From Haplodiscus bocki (taxonomy: Eukaryota): 64,000 nt of DNA. A program made the position numbers and the translations under genes. A model generated the notes under the pieces. That model made no database searches. It worked only from the letters and a program-made list of their open reading frames with translations, and was not told the origin of the DNA. The DNA lies in assembly GCA_965655095.1 (NCBI GenBank), contig OZ296649.1:69130001-69194000 (forward strand), given 5' to 3'. Below are positions 1 through 64,000 of the stretch, one piece after another. Numbering within the stretch: position 1 is the stretch's first letter; each line of letters begins with the position of its first letter.

Positions 1-2679
1 TCAATGTTCTTTGGCAAAAGGTTAGTTCCGAAGATTTCCGTGGAATCAAACCACAGTAGTTTGTCGAGAAATCTTTATACCAAAAACTGTGTTTAGATGA
101 TGCTTCATAAAATATTCCAAAAATTGGCCAGTATTAATAACAATCACCCTTGAAATCGGTCAAACATTTGTGTGCAGAATGTTGATTAAACTTAATTTCA
201 GTCTTCAAACTAATTTTATGTCCCTTGCGCAGCTTTTGATTTTATGTTTAAAAACACCTCCGGGCAATTCAGATCAAGCTTCTCTTAAAATTTTTCAAGT
301 ATGGCTGCAAAAATTGATGTATTACATCGAATATTTTTTTATTGAGCTGCCTTCAGTGCTCTAAAACTATTAAGAGCCGCACTTGGAATTACGGAAAACC
401 GCTCTCGGCCCTTAGCGTTGATGTTCCAGAAGAGATGGGTCACTGCGTAAAAGACCGTGGCGATAAATAAAAGGGCAATGATCCAATTACTCAGTATGAT
501 GAAACAAAAGCATGACTTCTTTCATAGGTTTCTTCGATAATAGCGTCGCATTTTTTTCAACGTCCAATTGACTCTAAAGTGCTGAATATATGTTGCGCAT
601 ATACTTCCGTGAAATTAATGATAGGGACACAAACTATTTGTGTTTTGGAAAACTTCTGCTCATGACCTATTGAGAACATTACAAAAACTTGTCAGTATTT
701 TTTTCTCAAAAATGGTTTTTCCATGTGCAATTTTTTCCAAAAAATGGGTGGATCGTTGCTTTTCTGGAAAACTTTCAAAGTATGCAAAGGGGTCACACAG
801 CATTTTGGACAGGTTTTGATTTAAAAAATTCAGCATAATAACAAGCGGGGGACCCTAATTCTTTTCCACAAAAAGGTAGTGTTAGGACCCTTTGATGTGT
901 TTGTATATGGTTTGCTGTTCGGGTAACCGCACGTTTGGTCTGTAGAAAAACTTGGCCACTCTTTCTTTTGATTGTTATCTCAAACAGACGATGGAAAAAC
1001 CACCATAATATTCTGACAGTTTTTATTCGGAAGCGATGACTAAATCAACTTTTACTAGTTCACAAACCACTTTAACACCAAGGCTAAACCAGCGTAAAAA
1101 TTTTGAGACATACTTTTATAATGAGCAACATATTCATATCAGAATTTCCTTTTTTCTCCGTTTATTTTGCAATTTCCTTATCCCGAATTTTCTGACGTCA
1201 TCGGTTTGCCGGGCTGGTTCACTGTTCCTGTGATTAGAAGGCAACGTTTTTCGCGAAAGAGGCATTAGAGTTAAGAACTGGAAAAAACAGCGGATTTAAG
1301 TGCCTTGTAGAGGAGATCCATCAGATTTTCTGAGGCAAACTATTGGGTCCTTGTTTTGAATGCGGCTTCAATTCAAATTCCACCAGTCGGAGAAAACTAG
1401 GATAGTCAAGTGGAACGCCTCCCGGAAAGTATCTCCCAAATCGATGTATTTTGTTTTGCCTACCCCTAAATTACGATTAAATCTTTCAAATTCGTTTTCA
1501 TTTTTCATTTCTTGCATTTTCATGACGATCACTCAACATTGAGGGAAAGAATTCATTTTCTGCCTGAACCCAGTTTTGAATGCTGCTTCTGCTCCTGTGG
1601 GGCTTGAAATACTTTCGAACAATTTTTTTCGTGCGGCTTGAGATCACACGCGCCTTCCATTAAATCTCAGCTCTGAATCAATTGAATATGTTACTTTGAT
1701 TGAAAAAGTTTTCAGACACTAATGAATTCAGTGGGAATACCACCTTCAAAGCCTGCAGTTTGCAATGGTTCTTCCGGGTGGTCCACTTCTCGTTCTTTGG
1801 TTAATTCGAAGATGCAAATCAGTGAAACCTCCATCAACATCGGTGAGAAAATAGGGCTTTTGGTACGTCTTGTTTTCGAAACGCCTTTTTTGAAATTCCT
1901 ACTTGTTGCCCTGGTAGCTATCGAAAGCTAGAGTTTTGCGCCTGTTTCCGAGTATGATTTGTAAATCTAAAGAGCGGCGTCCATTACTGAATCCCTTCAA
2001 GCAGACTTCAACAAACTCTTGCGAAAGTTAGCGAGATTTTTAAATTGTTTTACTTTGTTTTATGGTAAAGACGTGGAGCTAAGTTTCCCCAAACTCTCAG
2101 CCAACGACTAGTTTTTATCATCTGTTTTCACTGTAGCACTGTAGCCACATGTTACTACAAATATATATTCTGTGATTATGGGTCTTTATTTTTTTGTTCA
2201 CTGATGATTGTATGCTTTGAGGTAGTTGACTGTTGAATCGTCATTTTTCGAGATATTTTCTTATATGAAATACTGAAATTGCAAAAATATTTTTGAAATA
2301 CTGTTGTTCAATGTTCCCAGTGATGTCGAAGAAGGAAAACATTTTGGGCGTTTCATCTCACTATGAATGCGTATTAAAACAGTTCAGGCAAAACATCCAT
2401 GGGACTTTCTAATGCATTTATCCGCTATGTTTTCAAATGCGTCTTTTTCCGATCAACACAAGGCTATATCCTTCGGAAGTTTTCTCTCTGCTTTCTTTTA
2501 AAGTGAAACTTGAATAATTCAAGATTACAATTTGTCAACCACGCTGTAGACCAAACACAAAAATGTTTTGAGGTTATGGTTTTTAGTAAAGATGTGTGAA
2601 GCAGAATTTTCACTCAGACATTCACAAAAGAAATTTTGTCAATTAAGTTTTAAAACTTGGGCTCCACTTTTGAATTGTC

Positions 2680-5600
2680 CATCAGTGTCTGGAACTCAAT
2701 AATGTTTTCGCCAGCTGTCTATCGAAATTGAAGGGAAATGTACTTAAAAGACTTTTGGGAGATCAATTCAGTACAAACGGTCTTCCTGGGTGGAGGCTGA
2801 CAGGAATCTAACCAGAAATCTTTCTGTGTTCAGTACATTTGAAGATGAAACCTAATGCAAGGGGAGTGACGAAGAAGTCAGAAATTCTAGGAGTTGGATT
2901 TGTTTGATGATAGCTTCTTACCATTGAACATTGTAATCACAACAATCCTCTGATTTTGAAGCATCTGCTTTGCCTGTGAAGCCCTTTGTTGTCTTGTCTC
3001 TCAGTTTGTGGATAGTTCCTATTGTGATTTTGCTGTTATTTTGTTACAATGGGAATCACTATGAAAGTCTTGCGGCAACTGATGAAACGAAGCCTCAGTC
3101 AATAGTGATTTGAAGTAACTACTTGGAAGACAATGCCTGTGGGGACACAACTAGTGAAATGAGTGGCTTAGCTGAGTCAGACGTCAAATCAAATGTTTTT
3201 CAAATTTTTTGTTGGTACGCTCGAACTCAGAAGTAATCATCCGTCCATTCCTTGCACTCACTGGAAAATTAAGGGCCACGTTTGAAAGAAAAAAATTCCC
3301 CTGGCATCGAAATTTAGCAATGTAGAACGTACCAACCGTTCATCTCCTCCATGTTCTCAACTTTGGCCTTCAACTTCTATCTTGAATTCCGTACACAGTG
3401 GAACTGAGATAAATAATAACATTGGAGGTTGCAAGATTGCAGAACTTAGGAAGACAAAACAACGATTGATGGAAAGTTTGCTGAAAGCGGATTTAAGTCA
3501 CAGCTTGTGACAAAATCTTGAACGGGTTGGGCGACGATTTCTTATTTGTTGCTCCCAATCTACATTCGGCTTTCGCAAAGTTGATGAAGTGCTTGCCGGC
3601 CTAAACAGTCAGAAGGAACTGCCCTGAAACGCAATCAAGAGATTCCAGTATGCTGTGAAAACGAGCTTCAGCGTGTGTAAAGTAGATCATTGGAAATCGG
3701 AAGAACTATTGAATGGAAAAGGCAGCTTCCTGATCTGGATAAGGACCAACAGAATAATTTTAATTCCAAAGTGAGAATACTCAACCCTAACTGTAAACAA
3801 AGAACCAATCGAATGCTTTGAAAGACGATTGAGTCTGGAATGAGGAAAAAATTGAGAGATGACTCTTGCTTCTGGATAGAAAGGCCCAGAATCTATATTA
3901 TGTGAGGAGATGGGTGCACGATTCAGACAAGAAACGCGGGAACCTCCAATGCGGTAGACATCGCCGATCAGTTCTGAGTTGATTTACTTTGTGTTGACGC
4001 GAAATTGCTGCTTCAGATGATATTGTCTCAAAGTTCTCAAGCGTACTTTCACAGTCTTTCAAATGTATTTTTGTTCTTCTAAACGTTCGGATGGAATGCA
4101 TCGGTAAATTCGGCCTGAAATGTGCTTGAGTTTTGTTTCTTGCAAACGCAGTATTGTCACAAGCTTAAAGCTGTAGAAGTCAATTTGCATGAAACGCTGA
4201 TGAAAGATGATGTTTCTGAAAAACAGCCTAAGATCGGTTACTTCTAATGAAGAGGGAGGTGTTATATGTACTAATTGTCTTAGTTACATTAAAAACTAGA
4301 AGGTTCCACCAGAATAGGTCTACAATAGATTTGATATGGTAGCAAGGATCCAGAGATGGTAAACTTTGAGTATGCTGAAATAGAAACTGGTGCCTTTGAG
4401 CATACCGCTGATGTGCATATTGGCACGACCACGTGTAGGTACATAGGCGTTCAGAGGAGGAGCATTTTTTTGCCCTCAGATTTTCTAACATCAGTTCAAA
4501 AAAGTCCACGTACTATGAAGCCAAAAGAACCCAATGGAGTAAAGTTCAATTGAATAATGGCGGATAACCACGCGCAATTTGCAAGGGGTGTGCGTGTTGA
4601 AATTGTCAAATCCGCTGCATCGATCGAAACTTGTGAAGTCCAAACTCCACGTAGATTTGAATGCGACACTCGACCATGAATGGACCAAGTCGCCGCTTTC
4701 AGCTAATGACAGGTTTTTGACCGAGCAGCTGTACTTTTAAAAAAAGAGGATAATTCGGAAGAATCAACTGTTTTTGGACTTTCGACAGTGTCACGCACGG
4801 TTCTATTGACCTCAACAATCCACAGTCTTTCCACCAAGTCGGCCCCGGCAAAAATTAGAAACAGTTGTCAATTTTCAGAATGTTTTTGACGAAAAATTTA
4901 GCTTCCCTTCGGTGCCTGGAGGTAAAGGTCCCTCCTGCATCATCGGTTTGTAGAAGTTATTTTCGTAACAATCTCGGCAGCTTGTTGAAGAAGCATGTTC
5001 TCGCGCTTCCAGAAAAGTTGCGTAAAATTCAAACAATTTCTAAAACTTGCAAACTTGCTATTCAACAAATTGAAAATTTAACAATGCCCACGATCATTCC
5101 TACTGATCAGAAGAAATGAAAGTTGATTCTCGTCACTGCTTTTGATTTGAAGTGCAACGATACAGTATATTAGCTCACCAAGGTGGTTCATAACGATTGT
5201 AAAACATGGTCCAAAGGAAGGGTTGACTTGATTTTGCAGGCCGATAAAGAAGTAAAGAGACCCTGCATGATTCTTGGTTCGACAAGTTGAAAAGTTTAGG
5301 AAATTTTTCCATGCGTGGAAGTTAACTTCTGCTCAAGGTACAATTTCACAAGTTTTGAATTTACGGAACCAGTATTGTACAAATCAAGAATTCTTCAGAC
5401 CAACCTCACCAAGTCATCAAAGGATCCTTCTTATCAAACTGTTCGATGATTTATAACACCGTTACGATATTGTGGGGAAATTAATTGCAATAACCATATG
5501 AATATTTAACCGATGCAACTCAAAGAGCTCAGCAAAATTTGCGTGGCTCAAATCCAAACCAGTTACCGGTTTTGCTCGAAACAACGGGAGCTGGAATTTT

Positions 5601-7920
5601 CTAAATGCATCTATCAACTCAGCAGCAACGGTCAGTGTGTGAATACTTGAAACTTAATAGGCTGAGCAGGTCTATTTACTCCAATGAGTTGAGAGACCTG
5701 AAAAACTTCTACCACAAAATATTGAGGATTTTTTAACTTTTCAATAATGAAGACAAACTTTCCTATGGATGTGCTTTTTACCACCAAAATGCCCATCAAA
5801 ATGTTTTCAATGTCTCTGGTAAAAACGCCAGAAGCTATAAAAAGTAGCGAAGAAAAGTTAACATCGCGGAGGGGGAAGATGCAGACGTGTGAAATGATTA
5901 TGAGGTGATGCACGTTCGTTAACAGCAGTTATCAAAGAGCATCGCTCCCCGCATTTATGAGTACACGAATGTTGCCACTACTCTGACAACATCCGTCCTT
6001 GATGATTGGGATATATTTTCATTGAAGGTAAACTACCTTGTTCAAGATCCAATAAAGAATTTTTCACATTGGTGAGAGGATTCAAACGAACAGAAGCGGA
6101 AGGTTTCCACACAATTTTCCACGTAGGAAAGATAGCGTTTCTTCCAACAAAATAGAGTGGACCGTTCTCCTTTTCACTTTGCTGGCGGAGAATGTATAGA
6201 TGAATTTGTCAAGCTTAATGTGGTTTATCACGTTTTGCCTGAGAACTGAAAATGTTTCAAAACTCTTCCAACGTTGACATAGAATTTGCGCATCTGAGTG
6301 TTGTCTCCTATTCAGTTACGGCATCACGTAAATTTGGCGTAACCACAATTCATAGGTTTCTTGCGCTTGAGTTAGGTATATGTTCAACTCCTTGAATGCA
6401 GAGCTGTCGTCCAGTACTCTTCATTCATAGCGGACTGAACTACAAAACTACTTTGCGTCCTCCTTATTGATGAGCTTCCTACGTTGAAAGTAGTTTTCTC
6501 AACCGACTTTATCAGAGACTGCGTCACAGCAAAAAAACTAAAAGCTGCCTTCTGAATTGTGACAGCATTTTTCGGGACCTTTTCCAGTTAAATCTTGTGC
6601 TCGATTCACCATTTGGCGCTGATTTCACCATGAACTCTCAGCTTTTTACGTTACAGCTTTGAAAAATTATGAGATGTTCGAACTCATCCAGATAAAGGAA
6701 CAAACTGTTTATCTTTGCGAGGAGCTTCTGTATTCGTTGCTCGTGGGTCATCCGATTGGACAGGACCGGTTTGGAAAATATCTTCCTCCAAAAACGCAGA
6801 GTGCAAGTCACTGGCAAAAAAGCAAAACGTTCCAATAAGCAGCATCTCGTTGCTCATGAAAAGGTGCATCACTGATATGCTAAATACTTTCGGGAACTTG
6901 AATCATGGACGCCAGAAGTACCAGAAAAACGTGTATAGAAGGCCCAGGAAAAATCTGCTGGTGATCCAGGAACAACATAAAAATTGTATTTTTGTCTTCT
7001 TCTTGCGAGTGGCCAAAACTATACGTTAACATCGAACAAAGATAAGAACCACGGAGTTGTCAAAGTTTCTTCCAGAATACTAAAAGCAGTTTCGAAAAAA
7101 ATCACCGGCAAGTAGCATGTGCCTGAACTGTGGTGGATCGATCCTGATGAGAAAACTACTGATTTGGCAGCCCCAAACTATTACAGGGCTACATTTGTTC
7201 CAATAATCGAAAACGGGTAGGACCACCTCTAAAAAGTGTGGTCCGAGACTTTCCTGTTGGCTTAAGCATCCAGACAGGCCAAAGTTTTCATATCGAATGG
7301 AGCCAAAATCCTTCCAGTTCACGGAGATAGATCCAAATCCACTTGGAATTGTGTTTTGAATTCAAATTAAAGGTTCATGGACCATCTAGGAGGATCTGTC
7401 CATATATTCAACAGAATTGGTAACAATTTGGTGGCATCTATGTCGAGTAGACCCTGTAATGTCTAGCTGCAAAATGTACTTCCCATTCACACACCTGAAA
7501 TCTAGCCAGTGCCGCTTTCTTTTCCATAAAAAGCAAAGAATTAATGATCACATCGTTGACAATACTTCGTGTATCTTTTATAAACAGTGCCATTTTTTGA
7601 TTTTCTCTGAGATGTGGCTGGAAGACAAGGACGGTTTGCAATCTTTATACTTTAGTACGTTGTTGCTCACTACTTTTCAATTTCGTAGGCGGACCGAGCT
7701 ATCAGAAGACCATCCTCCGGTACTTTTGTTTAATATTGTTAATTTTCCTCGAAGAAAGTTGTCAGACGGAGAGAATGATGATCAATGGGGAGCATTTCTT
7801 GAGAACTCGGTCCATGAATGATATATTCATCTCTCCTATTTTAGTTGTTGACCGGAAAACCTGGATTAACAGTTTTTTGTTGCGCTGAAAGTTGCCTTGT
7901 CAACAGTTCTGACCACTTTC
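2680..7920 (+). mobile_element. Heavily decayed Helitron/Helentron-like element (OTU protease-like N-terminus, AP-endonuclease-like C-terminus)
   Basis: OTU-like motifs VSGTQ*CFRQLSIEIEG (~2685-2735) and LLFCYNGNHYESL (YNGNHYESL at 3045-3071). EEP/APE-like motifs INDHIVD...CHFLIFSEMWLED (~7540-7626) and SDH (7908-7916). The spacing fits the OTU-Rep-PIF1-EN order, but Rep and helicase motifs cannot be read cleanly. Confidence 0.45.
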
Positions 7921-8966
7921 GCTGCAGGGGAGCAGTTGGAGGTTTCAATGGGCATGTATGCGTTTTGTGAGAAGCTGGTGGAAGTTTAAATTAATTCTTC
8001 AAAAATTCAAACCGACAGATGTCTTGTTTGTCACAACGAAGTTCTACACATTTAATTTCACTCTTCTGGATCTGGTTCAGTCCAAATCATTGGTTTTGCT
8101 CAACCTTTCAGTTTTTCACAGTATCCACTTGCTGCTGTTTTTTCATGTCCATTCTGGCCTGAAGGAATTGAAGGCCTTTGTGCAACCCAGTTTTGAACCT
8201 TAAAAAATGTTCCTTTTAGATCCCGACTGTGGCTTGTGAAGGTGTCACAGTTTTGTCAATAGCATTTTTTTATTCTATCGGATTGTACTCGTTTGTTGCT
8301 AGTCATTATGGTAACCCTTCAAACGAACTTGACCATACCTCTCTTAAACAAAACCCAACCCACTTATTTTAACCACTTAACAGTCTCAGTCTGAAAACGT
8401 CAACACCCTCTTTATGCACCGCAAGATTTTGTGTTTTTTTGCGGAAGTCAGGCTTTTCAATTTAACCCAAAAATTTCCAATTCGATTTTTCTTTGCTGAA
8501 GAAACAAAGAAACTAAGAAAGCGAAAATTAAACTCTCAGACCGAATTTGTTTTAGTGGAAGTTGACAAATAGCAAAATAAATTGAAGAACGTTTGGTTGT
8601 AGTGGGAATCGTAGTTACCGAAAGTCGGTGACGGACTGTCATTGTCATTGACCACTAATCTTCAGAGGAAATCAAGTAGGAGGATAAAAAACAGTGAGAA
8701 AATAGTTGAGGAAGTAACTTAGAATTAAAAAGCACACGGAGAAAAAATCTGCCAAGTGAAGGAATATTTTTAAATTCGTTTTTATCTCACAACTGAAAAA
8801 GAAGCAAAACCGAAGAAGAGAAGGCATGCATCCAGCCACATTTAGTGAAACTTTTGGAAAGCGAATCCTATACAATGGAATTGATGCCCGAGTAAGGAGT
8901 CTGGAACTGTCCGAGAGCAGTTCCACTGCAACGTTCCTGCGATCCGATTTGGTTGCCAAATGAATA

Positions 8967-9992
8967 CCCGGGTCGAAATTTTTTTTGAGATTCGCCGTTA
9001 TTTTTCTGAGACCGCCGGTAATTCCGCTGATACCGCCGTTAATCGTCTCAGAACCGCCGATGCGCAGTTATCGTAGAACTTCTGCAGAGAATTGAAGTTG
9101 ACCGCCGCTATTTGTTAACGAAAAGCCGTTTCTTTGCGCCGATATCCCACAAAAAAGCGCCGGTAAAATTTTTTGATACTGATGCAGAAAAATGTGTACC
9201 TTGTCGGAAAACCAGATTTCCCCAAAAGAAAAACAAAAGACGTTGCAATGTTTTTTGTTTCAAATTTGAGGCTATCGTACACCCAAACCTTCGCCCAGAA
9301 ATGTCAATGAAAAAATTGGAAAAATCAAATTTCATACAAAAAATAGACATTCGGTTCCATCATCTTCAACTCTATTTGTGAAAATGAAGATTGTTCGACA
9401 ACTAAATTTACTTTTTTTCTTCTTTTGACTGACACTTCTTGTCTTTTTAGATGTATTGAGTCTTTTCCATATTGCTCCATATCTGAATCTGGTTGTTTGA
9501 ATTTCCAATTGATGTCATTTTTGTGATACCTCGATTAAGTTTGTCAGTTTTTGGGTTCCTATGGAGGCCACCTTCTCGTCGTGGTTCCTGTCAAGTGGGG
9601 TAAGTGGTGCCCGCTAGCTGAGAGCCTCCACTTTGAAACAACAGGACTGCTGTTCCCATCATCTGCAAACTTGGTTTGTGGAAGGCAACGTTGTCCGACA
9701 ACTTGATTCACGTTTTTCATCCTTTTGACTAGCTAGTTGAGGCAGTCCAAAATTGAAGATTTTCGCTGAACGACAGCGGCGAAAAACATATCGGCGAAAT
9801 TTTGCTAGGATAGTGGCGATTCGAAGTCCGCCGTTATTTTTCTAAGATATGGGTGGTAATTTATCGGCGAAAATTTACTAAGAAACGGCTGTAATCGCTG
9901 TTATTCTTCTATGAATTACCGGTGGTTTTGCAATTTTTTACCGCCGATCCGCCGTTATCGTGGAAAAACTTCAGCGAAAATTTCGACCCGGG
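8967..9992. mobile_element. Non-autonomous TIR DNA transposon (MITE-like), TA target duplication
   Basis: TA|CCCGGGTCGAAATTT at 8965 and its reverse complement AAATTTCGACCCGGG|TA ending at 9994. Subterminal CCGCCG/CGGCG repeats occur at both ends. No transposase. Confidence 0.8.
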
Positions 9993-10499
9993 TAACACTC
10001 CCACTTCCCGTCCAACCTTTGAAACGCTCATCTTTTTGCATGCTTGCCTTCGACTGTGTTAAAGGCAGTTACAGACGCACGCACGCTCGCACGCGTACAC
10101 ACACACAAATGCGACATCAAGGAATCCGCAACACCTCCGCAGAACTCTTGGACGAATTTTGCTGCGAAAGTGAACTTGAGCCAGATTTCCAGCCTCTACA
10201 AAGACAGCGAGTCCTTCAAAAACAAATTATCGACTGAACGATCACTGAAGATGAAGTCAGACTAGACACAAACGCAAGCGGCTAGTGGAACACTAGTTTC
10301 CTCAAAAATTTCTCCGACGAGCAGATCTACAACCAAATGGGCAAAACAATTACTCAGAAGAAGCAAAAAGTATGCATTTTGCTCTATTAAGGAGTTCGAC
10401 TCCATAACCTTGGGTTTGCAGACTACTTAGAATACAGACGATCATTGTCCTTTTTTCCCTGAGCGTCACTGGAGGGGAGAAAAGGTTCCTCAAAAATCG

Positions 10500-12170
10500 G
10501 TGACGCTCTAAATTTACATCCAACTCAAATCCTAACTTCTGTCGTGCTTGTTTTGGTGACATGCTGACTTCGCTTAGAAAAAATAAATCAATTGTCTAAT
10601 GTCATATTAGTTTTTTAAAAACAAAAGACGGCTATCGACACTTCATAGAAACTGTGCAGCTTGCAGCATATTGATGCCAGAGGTCTTTCCTGGTTTTCAA
10701 ATGCCCATTAGGTGAGCACGGGCTACTTAAACTTTTACTCACTTCGTTCTGACTCCCATGCATGCCATTTTTTTTAGTTATGTCAGACCCATTCAAGAGA
10801 CACAAAGTCCAAAGATATGACCCTGGTTTAGTCTGAATATTTTTCCTAAAGCTGATTGACAAGAGGAGCTAGGATTACGGAGCATGACTTCACAAGAAAT
10901 AGTGGAGTTGGATCTGAGCTGTGAAGCTTGTCGGCGCCTTGCAAATTAACTCTCTACTAATGCTGAGACTGATGTTCAGTTCAATTAGAGAACTTTCGTG
11001 GTTTTTAGGCTTGGTAAAAGGAAAGTCCCAGAAATTTTGGCACCTTTAACGTTAATAGGCCTCTGGAAAAATATTAATACTCTAAGTTGTAATAGCAATC
11101 AGCTTTTTGTATTGCCCTTTTTCGTAGTTCAGAAGTTTTGGTGAAACCAAAGCTCTACGCCAAGATCTCCTAATCTTTGTTTGAGCTCCTAGAGATGATG
11201 GTTCCCAGGTAAATGCTTGTACTCGAGCCAGAGGAATGTCATTATCATGAAGATTTTCATTTGTTTTTTGGCACAAATGGTATAATGATGATGAAACAGC
11301 TGACAAGTTGTCAAAGCTATTTTGGTGCGAACTGAAATCACAGTAAATTTGAGTGTACAATGAAGCATTAAAAAATTCTTTTGTTTTCCTTGAAATGATG
11401 GTGAGAATCAGAGGAGGAAAGATTGATTAAGCATGGCGTCAAAAACCAACTAACTAACTGACTGTCTATTTGATTCTTTAAGATCATTGGCCACAACATT
11501 TTTCTAAAAAAGGATCCCAAATTGCATCTACGGAATTCTTCAATGCGACATCAACAAGGTATGAGTTCCACGTTGATAATGTTGAAGCTCAGAATTGAAG
11601 GCAAAAGAATCAATATCATCTGTGAAAAACAGATTACATAGTGCGAAGAAGGTGTTAAACGTTAATCTTGTCAGCTGGAATGGAAGAGGGTAAGAGCCAG
11701 ACGTCTAACAAACGACGTACCCGCTTAATGCTTACTTTCCGAGAACGTGGTGCTGCTTTCTTTAGACTAGCACCAAAGTGGAAGGTAAGACGGGAACTAC
11801 CAATACTTTCAGTATGACAATTGAGGACAACGTTGCGTTTTGCTGAAATACAGGTGTTCTATGTTTTTCTTAAGTGATGTCGTTAACAAAATAAGGTGTT
11901 CCAGGTGTTTTACTAGCTACGTTGGTCAAACTATTGGGTTTCGGATGACACGCTTGATTGGACACGGCAGAAAGGCTAGCTGTAAAGTCTAACACCTTGA
12001 GCCTTGACAAACTACCTTTGGATAAACTGAGTGACAAATATTCAACAAATCTGAAGACCTGAGAAAACGACTGATACTAGAAGCTCCGAAGGCTGCGAGT
12101 TTGGGGCCTGCCATCAGCATGATAGCATGAAAGAAGACTATTACGCCCGGGAACTTATCGTTGGAGCCTG
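10500..12170 (+). mobile_element. Decayed Penelope-like retroelement (RT remnant plus GIY-YIG endonuclease)
   Basis: GIY-YIG-like SDVVNKIRCSRCFTSYVGQT (YVGQT at 11918-11932), followed by TRL..H and LILEA. Upstream thumb-like remnants W.QKPT (~11434) and FFNATST...FH (~11536-11572). Left boundary is approximate. Confidence 0.6.
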
Positions 12171-13568
12171 AACAATAAATTTTTGCTCTGATTAACGTAT
12201 ATGGCTGAAATTTTAGTTGCTTTTCGGTCCATCGTCCTCTGATGCTTTCTATGCATTAGTTGATCTGAAGTTAGAGTGTTTTTTGATTTCCTGTGTTGAT
12301 CCTAAGGATCGGAATCGTTTAGATTTTACACTTTTCCTATTGAATTTTTCTGGACTTTTGCTTGTTGTTGGTACGAGAATGCCGCCGGGATCAGCATTAA
12401 AACGATAGTGTCCTGTAATGGTAAAGAATGTCCTAGTGAGCAAGTCACGGGGAAGTCTTCACTATCAGAGGCTTGTTGGTAAGTTTCCTTTAAAGAAAGA
12501 GCTCATGTAAACAAACAGCAAAATGATAAACTACAGCTGTTGTTTGAGAGTGATAGGATTTGCAACGTTCGAATAGGAGCTTTCATCTGCTGTAATTTTC
12601 AGTTTTAACTGCATGATTTTCGTATACGGCTAGAGATCTCCTTTTTTAAGCTCGTGAAAAAGTATCTCTATCCTACTGGATATAAAATGATTCGTAAGAT
12701 GATTCGTAAAGCCAAGTTTTTAGCCTGTTTTTTTTACTTGGGGATTTGGAGAAAAAAAAATCGGTTGAATATTCTTTCAGTATGTGAGATATGAGAAAAT
12801 GTTTTCTAATATGAAGCGGATTTGAATTGACCAGCAACGGTCTTGCTTTTGAAGTAGAAGGGCTGTGTTTGTCCAGTCTGCGTCCTGTTTGAACTATCCA
12901 TATACCTCAAAACTTATGGGGAATTAAAAATGTAAGCTTTTTATCAGTGAAAACAGTTCTTTCGTTTCTCCACGCGACCAATAATTACTTTTCATCGACC
13001 CTTAAAATTTTCGGTTTCAGATACTTTTGACGCTTACGGAGTTGTTAGTAGTTTCCAATTTCCTCTATATTGAAAGTTTTGAAAAGTTTACATTGTGTTT
13101 AGGAGTGTTTCCATTTCAATCTCGACTTGTGCTCAACTGTTGAAAAGGTGACATCGTTTTTGAGGGTAACCCAATATCATCATTTTCGCCTCAAACAGAC
13201 TGGCACACGCTCCATGAAAAGAGATTTTGGAAGTTTTGCACGGGATTCCCGGATTATCCCCATCACCAGTATTCTTTCAACTATGTGAGAAATTTCTTTC
13301 AATTGGTTTTCAAAAGCGAATTTCTTACTGAAACATGGAAGAGAATTGATTTTGCGATTGAATAAAAAATCGATCCGGAAAGTTTTTGTCGTTTTTGATT
13401 AACACGTATCCAAAATACTGGATCCTTTTTCATCTCTATCAGAAACATGGGATCAAAGTCAGAGTCCTGGTTTGTTTGAATTGTAACTCTACCACTACCT
13501 GACAATGGCAGAAGGAATCAGTACATTCTTAACAGTTGCAGTTTTTGTTACAGTTGATTTAATTTATC

Positions 13569-13613
13569 AGCTTGTGCCTAATGAGCTTGTGCCTAATGAG
13601 CTTGTGCCTAATG
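13569..13613. repeat. 15-bp tandem repeat x3 (AGCTTGTGCCTAATG)
   Basis: Three perfect consecutive copies, at the 3' end of a minus-strand LINE remnant. Confidence 0.95.
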
Positions 13614-13619
13614 ACATAG

Positions 13620-14450
13620 ATAGGTAAATCTTGATTAACCAAATCAGAGCAGGGCAATACGAACAAGAGAGTTTGCGTGTAATAAAACACCCACGCCAAA
13701 ATAGGAGTTTCTCACTATTTGTGAGAATGTTCTACTTCTGTGGAAGCTAAGAAGTCGCCTGGTTTGTTTTGGGAGACTTCAGCAATGATAACAAAAAAAG
13801 CAGTTTCTTCAAATCTTTCCAAATTTTCGCACTTGAATCGTTTTCTGCAACTGGTTGGAGAAGCAATAAGAACAACAATGTAAAGCCAGACAGTTTTTTG
13901 TTTCCCTAAAAATTGGTCTTGGAGGTTGATCAAAAACTGATCAATACGGACTTTTCACCTTACTCTCTCTGTTGATAGTGTAAATACGTAAATCTGAACA
14001 GTATTTGTACTTTTTCGTTTTCTTCAGGGAATAAGGTGTTCAAAGGTAATACTTTCAGTGCTTACAGACCGCTCTATGCCACTTCTTTTATAAGGCGAGT
14101 CTTTACTCACAACTCAGCACGTTTTTGAGTTATGTACAATGCACGGTAGACATCTTCACTTACTGAGGGAAAATTAGGTCTTGCAAACGGAGCAAGCCTC
14201 TTGGGTATGACATTATTTTAAAGATGTTGTAGTTACAAAAACCGCAATACCAGCTTCATCGTTCTTCACCCTGGGCGGTAAACTAATCACGGATGGTTTT
14301 GCTAGGCAACAAAATGCAGCATATTGAGCGCAAAACAGATTAAATTATAGTAGTCGAATGTTTGCCCGATTAATGTTTAAACCCAAATACTTCGCAAGAG
14401 CAACGAATTCAAGTTCTTGACAAACATTGGAAAGTTTCAGTTTTATGCTG
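13620..14450 (-). mobile_element. Decayed LINE RT C-terminal remnant
   Basis: The minus strand reads QELEFVALAKYLGLNI (~14420-14373), the KYLG motif downstream of non-LTR RT. Confidence 0.5.
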
Positions 14451-14929
14451 AAACGTCAAAGTTGCGAGTTCACTATAAAAATTGTCAATGTAGCAAACTT
14501 TTTCATTGAGGATTTTGTTAAATTAGAAGGTTACCTTTTGGATCATGTACTTTTCTGTGGAGTGGAAGACGGAGAGTTTCCTGTCGAAAACAACGATCGA
14601 TCAATGATGTTCCATCTTGCAGTGGATGACTTGGAGACATTTAAATTGCTAATGAAATTCTTTCCTGGAAAAGTTGTAACTTTTGACGTTTACATTACCA
14701 CTGAAAATTTCAACGTTAGCTTCGCAGTGACGGTGGATTTTTTGGTTCTTCTCGTGAACAAGTCTTTCTTTTGCTGAGTTTCAGGATTGTTTCGAACGTT
14801 CAAGCTTGCTGCCGCTTCGCCAAAAGTGGTAAACGATTCGAGTTAAACAACTATCGGCTCATCGCGGACCTGGCAGCGTTGAGTAGAACGATACAATATG
14901 CTTTCTGCAGTCGTTTTGTCATCAATTTA

Positions 14930-15300
14930 GAGTCGTCAAAATTGCTGTTTGATAGACATTTTGGCTTTCGATTGCATCACGATACCATTTATGCTATGGT
15001 TGAGATCGCGAGAAATAATCAGTTGTGCATCAAATTTCATTTATAGCCTTCAGTTTTGGATTTTATAAAAACGTTTTTCACCATATTTTTTTCTACACAT
15101 CAGAGACTACTGTTATTTTATAGAATCCTGGGTGTAATGAACAATTAATAAAAATCGTATTTTTATAGCAGATGTTAAATAGCTATAGTTAACAGGTTCA
15201 TATGCGAGAGTTGCAAGAGTGAAGTTGGTTTCCCACAGGGTTTAGTAATTGGTCTTTGAATCTTCTGTTCGTTAAAGAACAACCAAAACATTTTATGGAA
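14930..15300 (+). mobile_element. LINE RT fragment
   Basis: HFGFRLHHDTIYAMVEI (QFGFR..HST motif), then LDF.K.F.TI. Confidence 0.55.
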
Positions 15301-16254
15301 AACAATTTTACTTCTTCGTTGATAATAGTTAATTGTTCATCATGGTACACCTTAAAGTGAATGAAAAGAAAAACTGGAGGGATTTCCAGCTTTGATAAAT
15401 GAATTGAAGTTCTTCGTAAGAGCGACGAAACAAAAAACAAAAAATATGATCTCGTGTTATGTGATTAAGTCATATCAGGTTCTAACTATATTGACTTATT
15501 GGGCAAAGTTCAAGATAACATTTTGAAATTCGGTTTCAAATTGATGTTGTCTTTGAAAAAATGAGCAACTATTAGTCTGTTTTTCTCCACATCTATTGAT
15601 TTGTGCAGAAAGTGTTTTCCTACGTCAACACACAGAAAAAGTCAATCAATTTATACAAAATGATCCACATATCTAAAAATCGATGTATTCAATTAAATTA
15701 ACAGCTGAAGTGCTGTTGCAAAAAAAAATAATAAGACTGACTTGTTTTCGAGATAGATATTCGCTTCTACAATATTTTCCGTGGAAGCAATCTTCTGATA
15801 GTTTGCTATTTTACACACTAGGCACTAGGACTCATCAAATACTTCTTCGAGTTTCTCAGAAGATCACAACGTTCCCATTACCTCAAGGTACTTTCAACCG
15901 ACCGAGTATCATCTCCCTTTCAAGCATGGAGAATGGGTAAGAGGGAGTTTATTGTTTGTAGGAAAAGCAGTTTAAAGCCCAATTCCTTCCTGAGGGGACC
16001 AGCCGATGAAATGTGTAATCAATTACTGCAGAGGGGATTGAACCCAGAAAATCCCTCGTTTTGAAGTGAGATACAACAATTTTTTCGTTAGTAACTTCGG
16101 ATGTGTTGTCATATCTCGAGAAGATTTTTCCTAGGTTCAAATTGTTGGGTTTTAGACGTGCTCGGGCCCCTCTACTAATTTATTTCTTTCACTCACTATT
16201 GCAATTACTTTTGTCCCCTTCGTCGCCGTCTTCGTCTCTGTCCGCTTTCTTCTA

Positions 16255-16300
16255 TTCTTCGTCTTATTCTTCTTCTTCTTCTTCTTCTTCTTCTCCTTCT
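16255..16300. repeat. (TCT)n microsatellite / pyrimidine tract
   Basis: A run of tct repeats is directly visible. Confidence 0.9.
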
Positions 16301-16529
16301 TTTTTTCCTTTTTGATTTTCTCGTTTTCGTCGTCACAGCTTTGAAAATGGGGTTATGTCTGCAGCAACGATATTTGTTATAATCTTATGTTAAACCTCTC
16401 TACAGAGGAAAAAGAACGAAAACGGATGCCAACATTTGGCCTGGAATTAGTTTTTTATCGTGTTTGTAAAATTTTTACTGGTGTTTTTTTCGAAAGATTG
16501 GACGTCGGGACAGATGAAGTTCTATGAAC

Positions 16530-17250
16530 TTAACAATTCGGCTTTTTGAAGGCAAATCAACAAGTGATACCGTGTCAACTCTGCGGGACAAACTTCTCAC
16601 GGTTGTCAATTTTGATAGAATATAATATCCATGTTTTTCTTTACTTAAAGAAGTCTTCGATACCGTCAACAGGAAACTTCTACATGAAACGTTTACTCGT
16701 TCTGGATTATATGGGAAAATGTTGCGGAAACGACGAGCAGTGTGCAACACGAATCACAAGTAATTCTTTGACAGTTGGCCTTTTTCCAGTGAAAGTGAAC
16801 AATCCAGGGGCTTGGCTCAAGGCGATACGCTATCTCCACTACTTTTCAGTTTATACATCGCTGACATGTAATGCTTTTTCCACGACCATACCTGTGACAT
16901 TGTTTTTTAAGCGGCTGATTTGATTATTGACAGCAACGACCATGTTTCCTTACAAAGTTCTCTAAGAGATTTTGTTGCTGAGTCTGATAGAAAACGAAAA
17001 TTTAATGTAAAAACAGAAGCTATGAATTTCAGAAGAGGAGGGCAACACACAACAAGTCAGACAAAAACACAACTGAATCCTGAAAAATAAAGTTTCCTGC
17101 AGCAACGGACTACGCCACAGATTTTGCCTAAAGGTAACGTGCTGCAAGTTAGATATAAATTCTGTTGAAAGCTGTTGTAAATTACGCTGCCATTATAGAC
17201 GCAGAACACATTTTGAGCTGCTATTCCGTTATATGCTATAGTTCCCCGAC
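16530..17250 (+). mobile_element. Decayed LINE reverse transcriptase fragment
   Basis: QFGF..KSTSD, then VFL.L.K.FDTVN, then RGLAQGDTLSPLLFSLY (~16805-16857), across frameshifts. Confidence 0.7.
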
Positions 17251-17335
17251 TAATAGAATTTGGCATGGGCAATATTTTTGATAGAATTAGTTAAAGTCTA
17301 TTTATTCGTGCACGTGTCTACATATATATTCTTTT

Positions 17336-17484
17336 NNNNNNNNNNNNNNNNNNNNNNNNNNNNNNNNNNNNNNNNNNNNNNNNNNNNNNNNNNNNNNNNN
17401 NNNNNNNNNNNNNNNNNNNNNNNNNNNNNNNNNNNNNNNNNNNNNNNNNNNNNNNNNNNNNNNNNNNNNNNNNNNNNNNNNNNN
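17336..17484. other. Assembly gap (149 N)
   Basis: Run of n characters. Confidence 1.
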
Positions 17485-17582
17485 TCTTCCTTCCTGGTCC
17501 TAATCACACTTCGGTTCACAGGCTTTTGCGGGCCTCTCCCGGTTCGATCTCTACTCGCTACTTTTTAATTGAGAAAAAGAAA

Positions 17583-17652
17583 AGTGTTAGACTCGAACCT
17601 AGGGATTATGGCATAGCAGTTGAACGCTGTACTGATTTGGCCATCGCGGCTT
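17583..17652 (-). repeat. tRNA-derived SINE head or tRNA pseudogene
   Basis: Minus strand AGCCGCGATGGCCAAATCAGTA...GGTTCGAGTCT has A-box and B-box at tRNA spacing, but the stems are imperfect. Confidence 0.5.
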
Positions 17653-17821
17653 GAGAATCGATTCTCTCATTTTTCCAGCGAAGGAATTTTGGAAATCCTG
17701 ACTTGTTTTTCGTTTCTGCAAATGTAAGCTTACCAGAGCTTACCTTGGCCTCCAAGTCCTAATATCGAAACAGGGTATGCTTATCGAGTCTCTGACTCCG
17801 AGCCCCTTAACAAAAAAAAAT

Positions 17822-20800
17822 ATGTCAAAACATATTACCAGAGATCGAACCAAATCAACACCTGATTGCTGGAAAACGTGTTGCGAAACTATCGCAAAAA
17901 CGAGAGCCACTTCGAGTGCTTCGTATGTGGCTGTCGAATGAAACTTACAAAACAGTGCGCGTACCTCAACGAGGACGGAATCAAAGGAACCATGGCACTT
18001 GGGGGAAAACGCCTTCCCAGTGTGTAACGAATGCGTGGATGACCAACAGCCCGAAAAATTCATCAAGGAATCAGAAAGGAAAAGTGAGCAAAACTATCAA
18101 CTACAAAAAAATGAGAAAGAAATGGCTGACCTGAAAAGCTCTGTCTCTGAAATCAAAAATCCTCATGACCCAAAACGTACTCGCAGACACGTCAGGCACC
18201 GAGATCGCTCAGAGTGCAATAAGGACCACCACTGTTAAAGAGAACTTGCTCGGGATTCGAATCAGAGGAATCCCCGAATCCAAAAATGATGGTCGCTGCC
18301 GGCAAGGCCACGACTTTAATGCAGCTCAAAAGGTCTTGGAACACATCAACATTGAAGCAGCATTGTAACGCGACTCGGCGAATACCATACAAACAGAACT
18401 GGGACACCTCTCCTCAAAGTGCCCAACCCATACCAAAGACGCATAATTTTCGTATCAACCCTTAAACTGCAATCTTTTCGGGGAACCGTTTTCTTGAGCC
18501 GCCAACTATCTAAAGAACAAGCAGAACCCGAGACCCTGGCTCTCATCAGGATACCCGAACTGTTACAGCTAGGTGCAAACCCAAGAAGCCTAAGAGTTCA
18601 CGACGCTGTTGTATACATTCGTGACGGCAACATATGGACACCTGACGATGAAAACGGTAACAAGTTGGGCACTCGTGCTACCTGATTCTCTATGGTCCTC
18701 AGTATACTTGTGTTCAACACAAGAAGCATTCTTGACTACCACAGAGGAATTGCCTTCTCAAACGCTGTTGAAACCAAAAACTGCTACCATATCATCTGCT
18801 TCACTGACACTTGGCGAACGCAACACATAACAGACTCTGGACAATTCCTACCAAGCTCTGAGGTACACAGAAAAAACATCCCCGTTGACAGCGGCAACAC
18901 AGTACACGGGGGTGTGCTAGTTGCTGCTACCTAAAACGTACCTAACAATGAAATCGTAACTGACTTCCAAGACTGCTTAATCATCTTTCTTAACCTAAGT
19001 ATACCAATGTTTTTTGCTACCTCTATAGTGGCCCAAAAACTAGACGCTATTCATGGACGACTGATCACTTTCAGGAAATTATCACACTCTTCTGAATAAC
19101 CCAAATCTGACGCAATGCTGCCCAGATCTGCATTGTAGGGGACATCAGTTTTGATACCACTCACTGGCCAAAAATGATCTCATCCTCTGCATAAGAACAA
19201 TTGATAGTCAACGTCTTTGTGTAATGAATTTCCAACAACTTTTTATTAGCCCCACAGCGAAAAGTCTGGACGTCTTTGTTTGCAACAAACCGCAAAAAAT
19301 CATCAGACTAAACGTTGATAACCAAATGAAACATCTCTTCTCATCTGACCACTCCCATTATTTTGTCTAAGGCAGCACAGACTTCCAACCGTACCATGAA
19401 CTCAAACCCCTTCGCAAGCTTTAACATGATTTCGCATCATTTGGGTACAAAAAAGAAAGCTGGAACGAAATCAACGAGTTTATAATTGCTCACCCTTTTG
19501 ACTCTTACTGCAAAAGCAACGTAGAACTAATCGTAGCCCTCTGGTACGAATGGCTCTATGAGAGTGTGCAAGATTTTTTCTTCTCATCACAACTAAGCAC
19601 AGCGTTACTTTAGCACCTTGCGTCAAAAACGAATCGTCTCGTTCAATAAAAAACCTCAACACTTCGCCGAAGAGCTGCAGAAGAAGAAGCAAACCTGCCT
19701 GAAGGCCAAAGTTGAAGAAACTCGGACAAAATTGACATTATCATTACAAAATGAACAGTTCAACCACGAAACAAAATTGCTCCACGAGGCCGATTTCTAG
19801 ACCATGCAGAGGTACTTGAATTCAATTTCAAAGGCAAAGGATACACCATCCAACATCCGCTTGGAACAGAACTTTTCCAAAAATGACTCTGAAAAAGCTG
19901 AATTATACAATCAGTACGTTCAATCTGCCTTTTCGCAAAAGGATTACCAAGTCCAAATAGACCAGGAAAAGGATCCAAAATCTGAAGTGCCTTCACTTCT
20001 CTCCAAGTGAAATTAAAACAATAATCTTCAAACCAGACGTAAACAAGCCGCTCGGCGCCGAGCATATCAGCAATCCACTCCTCGAAAACCTCGCTGAGTC
20101 GTTACTGAAATCCATGGGCATGGTTCTTGTTAATATCGCAAACAAAACTATTTTCCCGGTAAAATGGAAAATGAGTGTCATAGTTCCAATTTTCAAAGCA
20201 GGTGATAAACAAAAGGCAGCAAAAAACACGCCCATTGGCCTTCTAGAGGAGGTCTCCAAAATGCTAGAAAAACTATTTTTCGATCGTCTGTCACCTTCTC
20301 AAAGCTATCACCGAATCAGCTTGGTTTCAAGCCGAAGAGATCTAGCACCTCAAATCTCATCGAATTCTTCCACCATCTGTATACTCAACTTGATTCACCA
20401 AACTGCTCAAGTTTAACTGCTTTGTAAATCAACTTCCAGAAAGCCTTTGACAAGGTTTCCCAATAAAGACTTCTCGAAAAACTGTCAATTTTTCGTAACT
20501 AAAACAATTGCCCCAACCTAATAATGAGCTACCTAAAACAACGGAAACGAAGTGAAAGATCAAATATCAAGCAAACTTCAAGTGCTGAGCGGGCTCCTAC
20601 AAAGATCCTCGCTCGGCCCTTTCTTCTTCCTTTTCTACAGCAAACGACTCGCCCGACATCATAATGTCAACCAACTTTCGCTTTTCAGATGACTTCAAAA
20701 TCATTGCAGAAAATGCGGTTACATTAGACATCCATGTTAGACGAATTTATAATTGGTGTTTCGACAACTTCGTATCAATGAACTTTGCAAAAAGCAATTA

Positions 20801-21578
20801 TCTCGCGATAAAATGGTGCGCTACAGTGTTACCGACCAAATACATTTTCGGAATAGATGAGACAATGAAAGACCTCGGAGTTTTATGGTCTGAAAAACTC
20901 TCAAGGTCGCCTCATGCTATGAAAAGAACAGGGACAGCTATAAAAGCCTTTTACACTCTTGAACAAAACATATCAAAAGCTACAAGCTACACTTGTCGAT
21001 CGAAAAAATGCATGTGTCTCTGATGTTGTTTCAGTCGTTAGCTACGCATCGGCCTTATGGGTGCCCAACAAGGAAGAACTAAGCGTAATCGAAATAGTGC
21101 AGCAGAAAGCTGTAGCCGGGATACTGGGACCAGGCGGCTTCACTTACAAGGAGAAATGGGTTACCTTGGATATTTTACCTCTCTCATTATACCAAGAACT
21201 CCACGTAATCCTTTTACTTGCCAGAATCATGAACGGTAAGATCGACATAGACTGGACGAAACATATGTCAAGGTTAGACTACGGAGGCACAAGAAAGTCA
21301 CAAACTGGCAACTTCGCCGCCAGGACCTTGAGACTCAAAAAAAATGTAAATTTGACTTCTGGTTCCGAGACTGCCAGCTAGCCAACCCCTTCAACGACTA
21401 TTTCGAAGAAGACTTTCCCATCCCGAACCACAAAATCAAACCTCTCAAAAACGAAACAGCCTTTTTCCGGCAAATCGACAGGGAAATGAATCCCTGCACC
21501 TGGCGATTATTTTGTGACTGCAGCGTTTGTAAAGAAACAAAGAAACTGAAAAAACTCGAAATACCACTGCATTAGTAA
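17822..21578 (+). mobile_element. Near full-length decayed CR1/L2-clade LINE (ORF1 PHD/coiled-coil/RRM; ORF2 APE-RT)
   Basis: ORF1 has a Cys-rich segment (PVCNEC), a coiled coil and IRIRGIPE. ORF2 has LVFNTRSI, IICFTDTW, GGVLVA, SDH (~19344), FQKAFD (~20434), FSDDFKI (~20682) and C-terminal WRLFCDCSVC. Many stops and frameshifts. Confidence 0.9.
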
Positions 21579-22659
21579 AAGAACATGCATACGAACGGGT
21601 TTTTACCAAACCCCTTGATATTGTCCTTAATCTTTTTATTATTCTTCTTATTATTATTTTTGTCAATTTTTTCTATCATTCCTATTGTTGTAGCGAAGCA
21701 AAATTTCGGCTCTGTGTGAACAGTCTCGCAAGTGAAGATGGATAAACCCGCTGCCGTTTTTCCATCTAATCGCTTATTATCCAAATCAAAATCTTTTGAG
21801 ATACGTACTCTTTGGGGTCCGTTTTTAGACATTTGTCCTCTCAGACATTTGCTGCGTCTAAGTTTAGCAAAGGTGTAAATTTACGGAATTTTTCAGCCGG
21901 CTGCTTTTATTGCAATCTATTGTATAATTCAATCGACTTCCTTCTTTGGTTCGTAACTTCACTCTCCTTAATCTGCACCTCGGATATCTGCCGTTAACGT
22001 CCATATTGTAACGGTGCGAATTCGTTGAATTGCTGAATCGATTGCCCGCTTTTAGGTTGAGAAGTCAAACGCTGTAAAGAAATGGAATTCAAATCTGTCG
22101 TCTGTCATTTGTCATTTTGGTTAGTTTTGGAAGTTTCACCACTTTGAAGTAACTGTGGCTCGATTATCCGCCATAAAAAGTTGAAAAAAGTCATCAGCCA
22201 TTGAGAAACGAGAAAAGTCATCAGCCATTTAAAAAAATCTCACTTTTTACACATTTTTTTTGTGTTTGTGTTCTGTATACCCACTATGAATTTCATCGGA
22301 GGGGTGTCGTGAATGTCACTGGTTGATTTATCGTTCAAGCAAGGGTGTGTCACGGAAAAGATGGGTTTTAGTTTTGGGGCTGTCGTCTTTTTCCGTAAAT
22401 TTTTCAGTTTTTCCAAGAGTATGGCGAATGTAAATTCTAGCTCTTGTTGTTGTAGTTTTATCACTGGTTTGTGTAACAGTTCTGCAGTCAGCTCAAAAAT
22501 TGGTTGGAAAAATATCAGTAATCTCTGAATTATTCGTTCCAGCTGCGCGAGTAGCCCATTTTCACTCTTGCGCAAGCAAGCGTTCTATTACAGGCTTCTA
22601 CATTTTTCCGATCCTGTCATTACTACTACAACTTCGTGGATTTTTACCAACGAGAAGAG

Positions 22660-22732
22660 GGAGTGTCATAGGCTCGAACCTGGCACCTTTTGCGACGCAG
22701 TCGCAAGGTTTATTGACTGTTACCTTGCCGCT
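22660..22732 (-). repeat. tRNA-derived repeat or pseudogene
   Basis: The minus strand has a B-box-like CAGGTTCGAGCCT and an anticodon-like hairpin TTGCGAC-TGC-GTCGCAA. It is not a clean cloverleaf. Confidence 0.4.
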
Positions 22733-23248
22733 TCAGAATCAGTGTTTTCAATCGAAATATCTAGAGCTATATAACTGAAATAGCGTTTCTTACTTGTAAT
22801 TGTACATTAATGTTGAATCAACTGAGTTTCTTTACACTTGCTATCAATAGTATTCGTAGTTTTTTGAACCGTTCAAAAATCAATCATAGTCGATTTTTTT
22901 AACCAGTATTCCGTTAGTGCAAGTGTTGCGAAGCACAGCTTTGCTTCTGTTCAAAGTATTGTGTTAACTGAAATCAACTTCAAACATTAGATGATTCTTT
23001 TTTGTCGATTCATCAAATTTCTAGTTGAAAGATCCCTTTGGTCGTATCGAAACGAATTCTTGCATCTATTTTTTGGTTATTTCTCAAGATGATGCCTAGG
23101 TTTAATTGACATTGCTTATCAATTACCACACTGATCTTTTAAATCGATAAATATACTTTTTTCTCTATTTCAAAGAAATCTTCGATGTGTTTCTTCTTTT
23201 CTCAATTTGTCAAAAAGCTGATGCAGTCAATGTTTTTTCCAGACGGCT

Positions 23249-23379
23249 ATGGGAAACACTTCATCGAAACGCGATAGACTCGAATCTTCTTCGTGTCCAT
23301 TTGAACCTGCAAACCAATTAGCCTTTGAGATGCAGCTCAAATCCTATTTGGATGAAGGAGTGGAATCACCCCGTAGAAG
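23249..23379 (+). CDS. PRKAB: AMP-activated protein kinase beta subunit, first coding exon (N-myristoylation motif)
   Basis: MGNTSSKRD... matches the AMPK-beta1 N-terminus MGNTSS. It is preceded by the acceptor TTTTTTCCAG (ends 23242). The donor AG|GTTCAA at 23380 is phase 2, which matches the acceptor at 31104. Confidence 0.75.
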
Positions 23380-24149
23380 GTTCAACTTTTCACTTTTCTC
23401 CGAATCCGTTTTTGTCTCTTTCTCAGAAGTGGAGGAATTTCAAAGAAATATCCTTTTATGTTCAATAGGTGCTTGTCCGGCCCGCTGTCCTTATACCTGT
23501 AAATTTGAATTTATGATAAACTTAAATTTATTAAATAGTGTTTCACGCAGGACATGGTGTTCTGAGGTCCGTTTTACTAGGTGTCCCTTATTACCAGGGG
23601 TTTTCAGAAATCGGTCGGATTTGTGGTTTCTTACTGGACCTGTTCTAAGGTATTCGAAGAGTTCTTAAATTATTGGACTCCGGGAAATGACCTGATCGAA
23701 GATCAGAATAGAACTTATGAATTTGTGAAGAGTGGTAGAAAAAGTGATCGTACAAGAGTTCTGAAGCTTCCTGTCGGAGATAACCATCTGTTACTTCAAA
23801 AGTTTTCCTGTAGGATTCCACCTGGAGTAACTGAACTCCCTATCCCCCTCCATCAACCCCTCCCTATACTTTAACAGCGAAAACATTTATCTCAACGGAA
23901 ACGGTCTAAATAACTGGAGGAACGGCGTCATCAAAAAGGTTTTGTACGGTGACTATAATAGGGATCCTAATCGAGCAAGGAAGCAAGAGGTCTTCACGTG
24001 TCGTTGCGACAATTTTGCCTGCGTGTGCAAACCCTGGAACACCAGGGGATAGTAGTAGCAGCAGCCAGTTCAACCCCCAATATCAAATTAAGCAGGATCA
24101 AGTGATAACACGGCACCTTGCAAAACGAGCCGTAGGTCTTGCTACTCAT

Positions 24150-27100
24150 GCATGACAAAGATAAAGGGCAAACGGTTCGGCTGCATCTTTCGTTCCATCA
24201 TATTGCACTTAACTGAAGTACCGGGTTTGACAAACAATACTATTGAGGTCCTCTCTATGATGGATTATCTAAGATACATGTGCAACAGTTGCACACCGAC
24301 GTTAACAGCACCAGATGACAACATCAGAGCTTAACAGAAGGAAGTCAAAGAGAAACCCCAAAATATGTACAGAAGAGTGAAGAAGCACTCGCAGGATATG
24401 CAGATATCGTTCAGGCCCTTTGAAAGCCTGGCAAACCACTTGAAAAAGTTGAATCCATCCGCCTCTATGAACTTCGGGCAGGCTTTTGCATATGTTTATC
24501 TAGGAGAAAGCAGTACAATTGTACCAACCGTCCGAGAAGACACTGAGATTATGGATGAGAGGAATTGTTGAATGTGAAGGTGGCATCGCAGACAAAAGAC
24601 TGAATAACGACATGGAGTGCATCGAGAAGGTACTGAAGTTTGAAGTTTGTGAATGTCAATGAGAAGCCAATCAGAGTAAATCGAGCCCGGAAGTATGGCA
24701 AATCCAGAAAGTGGACAAGCATAGTCGGCGTGAACTCCGGAGAAAACTGATTTCGTCCAAAAGTTAGCCGAAAACCTGAAACTGTCCAAGGTTTTCGAAA
24801 CTACCGTATAAGTCAGCGCAAAATTAACCCTGGAGATCCCAAAGAAGACCATGAAGTACTCAAACTTTGAAGACAATGGCTAATTGAAGCGAAATTCGAG
24901 TCGAATGACCTGCGAATACGGGATTTCAAATCGCGAATCAAAGAGTCCGGTGTATGGGCAGACGACTGAAACCAGATGATCCTGATTAGAAATCGGAAAA
25001 TGAATCATTACTAAGCTCAACACTAGAGAAACTGCTGATATTGCTCACTCTGAACAGGCAGAGCTTGTTGGGTTCAAACCGATTAGTCAAATTAGCCAAT
25101 TATATCCTGTCCAGTGGTTCCTTTGTATTACCGAAGCGTGGCTGACTAGTTTTCGGGTTCCAGACGTGGTCGAGTTCCAATAACTGTTCGCATGATAGGC
25201 CTTTTGAGCGATTTGCAACTGATTTCGGACGAGGGGATTGCGTAATTATCTGTTTAATGCTGGAGGAGGTTAGTATTACCCTATTCTCTATTTACATTGC
25301 CCCTTTACCAGTAACCATCAATGGCCATCGATGAAGTACAAAATTTCATCCATATTCTAATGGCAAACAAAGGTGACCGAGGCTTTGACTCGGATATTGT
25401 AACTTGAGGCCTGGACGTCTCGCAGACCCACTGGAAATTGTTGACATCGGGTATCAATGGCCGTCGAGGAAGTAGAAATTTTCGTCCTTATTCTTATGGC
25501 AAACAAAAATGACCGAGGCTTTGACTCGAATACTGTAACTTGAGGCCTGGACGTCTCGCAGACCGACTGGAAATTGTTGACATCAGGTAACGTCTGAGAG
25601 CCAAATGTCGAAATTGATTGCCCCCGTTTTTTCTCAGAGCATTTTTCAAGAGTCAGTGGTAAACAACTGGACATGCTATCAACAACGAATGTTCAACTTA
25701 TTTTAAACTTCTCAGTTGACTTTGATCTGAGTGAAAGTTCAAGTATCAATAACAAGAAGTGCTTCAAAAACAGCCCCAACGGATTGTGCGGCAAAGTGTC
25801 CCTGAACTCCAGCCGAGACTGCCCATATTATCTATCCGTACAAAAAACGGACTACAACGCACTGAACAAAAGCATAGTGGACAGGTGCAACCCGTACTGC
25901 TTCAGCGTGCTAGACAACCTGATGAATCCTCGGTATCAATGCCGTACAGAGCGCATGGACGGAACGATCCCCAATATAACGCAATGCAGATCCCACCTTG
26001 GATCAAAAGATCAACTTCTCATTTGATGAATAAGATTCTAACGCTGAAGAGGAAGTTCCCGGACAAACTGAATCTGAAAAGAGCCATTAGAGTGAAACAG
26101 GCTAACAGAAAACTTGGAAAAAATTGAGGAGCTGTCTGTGTTTGAGGCCAGGGTGTTCGCGGGTAGACGCATCAGAGACATAAATGTATCTGGCTGGTAT
26201 AAAGAGTCCTTGCATTCCCAATATAGTGTACTTCGAAGGTCAAGAGACATCACGTAAATTCAGAAAGGGGAATTTATCCAATGAATTCTTTCTGGGAGTC
26301 TTCACCAGACTCGGCCAATTTCATGAAATACTACCTTTCGAAGTGAGAGTAATAACAAAGTTGAATTTCAGGGTTCCAATGTCTCCGAAGTGCCTACTTA
26401 ACTTGACCTCAACAGAGCCACAGGCTCAGACGAAAACGAAATTTTTTTCTGAAAGACTGCAGAAACGTTTTTGAAGTCATTTCCACTGATCTTTCAAACG
26501 TGTCTGAACTAAGGGAGATCCCCTCAAGTATGGAAAGACAGCATTAGCACGCCAATTTCCAAAGATGAGTCCAGCGCCTGCCAACTGCTACAGGCCCATA
26601 ATTTTTTCTGCATTGTCTCGAGATTTTAGGAAGAGCAATTTTTAACACTATCATCATGTTGAACCGCAACTGAACCAAAATTAATATGATTTTTTGAACG
26701 GAAGATCTGTTGCTTTGCATATGCTACATTTTCTTGACAGTATATATCAGTTTAAAAATCTGAACGAAATTAACGAGCGCACATTTTTTTACACAGACTT
26801 CGCAAAAGCGTTCGATACTCTGCCCCACCTAGAAGTTATTTAAAAATTGAAGTTGCATGGTATCGGTGGTCACCTACTCCAACTCATCGCTTCTCACCCG
26901 ACAGAGAAATCAGTCTATAAGCATGTGGTTGTCAAGATTAAGCGGTGAAATAGTGATGAAAAGTGGAGTCCCAGAAGGTTCAATACTTGGACGCCTCCTG
27001 TTTCTTACCCATAAGAACTTCCTACCGAACTGAGTTGCAATTTACATTACTTTTGGATTTATGGACTTTAAATTAATTGCCACTGCAATTACTCGACTAA

Positions 27101-28000
27101 AACACGGTGTCTGCAGTATAAGAAAGCTGGTGTAATGAGAACGGCGTGAGACTGAAAGAAGATAAACGCAAACTAATCAACAATAAAGGCACCTTGACTG
27201 CGAAACTAAACAGCAAAGAATTTCAAGCCACAATAAGCCAGACTTTGGCCTGACTGTCTGTGGAAATTCTAATTGGAGTGAAAACTGTCATCAGAGAACC
27301 AGGATAGCGCTCGAGGCATTGTTCACACAATTGAAGGGAAGCTATCTTATCTAATCTCAAAAGAGACCAGATCAAACGCCTACGCAAAGTATTTTGTGCC
27401 CATTTTGGCGGACACATGTGCAGTCTGGACCCTTGTGAAAAGCAAGTTGTAAAAGCTGGAGCAATTACAACGTAAAGCAACCAAGTGGATCCTCGGGTCC
27501 AATGAAGAGTAAAAATCCCACTCAATGCAGCCAGATTATTGCCAGTCTCAATGAGTTAAACTTCATGTTGCCTTACTGTACCAGCCACTTCTTGAGAGAT
27601 ATCAATTAAATGGAAAATTCCGGAAGCACGCAGACAGAACGGGACATTCGGGAGATCAGACAAGCGGTCAGAGGAGAACTTAAGATCTCCAGACAATCAG
27701 TCAAAGGGGAACTTACGATCACCAAAACTAGGTTAAGAATAAGCGGCCAATTTTTGTTCTCGAGAGGACGATTACTGTATTAAACTATTCTGAGAGAGTT
27801 CTCTAAAACGGATTGAATGTGAAACAGGAAGAGCGCAGCTGAAAGCTATGAGAACTACCGTGAGAACTACAACGAGGACCAATCATGCTCTTGGCAAATC
27901 TGGTTTACTTATGGCAACTGCATCCATGACAAACTTTGACTGGACCAGGTCAAGAAGGGCAGACACCCGCGTGTTAAACCAGAATTCCTCTACTATTACA
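24150..28000 (+). mobile_element. Decayed CR1/L2-type LINE inside AMPK-beta intron 1
   Basis: ORF1 PHD-like GCIFRSIILH...PGL...YMCNSC (~24180-24292). RT motifs DFAKAFD (~26796) and GVPEGSILG (~26965). The C-terminal W..C..C remnant is similar to the LINE at 17822. Confidence 0.75.
25317..25589. repeat. 136-bp tandem duplication (2 copies)
   Basis: Units start ATCAATGGCC at 25317 and 25453 and share ...GAGGCTTTGACTCG...GAGGCCTGGACGTCTCGCAGACC...GGAAATTGTTGACATC. Confidence 0.9.
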
Positions 28001-29039
28001 TGGCATTAAGATTTATGATAAATAGAATATTTGTTAAAAAATCAAAATAAGAATATCAATCTTTGATTTTTGCAAACAAAAACTAGTTTTTTCGTCAAAT
28101 AATTTAGCAACTAACTCGAAAATTGCCGAAATTCAAATGCTTGCGAATTATAGAGCGACCTTTTCTGCAAATACCTCGCCTAGTGCCAACAACGCCTTGT
28201 AAAAACAGGTGTGAATTGATCACCAGGCTGTCCTTCTCGAAAAAAATCCTGATACGCTAGATCATAATTTTTTCTCGGAACTTTTTTTGCCTTTTTTACT
28301 GACTTCTCGGAATCATTAGAATAAGTACCCACACCAAATTAACCAAGATCGTTGCCGAAACAGGAGCTAGAGGTTGTCTGCTCGAAGTTCTCGTAAACTC
28401 AACGAAATCCGTAGACAGCTTAGCAGAGTAGACAGTGTTAGCTCTGAGGCGCATGAAGTCACATGTGGTGTCTTTCAGCGCTCATTGCTTGGAACTCTTA
28501 CGCTTTTGTTTCTGTTAATGTTCCAATGTTTTTCTTACGCTTGATGACGGAAAAGAAGAATATGCATTGGAAAACGGCTTCAGTATCTAGTTAGTTATCT
28601 TGTCCCAAACTTGCTTTTTCTGACGTCATCAGATAGTTTAGTAATCCAGTGTAATCGACCAAAAAGGGCCCGTTTTGAAACTTATTGGCTGGTCTTTTTG
28701 TTTTCGCGTTCTGAAAAGTTGTAATTTCGTTAACAGTGGTGTGAAATATGAACCACAGCGTTGTTTTCGGTTTTTCCATAATCTTTTGAATATGAGACTG
28801 TGGGCAGTGTATCAAGCGTCCCCAAAACGTTACATGTAAAAGTTTCGAGCTATGATAATTGTTAATTGAAAACATGATATCGCAGATAAAAAAGTTTTTA
28901 CGTTTTGTTGACAAATTTGGGTCTTTTTGGCTGTCAGTTTCCTGTTTCATTTCGATTTTCTCGAACAACCATCTGACGGACGTATGGTGTTGTAGTTGTA
29001 AAAGTATCATTTTTGTAATCGGTAAGAGTTAATTATCTC

Positions 29040-30050
29040 TCAGAGCCTTTGATATTGTCAGGATCTTTGATATCAACTGATAAGTCAAAATGTGTTGCGA
29101 ATTTGCGCTTCGCCAACATGTTAATAATCTTCCTGATGTTCGCAAACCCTCTGATCTACCTTTTTTTGCTGACGATCTGAAAATCCTAGGGAACCTGAAC
29201 AATTTCTGGACGGTAAATTGATTTCGTGGAAGCGAAAAATGAATTGAGGAAATTAAAATTCAATTGGCAATGAATGAATACCCCAAAATGACTTCTCAGA
29301 GGCGAAGACCGCCCTTTCCAACTATAGGAAAGCTGTCCGGACTAATCGAAAAGAGTGAAAGATCTTTGAATTCATGTGTCAAAGACCTCACATGGAAAGT
29401 ACATAATGAAGGGTTTCTGCAGAAAAGCTAACACAGTCCTCTATCGTCTGAGACTTAACGTTGCCGCAGTAGTCGAAACAGTCATAAAATTAGAGCTCTT
29501 CACTAGCCATTTACCCTGACTTTCCTGTTCTAAGGCTTCCCCTGTCTGTCAATTAGTCACTCGAAGCTACATCTACTAGAACTATCAAAGAGAGACGTAA
29601 AATAGTTTTCAGGAAACAGATCAGTTAGTTACACCAGTCCGCTACAATTATTGAACATACTACATCTTCCAATGTTTCTACAATTGAACGACCTGTTTTT
29701 GGCGAAATTTGGTGCAGAGGCACACGAGACTTTGACTCTGGCGATTGTTAAGACAAGCGAAGGAAGAAAAAATGTTCAGCCTTCCAAAAATGGTAATTTG
29801 AAATTCAAGATGGATTTTTGTTTTCAAGACATGCAGGACCATTAATCATGTGAAGAAATACATTGAAGTAACAAACATAGAGGTTCTGTGAAAGACTCTT
29901 TAATTTGAAGCTTTGTCGATACAAAATTTTGGAAAAGAAATTTCTGCACCTTGCAATTGTTTTGCGATTGAGGCCTATGCAGAATTAAGTGGATTCTATT
30001 TTGATATGCTTTGAGACAGAATTTTTCGACATCAGAATTTTCGACATCAA
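29040..30050 (+). mobile_element. 5'-truncated decayed LINE (RT C-terminal half)
   Basis: FADDLKI at 29165-29185, then VKDL.IHVSKDL.W, LNILHLPMFLQLND and a terminal C-x-C remnant. Confidence 0.75.
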
Positions 30051-31103
30051 CAGTTTAATGCAACATGCATTAATTGGCAGCGGACTGGACGAAATTGTGT
30101 CAGGACGATCAGATCAGGCTTCCAAGTACTGGGAACGGACCATTCTTTGAAAAGATGGGCATATTTCCTGTAAACGTGCAGTCACCCTTCATGTGTTCGT
30201 TTGTTGCTCCTAAGTAGAAATATTACAAGGCGGCCGGCCATTACAGCATATTTTCCCCTCTAGTTTTGCTAAAGATATCTTTTAGAAGATTGAATGCGTT
30301 CTTTTTTCGAAAAAGTTCTATCTTCAGCAAATTTTGATAGTTTTTGGAATTTTTTCCTGATATCTGCAAAAAACGCTCAGTTCAGGTGGAAAAGATGTTT
30401 TAAGGAAATAATATCTTTTGATACGCAATCTACGGCAAATTTGCCACTTATACCGATTTCGAAAAAATCAAGTTTTTGTCAAGGAAAGCGATCGATTTTT
30501 CAAAAAAAAATTCATAGATGTTGGAAGAATTCTCTTTTTCAGTCGCTTTTTACGGCAACTGTGCTATAATTTGGTGATAAATTTTTTCAAATTCAGTACC
30601 CTCGAACATCGAATTTTTTCACATCAGACATTATCAGTTGGCTAGTAAGGGTAAAAAACATTCGCGTTGACTGGATGATTTTTCCTTCCATGTTCGTATA
30701 TCAGCGGATAATAGAAAAAAAACTATATTCTTGGAGACAAATTATTTTTTATGGCTTTGTAGAAGTGTAGGTAAACGACTCATATTTCTGCAGTTTAACT
30801 ACTGATAGAAACAATTTAAATTAACCAGCAAAGAAGGATTCCACAAAAACTGGGTCTTACGGTGGAACTTATATTTTGGTTGTTTCTTCGGAAGTAAATA
30901 GAATTTTTTGGGCGAATGTCTATGACGGTGATTATATTGGTGCTATCGTCATGCAGTAGAATAGACCACATAACAATGGCTATGCGAAACAATGGATACT
31001 AAGTGACGCAAATTGCTGGCATTTTGAACGAAAATCTCAATGTAGTTAAAGGCGATTTCGATGTTTTTGATGTTGCCTCTGTCATGTTTGCTTGTTTCTG
31101 CAG

Positions 31104-31288
31104 TGTTAGTCCAATCATGGACGACGAGTTGTGCCCGGAATTTTCAAGTGATGCGTTGCCTTATGTTTTTCGCTGGGGAGAAGGGGGCAGAAATGTCGAG
31201 CTGGTGGGAAGTTTCAATAATTGGTCCAAGAAAATAACCCTCAACAAAAGTACAGACGATTTTGTTGCAATCGTAGACCTTCCTGAAG
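31104..31288 (+). CDS. PRKAB: AMPK beta subunit exon 2 (carbohydrate-binding module CBM48, N-terminal part)
   Basis: PYVFRWGEGGRNVELVGSFNNWSKKITLNKSTDDFVAIVDLPEG. Acceptor TTTCTGCAG, donor GTATGT. Confidence 0.95.
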
Positions 31289-31472
31289 GTATGTTCCGAA
31301 GTTGTTCTAGTTTGATTTAATTTTCAGCGGAGATTTTTAAAGCAAACGTAGAATTTGCCTATTGGGCTGAAACTCTCGTTTCAATTGTCCTGAAGTTTAA
31401 ATCAGCCAAAATTGTAAAAACCGAATTAAGACATGGCGTCTTTGATCACAAGATACGACATGCTTTTTTCAG

Positions 31473-31604
31473 GTAATCACGAATACAAGTTTTTTGTTGA
31501 CGGAGAATGGCGAAACGACCCAAATGCCCCTACTATAACAAACGTTCATGGGACTCTGAACAACATTGTGGAAGTCAAACAATCTGACTTTGACGTTTTT
31601 CAAG
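31473..31604 (+). CDS. PRKAB: AMPK beta subunit exon 3
   Basis: GNHEYKFFVDGEWRNDPNAP...GTLNNIVEVKQSDFDVFQ. Acceptor TTTTTTCAG, donor GTAAAT; phases are consistent. Confidence 0.95.
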
Positions 31605-31764
31605 GTAAATGTTCGATTAAGTTTCTTTCTGTAAGCTCTTCGGTCTGAATATATTTGAAAAGTGAAATCGCAAAAACTTATTTTTTTTCGAACAGTTAAT
31701 TACGAAACTATTTTTGTCTTAAATGACTGATTGGTTCTTGAAAATGTTTTCGTGGATGCTTCAG

Positions 31765-31898
31765 CTTTGGCAATGGATAGTAAGGAGCAACTGAGTTCCA
31801 GTCCTCCGGGCGAATATTCTCAAGAGATACCCTCGAAGCACACTTTCGACTTGGGAGTGCCCAACGCTCCTCCTTCACTGCCACCTCAACTTCTTCAG
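31765..31898 (+). CDS. PRKAB: AMPK beta subunit exon 4
   Basis: ALAMDSKEQLSSSPPGEYSQEIP...PPSLPPQLLQ. Acceptor CTTCAG, donor GTGAAA. Confidence 0.95.
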
Positions 31899-34017
31899 GT
31901 GAAAACTTTACTCAGTGTGGCTAACACCTATGATTGATTCTCTTGATGAGGATATTTGAGCGTTGAAAAAGTGCCAAAGATATTTTCAATACTTCAGTTT
32001 GTGTCCGAAACCCATGAATAACTGATCACAGTAGGCTCCTTAGATGTTTCGCCATCTTAGCAATTGTTCTTGTTTCAAATTTTCCTTATTCTTGTTTAAA
32101 ACAATTGAGGAACTTTCGGAAAGCAAATTTCGTTTTGTCTCAACGAAAACTAATTTTTGACATTATGAAGCAAATTCGTGGTGTCTCCCTTGATATACCC
32201 AACCTCGTTCACAAAATTTTTGGCGTTTGCCATTTTGACAAAATAATCAAGAACTGCGAAGTTTACCTGTATGTACCAAAGGGAAACACGATTTTCGCAA
32301 AAGTGGAACATGAATATTAGTGATACCTCATTAAAAACATACGTACCGAGGGCGCTGTGCTAGGCTCGCGACGAGAGCTTCTCAAACAAGCAAGGAAAAC
32401 GTGCCATTACCATTCCCTCAAAAGTTCGGTGCCTCAGGGCTCTGACTTAATTCTAAGGTTTTAGAATGTTATCTAAGTAGATCAATTTTGATGCTCTTTT
32501 GCTAATAACCTTCTGATCGCAACCAAAACTCAGTAGGTAAAGCATTGAAGCTCTTGCTATGGTAATAGAAACTCTGTGTAATTTTTTGACGTACCTTCCG
32601 AGAGATAGAAATAAAATTTGACAAAAAAGTATACGAAAAACCTCGTGGCAAAAGAACCCATCAGAAACTTTTCTTACGGCATCCAAAGTTTAATAGGTAA
32701 ACAATTGGAACTTCCATGTTACGCCAATGCGAAGTCTGGGCATTTTTATCCTTTAACTTCCGAAGACATGTACGGAAAATTGACAACAGAAATCAAAATA
32801 GCTGAAGTTAGCGCTTGATTGTCAAGTTTCTCTCGCTTCTCGAAGAATTTTGTGACCGCAACCAAATTGTAATAAGTAACCGAATAATGGCTCCGATAAT
32901 GCAGGTGCAAATTGTAGAATATTTTTTGGACTTGTATTCCAGTATATAAAGCAACAAAAGTTCAAAGAAGCTCGTTTTTCGAACTTTTTTCGCCGAAGAA
33001 AACCATCGAAAAACATTGACACTGAAACGAAATTCAACTATTTTATAATTTAGAGTCCTTTTGTTACGGGTATGCAATTATCAAATAATTTGAAGACCTA
33101 TGTGCTAATATAATAGAATTCAAATTGACAATTATCTTCGGACCCATTAAATGTTCGTTTTTCAAGTTTTACCGGAGAACCCGATCTAAACTTTTGGGAT
33201 CGCAACCAAAATTTAATATTTGACGAAAGAGTTGTTTCTTCATCGAACCTGTCCAAAAATGAGCGATTTGGATCCCTATATGCGGAAATTAACGACTTCT
33301 GATATGACATATACCGTCAAAGTAGCCAAACTTAGCTTGTCTTTCAAGTTTCTTTTGCAAAGAAATTTTCGGGAAAATGTCAGACCGCAACCGAAATTTA
33401 GTATGTGATAGATAAGAATCTTGTAGCTTTTTTGCAAAAGTCAAAGGAGTCCGTCAAATAGGTAAAGAAAATATTGAACTTTGAACAAGAATTTTTGATG
33501 TGAAATTGGATCGGGAAGAAAAGTTACCCTGTTTTGGTGTCTGGAAAACGCTATGTTCGCGAAAAACGCTATTTGTATGAAGGTCAACAGTACAAAAATT
33601 AACGGTAAAATTTTCTTGTGAAATTTTCATATGCAACCTCCATCGTGTCATGAAAATCTGAATCTTCCTTCCCCCTTAATGTAACGGAACTCGGTTTCCA
33701 CTAAAATGCTTTTTTAGGTAATATTATCTTTTTCTACGCATTCTTCGACAAATTTGTTTAATAAATAAATGTATCAAGTAATCACTCTAATTAAGTGATA
33801 ATTGAGCAATGAGAAAAGTATTTTCGATTTGAATTATTTTCTGCAAACAATTCGATCCGAATTAAAATCGCGTTGACCTTTCATTCAAAGTAATTTTCAA
33901 AACTATCCGATTTCAATTAATTCGATGTTTCATAGCATCCCCGTAGTCTCAGCATCTACGTTAGACTTCGCTAAGATTAAGAAATTTCTTCTTCCATTTA
34001 GCACTGTTTGTTTGCAG

Positions 34018-34194
34018 GTTATTCTGAACAAAGATATATCGGTGCAATGTGAGCCCTCGTTGCTACCTGAACCGAATCACGTCATGTTGAATCATCTTTA
34101 TGCTTTATCCATCAAAGACGGGGTTATGGTTCTTTCTGCAACACACAGATTCCATCAGAAATACGTGACCACACTGCTTTACAAACCCATTTGA
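34018..34194 (+). CDS. PRKAB: AMPK beta subunit last exon (AMPKBI/ASC domain)
   Basis: VILNKDISVQCEPSLLPEPNHVMLNHLYALSIKDGVMVLSATHRFHQKYVTTLLYKPI*. The five exons sum to 759 nt (252 aa plus stop). Confidence 0.97.
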   Translation, partial: VILNKDISVQCEPSLLPEPNHVMLNHLYALSIKDGVMVLSATHRFHQKYVTTLLYKPI

Positions 34195-34200
34195 TGGAAC

Positions 34201-34206
34201 AATAAA
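34201..34206 (+). promoter_or_regulatory. Candidate polyadenylation signal AATAAA
   Basis: Lies 6 nt after the AMPK-beta stop codon. Confidence 0.4.
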
Positions 34207-35387
34207 CCCCTCCATTGAATTCATGTTGCAACAGTACACATCCAAATTTCTGTCTTTCACACAATAATTTAAACTTTACTTAGATTGAATGTTTGTAGAA
34301 TTCCACGCTACAAGTAGTTTAGCTCTGTGTTCTGGTTCGTTGAACAATGCCTGAATTTCTTATCGTTCGATTACGAAATTTTTAAACTCAACCTCAGCGG
34401 GTGGAGACTTCAGAGAATATTTTGTTCGAGTTTTGTCGTTAAAACTGCTCTTGAATTCCATAGACGTTTTTGATTCGAGAAGAATTACTATATGGTTAGT
34501 CTATATGGGCAATTAATATTTTTGTTTTTCAACTTATCTTAATACTGATTTATGAATTTTTGAAATTATAAAAGTTTTCGTACCATTTTTCTTGTTAGAT
34601 GGCATAGAGCAAAGTTACCGTATTTCTCAGACTAGTTCTAGTAGACTTCTGCGAATTCCGAAAATATAACAATTTCTTTCCCAAATGTTTTGCACAATTT
34701 TCTGTTATGCAATGGCCAAAATTGCTTCCACTGTAGTACCCATCACAAATCTTTCATTGAGAAAGCTATCCTCGAATAGAAACACAGTTAAAGCTTGATT
34801 TAGCACAAGTCGGGGGGGGGGGGGGGGGGAGCAAAATAGTAGTGATTTTGATTAAAAGAAATCTGAGTAAAATTTGGAATTTTCGAAGCCGAGTTTCTCC
34901 ATCTGAAGATTTTACGAGACAACAGTTCAAGCAAGTTTTTGAGACGAGGGGAGTGATAGCGAGGCGACGCTTCCTTAGACCTCGACACTGGAAAATTCAG
35001 AGACAAATTTTCCCCGTTACATTTTCAAGTCGACATTTATTTATTTAAAGCTCAATATTTCTTTACCTTTTTGACGGATTTTTTCTCTGTTTTTGCAGGA
35101 ACGTTATGACAAGACAAGTCTACTGTATGCTAAATTTGGGTTGCTGTCCGATTGATTTTCGATGGTTTTTTTTGCGGAAGAACTTGACAATCGGGTTAAT
35201 TTTGGCTACTTTGATAAGTCATACTACAAGCAAGAATGTACTTTAGTCCGCGCTTTATTCTCAGCAAAGAAACAGACTGTTGTAGAGACTGTCAAAGTAT
35301 ACAGAACTCACAGAAAAATTGGTCAAATTGACGGTCTAGATGATACGAAATGTACCATTGCTTCCAAACTGTCCAAAAATTAAAATA

Positions 35388-35582
35388 GTATTAGGCTATG
35401 TTTTTTTACAATATATATGGCTCAGTGAGTGGGACAGAAGGACTCCGAAGCCACAGGTAGCGGGCTCGAACCGACATGGACTATTTTTTTACCGGAAACT
35501 TTGTAAAAATTACCCTTTTCGCGGTACCCTCGATTACCGAATCGATAAGCAAGCAGCCAGTTCTAATCCCAGCATCAGCTAT
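35388..35582 (+). repeat. Dispersed repeat built from tRNA-like units (homologous to 62344-62682)
   Basis: TAGGCTATG...TACAATATATATGGCTCAGTGAGTGGGACAGAAGGACTCC...GGGCTCGAACC and TACCGAATCGA...CCAGCATCAG align with the 62.4-kb copy. Confidence 0.65.
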
Positions 35583-37714
35583 GTTTTATCATAGCATCAT
35601 CATTTCATAATTTTAACCAATAAATATACCGAAGTAGATGTTTTATCATTCATCAAAATCAACTCCATCGTTTGAATATTTCGAGCCATACGGGCCGCAC
35701 CTACTCGGGGCATTCTTGGCTTGCTATTTGTTTTAGGGGAGCAAAGCGAAGCTTGTTGAGACGCTTGACAAAGAATTGCGTAACTGAATTTCCTGTCTCA
35801 GATTTTTAAGCTTATGATTTTCTAGTTTGTTTTGCCTAAGTACTCCTCCTTTATTGGTCCAATCAATCCTACTTTCTCCAAAAAGTTCAGGATAGTTCTG
35901 AATGACTTTATGCCAATTTTTTTTGGCTGTTGAAACTTGTCATCGTCAGAAATTGACGAAAACAGCGTGACAGCGGCTTATTTGCGTCACTCTCCGACTG
36001 TGCTTTGTTTATGAACCTTGGAAGACAATTTTTTTCCTTTTGGTCAAATGAACTTGCTTTAATTACAAATAGTCACCCAATGTTGTGTTTGACATTGTCT
36101 TAAACTTTCCGCTGCTGGAAAATTTGGCCGCTGAGGAGCAGGCGAACATGATTGAAAATGCTTTTTTTAAAGAGCAAGTCATACTTTATCCAAGTTTTAA
36201 GGGCTCATATAGCTTTGGTAGTTTATCAATGCTATCTAACCGTCAAAAGTCAAGATAAGTTCATTGGATTGTCTGTCGAAAATATCCCGACTTTTTTTGG
36301 ATTTTCGGAGTTTCAGTTTTTACGGCTCTCATCACCATTAAGGCCTTCAAATACCTTAGCGTGACTCATTCGTTATTTGCTTTTTCACCGAAGTCTGTCA
36401 TCATATGAGACGCGAAGAAAACTATCGCTGTTCGATGGCTGTGCTGTTGAAAAATTGCTGATCAAAGTTGCCTGATAATTTTGCTCTCATCGGTGTCATG
36501 GCCTGCAAATGCCTTCCTTAGTAAATTTCACTCGTTGACTCCCTGTTGGAGGTTTTCTCAATATAATTAAAGGTCAACGAAAGATAACCGATTAGTTTTC
36601 GTTTAGGGTCCAGTTGATGAAAATCAAATGTTGAATCCCATCTCATTTTTTATATAAATTGAATTGATTTTTGACGGTTTGAGTGTTCTAGGTTGCGGAG
36701 GATTCGGTCAGCAATAAAAAGAGAGCTTTTCAGTGGATAGCTCATGTTTGGGGGATATAAAAGTGATTTGGCTCAATTTGCTGCTCGATTTGTTTCGATT
36801 TAAAGGTGGCAAATTTAATTGCTTGCATTTCCCTTTATTGTTTAGTGTAGTCTTCACGGCACAGGCGAGACAGTACTGTTTCGATGAAGTTAGGGATTTT
36901 CGGGAGACTGAGTTTCCTCCATTGGTGGTTTTTACTCTAGTTGTCAAGGAAATCAAAGTTTTCGCCAAGTCTTCGCTTGATTCTCTGACGTCAGATTTTA
37001 GTAAGAAATCGCATTCACCTCCGAGAAAGCTTCCGACAGATGCACGGCTTATCTTGATCAATTCTTTGAATGTTTGCGAGCCTTGAGCAAAGCACTTTGC
37101 ACCTATGTTCCGTATAGATGAACTTAAAGAGTCATTTTTTTCGGAAGCAAAAAGTTGGCAAATGTTTGACGCGATCAGAAAACCATTATATGAACAAATT
37201 TATCGAAGTTATTCAATATTTTTCTACGGTGTCAACAACCGAAAGTTGGTGGCTGGCATTGATTGACACTAAAAAATTGTCGGTTTTGGGTTTTTGTCAT
37301 TTTCAGATGTTTTATCTAAATATTCCTTTAAGTTTTTCATAATAATTTAAAGGATCATTCAAACTATCCTTCAAATGATTCCATGTTTGTGCATCACTGA
37401 TTAGAAGTAGTTAATTTTGCATGGAGATATCGAAATCACGTATATTTTCCGCAGATTGAACTCCGTTCTATGCAATCTTGTATTTTGGTGCCCAGGCGTG
37501 TTTTTCATCCGAACCTGAAAGTTGAGCTTTGGCTGTCTCGAAGATGTTTTGCCAAGTCTTAATTCTTCATCCCCTTGAAAAGGACCTTTTTGAAGGCAGG
37601 AAAGCAGCAGCAAGACTTCAACATTTTAAATTGTACCCTTCGGTTGCTGTAAGAATATTTTTCAAGTTCGTGTCTAGTAACAAATATTTGACAATCGAGC
37701 TCTTTCGAGAATTT

Positions 37715-37945
37715 TGGGTCTTCGGAAAATTTTGGGAATTCTTACGGAGTATTTATAGTGTTACTTAGTTTTTGACCCATTTTGGGGTGACGTTTTGCGA
37801 CTTCATCCGCTACTTTGTAAGTTCGTGTGGTATTTGAAAAATATGAGGTTTTTCAATCAAAACAGAGCAAAGCTACCTGAGAGTACTCGGGGGACGATAC
37901 GGCCCATCATAGTAGCGTTGAGAGTGCGCAAATCGAAACGAAAAT
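37715..37945 (+). repeat. Dispersed repeat (other copy at 63595-63820)
   Basis: Both copies share TTCG.AAAATTTT.GGAATTC...TTACGGAGTA.TTATAGTGTTA and ATACGG.CCATCATAGTAGCG.TGAGA..GCGCAAATC. Confidence 0.8.
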
Positions 37946-39129
37946 CTTGATCACCAAGTGATGACACTTTTACCTTGGTTAGATTTAGAATATTTTGATT
38001 TTTTCCCAATTTACGGGGAATGGTATAAATGTCGAAGAGTAACCTTATTTGCCAGCAAAATCAAGAGGAAAAATATGAAATTCTCTTGATGGAGTCGTTC
38101 TTGAGAGCACTAGTAGGGGTAATGACCGGAGAAGTTGAAGTGGTTTGAAATTTCAATTCTTTCCGGGGTAGTATCCAAGCCAGGGCCTGGCCTTTCCCAA
38201 GATGTAGGAACAAAGGAAATCAGATGAAGTTTGATTATTTCGAGATTGTTCCAACTTTGGTACATCGGTTAGATAGGATATGTTAAATAGTGGGAGTGAG
38301 TCAATATTTCCCTATAAACCTCGAGAAATTTCGAATTCTTTTATGGCATTTCGTGGGAAAGCGAGTGAGGGTCAAAGGAGAAACCCTATGCTTAACTCAA
38401 AAATTTTCCGATGTCATCGGCTTTGGGCGGCTTTGTTTTGTCACATTTTAATTCTATATCTTTGACGTTAAGTCCCAAAACGGCCTTTTTTGCTGAGAAA
38501 TAGCAATGAGACTGCATGTTTTGCTACATTGTATTACAGTTTTATCATGGAGGGGTGTCACCTATTTTCTCAAAATTGTGGCGTCACAGTGCCACAACTT
38601 GGACAAGAGAGCATTGGAAAATACTTCATATTCGCGTTTTTGAAATTTTTCACTTTCAAAGCCACAATGTGGAGGTGCTGCTTTCGGAAAAAAATTGTGT
38701 TTGCGTAGAATGGGTATCTTGAAAATTTTAGAAGTTTGCGTTTTCAAAATTTTTGATATGTACAAAGGAGGTTTCAAAAATTTTCTTGTGTCAGTGCCAA
38801 AAAAACATCGCAGGGGGACCTTTGTGTGTTTGCAAAATTTGGACCCAAGAAAGCGAGGTACGAAATGATTGGAAGCAGGCAGGTCCTAGAAACCGACAGT
38901 TGCAATAATGCAACTCTATAGTGAAATTGGATCGTTCGAAGTGATCTGTATTTGCGTCCGGTTTTGCTACAGTGAAAGTTATTCAATTCTATCAAAGCGC
39001 AAAGAAGCTTCACAATTTTCTCAACCTTTCAGTTTTTATGATTTTGAGCTTCGAAACCACTCACTTTTGACTAGTTGCAAGCAGCTCTCTATTTGCCTGA
39101 AATTACCACTGTACTTGCAGAATTACGGC

Positions 39130-39300
39130 ATATTAAGCCTACTAATTTGCAATTCCATTTCAGATAGTTTTTGCTGTGTATACCGACATATAATGAGTTC
39201 TAAAAAAGACAAAACTGGCCCTTTCGTGACGGGTTTTTCCAATTGGAAAACTATTACCACAACTCTGCACAACATGCGTCCAAGGGAACGAGTCTCCAGT
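39130..39300 (+). mobile_element. hAT transposase N-terminal TTF-type zinc-finger fragment
   Basis: LLICNSISDSFCCVY...PFVTGFSNWKTITTTLH resembles WL.YS...D..FC..C...F..GF.NWK....L..H. Confidence 0.55.
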
Positions 39301-40812
39301 GGGTATTCTTTTGTTCCTAAACATGCCTGTTTAGTAAATGATCTTCATTATGGAAGATTTAGCTGTCAAATGTATCAATTCTCTGGGCGGCAAATGTTTA
39401 TCGTTCTCAGTATTCTATTTTTTAGGCATAAAGCCGACAGGCATAAGCCCTGAAAATTTTCTTCGTATCTTCCAAACTTTTTGAGCATCGATTCCTGTCA
39501 GGCCACTGAAAGTGAAGCGATTATTTCATTCGTGTTTACTTTCTTTTATTTATATTAACTATTTTCCCGAGCTTTTACGAGCGTTACTATTTATTCCGAT
39601 TTCAAGTGCATTTAGTAATTGTCTCAAGTATTATCAAATTAGTCAATTTAATTCGCATCCTATTTTCTTAAAATTATAATCCAATTTCTGCTAAATTTGC
39701 TAAACTCCATTTTTACAATTCTATTTTCTCGGTGCTTAATGCCTAGCATGTTGATACATGTTTGATGCATTTGACACTTAAGCCTATAGATTTTACTTTT
39801 TTCTGTTGTTTCTTTGCAATTCGCAAGCATCTTCGTGATTGACGGACTGGACGAGGCTGATCGGTAAAAATAACTGGAATGGTCCCTGCTTGTTATTTAC
39901 TTTAGGTCTTTTGGAGTTATTTTGGACCGATTTTCTCGAACTATAGCAAGCGTCACTGTTTACTCTTTAATTTCAAGTACTTGTGGCAGTTAGAACTCAA
40001 TTTCAAATTTGTCATCAATTCGCGTCTTGTTTTCCGCCTTTCTTTTTCTTCTGACTGGAATGAAATGTGTATTGGAAACTAACATATACATAGTTTTTTA
40101 TCCTTTCCAAAACTTGGATTTTGTGGCGTCACCAGGTAGTTTAGTCATCTAATGTAAATGGTCAAAAATGGTCTCCTTTTGGTAAGTACGATTCCGTTTT
40201 CGCGTTATTTACTTTTCAATCCTAATTGGTCAACAGAAAGGTGTAACCTGAGAAGAAACGATTGACTTATCACTTTTTTGAATATGAGAATGGGGCAGTT
40301 ATTTCTTCATTCTCGCGTTGTTTACGCGAAGTCTCCTGAACATTCGGTCGAAAAATGGCCTAACTTTAAAAACACGACTGAAATATTAATGTGAGGTGTG
40401 TAGTAGGTGTCCACAAAACGGTACATTAAAAGTTTCGATCTCTCGAAATGGTGAATTTTATTAAACAAAACATCGGAACTTTTCTCAGGCAGACACTTAC
40501 CAGCTGTCAATCGCCAAAATTGATACTGAATCACATTCTGAAATTGATGACTTTGGGTTGAGATTATCAAAGTTGTTTGTTTACACTTAGTTGATCGAAT
40601 TTATACAACTTTTATGATGTTTCACCTAAGAGGTACACGTCCTCGTATTTGAAGCCATGACTTAAGTCCTCAATTTTGAAGTAGCTTTGACGTCTTGTTG
40701 ACTAATATTAACCATTTTTGGTGCTTGACATTTTTTATATTTAACTATGTTTTGAATGGCTAGTTGGTTTCTGCGTTGTTAACAGGTTGCATAATGAAAT
40801 TAAAAAGCCATG

Positions 40813-41101
40813 TTTAACGTTTCATGTTATGCTGATGCTGAAGTACAAGACTCAAATAAGGAATTTGCCCAACAAACTTTGAACTCTTATCGATGAAAGA
40901 AATTCTTAATTAAATTTAAACTTTGAAGTTATGGGAGTCATATTTAAGATAATCATCTCCCACTATTCGATTAACAAAGAGAAAAAAATATATATATATA
41001 TATCAAAAATCTTTACCTTTAGAGAGACCACCGGTTTGCAGTATTCTGAATTAAAGTTGATTCAAACTAACCAAATCTCTCTTCTTGAGACGAGCTGTTG
41101 A
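40813..41101 (+). repeat. 5' LTR (portion alignable to the 3' LTR; may extend to ~41141)
   Basis: TAAC.TTTCATGTTATGCTGATGCTGAAG...CTTGAGA.GAGCTGTTGA aligns to 55218-55515. By eye there are about 20 substitutions plus small indels. Confidence 0.95.
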
Positions 41102-41142
41102 TTTAATCCTAACCTACGCAGCTTAATCTAGAGGCAGTAAAT

Positions 41143-41154
41143 TGATAGTAGCGC
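41143..41154 (+). promoter_or_regulatory. Possible degenerate primer-binding site (tRNA-iMet-like)
   Basis: TGATAGTAGCGC matches TGGTAGCAGAGC at 9 of 12 positions, just downstream of the 5' LTR homology. Confidence 0.3.
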
Positions 41155-41368
41155 TCTGATTGTTTTCAAAACGATTGTTTCCATTATTCAATCTGAAATC
41201 CTAGATTTTATAAGGAGCGGTTGATGACCTGAATTGATGATAATCAGCCAGTAGTTGTGATTTTTCTTTATTCTAACTTAATACCTTCTGAATCTGTATC
41301 ATTTCATTAGGCGTTCACCATTTTGACTTTTTTCGCGAATCATATCGAAGTAAACTCGTTTTGTAAAA

Positions 41369-42602
41369 ATGGCAGCAGCAAAGCCAACAATTACCCTACG
41401 AAAATATGAGGGAGGTTCAATGGATAATTGGACTGGTTTCGAGTCATTGTTTAGAAGTATTGTAGATGTAACGAACATAGGGAACAATCAGCGAGTAGGA
41501 TTTCTTAAACTACACCTGAAAGACGCAGCATTGCAATTTTTTCACACATTAGACAAAAACGCGAGGGCAGACTTACAATTGACAATAACAGCATTGAAAA
41601 ACCATTGTTGTCACCCAAATTTGAAAGAAATTCATCATATAAACTTAAAAAATATGAAGTTTAAGCACAAAACAGAATCATCTGATGAGTTTCTGATGAA
41701 ATTTCAAAATTGAGCCATTAAAGCCTATCCTACGCCAGTGGATGAGCCAGTTGCACCACTTAATAACAGTGGCAAATGACCAAGCAAGAGTTGATGGAGG
41801 AAACCGCGCAAATGAAAACCGACGAAATTTTACCCAAATGGAACGAGAACGACACATAATACGATTATTTAAGAAAGCAATGACAACTTTCAATAGACTC
41901 AATTTTTTAGAAGAACCCGAAAATGCTACGATTCAAGAATTATGTACCAAAGCAAGACAGAAATTAATTTTACGAAAATTATGTCCAGTTGATGACTGGT
42001 CTAGAGACGGATTTAATGAAATGAGTACACACAAGTCAGAAAAATTCCTCACGGTCCTGACTAAAATGACAGAAACTCAAAATTCTCTTGAAAATAGAAT
42101 TAACGCATTGACTGAAAATATTAGTCAGCCACCTCAAGAAACAGCGAGCCAAAACACGGACCAAAATTTCAACTCACAACAAAAATGGAGAGGAGACTTG
42201 AGAGGACGATTTTATCAAAATCGTGGAAACAGAGGAATTATACTAATCAAGGATCGATTACTACCAGAACCACAATCAAAGTCACGGAATATATGGAACA
42301 ATTTTCGAGGGACATTCCGAGGGAGAAATGATTTTAGACGACAGAATTACAGAGGGATTAATCGTGGAAATTATTCCAACCATGACAGCAGGAATCAAAA
42401 TTTTCGACAGTATGATAATCAAAATGCTGAAATGACACTAAATACAGGAAATGTGGAAGGACACATTGAGACAACAGCATTTTCACAAAAAGTTTTTTGT
42501 TCTTCCGGTTATCCTAATCACACATCGAGAATTTGCGAAGCGAGAGGCAGAAGCAGTTCACGAGGTGGACAAATTCTGTTTAACTCGCAGTCAAAAAACT
42601 AA
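41369..42602 (+). pseudogene. gag: gag (Ty3/Gypsy capsid, RG/N-rich region, degenerate CCHC knuckle); disrupted around 41713-41760
   Basis: MAAAKPTITLRKYEG...W..FE..F...LKLHLKDAALQFF capsid-like pattern. RG/N-rich nucleic-acid-binding tract. FCSSGYPNHTSRIC knuckle remnant. Confidence 0.9.
42593..42599 (+). promoter_or_regulatory. -1 ribosomal frameshift heptamer A_AAA_AAC at the gag/pol junction
   Basis: In the gag frame, immediately before TAA (42600-42602). The -1 frame is open from 42599 into the protease ORF at 42653. Confidence 0.85.
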
Positions 42603-43303
42603 TAACGCCACACACGTCAGATAGTCCAGAACCCTCTAACTACTTAAATTCAATGCACTACACTGAGAGTGATCATCCAAATGTTTTATCACCAGAATTA
42701 GTTATTAAACCAAAACCAGCTGAAGAAAACCTGAACCTTAATATGCAAGAAGCTCAGCTTCCTCCAGATTTCGAAATGAATGTGGTCATTCCACTTGAAG
42801 GGGAAAATTTGATGTATTTATTATTGAAATTTGACAATGACGTCAAAAGAAAAGCATTAATTGACACAGGAGCATGTGCTAACACCATGCCGGCCAATTT
42901 TTATAAAAAACTGAGAGAAGCATCGCCGAATTCCCCCTCAGATTTGAAGCAAGCTGCATTTTTAAATATCAAAGTAGCATCGGGGCGCAATGTGAAAGTT
43001 CGTGGCCAAATTGACGTTCAATTCAAAATTTATGAGCGTAGATTCGAAGATACATTCGTAATACTTCCATCAATGAACAGTGTTGTCTTAGGCAACCCTT
43101 TCTTTCGCACATACAGTATAGAAATCAGTGCAGGAGAAAACATACTCAAACTGCCAGAAATGACTTATGAATTGAATGAAATTAAAACTCCTAATGAAGG
43201 ACGCAAAACTATTCCTAAACGACGTTGTCCAGTTTTGATGAGTCAAAAAGTCATAATCAAGGCTCAGCATCAAAAAAACTTTACAGACAAAAGTAGTTTT
43301 TAG
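42599..43303 (+). pseudogene. pol: pol: aspartic protease
   Basis: ALIDTGACAN active site and downstream VVLGNPF. Confidence 0.92.
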
Positions 43304-43319
43304 GAATAACCTTGAAGGA

Positions 43320-43495
43320 CATACTGGAGTGATAATCCCAGATGAAGACCTTGAAAATAGCACTGAATTGAGACTTTGATCATCTGTTGTCACCGTCGGA
43401 AAAGACAATACAGTTTCAATTTTGGCAGTCGATTTGAATGATCACGCCATAACTTTCACGAAAAACCAACAAGTCGCAGTTTTCCAGTTTCTCTC
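43320..43495 (+). pseudogene. pol: dUTPase-like degenerate segment between PR and RT
   Basis: VSILAVDLNDHAITFTKNQQVAVFQ resembles the dUTPase I.V.L.N....F.I.KG.RIAQL strand pattern. Catalytic motifs are not visible. Confidence 0.4.
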
Positions 43496-43879
43496 TCCAC
43501 AAGATGAATAGGAATTAATTGAAATTGGACCAGAAATTCTGGCACTTGATAAAATGAAAAATGGAGAAGTTTTACGTGAAATAAATCAATTAATGCGTGT
43601 AGGAAAAACAAGAGGAGGAAGACAACCTAAACGCCCTCCTCCTGAATGACAAAATTTGGTTTCCCACAGATTTGTCAAAATCCCGATAACCTTCCTCCAT
43701 TACAGAGAAAAGTTTTCGACAACATAGCTGAATTACAAAAACGCGATCTGTTAGATCCACAAAGTAACGAACACGACAAGAAAACATTTTTAGCACAATT
43801 TGTTTGGTCTCGTTCAGCCTTGAACCCTGATCAAATTTCAGGAATGCAGAACTTTTCAGTTAGAGTTTTTCGACATTTT

Positions 43880-45250
43880 GGCGAAACATAGATTTGATGT
43901 TGGATATAATACTCAGTTGAAAGTTAAGCTGACTCAGCGCATGATTTATCAGTTTCCGTAAAAAGCCCCCCACCCCAATTCACCTGCGAGATGAATTTTG
44001 GTTGAATTAGCTTTAATGCAATATTATGGCATTGTCACACTTTTACCGAACTCTCAATATAATAGTCCAGTATTTGCACAACGAAAGCCGTCAGGGAAAC
44101 TGGAAATATTGATTGATTTGAGGCTTGTTAATCACCTCCTACGAAGTGATCACAGCAATAACAATTTCACCATCTCAAACATGACAGATGCCTTTCATCA
44201 TTTTGCAGGAAAGACTTTGTTTACCAAATTAGATTGTTCACAAGCTTATCACTGTGTACAAATGGCTGACCCCTGATCAGTCCAACTCATATCATTCAAC
44301 TTTGCTTCGAGAACATACGCCTACACAAGATTAGCTCAAGGTTTGAACAAATCGGTGACCGGATTTAGCCCATTTGTCAGATCTTATCTTGATTCTTGCC
44401 TTGCGGCCAACTTATGCACACAATTCATGGATGATATCGGATGTGGAGTGGAGACATTCGAACAAACGGTCCTCACACTTAGACAATTATTTGACTGCGC
44501 AAATCAGGACTTCGATTGACGCCTCATACATGTGAATTTGGAATGACTTCGATAAATTTTCTTGGCAAAACCGTAACCCCAAAAGGACTTAAACCGGAAA
44601 CTGAGAAAATTGGGAAAATTTTGAAGACAATGAAACTACCAGCTACAGTAAGACAAGTGAACAGATTGGTTGGGTTTGTCCTGTCTTTTCGAACCTTTAT
44701 GCCTAGCCTTGCACAAAATCTTATGCTTTGGTATTAACTGCTTAGAAGAGATGAATTTGCACTAAAGAACGAGCACTTGAAAAGTTTTGAAGTACTGAAA
44801 AAAGATCTTTTGCAAGCAACACAAACCACACTACGCTTAGCAAAGCATGGTCAACAATATGTAATCTTTTGTGACGCAAGTTACTACAGTAGTGGATTTG
44901 GACTAATGAATGAGGATTACCTGTACCAAAAAGGTGGAACAAAGAAACAAGCATATGCACCAGTCTTGTTTGGTTCTCAACTTTTTAATACAAGTCAACT
45001 GAAAATGTCAACATACTGTAAAGATTTTGTGGCACTTTACTTTGCTCTAGAGTATTTCTCACATTTCATTTGGGGTGCAGAAAAACCAGTCATTGGTTTG
45101 ACAGATAATACAAGTCACTAGTTTTTCCAGTCTAAATCGCTTCATCCAGCTTTGTGGATTTTTATGGACAAAGTAATTGCATACAATTTTGTCCTAGCAC
45201 ACATACCTGGTAGAGCCAACGAAGCAGCAGACTTGCTGCCCAGAATGCAA
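43880..45250 (+). pseudogene. pol: pol: reverse transcriptase and RNase H
   Basis: YNSPVFAQRKPSGKLEILIDLRLVN, FTKLDCSQAY, LAQG, QFMDDI (FMDD at 44424-44435), INFLG. RNase H motifs YVIFCDAS, TDN and HIPGRANEAADLL. Confidence 0.93.
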
Positions 45251-45691
45251 ACTGATACTCGCCAAAGCTCAGAACTTCAATTACTTGACGCAATCCCAAT
45301 GAAACAAATTGACATTGAAATGAAAGCGAAAACACCAGATGCATCGATGCTTTCGATCGAACGGCCTGAAACCCAACCAAGGGAACCAATTCAACCATCA
45401 ATACGTAGAGGTTTACTGGACCAGCTACACACAAATGACACTTTACAGAATCTTATACCTAATCTCAATGAAATCTTAGAATCTGCTTCGACTAAAGAGA
45501 CTATTGAATTATATTCTCTCATACAAACATCTGAGCTCAATTCAAGACAAGGACCCACTTAATTACTTTGAAACAAAAAAAATCAAACACTGGAGTAATG
45601 GACAGAACAGAAAAAAGATCCAGCTCTACGTAAAGTTCTTTCTTGGATTCATAATGGATGTAACGATGACATTACATACGCGTCGTTTGAA

Positions 45692-46873
45692 TTGAAAAAT
45701 TATCACGAGCAGTTATCGGGTTTACAAATACAAAAAGGTATTGTGATGCGTCAATTTTTTGATGATGTAAGAAAAGTTTCTCATTATCAAATTCGCATTC
45801 CAAAACATTTACGAAAAGAAGTGCTTTATAGAATTCATAACTCACCCACAAGTGGGCATGTTGGTATAGTCCGAACTGCAGAAGAGTTTCGCCGGAGATT
45901 CCATTTCTCAGGATTGTCTGAGTTCCTCACTGACTTCATCAGGAATTGTTTGTCATGTTCCACGTTAAAGAGTCCAGAACCGGCAACTGCACCCTCCACT
46001 TCAGCCCATCTCATCGGAACAGCTTTTTCCGGGAATTATGATGCAAATTGACTTGGTTGGACCATTCCAATCGCCAATTTACAAATATGCACACGCGGCA
46101 AACGTTGCGAAGGCTCTTCTTTCAATTTTTTGCAGCATAGCTATATTCCTACGACACTTTTATCGGACTTACGGACTAATTTTGTTGCTAAACTATTACA
46201 TGAACTGACGGATTTACTTGAAATTCAACTGCAGCATGCTTCTCTGAAGCACCCACAAACAATTGGGGTAGTTGAACGACCACATTCTGCTCTGAATTGA
46301 GTCTTGAAAGTGAACACAGACAAAAAATGGAACACATGGTACAGGTATGTTGACTTAGCTACGTTCATACACAACACGTCGTACCATTCCTCAATTAGAT
46401 GTACACCCAGTTCTCTGTTTCATGGCAGAGAACCGATTGAACCTATCGATCTGCGATTTCTCAGTCATATTTTAGCGAACAAATAACTAACTTCAGACTA
46501 CTTGGTTGATTTGCAAGACTCCTTGTTAGAACCGTTTTCACGCACAAAATCGAGATTATTGGATGCTTACCATAACTACCGCGCTTACTATGACAAGAAA
46601 GCAGCTGCAAAACCGTTGGCGAACCAACAGTATTGCTTGCTATTGAATCCTTCTGTGTTAGCGCAAAGTGATTTTGCTGCCAAATCAACAACAATTTTTC
46701 TGTCCTTGTATAAAGTTGAAAAAATTTTAACAAAATCCAACTACCTAATGAGAAAAATTGGGACTCCATACACGCAATGTGTTCATCGTGTTGGTTTTAG
46801 ACCGATTACACCTAATTATGAGGTGGAGGACATTTCTGTTACGACGGATGATTTCCGCCCTGATCCAGGCTGA
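45692..46873 (+). pseudogene. pol: pol: integrase
   Basis: HHCC finger H(NSPTSG)H...CLSC. DDE core MQIDLVG / LSD...NF / GVVER. Then HNTSYHSSIRCTPSSLFHGRE. Confidence 0.92.
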
Positions 46874-47718
46874 GGAAAGTATCGATCTGAACATGAGATG
46901 TTTGATTCAACATTGGAAAAATCCATGGAGGATACTTTATTTTATCAAAACTTGCCTCCTAATTTTAGAAATGAAAGTGAAGAAGTCCAACATACCATAG
47001 GAGGAGTAACCGCTGGCCCAGCAGTTCCTGCCCCCGCAAGTAGGATCCGTGTTGCTCCAGCACCAGCTGATGCAACACAGGTCGCTTTTAGGGCTGATCG
47101 AACGCCCCCGTTCCCACCACCACCCGCACTTGAACCGGAACCTCCGGATGAACCGGAAATACTCATTTTTCTTTAACCTAACTTAGACATGGCCCGGATT
47201 CAGGTACGCAACGACTGTTGCCAGCCCGATGTGCGCATGAAACCAACAACGCGGCCGATGAAAAAGAAGCACCTAGAACTCCCGAAGATTCTTCAGGGAC
47301 AAGTGATAATCGTTCGCACGTTCGTACACCACGCCAGGCTGCTCAACCAAGTGTTTGTCAATCGTTTCATCGCCTAAAATTCGACTCTTTTGATCACTAT
47401 AGGAATATACCCTCTAGAAAATTGATTGATGGTGGTTATTAAGCCTATTCAGGTCAACAAGCCGCCACACCACCCACACGCGACAAAAAACGCGAAAACT
47501 TGAAAAATATTGCTCAAACAACAACAGAGCAACTTACGCGAGCAAAAATTCGAATTTTGAATATTCATGAAACGCCCGAAAAATCTATTCTGAAACGACG
47601 GTATCCTCACAGATCAAAGAAAGGACAGCCAGGTCCTTCGTCTGATGTTTCGTCTGCAAAATTTCAACTGATTATGTACGACACACATCAAAAAGATTCA
47701 ATAGACCTACCTCAGAAC

Positions 47719-48141
47719 GTTCATTTTTCAGAGGGTGACTTTTTCAGCAAACCAGATGCAAATTTTGGACATTGTGTATCCTCTGACTTAGCAATGTCAG
47801 CTGGGATAGCAGCGCAATTTTGTCATCTTTTTCCCAAAATGACCGAAATACGTCAAACGCATCAAAGTTTGTCGCCAGGATCTTTAGTTGCGTATTTTAA
47901 CAAAACGAGTAACAATTGGATATGCAATTTAGTCACGAAAAGACGATGCAATGACAAGCCAATGTATTCTGATTTGAACAAATGCCTTTGTCGCATGAAA
48001 AGTCATATGTTGCAATATCATATTACTGAAACTCGCTTACCTCAACTTGGATGTGGATTTGATAAATTAGATAGGAAACACGTTTTATTGAACATTTTCA
48101 ACGTCTTCGGTAACACTGAAATTACTGTGGACATATTTCTC
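47719..48141 (+). pseudogene. TARG1/OARD1 (C6orf130)-family macrodomain at the C-terminus of pol
   Basis: EGDFF...GHCVSSDLAMSAGIAAQF...NLVTKRR..DKP.Y..L..CL..MKSH.....LPQLGCGFDKL matches the TARG1 motifs GDLF/AHCIS.D..MGAGIA/LITKK/MPRIGCGLD.L, including the catalytic Lys and Asp positions. Confidence 0.92.
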
Positions 48142-48584
48142 CTTAAAGTCCAAAATCCTATTAGGTCAGAAAATAGGTTCTTAGCAGAGGAATATTCCTC
48201 AGATGAAGAAATACAACGACTTGTTGAAGGAATGAGTAAAGCACGGAATTTAGCGTTAGAAGGTATGCTTCAATGCCCTCCCACGAATGTCCGAAACGAA
48301 CGTGACAGACCGAGCTGAGAACTGTCACACGAGTTGACCTATTGAGTTGATTACCTTTATCAACTCTTTGGCGACTTACTGTCTGATACAATTGACTCCA
48401 ATATTTACTCAAATTAAGAGTTCGCAGTACTAGCTGTCAATCATTTCTTATCAAAAATAATCACTCAATACTTATCAGTAGTCAAATTACAGTTCAAAAC
48501 TAAATCTCTTTTAGATCAAATTTATGCTTTAGCAAAGCGTACAAACTCCTTCGATCACATTCCCGATCATTCAAACGACCGAAA

Positions 48585-48890
48585 ATGAATAACCAATTTC
48601 GGCGATATCAGCACCGTATTTTAAGGTGTGAATTTTTCCACAATATTGCTAACAGAAGAATTGACTATCGTGGCCTGAATCAGCCATGGCTCAGACTTTA
48701 AACACAGCGCTGGCACCACCAAATGCTGGTGTTTGATGAATTTGATGTCTTACCGCATACATTTGAATGGAGTGCTTTGATTGACTCTGCCAGGCAATAT
48801 GCTGATACGGAAGAGCTGCAAGATTTTGCTGACTGAATTATCGCAGTCGAGCAGCCACAAAGGCGCACATTATTCTTCATGGTCTTGTAA
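48585..48890 (+). pseudogene. Accessory orphan ORF A (paralog 1 of 3), 102 codons with two premature stops
   Basis: MNNQFRRYQHRILRCEFF...PWLRL*TQRW...LPHTFEWSALIDSARQYADTEELQDFAD*II. Its ATG overlaps the upstream TGA. Confidence 0.6.
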
Positions 48891-49016
48891 CATGACACCT
48901 GATATCGCCTAATGATTTTGGATCAATCATCATTTATCTTATCAGCCTCTATAAAAACACAGATTTTCCACTTCTAATATCAGTCTTAAATCAGTCATGA
49001 AACGTTAGCTATCACC

Positions 49017-49282
49017 ATGAGTCGTATGTTTTGGAAAATTCACATCACTGGATACACATGTGATTTTCATGGCGTTCCTGTGGTCTGGGGAATTACCCCT
49101 TCAGACATCACCCCCCGATTGGATTTCACAATCCGTTATTGGAGTCAAGGAGCACTCATATAAAAAGATTTTGAAAATCTACCCGGAATCTCTTGAGTGC
49201 CGCTGCTCCCCATGCTCATGACTTCAACTTGGCTGAAGATCTCATTGACTGGATGGCCAGACAATTTCGAAGCCATTTGTGA
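49017..49282 (+). pseudogene. Accessory orphan ORF B (paralog 2 of 3), frameshifted
   Basis: MSRMFWKIHITGYTCDFHGVPVVWGITPSDITPRLDFTIRYW...LP / SAAAPHAHDFNLAEDLIDWMARQFRSHL*. Confidence 0.6.
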
Positions 49283-49599
49283 ATTCAGATCATGACATCA
49301 CAACTTTAATTACTCTTCATATTTCATTTATTTATGTATTGGTAACTTGAACAGGAAAAAAAATCAAAAACACAAAATCAAAAAAAAACACTTTTTTTCA
49401 ATTGAGTCACGATATTTGAGTTTCCAACATCCAATATAGGAATTGTACGTTGTTGATTCATAAGAACAAAATTTCTCTTTGGCATCAGTTTTGCTTGATG
49501 AAAGACAAACAGTATAATTTGTAGTTAGACTTTCTTGAGCATATGAGAACGCTTGACAGCCCTCGTCATTGTTGCATTCTGCCGAGCGCATACTATTAT

Positions 49600-49930
49600 T
49601 TTCGAGAGGTTTCAGTTTTGAAAACACCATCTAAATTGGCTTTATTCCCACGAATTCTACGCTTGCGACGTATTCGGAAGATTCCAACTAGTCGGTATTA
49701 GCGGCGAATTTGGCTACCCCCCACTGATTTTGACATTCCGCCGATGGAATTATGGCCATTTTTTGTACTGGCATGACCCTATTTTCCCGGAAAACCCTGC
49801 TTGGTATGAGCTGATTGCATGCGCAGCCCGTAACGCGAAAGCAGCCCGCAAAGACTCGCTTGTCGACTGGCTAATTCAACTTGACGTCTTTGCCATCCAA
49901 TCCATGGCTTGGTATAATCAGCGCGAGTGA
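49600..49930 (+). pseudogene. Accessory orphan ORF C (paralog 3 of 3), start uncertain
   Basis: F*KHHLNWLYSHEFYACDVFGRFQLVGISGEFGYPPLILTFRRW...FPENPAWYELIACAARNAKAARKDSLVDWLIQLD. Confidence 0.6.
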
Positions 49931-50584
49931 TTGTAATAAAACTTTACATCGTAATTCAAGTTCTAATTAATTCTACCAGTACCATTTTTCATTTTGCACT
50001 TTATGAAAATTGACCTTCATTTTTCTTGTTTCTCTTACATCGCACGAGACGCTCCAATGAATTTAATTTGAGTTTGCTTCTCGGTTGCACAAAACTTTTT
50101 GGCTGAAAATCGAAATTTCACTACTAACGTTTGATAGCTCTGATTAATGCCTCCATGCTGGGCGGACATATGGCTCCTATCTTGCGCCCCCTACAAAGGG
50201 TACTAGAAATACACACTTCAAATCGTTGATGTTCAACGAATATTTTCACAATTCTTCTAGGTTTTTCTAAGTTTTTTTCGGGACGTCCTTTCCTGCTCTA
50301 CGCCTGTCGCGAATTTCCTTTTTCTACACTGACAAACCAAAACATGATTTTATTGAAGGATTTACTTCAAGGAAAACACCTGATATTGTCATCAGTTGAG
50401 ATGATTGCAATTATATGAAGGTGCGAGTTTACCGTTTTCGTTGTATTTCTCGTACGAAAGCTTGCGCTGCTGCTGAATGCAAATATCACACTTGATTACT
50501 ACCCTTCGGTCTTTTGGTCTGAGTCAGTACCCGACATACTTTCAACACACGGGTCGCCGACACAAAAAAAACATCTAAAATTTT

Positions 50585-51709
50585 TCACTTTTTTTCTGCT
50601 TGTTGATGTTCGTGTTTTCTCAAACCCCGTGGAAAGTTGGCAGCTCTCCTGTGGCGTCGTGATTTGCCTGGTTTCTGCGCCACATTTTGTTGTTTTCCGT
50701 CAATTTGGAAACATTCAATATGCTGTCCAAGCTCGGTTTTCTCGCGCTCAGTGTCAGCTAAGTATCCCCATATTTTTGTATATGCACAATTTCGATAAGC
50801 CAGTAGTTTTTTCCTCTTTGCAATCCTGGGGAATAATATTTTAGCACCTGTTGTTGCCTTCGCGTATCTATATGCGACTTGCTTTCAAATCTGGCAACCA
50901 ATGCTGGCCCTTCTGACACAGTTAATACAGTGTGGGTTGAAAGACCAGGCTGCAGCATACATGATGTAGGGGTTGTCCAATAAAATCTAATTTTCTTCTT
51001 GCTCACTGTTGAGCGCGGTCTCTTTAGCAGAAAATTCAATAAGGCTTTAGTTCTTTGCAAGTTGTTCCTTTATCCTTGACTGACAGCCACTTTCGGCAAT
51101 AATCATCAATTTTCCAATCGGGACATGGGTGATGCTGTCGTCGCCTCCTGTTTCTATGCGACCTCGAGTGTACCAAATCCCGAAAGAGGCAATAGCATCT
51201 AACTTTGTTAATTGCAGCCCTTCCGGCATTTTAAATTTCACTAACCCATCCGGAGAAAAATACCATGCTGTAGACTGGTAAACGATTGATCCATACTTGT
51301 AATTTACTTGTACACGCGGTGCTCCCCTTGCCGCTTAATCTGTTGCAGAAGCTCCACTGCACTTGCGGCACTTTTTTCGACAAACGCTGCATGCAGTTGA
51401 AAGAGTTGTTGTTTTTCAAGGATAATAGGAATAGTCGGCCCTCCATTTTGAATACATTCTGCTAACCCAAGGTCTGCCACTTTCTCGGAGAGTCCCTCCC
51501 AGGTATCCATGTTTGATTCATCTACTCTCTGCACTGGTAACCAACCCAACTGTAGTAACCTCGTTTCATTCGGGCTAGTTAGCGCTTCCTGATTTCCTTT
51601 GCCACTGGCCCAGCGAGTTTTCTTTGTCCAGCGTTTCAGCTATAACAGTACGACCAACACAAACTCTCATTGAACTAACCCATAATATTTTGTCTCCGGA
51701 TGTCTCCAT
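50585..51709 (-). pseudogene. Antisense JmjC-domain (KDM2/KDM7-like 2OG-Fe(II) oxygenase) gene inside the LTR element, frameshifted
   Basis: ASFGIWYTRG[R]IETGGDDSITHVPIGKLMIIA aligns to [28 protein letters not shown]. About 75 codons later, FYWTTPTSCMLQPGLSTHTVLTVSEGPALVA aligns to [22 protein letters not shown]. Confidence 0.7.
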
Positions 51710-52446
51710 TTTGGAAGCCGTCCATTACTCACTCTTTGGCCTCTCTGCCGCTTTATTATTTGTTAGGGATTCTTTTACGCATACATAAGCGTTTCACACT
51801 TCCCGATTTCCGGCCCTCTTTGGCTTCTCCGTCTGCGCCCTTTGTGTGCTATTTTCTTTTCTGAAAAATTTAACACACATTTACTGTGTTAGTTCAATTT
51901 TTTCCTGCTCCTACTCACAGTCTCGGTATTTGGTTGGTTTAAATTGCAAAACTAAATTACACTAGGTAGGGAACATAACTCTATTCTAGTCTATCCATGT
52001 CAATTACAGTCGGTTCTGCTACACCTGTTTCTCTGATTGTAAACCTGGCAATGCATTGCTGCAGTTATTTGCCTTCATTCTGCAAGTGTTTGCCACATCC
52101 GCCGCCAAATCATCAACAGAAGCAGTAACCCCGACAGTACCATTAGCAAGACCCACGAATTGTCAAAGGATTCGGTCGCCCGCCACACTCTCTGACACGC
52201 GGGCAAGACACGGGATGCCCAATGTTCCCCCACACAGGTCGCACCAGGGCAACAGATAACTTTTATTCCGTCCACAAACTTTGTGGAGCACGTTTTTTTG
52301 AGCTCTGAAAAGCTCGGCGTACCTTTTAGACATGTTTTGTACATAACAAAAAAACAGACGAAAAGAAGACAAACGACACAAACGACGAAGCACGAACACA
52401 AAAGAAACAAAAATTAAAGAAAACTCTGAGCGCACGAATTACACCT

Positions 52447-54777
52447 ATGCCGAATATAAATTCTGCTAACAAGACGTCCCCTTGTTGTTTTTTTCTCCCT
52501 GACTCCTATCGCACATTTTTTTACGCAACGTTTTTTTTCTGTGGTTTTCTTCCTATTGCCTGCACATGCCACCCCGACTGGATGGAAAGCTGACATTATT
52601 GCCGACCAAAACTCAGGCGCAGTACTCGCAAATGGCATCATTTTTAATCATGTTACAAAATTTCTGTTACCTGAAAAGTTAATAAATGTTGATTTTATGG
52701 TTGCCCTTCCAAAGTTCGACATGAACATAAGTGCCAATTTAGACGCCTACATAGCGAAATTGGAACAGCTTTGGAGCCATCCCAGTTGGCTATATCATTT
52801 AGATTACGCCTCTAACTTTCGAAAGAATGATTCTACTTTCGATATTGATTGGCTTCTCCACCAAGTTCAGACAGAAGTTACTCTTGCTGAACTCGAGCTT
52901 ATGGCTCTCCGCAACTGTACTTCGTCATTTCTGAACACGGAACAACATACCGCCTCTGGACACAACCGCTCGCCCAGGGCAGCGCCTCTTGCTATGATGG
53001 CGCTTGCTTCCGTTGGATTGTTTGGCTCAGGAATTGCCCTTGGAACTGGAGAATGCGGACTTAGAGGAATTTCTGGATCATGCCAAGAGCGTGCAAAACA
53101 AAACGCGGCCAACATTGAAAAATTATCCGAATTTACAGACTTCTTAGCCGAATATGTCTTCAAATTGCAAAATGAAGTGAACGAAAAATTTTTTACGCTT
53201 ACGACGGAAGTTGCTGCGCTTAAAACACTTCAAAAGGAAATGCTCGAAATCCAAAATCGTAACTGGAAACTGATAGAACAACATTTTGATCTCTTCGAAC
53301 GCAATATTCATGTAGTACGTGACTGACCAGCTGTTATTCTCTAGACAACAAATAAATTTCATTTTTGATACACTTTGTTGGTTACTGACGATCAGGTTTG
53401 CCGATATAAAAAGTTACAGAAGCGCACTTTACACTTACCGCATCAACATGATGTATTCAATCCAGCCAATGCTTAACAATTACCTTCCTATGTCGTTAGT
53501 TCCTGGACAATCGCTCTTAACAATATTAGATAATGTTGCATTGGAACAATGGCGTCAAAAGGATACACTTTCTTTAGCCATTCCTATGGATGAAATATTA
53601 GCTTATTACGAGTTAAAATTACTCCGAGATGTTATAGTAGTCGAACAAGCACTTATCATGCGAATAGCAATTCCACTAGCAACGAAGGAATCAGCATTTA
53701 CAGTCTTTCGCGCTATAGCAGTGCCGATGCCTCAACCGGAACCAGACATGGCAATTAAATGGAAATTAGAAGCGCCTTATTTAGCTATTTCGGAAAGCAA
53801 TGATGAGACGGTCTTTTTAACAGAATATGATTTCTCACGATGTATCGGTTCATCTCGCTATCAGATATGCCTAGAAATGATTGCAACTGAATCAGGTCAT
53901 GAGTCCTGTCTAGCAGCTCTTTACTTCAAGGACAGCGTTGAGGCGTTAGAAATTTGCGAAACAGAGCAAATTATTCGGCCTTCTACGGGAAAAGCAGAAA
54001 ACATGCTTTGGAGCTTGGCTCATCACTTCGGCAACGACCGCTTTTACATTTTATGAATCAGATACTGACTCGACTACTTCAGCTGGAATAATTAATTATC
54101 CGGGATGCCGAATCTGCATCATCACCCTTAAGTGTGGAAAGCAAATGTCTGGTCCTCACATCGAAATTAGATCGGACCTCAGTACTTGCGAAAAACTTCC
54201 CGCTATTAAGGTCAATGTACAGTTTCCAGACCCTTTAAAGCAGTTATGGAGTGAACTGCCAGAAATTGGTGACATGCCTTACTACTCTACAAAGACAGAA
54301 GTCATTACTTCTAGAATGACACAGTTGAGACCTTCACTCTCAAAGGAATTTGAATCTCATCTTTCCATCAAGCACTCTTTGCTAATGAGCTTGATTTCAT
54401 TTATTGGTTCGATGATTCTTCATGTGATTGTTGTTTGCTTTTATCACCGATATAAGCATCGTCATCCCACTATACTATTATGGTGTGGGTTATTTTGTCC
54501 TAAAATCCCTCAACGCAAAGCCCCGCGCAGAGCGTCTGCCCCAGATGATGTTGACCAATATCGTTTAGGCCCTGTTAGTGCGCCTGCTCAAGATCATTCT
54601 GAAAAGGTCAGAAATCTCTCTCGTAAATCTTCTACATCTCCTCTGAAGGATGCGATGTTTGACGCTATAGTCGACTACCAGAAACAGGCTCCGCAGATGC
54701 CTGATGTTACTAAAAATCAAGCACCCACTGGCCCCGAAGTCTACAGCAGCACATCGCAGGATATCCGCCTCAATTGA
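52447..54777 (+). pseudogene. env: env: class I F-type fusion glycoprotein (errantivirus/baculovirus-F-like)
   Basis: Signal-like VVFFLLPAHA|TP (probable ATG at 52447 with a poly-T frameshift). Furin site RSPR (52967-52978), then the fusion peptide AAPLAMMALASVGLFGSGIALG and a long heptad repeat. LIMRIAIPL..F.VFRAIAVPMP, YLAI, a Cys-rich region, TM SLLMSLISFIGSMILHVIVVCFY and a cytoplasmic tail. Confidence 0.9.
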
Positions 54778-55204
54778 AGCCTGCAGACCAAGAAAAGCTT
54801 TTGTTAGGCTGCCGTCGTTCGCCGAACCATTGGAAAAAGAACCAGAACATTGTTTTCGCAACCTAATTGCAATCATCATAATCGTTCTAGCTTTTATTCA
54901 CTTGCATCATTTTTACTTTCATAACTGTACTGCAAAAAAATATATAAACTCTATAAGCTTCCTGGGACTGGACGACTCTGTGATGGCTACACTTCAAAGA
55001 ACTATCCTGGATTATTCCTACGAATACTTTCGCATCATTATATTGGATTCCTATCATCTTCTCTAGCAGTTGATGTTGAACACCCTTGCACAGATTTTAT
55101 GGATATTTTCAACTACATCTTCACTGTGATGCATCTTCTGTTCCTGTGGGTACTATCTTCCTTCGCCTTTTTCCCAATGATGTTCCTACAGCGGCGAAGT
55201 GATT

Positions 55205-55217
55205 GAAAGGAGGATAG
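55205..55217 (+). promoter_or_regulatory. Polypurine tract
   Basis: GAAAGGAGGATAG directly abuts the 3' LTR. Confidence 0.8.
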
Positions 55218-55515
55218 AGTAACATTTCATGTTATGCTGATGCTGAAGCACAAGACTCAAATAAGGAATTTGCCCAACAAACTTTGAACTCTCTTATCGA
55301 TGAAAGGAATTGTTATTTAAATTTAAACTTTGAAGTTATGGGAGTCATACTGACGCTATATTTAAGACAATCATCTCCCACTAATCGATAAACAGAGATA
55401 AATATATATATATATAGCAAAAATCTTTACCTATAGAGAGACCACCGATTTGCACTATTCTGAATTAAAATTGACTTAAACTAACCAAATCTCTCTTCTT
55501 GAGAGGAGCTGTTGA
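55218..55515 (+). repeat. 3' LTR (possibly truncated at its right end)
   Basis: Direct repeat of 40813-41101; homology stops abruptly after GAGCTGTTGA. Confidence 0.95.
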
Positions 55516-57400
55516 ACCTCACTAATAGGAAGTCTAACCGTGGGACCTCGCGTCCGAAACCTTCTTTGGCTAACTGAAAGAATATTTGGAACATCAGAAC
55601 CCGCTCCGGCTGAATAAAATTTGAAATCTAAGAAGGCACATACAGTAGACCATGGTTGACAGACCATGTTTTTGAGTTCTAGATTTTTTGACTCCTGCTT
55701 GTCTCGATTCGACTATTTCAGACAGGCTTCTGATAGTACTCTTATTTGGTCTGTCTGAATTTATCAAACATGATTCCGATCAAGGCTCAAATGTCTCAGG
55801 ACCTCTTCTGCGTAAACTTTTTGTTTGATCTCAACTGACAGGTCACTGTGTTGCTAATTTCCGCTTCGCATCTGAGTTCAGAGTGGTTATCATCATCGCG
55901 GTCAAAAGTTGTTGATTTCTAAAGCTTCGAAGTTTTGCAAACTTTTCTACACGGGGAAATTGACCAGTGGATCATTTTTTTACTCCGAAATTTCTGACGC
56001 TTTGATTAGTATACAGTTCTCGATGCGATTGGATTTTTGCTGAAGTCGAATGTCAGGCTTTTCGTAATATGCTAGTTTCCAGTCCCTAGTGTTTTGTAGC
56101 CTTGGTTCCTATCTGTCATTACGCTTGTGCAGCGTACGAAGCAAGCCATATGGTTGAAGGTACAGTTTTTGTTTTCCCGTCGTTTAGAAATCTCATTTAT
56201 CAAGAATCTGTTATGGTCATAATTTTCCTTCCTTCTATGCGGGAAACAAACGCGCAACTTGTCCACTACGGAAGCGTTCGGCCTACTGATTGCGCTATCT
56301 GTTCTAGGTGGCTTAAGAATAGTACTGATTGGAATGTAGTTTTTTTCTATCGCGACAGTTTAAATTTTGTTTACGTTTAATTTCTAGGGGATTTTATCTA
56401 GAGACTGTCCTGTAGTTGGCAACCATTTTTTGGTTTTTAAAAACCTAAGCCGTAAGTTTTGATGAGTGATAGTAGTGGTTTTTTTTTGCGAAATGTCTTC
56501 AAATGCTAAAAGAAATTAAATGTTTTTGAGATTTTTAGTTAGAACCGTTTATTAATGACCCCCTGTGAGATTGTTCAACTAGTACAATACCGCTGTTTTG
56601 TGTACTCGGTACCTAGGACTTCTGGGCAACTGGAACGTTATTTTTCCGTTTTTTGTTTCGAAATACCTTGACGGGTACTGGAGAACTAACTATTAGACGT
56701 TTTCACTTGCATTACTCATTAAAAGTTCATCTCACTGACCAACTCAACTAGATTGGGAACCCTAGCCTAGATTCTTGTAAATTCAATTGTTGGCATTGTG
56801 ACGTTGTTGAGAAAGAACCGGGTTGCTGAATTTTGAGCTTTTTTTGGGAAATATCTTAGCTTGTATTCGAAAAATGGAGGTTTTTTACTTTCTTCATTGA
56901 TTGAAACTGTTTTTCTTGAGAACTACTGATCTGTTGGTGTCTTTGTGCTGCTGTTTCAACTAGTAGGACTTTGGAGTTTACTCGAGTGGATCGGATGATG
57001 ATTTTTCAACTTTTATCCCAACATTGATTTGAGTAGGAGAAATCGAAGATGTTTCTGTTTCGTTTGTAAAATTTATCCTATCGACTACCGGTTGTATTGG
57101 TTCCATCACGCGAATATGGGATTAAACGGATCCGGGAGCTGCTAAGCTGTCTTCTTTGTACTTATATTGCGAATGATTTCGTCTTCTGTTTAAAAAATTA
57201 TAGGTATTTTCCACCTGCGTTTTTCTTTGGAAATGTATCGTTTAATCAGTGCTGGTGGGACCAGGTTCATCCAGTGCAGATTCAACTACACGCCTTTTGA
57301 GTTTGTGAGCTGTGGCGATGATAGCTTTTTTCAGTTTTTCCTTTATAATTTTAGCTTGCTTTTGAAAATTCCTTTTTTTTCGTTATTCGGTTAACATTTT
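55516..57400 (-). mobile_element. Heavily decayed LINE ORF2 remnant
   Basis: Minus-strand remnants of KAFD-like (~56060), ADD-like (~55890), V.DLG-like (~55790) and RL.PI (~55530) motifs occur in RT order. Confidence 0.45.
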
Positions 57401-59983
57401 CGCACTATCTGGTCTGCGCATTGCGTACCCCTTCGGCTGCTTCATCTTTTCTTGAGTAGGCAATCTACAAATAGCAGACGTAGTTATTTTCACACTTGAA
57501 TGTTCTTTCGATGAACTTACCTTAGGTCAAGCCATAAAATTATTTCGGCATCTGTTTTGGAAAATAATTGTCGAATTGCATCCATCCAATACATGGTCGT
57601 TTTCTCGTTGCTCAGAGGCACTACTTGGTAGCAAGGCCAATCTGCTGTACCAATCGCATTCTCAGAAAAAATATTGAACGCGTATTTCTTGATTCGTGCT
57701 GTTACCGAATGTTATGTCGACCTATTGTTTGAGATTGAGATTTTTTTCTCAAGTGTTTTTTTGCTTAAGGATTGTTTTGTGTGGAATTATTAGTACTTTT
57801 GGAGCAGCAGTCAGCAGCATTGAAGTGGAACTGCTGGTTTTCCTATTTCCTGTTCTTCATTGAAAATATTGTTGCTGTGGAATTAGCTACATAAATAAGT
57901 TCATTGACGAAGTGAACCGTTTTTCTCTGCCCTCTTTACGGTTGTTGCCGTTGCTTTTTTCGCCTTGCGGCAACCTTGCTCAGCTGCTTTCGCACTCGCG
58001 TTTTAAAAATCAAAACCAACTTGTAAGCAGTAAACTATTGAGCGAAGTTGTTTGTGAAACTTCACAAGTGTCGTTGAAAAACTAAAAATTGATATTTAAA
58101 TTTATTCTTTTTCCGGCTAGGTTCCTCCACTAATGAGGGAAAGGCTGACTCGGAAATTTCTCTTGGAGATGAAATGTTCTTTCCTGTAATTTTATGTTCG
58201 GATAAAAATACTGTAATGTACAAATTCAGAGAACACTTCAATTTCCGTCTTGATGTATATTACGAAACGAAAATCGTTCCCTCAGTATGTAGACAGTTTT
58301 CTCCAGTAATGTGCTAGTTCTGGCTGTGTCAAAACCGAAATTTTCGAAAGAACGTTAGATTTGTCAAAATGTTCACTCGGACACATAGAATGCAGTGTTG
58401 CCAGCCCTGCCGACAATATTTTTCGGAAGTCCGATTATTTTTCGCCCTTGGTCCTAAAAATATTTAGATTTTTTTCCAATTTTTCCCCAATGTGTTTTTT
58501 TGGACACTTAGACTGCTTTTTTGACTGCCCTACCAACAATTTTTGCTCGTTGTCTGAAAAAACAAACAATATTTTTAATTACTTTCTGGGAAATTTTTCT
58601 GCCCGAGACTTAGATTGAAATTGGTAAATTGAGAATACCGGACGAAACTTTTTGGTCAACGTCCGGAACAAATTGTAAAACTTTTTTTCCTAAAAGTTTG
58701 TTCCCTAAAATGTTCCTCTACTGGAAATTAGTTTTGAAATGACCAGTCTTCATCTAAAATTGTACATACTGTGCTAAGAACAGGCCTCATCGCACCCTAA
58801 TGTGTTTATTTCTCCTTTAAGCAGTTCCATTTTTGAGATTTTTCTGACTTTATTTCCACGGAAAATGTCGCAGTGCTGCTGTGCCTTTTCCGATTCTTCA
58901 GAATTGTTATACTCAAAAACTGCGGGTCTGATTATGGCTCTCTGAAAGTCTAGTATATGCAGATTCTGGAACGAATCTGAATTGTTAAGTTCCATTTTTT
59001 TACTGAGAGGTATTTTGAATTACGTTTTCGAAGCCGAAAAGTTTTCTGTCGCGACTTTGTCTTTTCTTTCTGGAAAGACTACCGTTTAGATAGCGGCCAT
59101 CCAATGCTTATTCGTTCTGCCATTAGATCGAACATCTTTGACGAAGAAGAGATGTCCTTTTTCACGTTTCAGGGGAATTATTTTGACTTGCATCTTGAAA
59201 GTCAAAAAGGTTTCTTTTGCTTTTTTTTCAAAATTGTTTGACTTGAAGAGTGCCGGTTGCATTGCTCTTTCCAAATCTCTCAATACGGAGAATCTGCGAC
59301 GATTCAAGGTTGTATCTTTGCATTTGGTTCCTGCGATTTGTTTTGAGTCATAGGCTGAGTTTGAATTTTTTCTTGTGTTGCAGACTTGTGGTCAATCAAA
59401 AGCTCTCTTTTTGGAGATTCTGCAGAGTAGCAGGGATGTCCTAGTTTGCTTTTTTCAGGCAAATTTTCTTGACTAATACTTTGAAAAACCAAACAATTTT
59501 GCGCCTTTCTGGCAAGTTTTTGTCGAAATCTATCTGTTGGATTGCAACCATCAGTGCCCATTCATGCACCGGCAAAGATATATTTTGAGCGCAATCGTTG
59601 ATGGCCGTTCTTTACAATTTCTGTGGTGTTTGTATCTTTCAGTTCGAAGTTTTTTTTTCTCTTGTGTTTTCAAAAGTATTCTCTGTGACGATGGATTGCA
59701 ATGCAATGGTCAACTTGAATCCTTACAAAAAGCTTTGCTGAAAAATGTCATGTTTTTCATTTCATTTTTTTTCCAGTAGAAACTTTTCCCGTCAAATAGG
59801 GAATCCTTTACAAAAATCAAATGATCAGTTTTCGTTGATTGGCAATCAGTTGATCCCGTTTCTCCCCTTCACGCAAGTGTATGTGAAGCGCAGCTTCGAA
59901 TCTGTGAAACATCTGTTAAACCTGTTTTTCATTTAGCTGAAATGAAAATGCTTTTTTAACCAATCCTTTCTGTTACTTTTTAG

Positions 59984-60166
59984 TGGTCCCGGGAGTGGAA
60001 CCTCTTCTCAATTTGGATCCCACCCAACCTCCACCGGAAAACGTGACGCCTGAACAGTTTAGAGCTACCATTGAACACATTGCAAAAGAAGAAGAGGACT
60101 TGGGAAGTCTGCCTCCAAGAGTGTACAGCAGCATGGTAGAGTGCTGTGACCGCGTTTTTGTCCTCG
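59984..60166 (+). CDS. Kelch-repeat protein, internal exon
   Basis: Acceptor TTTTTAG; ...LPPRVYSSMVECCDRVFVLG; donor GTGAGA. Phase 1 joins the next exon to make the Kelch GG. Confidence 0.8.
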
Positions 60167-60885
60167 GTGAGAATTTTTCATAATTATACGCTGTCAAAAA
60201 TTTCATAAATTCTCACTGAATATGTTCTTCATAGATTAGTTCCTCTTCAAATATGGTGAGCCATCTTGCATTTGAATCTGTTCCCAAGTTGAATTGTTCA
60301 GAAAATCGTTGCGGTGTTTTGGAAGGTTATTTTGGTGTAAAAATTTAGTCTACATAATAAGGGCATCATGGTGATTTGGAGGGAGAATTTTTGACTCATA
60401 CTGCCAAAGTTTTTTTGCGGTGGGACTCTGGTACGTGGTACACTGCCTGCTATTCTCAGTTGTATATGAGTATATTTTTTCGTATATACAAACTAGGGGT
60501 ACCGTATCCATCAAAAAATGTGAGACTGGAAGTGCGGTGCGTACTTCGGAAACTTTTGGTAGTGTGCAATTCTGTCTTTCTTGGAAAGCGTTTGGTTGGT
60601 TCCGCTGAATTTCGGTGCTGTATTGAAAATCTGTGGTTGGTAATAAAACTGGTTAGTTCTGCGATCATGCAAAGGGCTGACTGGAAAATACATTAATACT
60701 AAAAATATATTTTTAGTATTAATATGGGGCATGAAGCTTTAAATTTTTGTTGTTCAAGCGTAAATTAGAAACCTGCGCTCTGCAATGAAAATCTTCCCAA
60801 TTATGTTTACCATAGACTGATGTAAATGTACATAATTATTGATGGACGTATCAAAAGTCTTTGTACATCTGCATTGTTTTCTCAG

Positions 60886-61103
60886 GAGGCACGGATCTAA
60901 CCGGTCAGCCGTTGAACACAATGTTTTCCGCCGACGAGCCTCTGTCTGACTGGTATGACATGCCGCCATTTAAAGCAGCCAAGGCCGGAATGTGCTGTCA
61001 TGCAATTGGAAGCAAAATCTTCATTTTGGGGGGCTCTAACACTAAACAAGAGGGCGACAATGGTGTTGAAATTTTTGATGCCAACACTGAAACCTGGAGC
61101 CAG
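60886..61103 (+). CDS. Kelch-repeat protein, internal exon
   Basis: GGTDLTGQPLNTMF...W..MPP....AG......GSKIFILGGSN...VEIFDANTETWSQ is a canonical Kelch repeat. Acceptor TTTCTCAG, donor GTAAGT. Confidence 0.88.
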
Positions 61104-61824
61104 GTAAGTAAGTAAAACATAATATGCAACGTTGATCGTCAGTGGAGCAAAAATTCGAATTATAGGTACGGATGTAATTGTGTTGATCAGAATATTGATT
61201 CCTGGGGGCGCCGTGGGGATTTATTTGTTAACGGATCGTTTTTCGTATCGCGAATTTGAAGCCGAAAAATATTATTCGTACGACGTTGATCGTTCTTTGG
61301 AGACCGGCTTCTGCGTCAGTGATTCTTGCAGTGTACTTACTGATATCACGTGTAACCGCTGAAGGGAGATGTTACAAAGTCTTAAATGTAGTTTTTAGAC
61401 CTCTAGACTTCAATTTGGTAATTTACTTCTGAACGGGTATTTTCGACGACGTAGTTCGCTAAATTTTCAATGTTTTGCTTTCTTGATCACCTTTTTCTAT
61501 AGACATACTGCGAAACGAATAGGAAACGTTAAGTTTTGAGGAGTTTTTCAAATTTTGAAAATTCTGTCGAAAATATAGTATTTTTGTATTTTAAGTGGGG
61601 GCAGTGTAGCTAATATTGTGATCTTTTTTTTAGAATTTTCTCACTTTTGCTTTCCATTTCTTATCAACTTCCTATCGAGTATTCAAAACTAATACATTAC
61701 ACATGCATAAATCTAATATATTATAGCAAAATTCATCATTATTGAATTTTAGGTTGGTTTTTAGTAACAAAAATGGCAAATTTTTGCGACATTTCCGCTC
61801 TTGCTGTCTAATTCCATTCTTCAG

Positions 61825-61891
61825 GTAGGTGCAGGTGAATTGAAAACAGTTGCTGCAGAACTTAATAAGACAAGCCTCGCAGAAAAACGAT
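61825..61891 (+). CDS. Possible next exon of the Kelch-repeat gene
   Basis: The acceptor TTCTTCAG in phase 0 gives ...WSQ|VGAGELKTVAAELNKTSLAEKR, with donor GTAAGT. There is no recognisable motif. Confidence 0.4.
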
Positions 61892-62343
61892 GTAAGTTTG
61901 GAGGAGAAGCTCTTTTATTGTGTTTTCGAGTCAGCGAGGATAACTATTTTTGCAATTTTATCGAAATGTTTAGCATCTTTTCAAATCAACTTCAATATTA
62001 AGCATCCGGCCCGACCCGATGAAAAGGGAAAAAATTTTCTCTGGATGTTTAATCTTTCTTCCGAAGTTGTACTGTTAGTGTCCTTGAAATCACCAATTTG
62101 CATTTTTGCAATGAATTTTCGCTTTGCCTTTCAGTTCAGCTTTTAGCAGCAAATCTACCATGAAATAATACAACCGTATAAATTGTGAAAAATTTTCAAC
62201 GGAAGACGGTGATTTCTTTATAGTCGATGGTGTCGGAAAATGCACTCAACTATTACAGTGGCTTTTGTTTTTTGTCTTTTTTAAAACCTCCGGAATCGAT
62301 GAAATTTGACATAAAGTTCAACACTCTCAACCCAAAGTAATGA

Positions 62344-62682
62344 TTGGGTCTAGAGGATAGAACTTAAGGGATCCAACTGAACAGGTTGCGGGTTTGAACC
62401 CGGTATAGGCAATAATTTCTACAATTTATATGGCCAAGTGGGTAAGACAAAAGGATTCCACAACCGTGAGCCCCAGTTTCAGCTATTTTTTACCCAGTGG
62501 ATAGCGCTCGCTGGCTCCAAACCCCATATAGGCTTTAATTTACAAATTTTCTATGGCCATTGGGAAGGAAAAAAGCTCCGGAGCTGCGTGTGGTTGGTTC
62601 GAACCCGAGTGTTGGCTATAAAAATTGAACTGTTTTCAATCTACCGAATCGACAGCTAGTGGGTTCGAATGCCAGCATTAGT
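62344..62682 (+). repeat. Tandem array of degenerate tRNA-like units
   Basis: Repeated A-box-like TATGGCCAAGTGG/TATGGCCATTGG and B-box GGTTTGAACC, GGTTCGAACC and GGTTCGAATG, separated by AT-rich spacers. Confidence 0.65.
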
Positions 62683-63594
62683 GATGTCTTCTCAAAACGA
62701 AAAGTTTTGGACGTTTTATTATACCCAAATACAGTTTTTCAAACATCAACATGAACACCTTCCTCCCAAGATTTTTGAACCGCGGGCGGCACCTGCTGCG
62801 GCCATTCCCGGATTGTTAAGGCCTTTGTGTAATTCTTTCCTCGCTCATTTCTCGATGAATCTGGATTTTTTTGCAGGTTTGCATCTAAGTCAAGTTTTTT
62901 GTAACTAGACAATTTGAAATCGTTCAAAATTCACTTCTTTACCTGACGTTAAACTTTTTAATCGCTCAAAAAGTCGGTTTTTAGAGTGCTTTATAGTTGA
63001 CCAAAGGTGGATGGTCTGCGATTTTTGGGGATTTTGAGCGGTTGTGTGTTCCTTATTTGATTTTTTCTTCCAAATTCATTGGAAAGCGATTGTGATATGT
63101 TTTTGGCAATTCTGTCGGAATTTAGCAGATCTTAAAAAACCTATCTTAGTCATCTTGCACACCAGTTCCGTTATATTTTCTGAATTTTGCCTTTTTGTAG
63201 ATTTTTCAATTTTTGATTCAGATGCATCAAATAGCTTGAAAATGCGAATCGTACTGTAAAATTTTTCCACTTTAGCAGTTGTTTCAAGGTTTTTATCCTA
63301 TTATGAAATAATCATTTTCAGTGCCGAAAGCGAGATTTCGCCGTAGAGTGCTAGTTTTCATTTCGTAGCCTCGAACTGTGGTTTTTGATTCTTTTGCTGC
63401 GATATTGGAGCACCGGCAGGGCCTGTTACGAAAACTCTTGGAGACTTTGTCTGATAGCGGTTCTCTGATGAAAAAGTTCTTCTAGTGGTATCAACTATAA
63501 TAGCATGGTAATTAGGGTTACGGAGTTTGGTTTGAAACGTTTTTATCAGAAGAAAACAAAGCTACTGTGATCGGACATGTACTGTGGTATTTTT

Positions 63595-63820
63595 GGAACT
63601 TCGAAAAATTTTAGGAATTCAATTTTACGGAGTAGTTATAGTGTTATTCGGTTTGATGACGCTTTTTCATACAATTTGCGACCTCGTCCGAAATTGTTTC
63701 CTGCAGATTGTGAAAAAATTTCAGAATTTTTTTCAAAACGCAGCAAAGCTGCCTGGGAGTGCAGGAGAGACCATACGGACCATCATAGTAGCGATGAGAA
63801 CGCGCAAATCAAAAAGTTTT
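63595..63820 (+). repeat. Dispersed repeat (other copy at 37715-37945)
   Basis: Direct sequence similarity to 37715-37945. Confidence 0.8.
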
Positions 63821-64000
63821 CAATGTTTTTCGAAGTCCTATCCGCCGTGGACGGCCTTGAGCTAAACATGTTTTTCAGGCATCAAACGATAGCCTAAAAA
63901 GCGATGATTAAAAGCCTTGTGCTCTTTTTCTCGCAAAGTTGTTGGAAATTCTGCCACGTGAAATCAAAGTAAATACCAATGATTCTAAAGAGGGCAGTTT

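Follow-up and report, generated by a model that had tools for sequence, protein, structure and literature searches.

The Pol polyprotein of the retroelement described here almost certainly ends, to judge from this locus and its relatives, in the order integrase, long linker, TARG1-type macrodomain, short tail and stop codon. The locus lies in a 64,000-nucleotide stretch of a Haplodiscus bocki contig (hereafter, the window) and is a decayed Ty3/gypsy-like LTR element of ~14.7 kb, which belongs to a multi-copy family and has an env-like gene. Its pol holds so many stops and frameshifts that this copy is dead. The features of the element are the following:

40815–41101, + strand: 5′ LTR, 88% identical over 300 columns to 55220–55515
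41369–42602, + strand: gag-like ORF, with a frame change near 41700 and a weak match to Pfam DUF1759 (E 1e-5)
42593–42599, + strand: slippery heptamer A AAA AAC, directly 5′ of the gag stop, with pol in the −1 frame
42836–43108, + strand: aspartyl protease (Pfam PF13975, E 1.7e-4, under the curated cut-off)
43995–45112, + strand: reverse transcriptase and RNase H (Pfam PF00078, PF17919 and PF17917; tblastn of relatives), broken by stops and frameshifts
45797–46906, + strand: integrase (H2C2 zinc finger, core and C-terminal domain; Pfam PF17921, E 1e-14), broken in the window copy
46907–47718, + strand: Pro-rich, polar, fast-changing linker, with stops at 47174 and 47440 and a frameshift near 47221–47233
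47719–48141, + strand: macrodomain of TARG1/OARD1 type by sequence and predicted fold, with a Lys codon at 47938–47940 and an Asp codon at 48061–48063
48142–48315, + strand: 58-residue helical tail, common to the near subfamilies and missing from the distant ones
48316–48318, + strand: TGA, the natural Pol end; 10 near relatives stop −10 to +5 residues from it and 9 distant ones earlier
48319–48588, + strand: the proposed 'extension', DNA common to many copies and outside Pol in every relative
48585–48890, + strand: ORF-B, a separate 101-codon gene with two stops in the window copy
52460–54777, + strand: env-like gene in three frames, with a basic cleavage-like site, a hydrophobic peptide and a C-terminal hydrophobic segment
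55205–55219, + strand: polypurine tract, read from the sequence
55220–55515, + strand: 3′ LTR, which pairs with the 5′ LTR at 88% identity

The element was assigned to the Ty3/gypsy-like group on the basis of its two LTRs and polypurine tract, together with the Pol order protease, reverse transcriptase, RNase H and integrase and the Ty3-like character of the reverse transcriptase and integrase (the latter is 77% identical to residues 1–249 of protein P0002). Neither a primer-binding site nor a target-site duplication was identified by eye, the LTR ends being decayed, and the Pfam scans of the window pieces and of the relatives returned no chromo family at the integrase C-terminus, the trait of chromoviruses. 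From retroviral examples, we take the heptamer preceding the gag stop to be a putative frameshift site. About 4 kb of small decayed frames separate pol from the env-like gene. No Pfam env family matched the latter, and its resemblance to class I fusion proteins, those of negative-strand RNA viruses, is weak (an Atlas score of 0.93 at low recognition and E 0.91 for a PDB fusion glycoprotein); we note it as a lead only. The anatomy of the gene, which precedes the 3′ LTR, would suit an errantivirus-like element, and if the gene is real, the element family is virus-like. Elsewhere in the window, fragments resembling a non-LTR reverse transcriptase were identified by eye at 19961–21378 (+ strand).

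A first-pass annotation of the window had recognized, behind the integrase and a Pro-rich linker, a near-intact macrodomain of TARG1/OARD1 type with TKR and GCGFD motifs, and the domain, its position and both motifs were all recovered in our analysis. The frame from 47443 to 48315 runs for 291 codons without a stop, which none of 500 shuffles did. In a search of PDB sequences, the macrodomain matched human OARD1 (E 5e-22, 32–33% identity); five of the six sequences returned were human TARG1 and the sixth was noise (E 0.94). Pfam recognized no family in the 291-residue ORF and gave E 0.058 on the macrodomain core. Folding of the single sequence yielded a model with a pLDDT of 37.7, and a model built from an 80-row alignment (mean pLDDT 86.5) was used instead. 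The top eight fold matches of this predicted structure were all human TARG1, the best with an rmsd of 1.5 Å over 142 columns; DarG came next (E 3e-10), and DarG and viral macrodomains ranked below TARG1. Membership of the DarG antitoxin family was rejected, the score against NCBIfam NF048014 being 43.9 bits for a cut-off of 250.

The active-site residues point the same way. The Lys of the LVTKRR motif (codon at 47938) aligns with TARG1 Lys84, and the Asp of the GCGFD motif (codon at 48061) aligns with TARG1 Asp125, 41 residues past the Lys as in the human chain. Lys84 and Asp125 are given as the catalytic residues of TARG1 in the excerpted text of PMC9411070, PMC7050489 and PMC8120803. Note that the window copy carries a substitution at one usually conserved Trp position of the macrodomain, which is Trp in 134 of the 154 other rows.

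The same annotation had read integrase, linker and macrodomain as one frame. For the window copy this is not so: the integrase lies, with the first half of the linker, in a frame other than that of the macrodomain, and stops at 46871, 47174 and 47440, as well as a frame change near 47221–47233, intervene. It does hold for intact relatives. Among 199 collected proteins, 19 match both the window integrase and the window macrodomain. After setting aside P0155, P0180 and P0181, whose domain order differs, and P0026, which has an internal deletion, there remain 15 proteins, representing 7 clusters at 90% identity, in which integrase, linker and macrodomain are contained in a single ORF (in P0008 and P0173, two of the 15, the sequence breaks off within the macrodomain). 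There is thus no fixed stop between integrase and macrodomain. Indeed, P0156 and P0200 extend without a stop from reverse transcriptase through RNase H, integrase, linker and macrodomain to the Pol end. In six continuous relatives, the linker is 220–265 residues long and contains 11–13% Pro.

Contigs from the same organism gave 531–607 pieces per run over 2.8 kb (four runs, from at most two samples of one study, which may include the source of the window). The depth at stops 46484 and 47174 comes nearly all from copies devoid of those stops, and some copies have an indel at the site of the window frameshift; stops 46871, 47440, 48316, 48343 and 48415 do not appear among the 40 differing places listed out of 399. 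We also observed that, within 46964–48852, numerous contigs skip part of the linker and macrodomain (15 joints listed and 40 more), which suggests internally deleted copies.

A recent processed-pseudogene insertion, restricted to one copy or a few, was rejected as the origin of the macrodomain, since the domain is found in 7 integrase-bearing clusters and in L004 and its best match outside the near family is only 41% identical. The fusion is old and inherited across a clade: 15 proteins carry it in one ORF, and the integrase tree agrees with the macrodomain tree in its main split, P0200 and P0145 separating from the rest in both (98/98, 100/99). These seven-row trees resolve the main split only, not the finer branching. 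In a 33-row tree, the clade, along with its nearest outside row P0101 (a long-branch SLOG fusion), stands apart from the named animal OARD1 proteins and from the macrodomains of other LTR elements and of the picorna-like polyprotein P0109 (97/91).

We compared conservation along Pol, measured as protein identity, among the six continuous relatives. Identity is 58–87% for the integrase C-terminal domain and 16–49% for the linker. When the divergent P0004 is left out, identity amounts to 35–59% for the macrodomain versus 20–49% for the linker, the macrodomain value exceeding that of the linker in 10 of 10 pairs. Of 20 clade sequences covering the respective site, 19 retain the catalytic Lys and 18 of 20 the Asp (five Asp sites missed by the search pattern were read directly from the sequence).

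Two groups depart from this arrangement. The subfamily made up of P0004, P0163, P0166 and P0170, which evolves fast and forms a long branch, has kept the ORF and lost both the dyad and the binding-loop motifs, so that eraser activity would be dispensable there. In this subfamily (a cluster of 25 members), Gln occupies the catalytic Lys site, as it does in Streptomyces SCO6735 according to the part of PMC9411070 consulted. In a sister lineage (L002, L003 and L005; 100/99), Pol ends after the linker, and no macrodomain was found within the 239–326 bases past the Pol stop; in L004, a macrodomain is present.

It had further been proposed that the Pol frame continues for about 90 codons past the TGA at 48316, the in-frame TGAs being plausibly former TGG codons. 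The text of this stretch and its closing TGA at 48586–48588 are as quoted, but the stretch is not part of Pol in any of 19 relatives. The distance from the GCG loop to the end of the ORF could be measured in 19 of 23 relatives (the pattern failed in the other four): it amounts to 93 residues in the window, 83–98 in ten near relatives and 35–48 in nine distant ones, whereas a Pol reaching 48585 would need 183. The TGA at 48316 therefore coincides with the natural Pol end of the relatives and, by present evidence, is not a decayed sense codon. Besides the TGA at 48343, the stretch after 48318 contains a TAA at 48415 that the first-pass annotation did not mention.

That Pol nonetheless runs some 90 residues past 48318, whether in intact copies or by stop-codon read-through, appears very improbable to us. 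It would account for the low number of stops in this frame (2 in 89 codons, versus 6 and 4 in the other two frames), although, with 5.0 stops expected, a deficit of this size is not significant (p 0.09 for this frame and 0.30 for any of the three). The DNA at 48368–48555 is also common to many copies, its depth in the same-organism contigs (445–2465) being as high as or higher than that of most macrodomain bins, and read-through would be invisible in predicted proteins because these end at the first stop. Against it, none of the 19 relatives measured runs more than 5 residues past the equivalent of TGA 48316: their ends scatter from −10 to +5, and the distant ones end 45–58 residues earlier. 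None of 212 collected proteins matches 48340–48560, and a search for homologues of 48–156 aa, weak in that it needs three shared 5-residue words, returned no candidate. Finally, ORF-B starts with Met-Asn (ATG-AAT), which forces the closing TGA at 48586; this TGA therefore says nothing in favour of a coding frame. We also weighed, for the extension, an ORF that would start at ATG 48287 and overlap Pol; it is unsupported, as its frame closes at 48335 and no indel falls in 48290–48340 among the 12 of 14 indels listed. Most likely, 48319–48588 is either intergenic or a small gene in its own right.

ORF-B itself lies directly behind pol and, with the next 150 bases, has the highest copy depth in the 2.8 kb compared. 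All 12 candidates examined are homologues of it (48–80% identical), five of them being 101–102 aa long with the same start; it showed no Pfam family above the cut-off and no usable Atlas match. Three of these 12 proteins also match 49625–49885 (+ strand) weakly in a within-window search (24–26% identity, E 2e-5 to 7e-4); the locus is possibly the product of a small-gene duplication. An ATG-started frame of ~90 codons with two internal stops is present at 49018–49295 (+ strand), and several antisense frames of 95–112 codons, some Cys-rich or hydrophobic, occupy 50585–52413 (− strand) between pol and the env-like gene; they may be fragments of an accessory gene in antisense orientation.

TARG1-type domains also occur in other elements. 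When 1.84 billion representatives were searched, 1986 matches were obtained at E 0.001; we retained the best 150 and scanned 62 proteins (P0008 and 61 from among the 62 longest) with Pfam. Of these 62, four are other LTR-type proteins that contain such a domain. It lies between RNase H and integrase in P0084 (from a weevil) and P0155, after RNase H in P0135 (from a snail; P0180, a member of the same cluster, has the integrase first and the macrodomain last) and after the protease in P0108. Another of the proteins scanned, P0109, is the picorna-like polyprotein of Crogonang virus 134, with a TARG1-type macrodomain retaining the dyad at residues 1411–1551, between helicase and polymerase. The macrodomains known from most RNA viruses are, by contrast, of MacroD type. 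None of 18 pattern matches in viral contigs was a relative.

In the 33-row tree, the weevil domain and a beetle host protein form a pair (98/93), and the snail domain is grouped with fish OARD1 (84/92). A single clade for all LTR macrodomains was rejected (p-AU 0.022), a test that is weakened by the choice of the 33 rows after inspection of a quick 175-row tree, itself mostly without resolved branches. The TARG1-type domains at three other Pol positions in unrelated LTR elements thus apparently represent separate captures.

What might the domain do? On balance, an active, particle-borne de-ADP-ribosylase is the somewhat more probable reading; it is favoured by the TARG1-type fold, the conserved dyad, the inherited fusion, the constraint on the macrodomain and the repeated captures. 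The first-pass annotation had similarly proposed that Pol would deliver a de-ADP-ribosylase with the pre-integration complex. Pol would be made by −1 frameshifting as Gag-Pol, so that the macrodomain would be packaged into the particle, either tethered to integrase or released by the protease of the element. Once there, it would use its Lys/Asp dyad to hydrolyse ADP-ribose placed by host PARP-family enzymes on the RNA, cDNA or proteins of the element, or on the proteins present at the gapped site of integration; its removal would protect reverse transcription or integration. Acidic residues and the ends of nucleic acids are substrates of TARG1 (PMC7050489, in excerpt), and the portion seen of a 2026 preprint (bioRxiv 10.64898/2026.03.31.715305) states that base-linked ADP-ribose on RNA is selectively reversed by TARG1. 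L1 silencing has been tied to ADP-ribosylation through SIRT6, a different enzyme and a different element (PMC4695847, in the section available). The dyad-less P0004 subfamily, the sister lineage that lacks the domain past its Pol stop and the truncated P0008 and P0173 all speak against an active eraser. The first of these would suit a domain acting as a reader, which would steer insertion by anchoring the integration complex at damage sites or on ADP-ribosylated chromatin. By analogy, gypsy chromodomains use the slot that the macrodomain occupies here, behind a long linker at the C-terminal end of integrase (bioRxiv 2021.11.30.470311, as far as its text was seen), and TARG1 localises to damage sites (the same section of PMC4695847). 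A reader is nonetheless rather unlikely: nearly all subfamilies retain the dyad, the dyad-less one has changed binding-loop residues too, and other LTR elements put the domain away from the integrase end, which a packaged enzyme fits better than a tether.

An active eraser might instead be processed to an accessory protein, comparable to RNA-virus macrodomains, whose targets would be host translation or RNA granules rather than anything in the particle. The polar linker of 220–265 residues could be cut, the picorna-like P0109 carries the same domain class and the element has other small accessory ORFs. However, a Pol fusion behind a probable frameshift would be made in low amounts and directed to particles, and a free ORF would suit the role better, which makes this alternative distinctly unlikely. 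Highly improbable, in our opinion, is a mere passenger, i.e. a host TARG1 sequence captured once and carried without benefit. Its absence in frame from the sister lineage and its degeneration in one subfamily would be natural for such a passenger, but dyad and fold persist among elements with 58–67% identity in the integrase C-terminal domain and with linkers down to about 20%.

ADP-ribosylation is a weapon in RNA-virus conflicts and in bacterial toxin–antitoxin pairs; in the literature searched, it has been little explored as a restriction of LTR retrotransposons. A fixed eraser on integrase hints that host cells use ADP-ribose tags against mobile DNA. More broadly, it is conceivable, though we hold the idea as doubtful, that unrelated Ty3/gypsy lineages repeatedly captured intact erasers, at four Pol positions, and that these captures mark a hitherto undescribed restriction in which ADP-ribose is put by host PARP-family enzymes on retrotransposon RNA or cDNA, at bases or ends where TARG1-type enzymes reverse it, the integrase-tethered form cleaning the cDNA at integration. 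The integrase–TARG1 fusion, for which the dyad-less subfamily and the sister lineage devoid of a macrodomain serve as natural controls, offers substrates and enzymes for testing such a restriction, as do the separate beetle and snail captures.

The closest known system is human TARG1/OARD1/C6orf130 (PDB 4J5Q, 4J5R and 4J5S), of which the window domain has the predicted fold and the equivalents of Lys84 and Asp125. It differs in being the last domain of a retroelement Pol and in having, in the near subfamilies, two extra C-terminal helices, and the retroelement clade groups apart from animal OARD1, as described above. The DarG macrodomain (PDB 5M31 and 5M3E), the next-best fold, has the catalytic lysine in common with the window domain; identity is 19%, no DarT partner is seen, and DarG lacks the Asp (PMC9411070, same part as above).

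Macrodomain cargo in LTR elements is already published: according to PMC4977317, which cites Basta et al. (2009), some fish epsilon-like endogenous retroviruses have a macro domain as additional ORFs. In the family described here, the domain is an in-frame part of Pol in a gypsy-like clade. For the integrase fusion, no description was found: the literature searched, which leaves out Repbase, GyDB, supplements and most subscription journals, holds none of a TARG1-type domain in a gypsy Pol, and the arrangement may be annotated already in transposon databases. The domains of the weevil (XP_076269006), the snail (KAL8622506), P0155 and P0108 belong to the same class, with the dyad, and are likewise in frame in a Ty3/gypsy-like Pol, but they occupy other positions in it and do not group with the window clade.

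As for the rest of Pol, the best solved relative of P0156 is yeast Ty3 Gag-Pol (PDB 7Q5B, E 3e-34), with the same order of protease, reverse transcriptase, RNase H and integrase; the macrodomain, the small ORFs and the env-like gene come in addition in the window element. Chromodomain-bearing gypsy integrases such as that of MAGGY also have an accessory domain at the integrase C-terminus. The MAGGY-type chromodomain reads histone methylation, whereas the Pfam scans found no chromodomain in the window element, and its macrodomain represents a second type of accessory domain at the C-terminus of a gypsy integrase.
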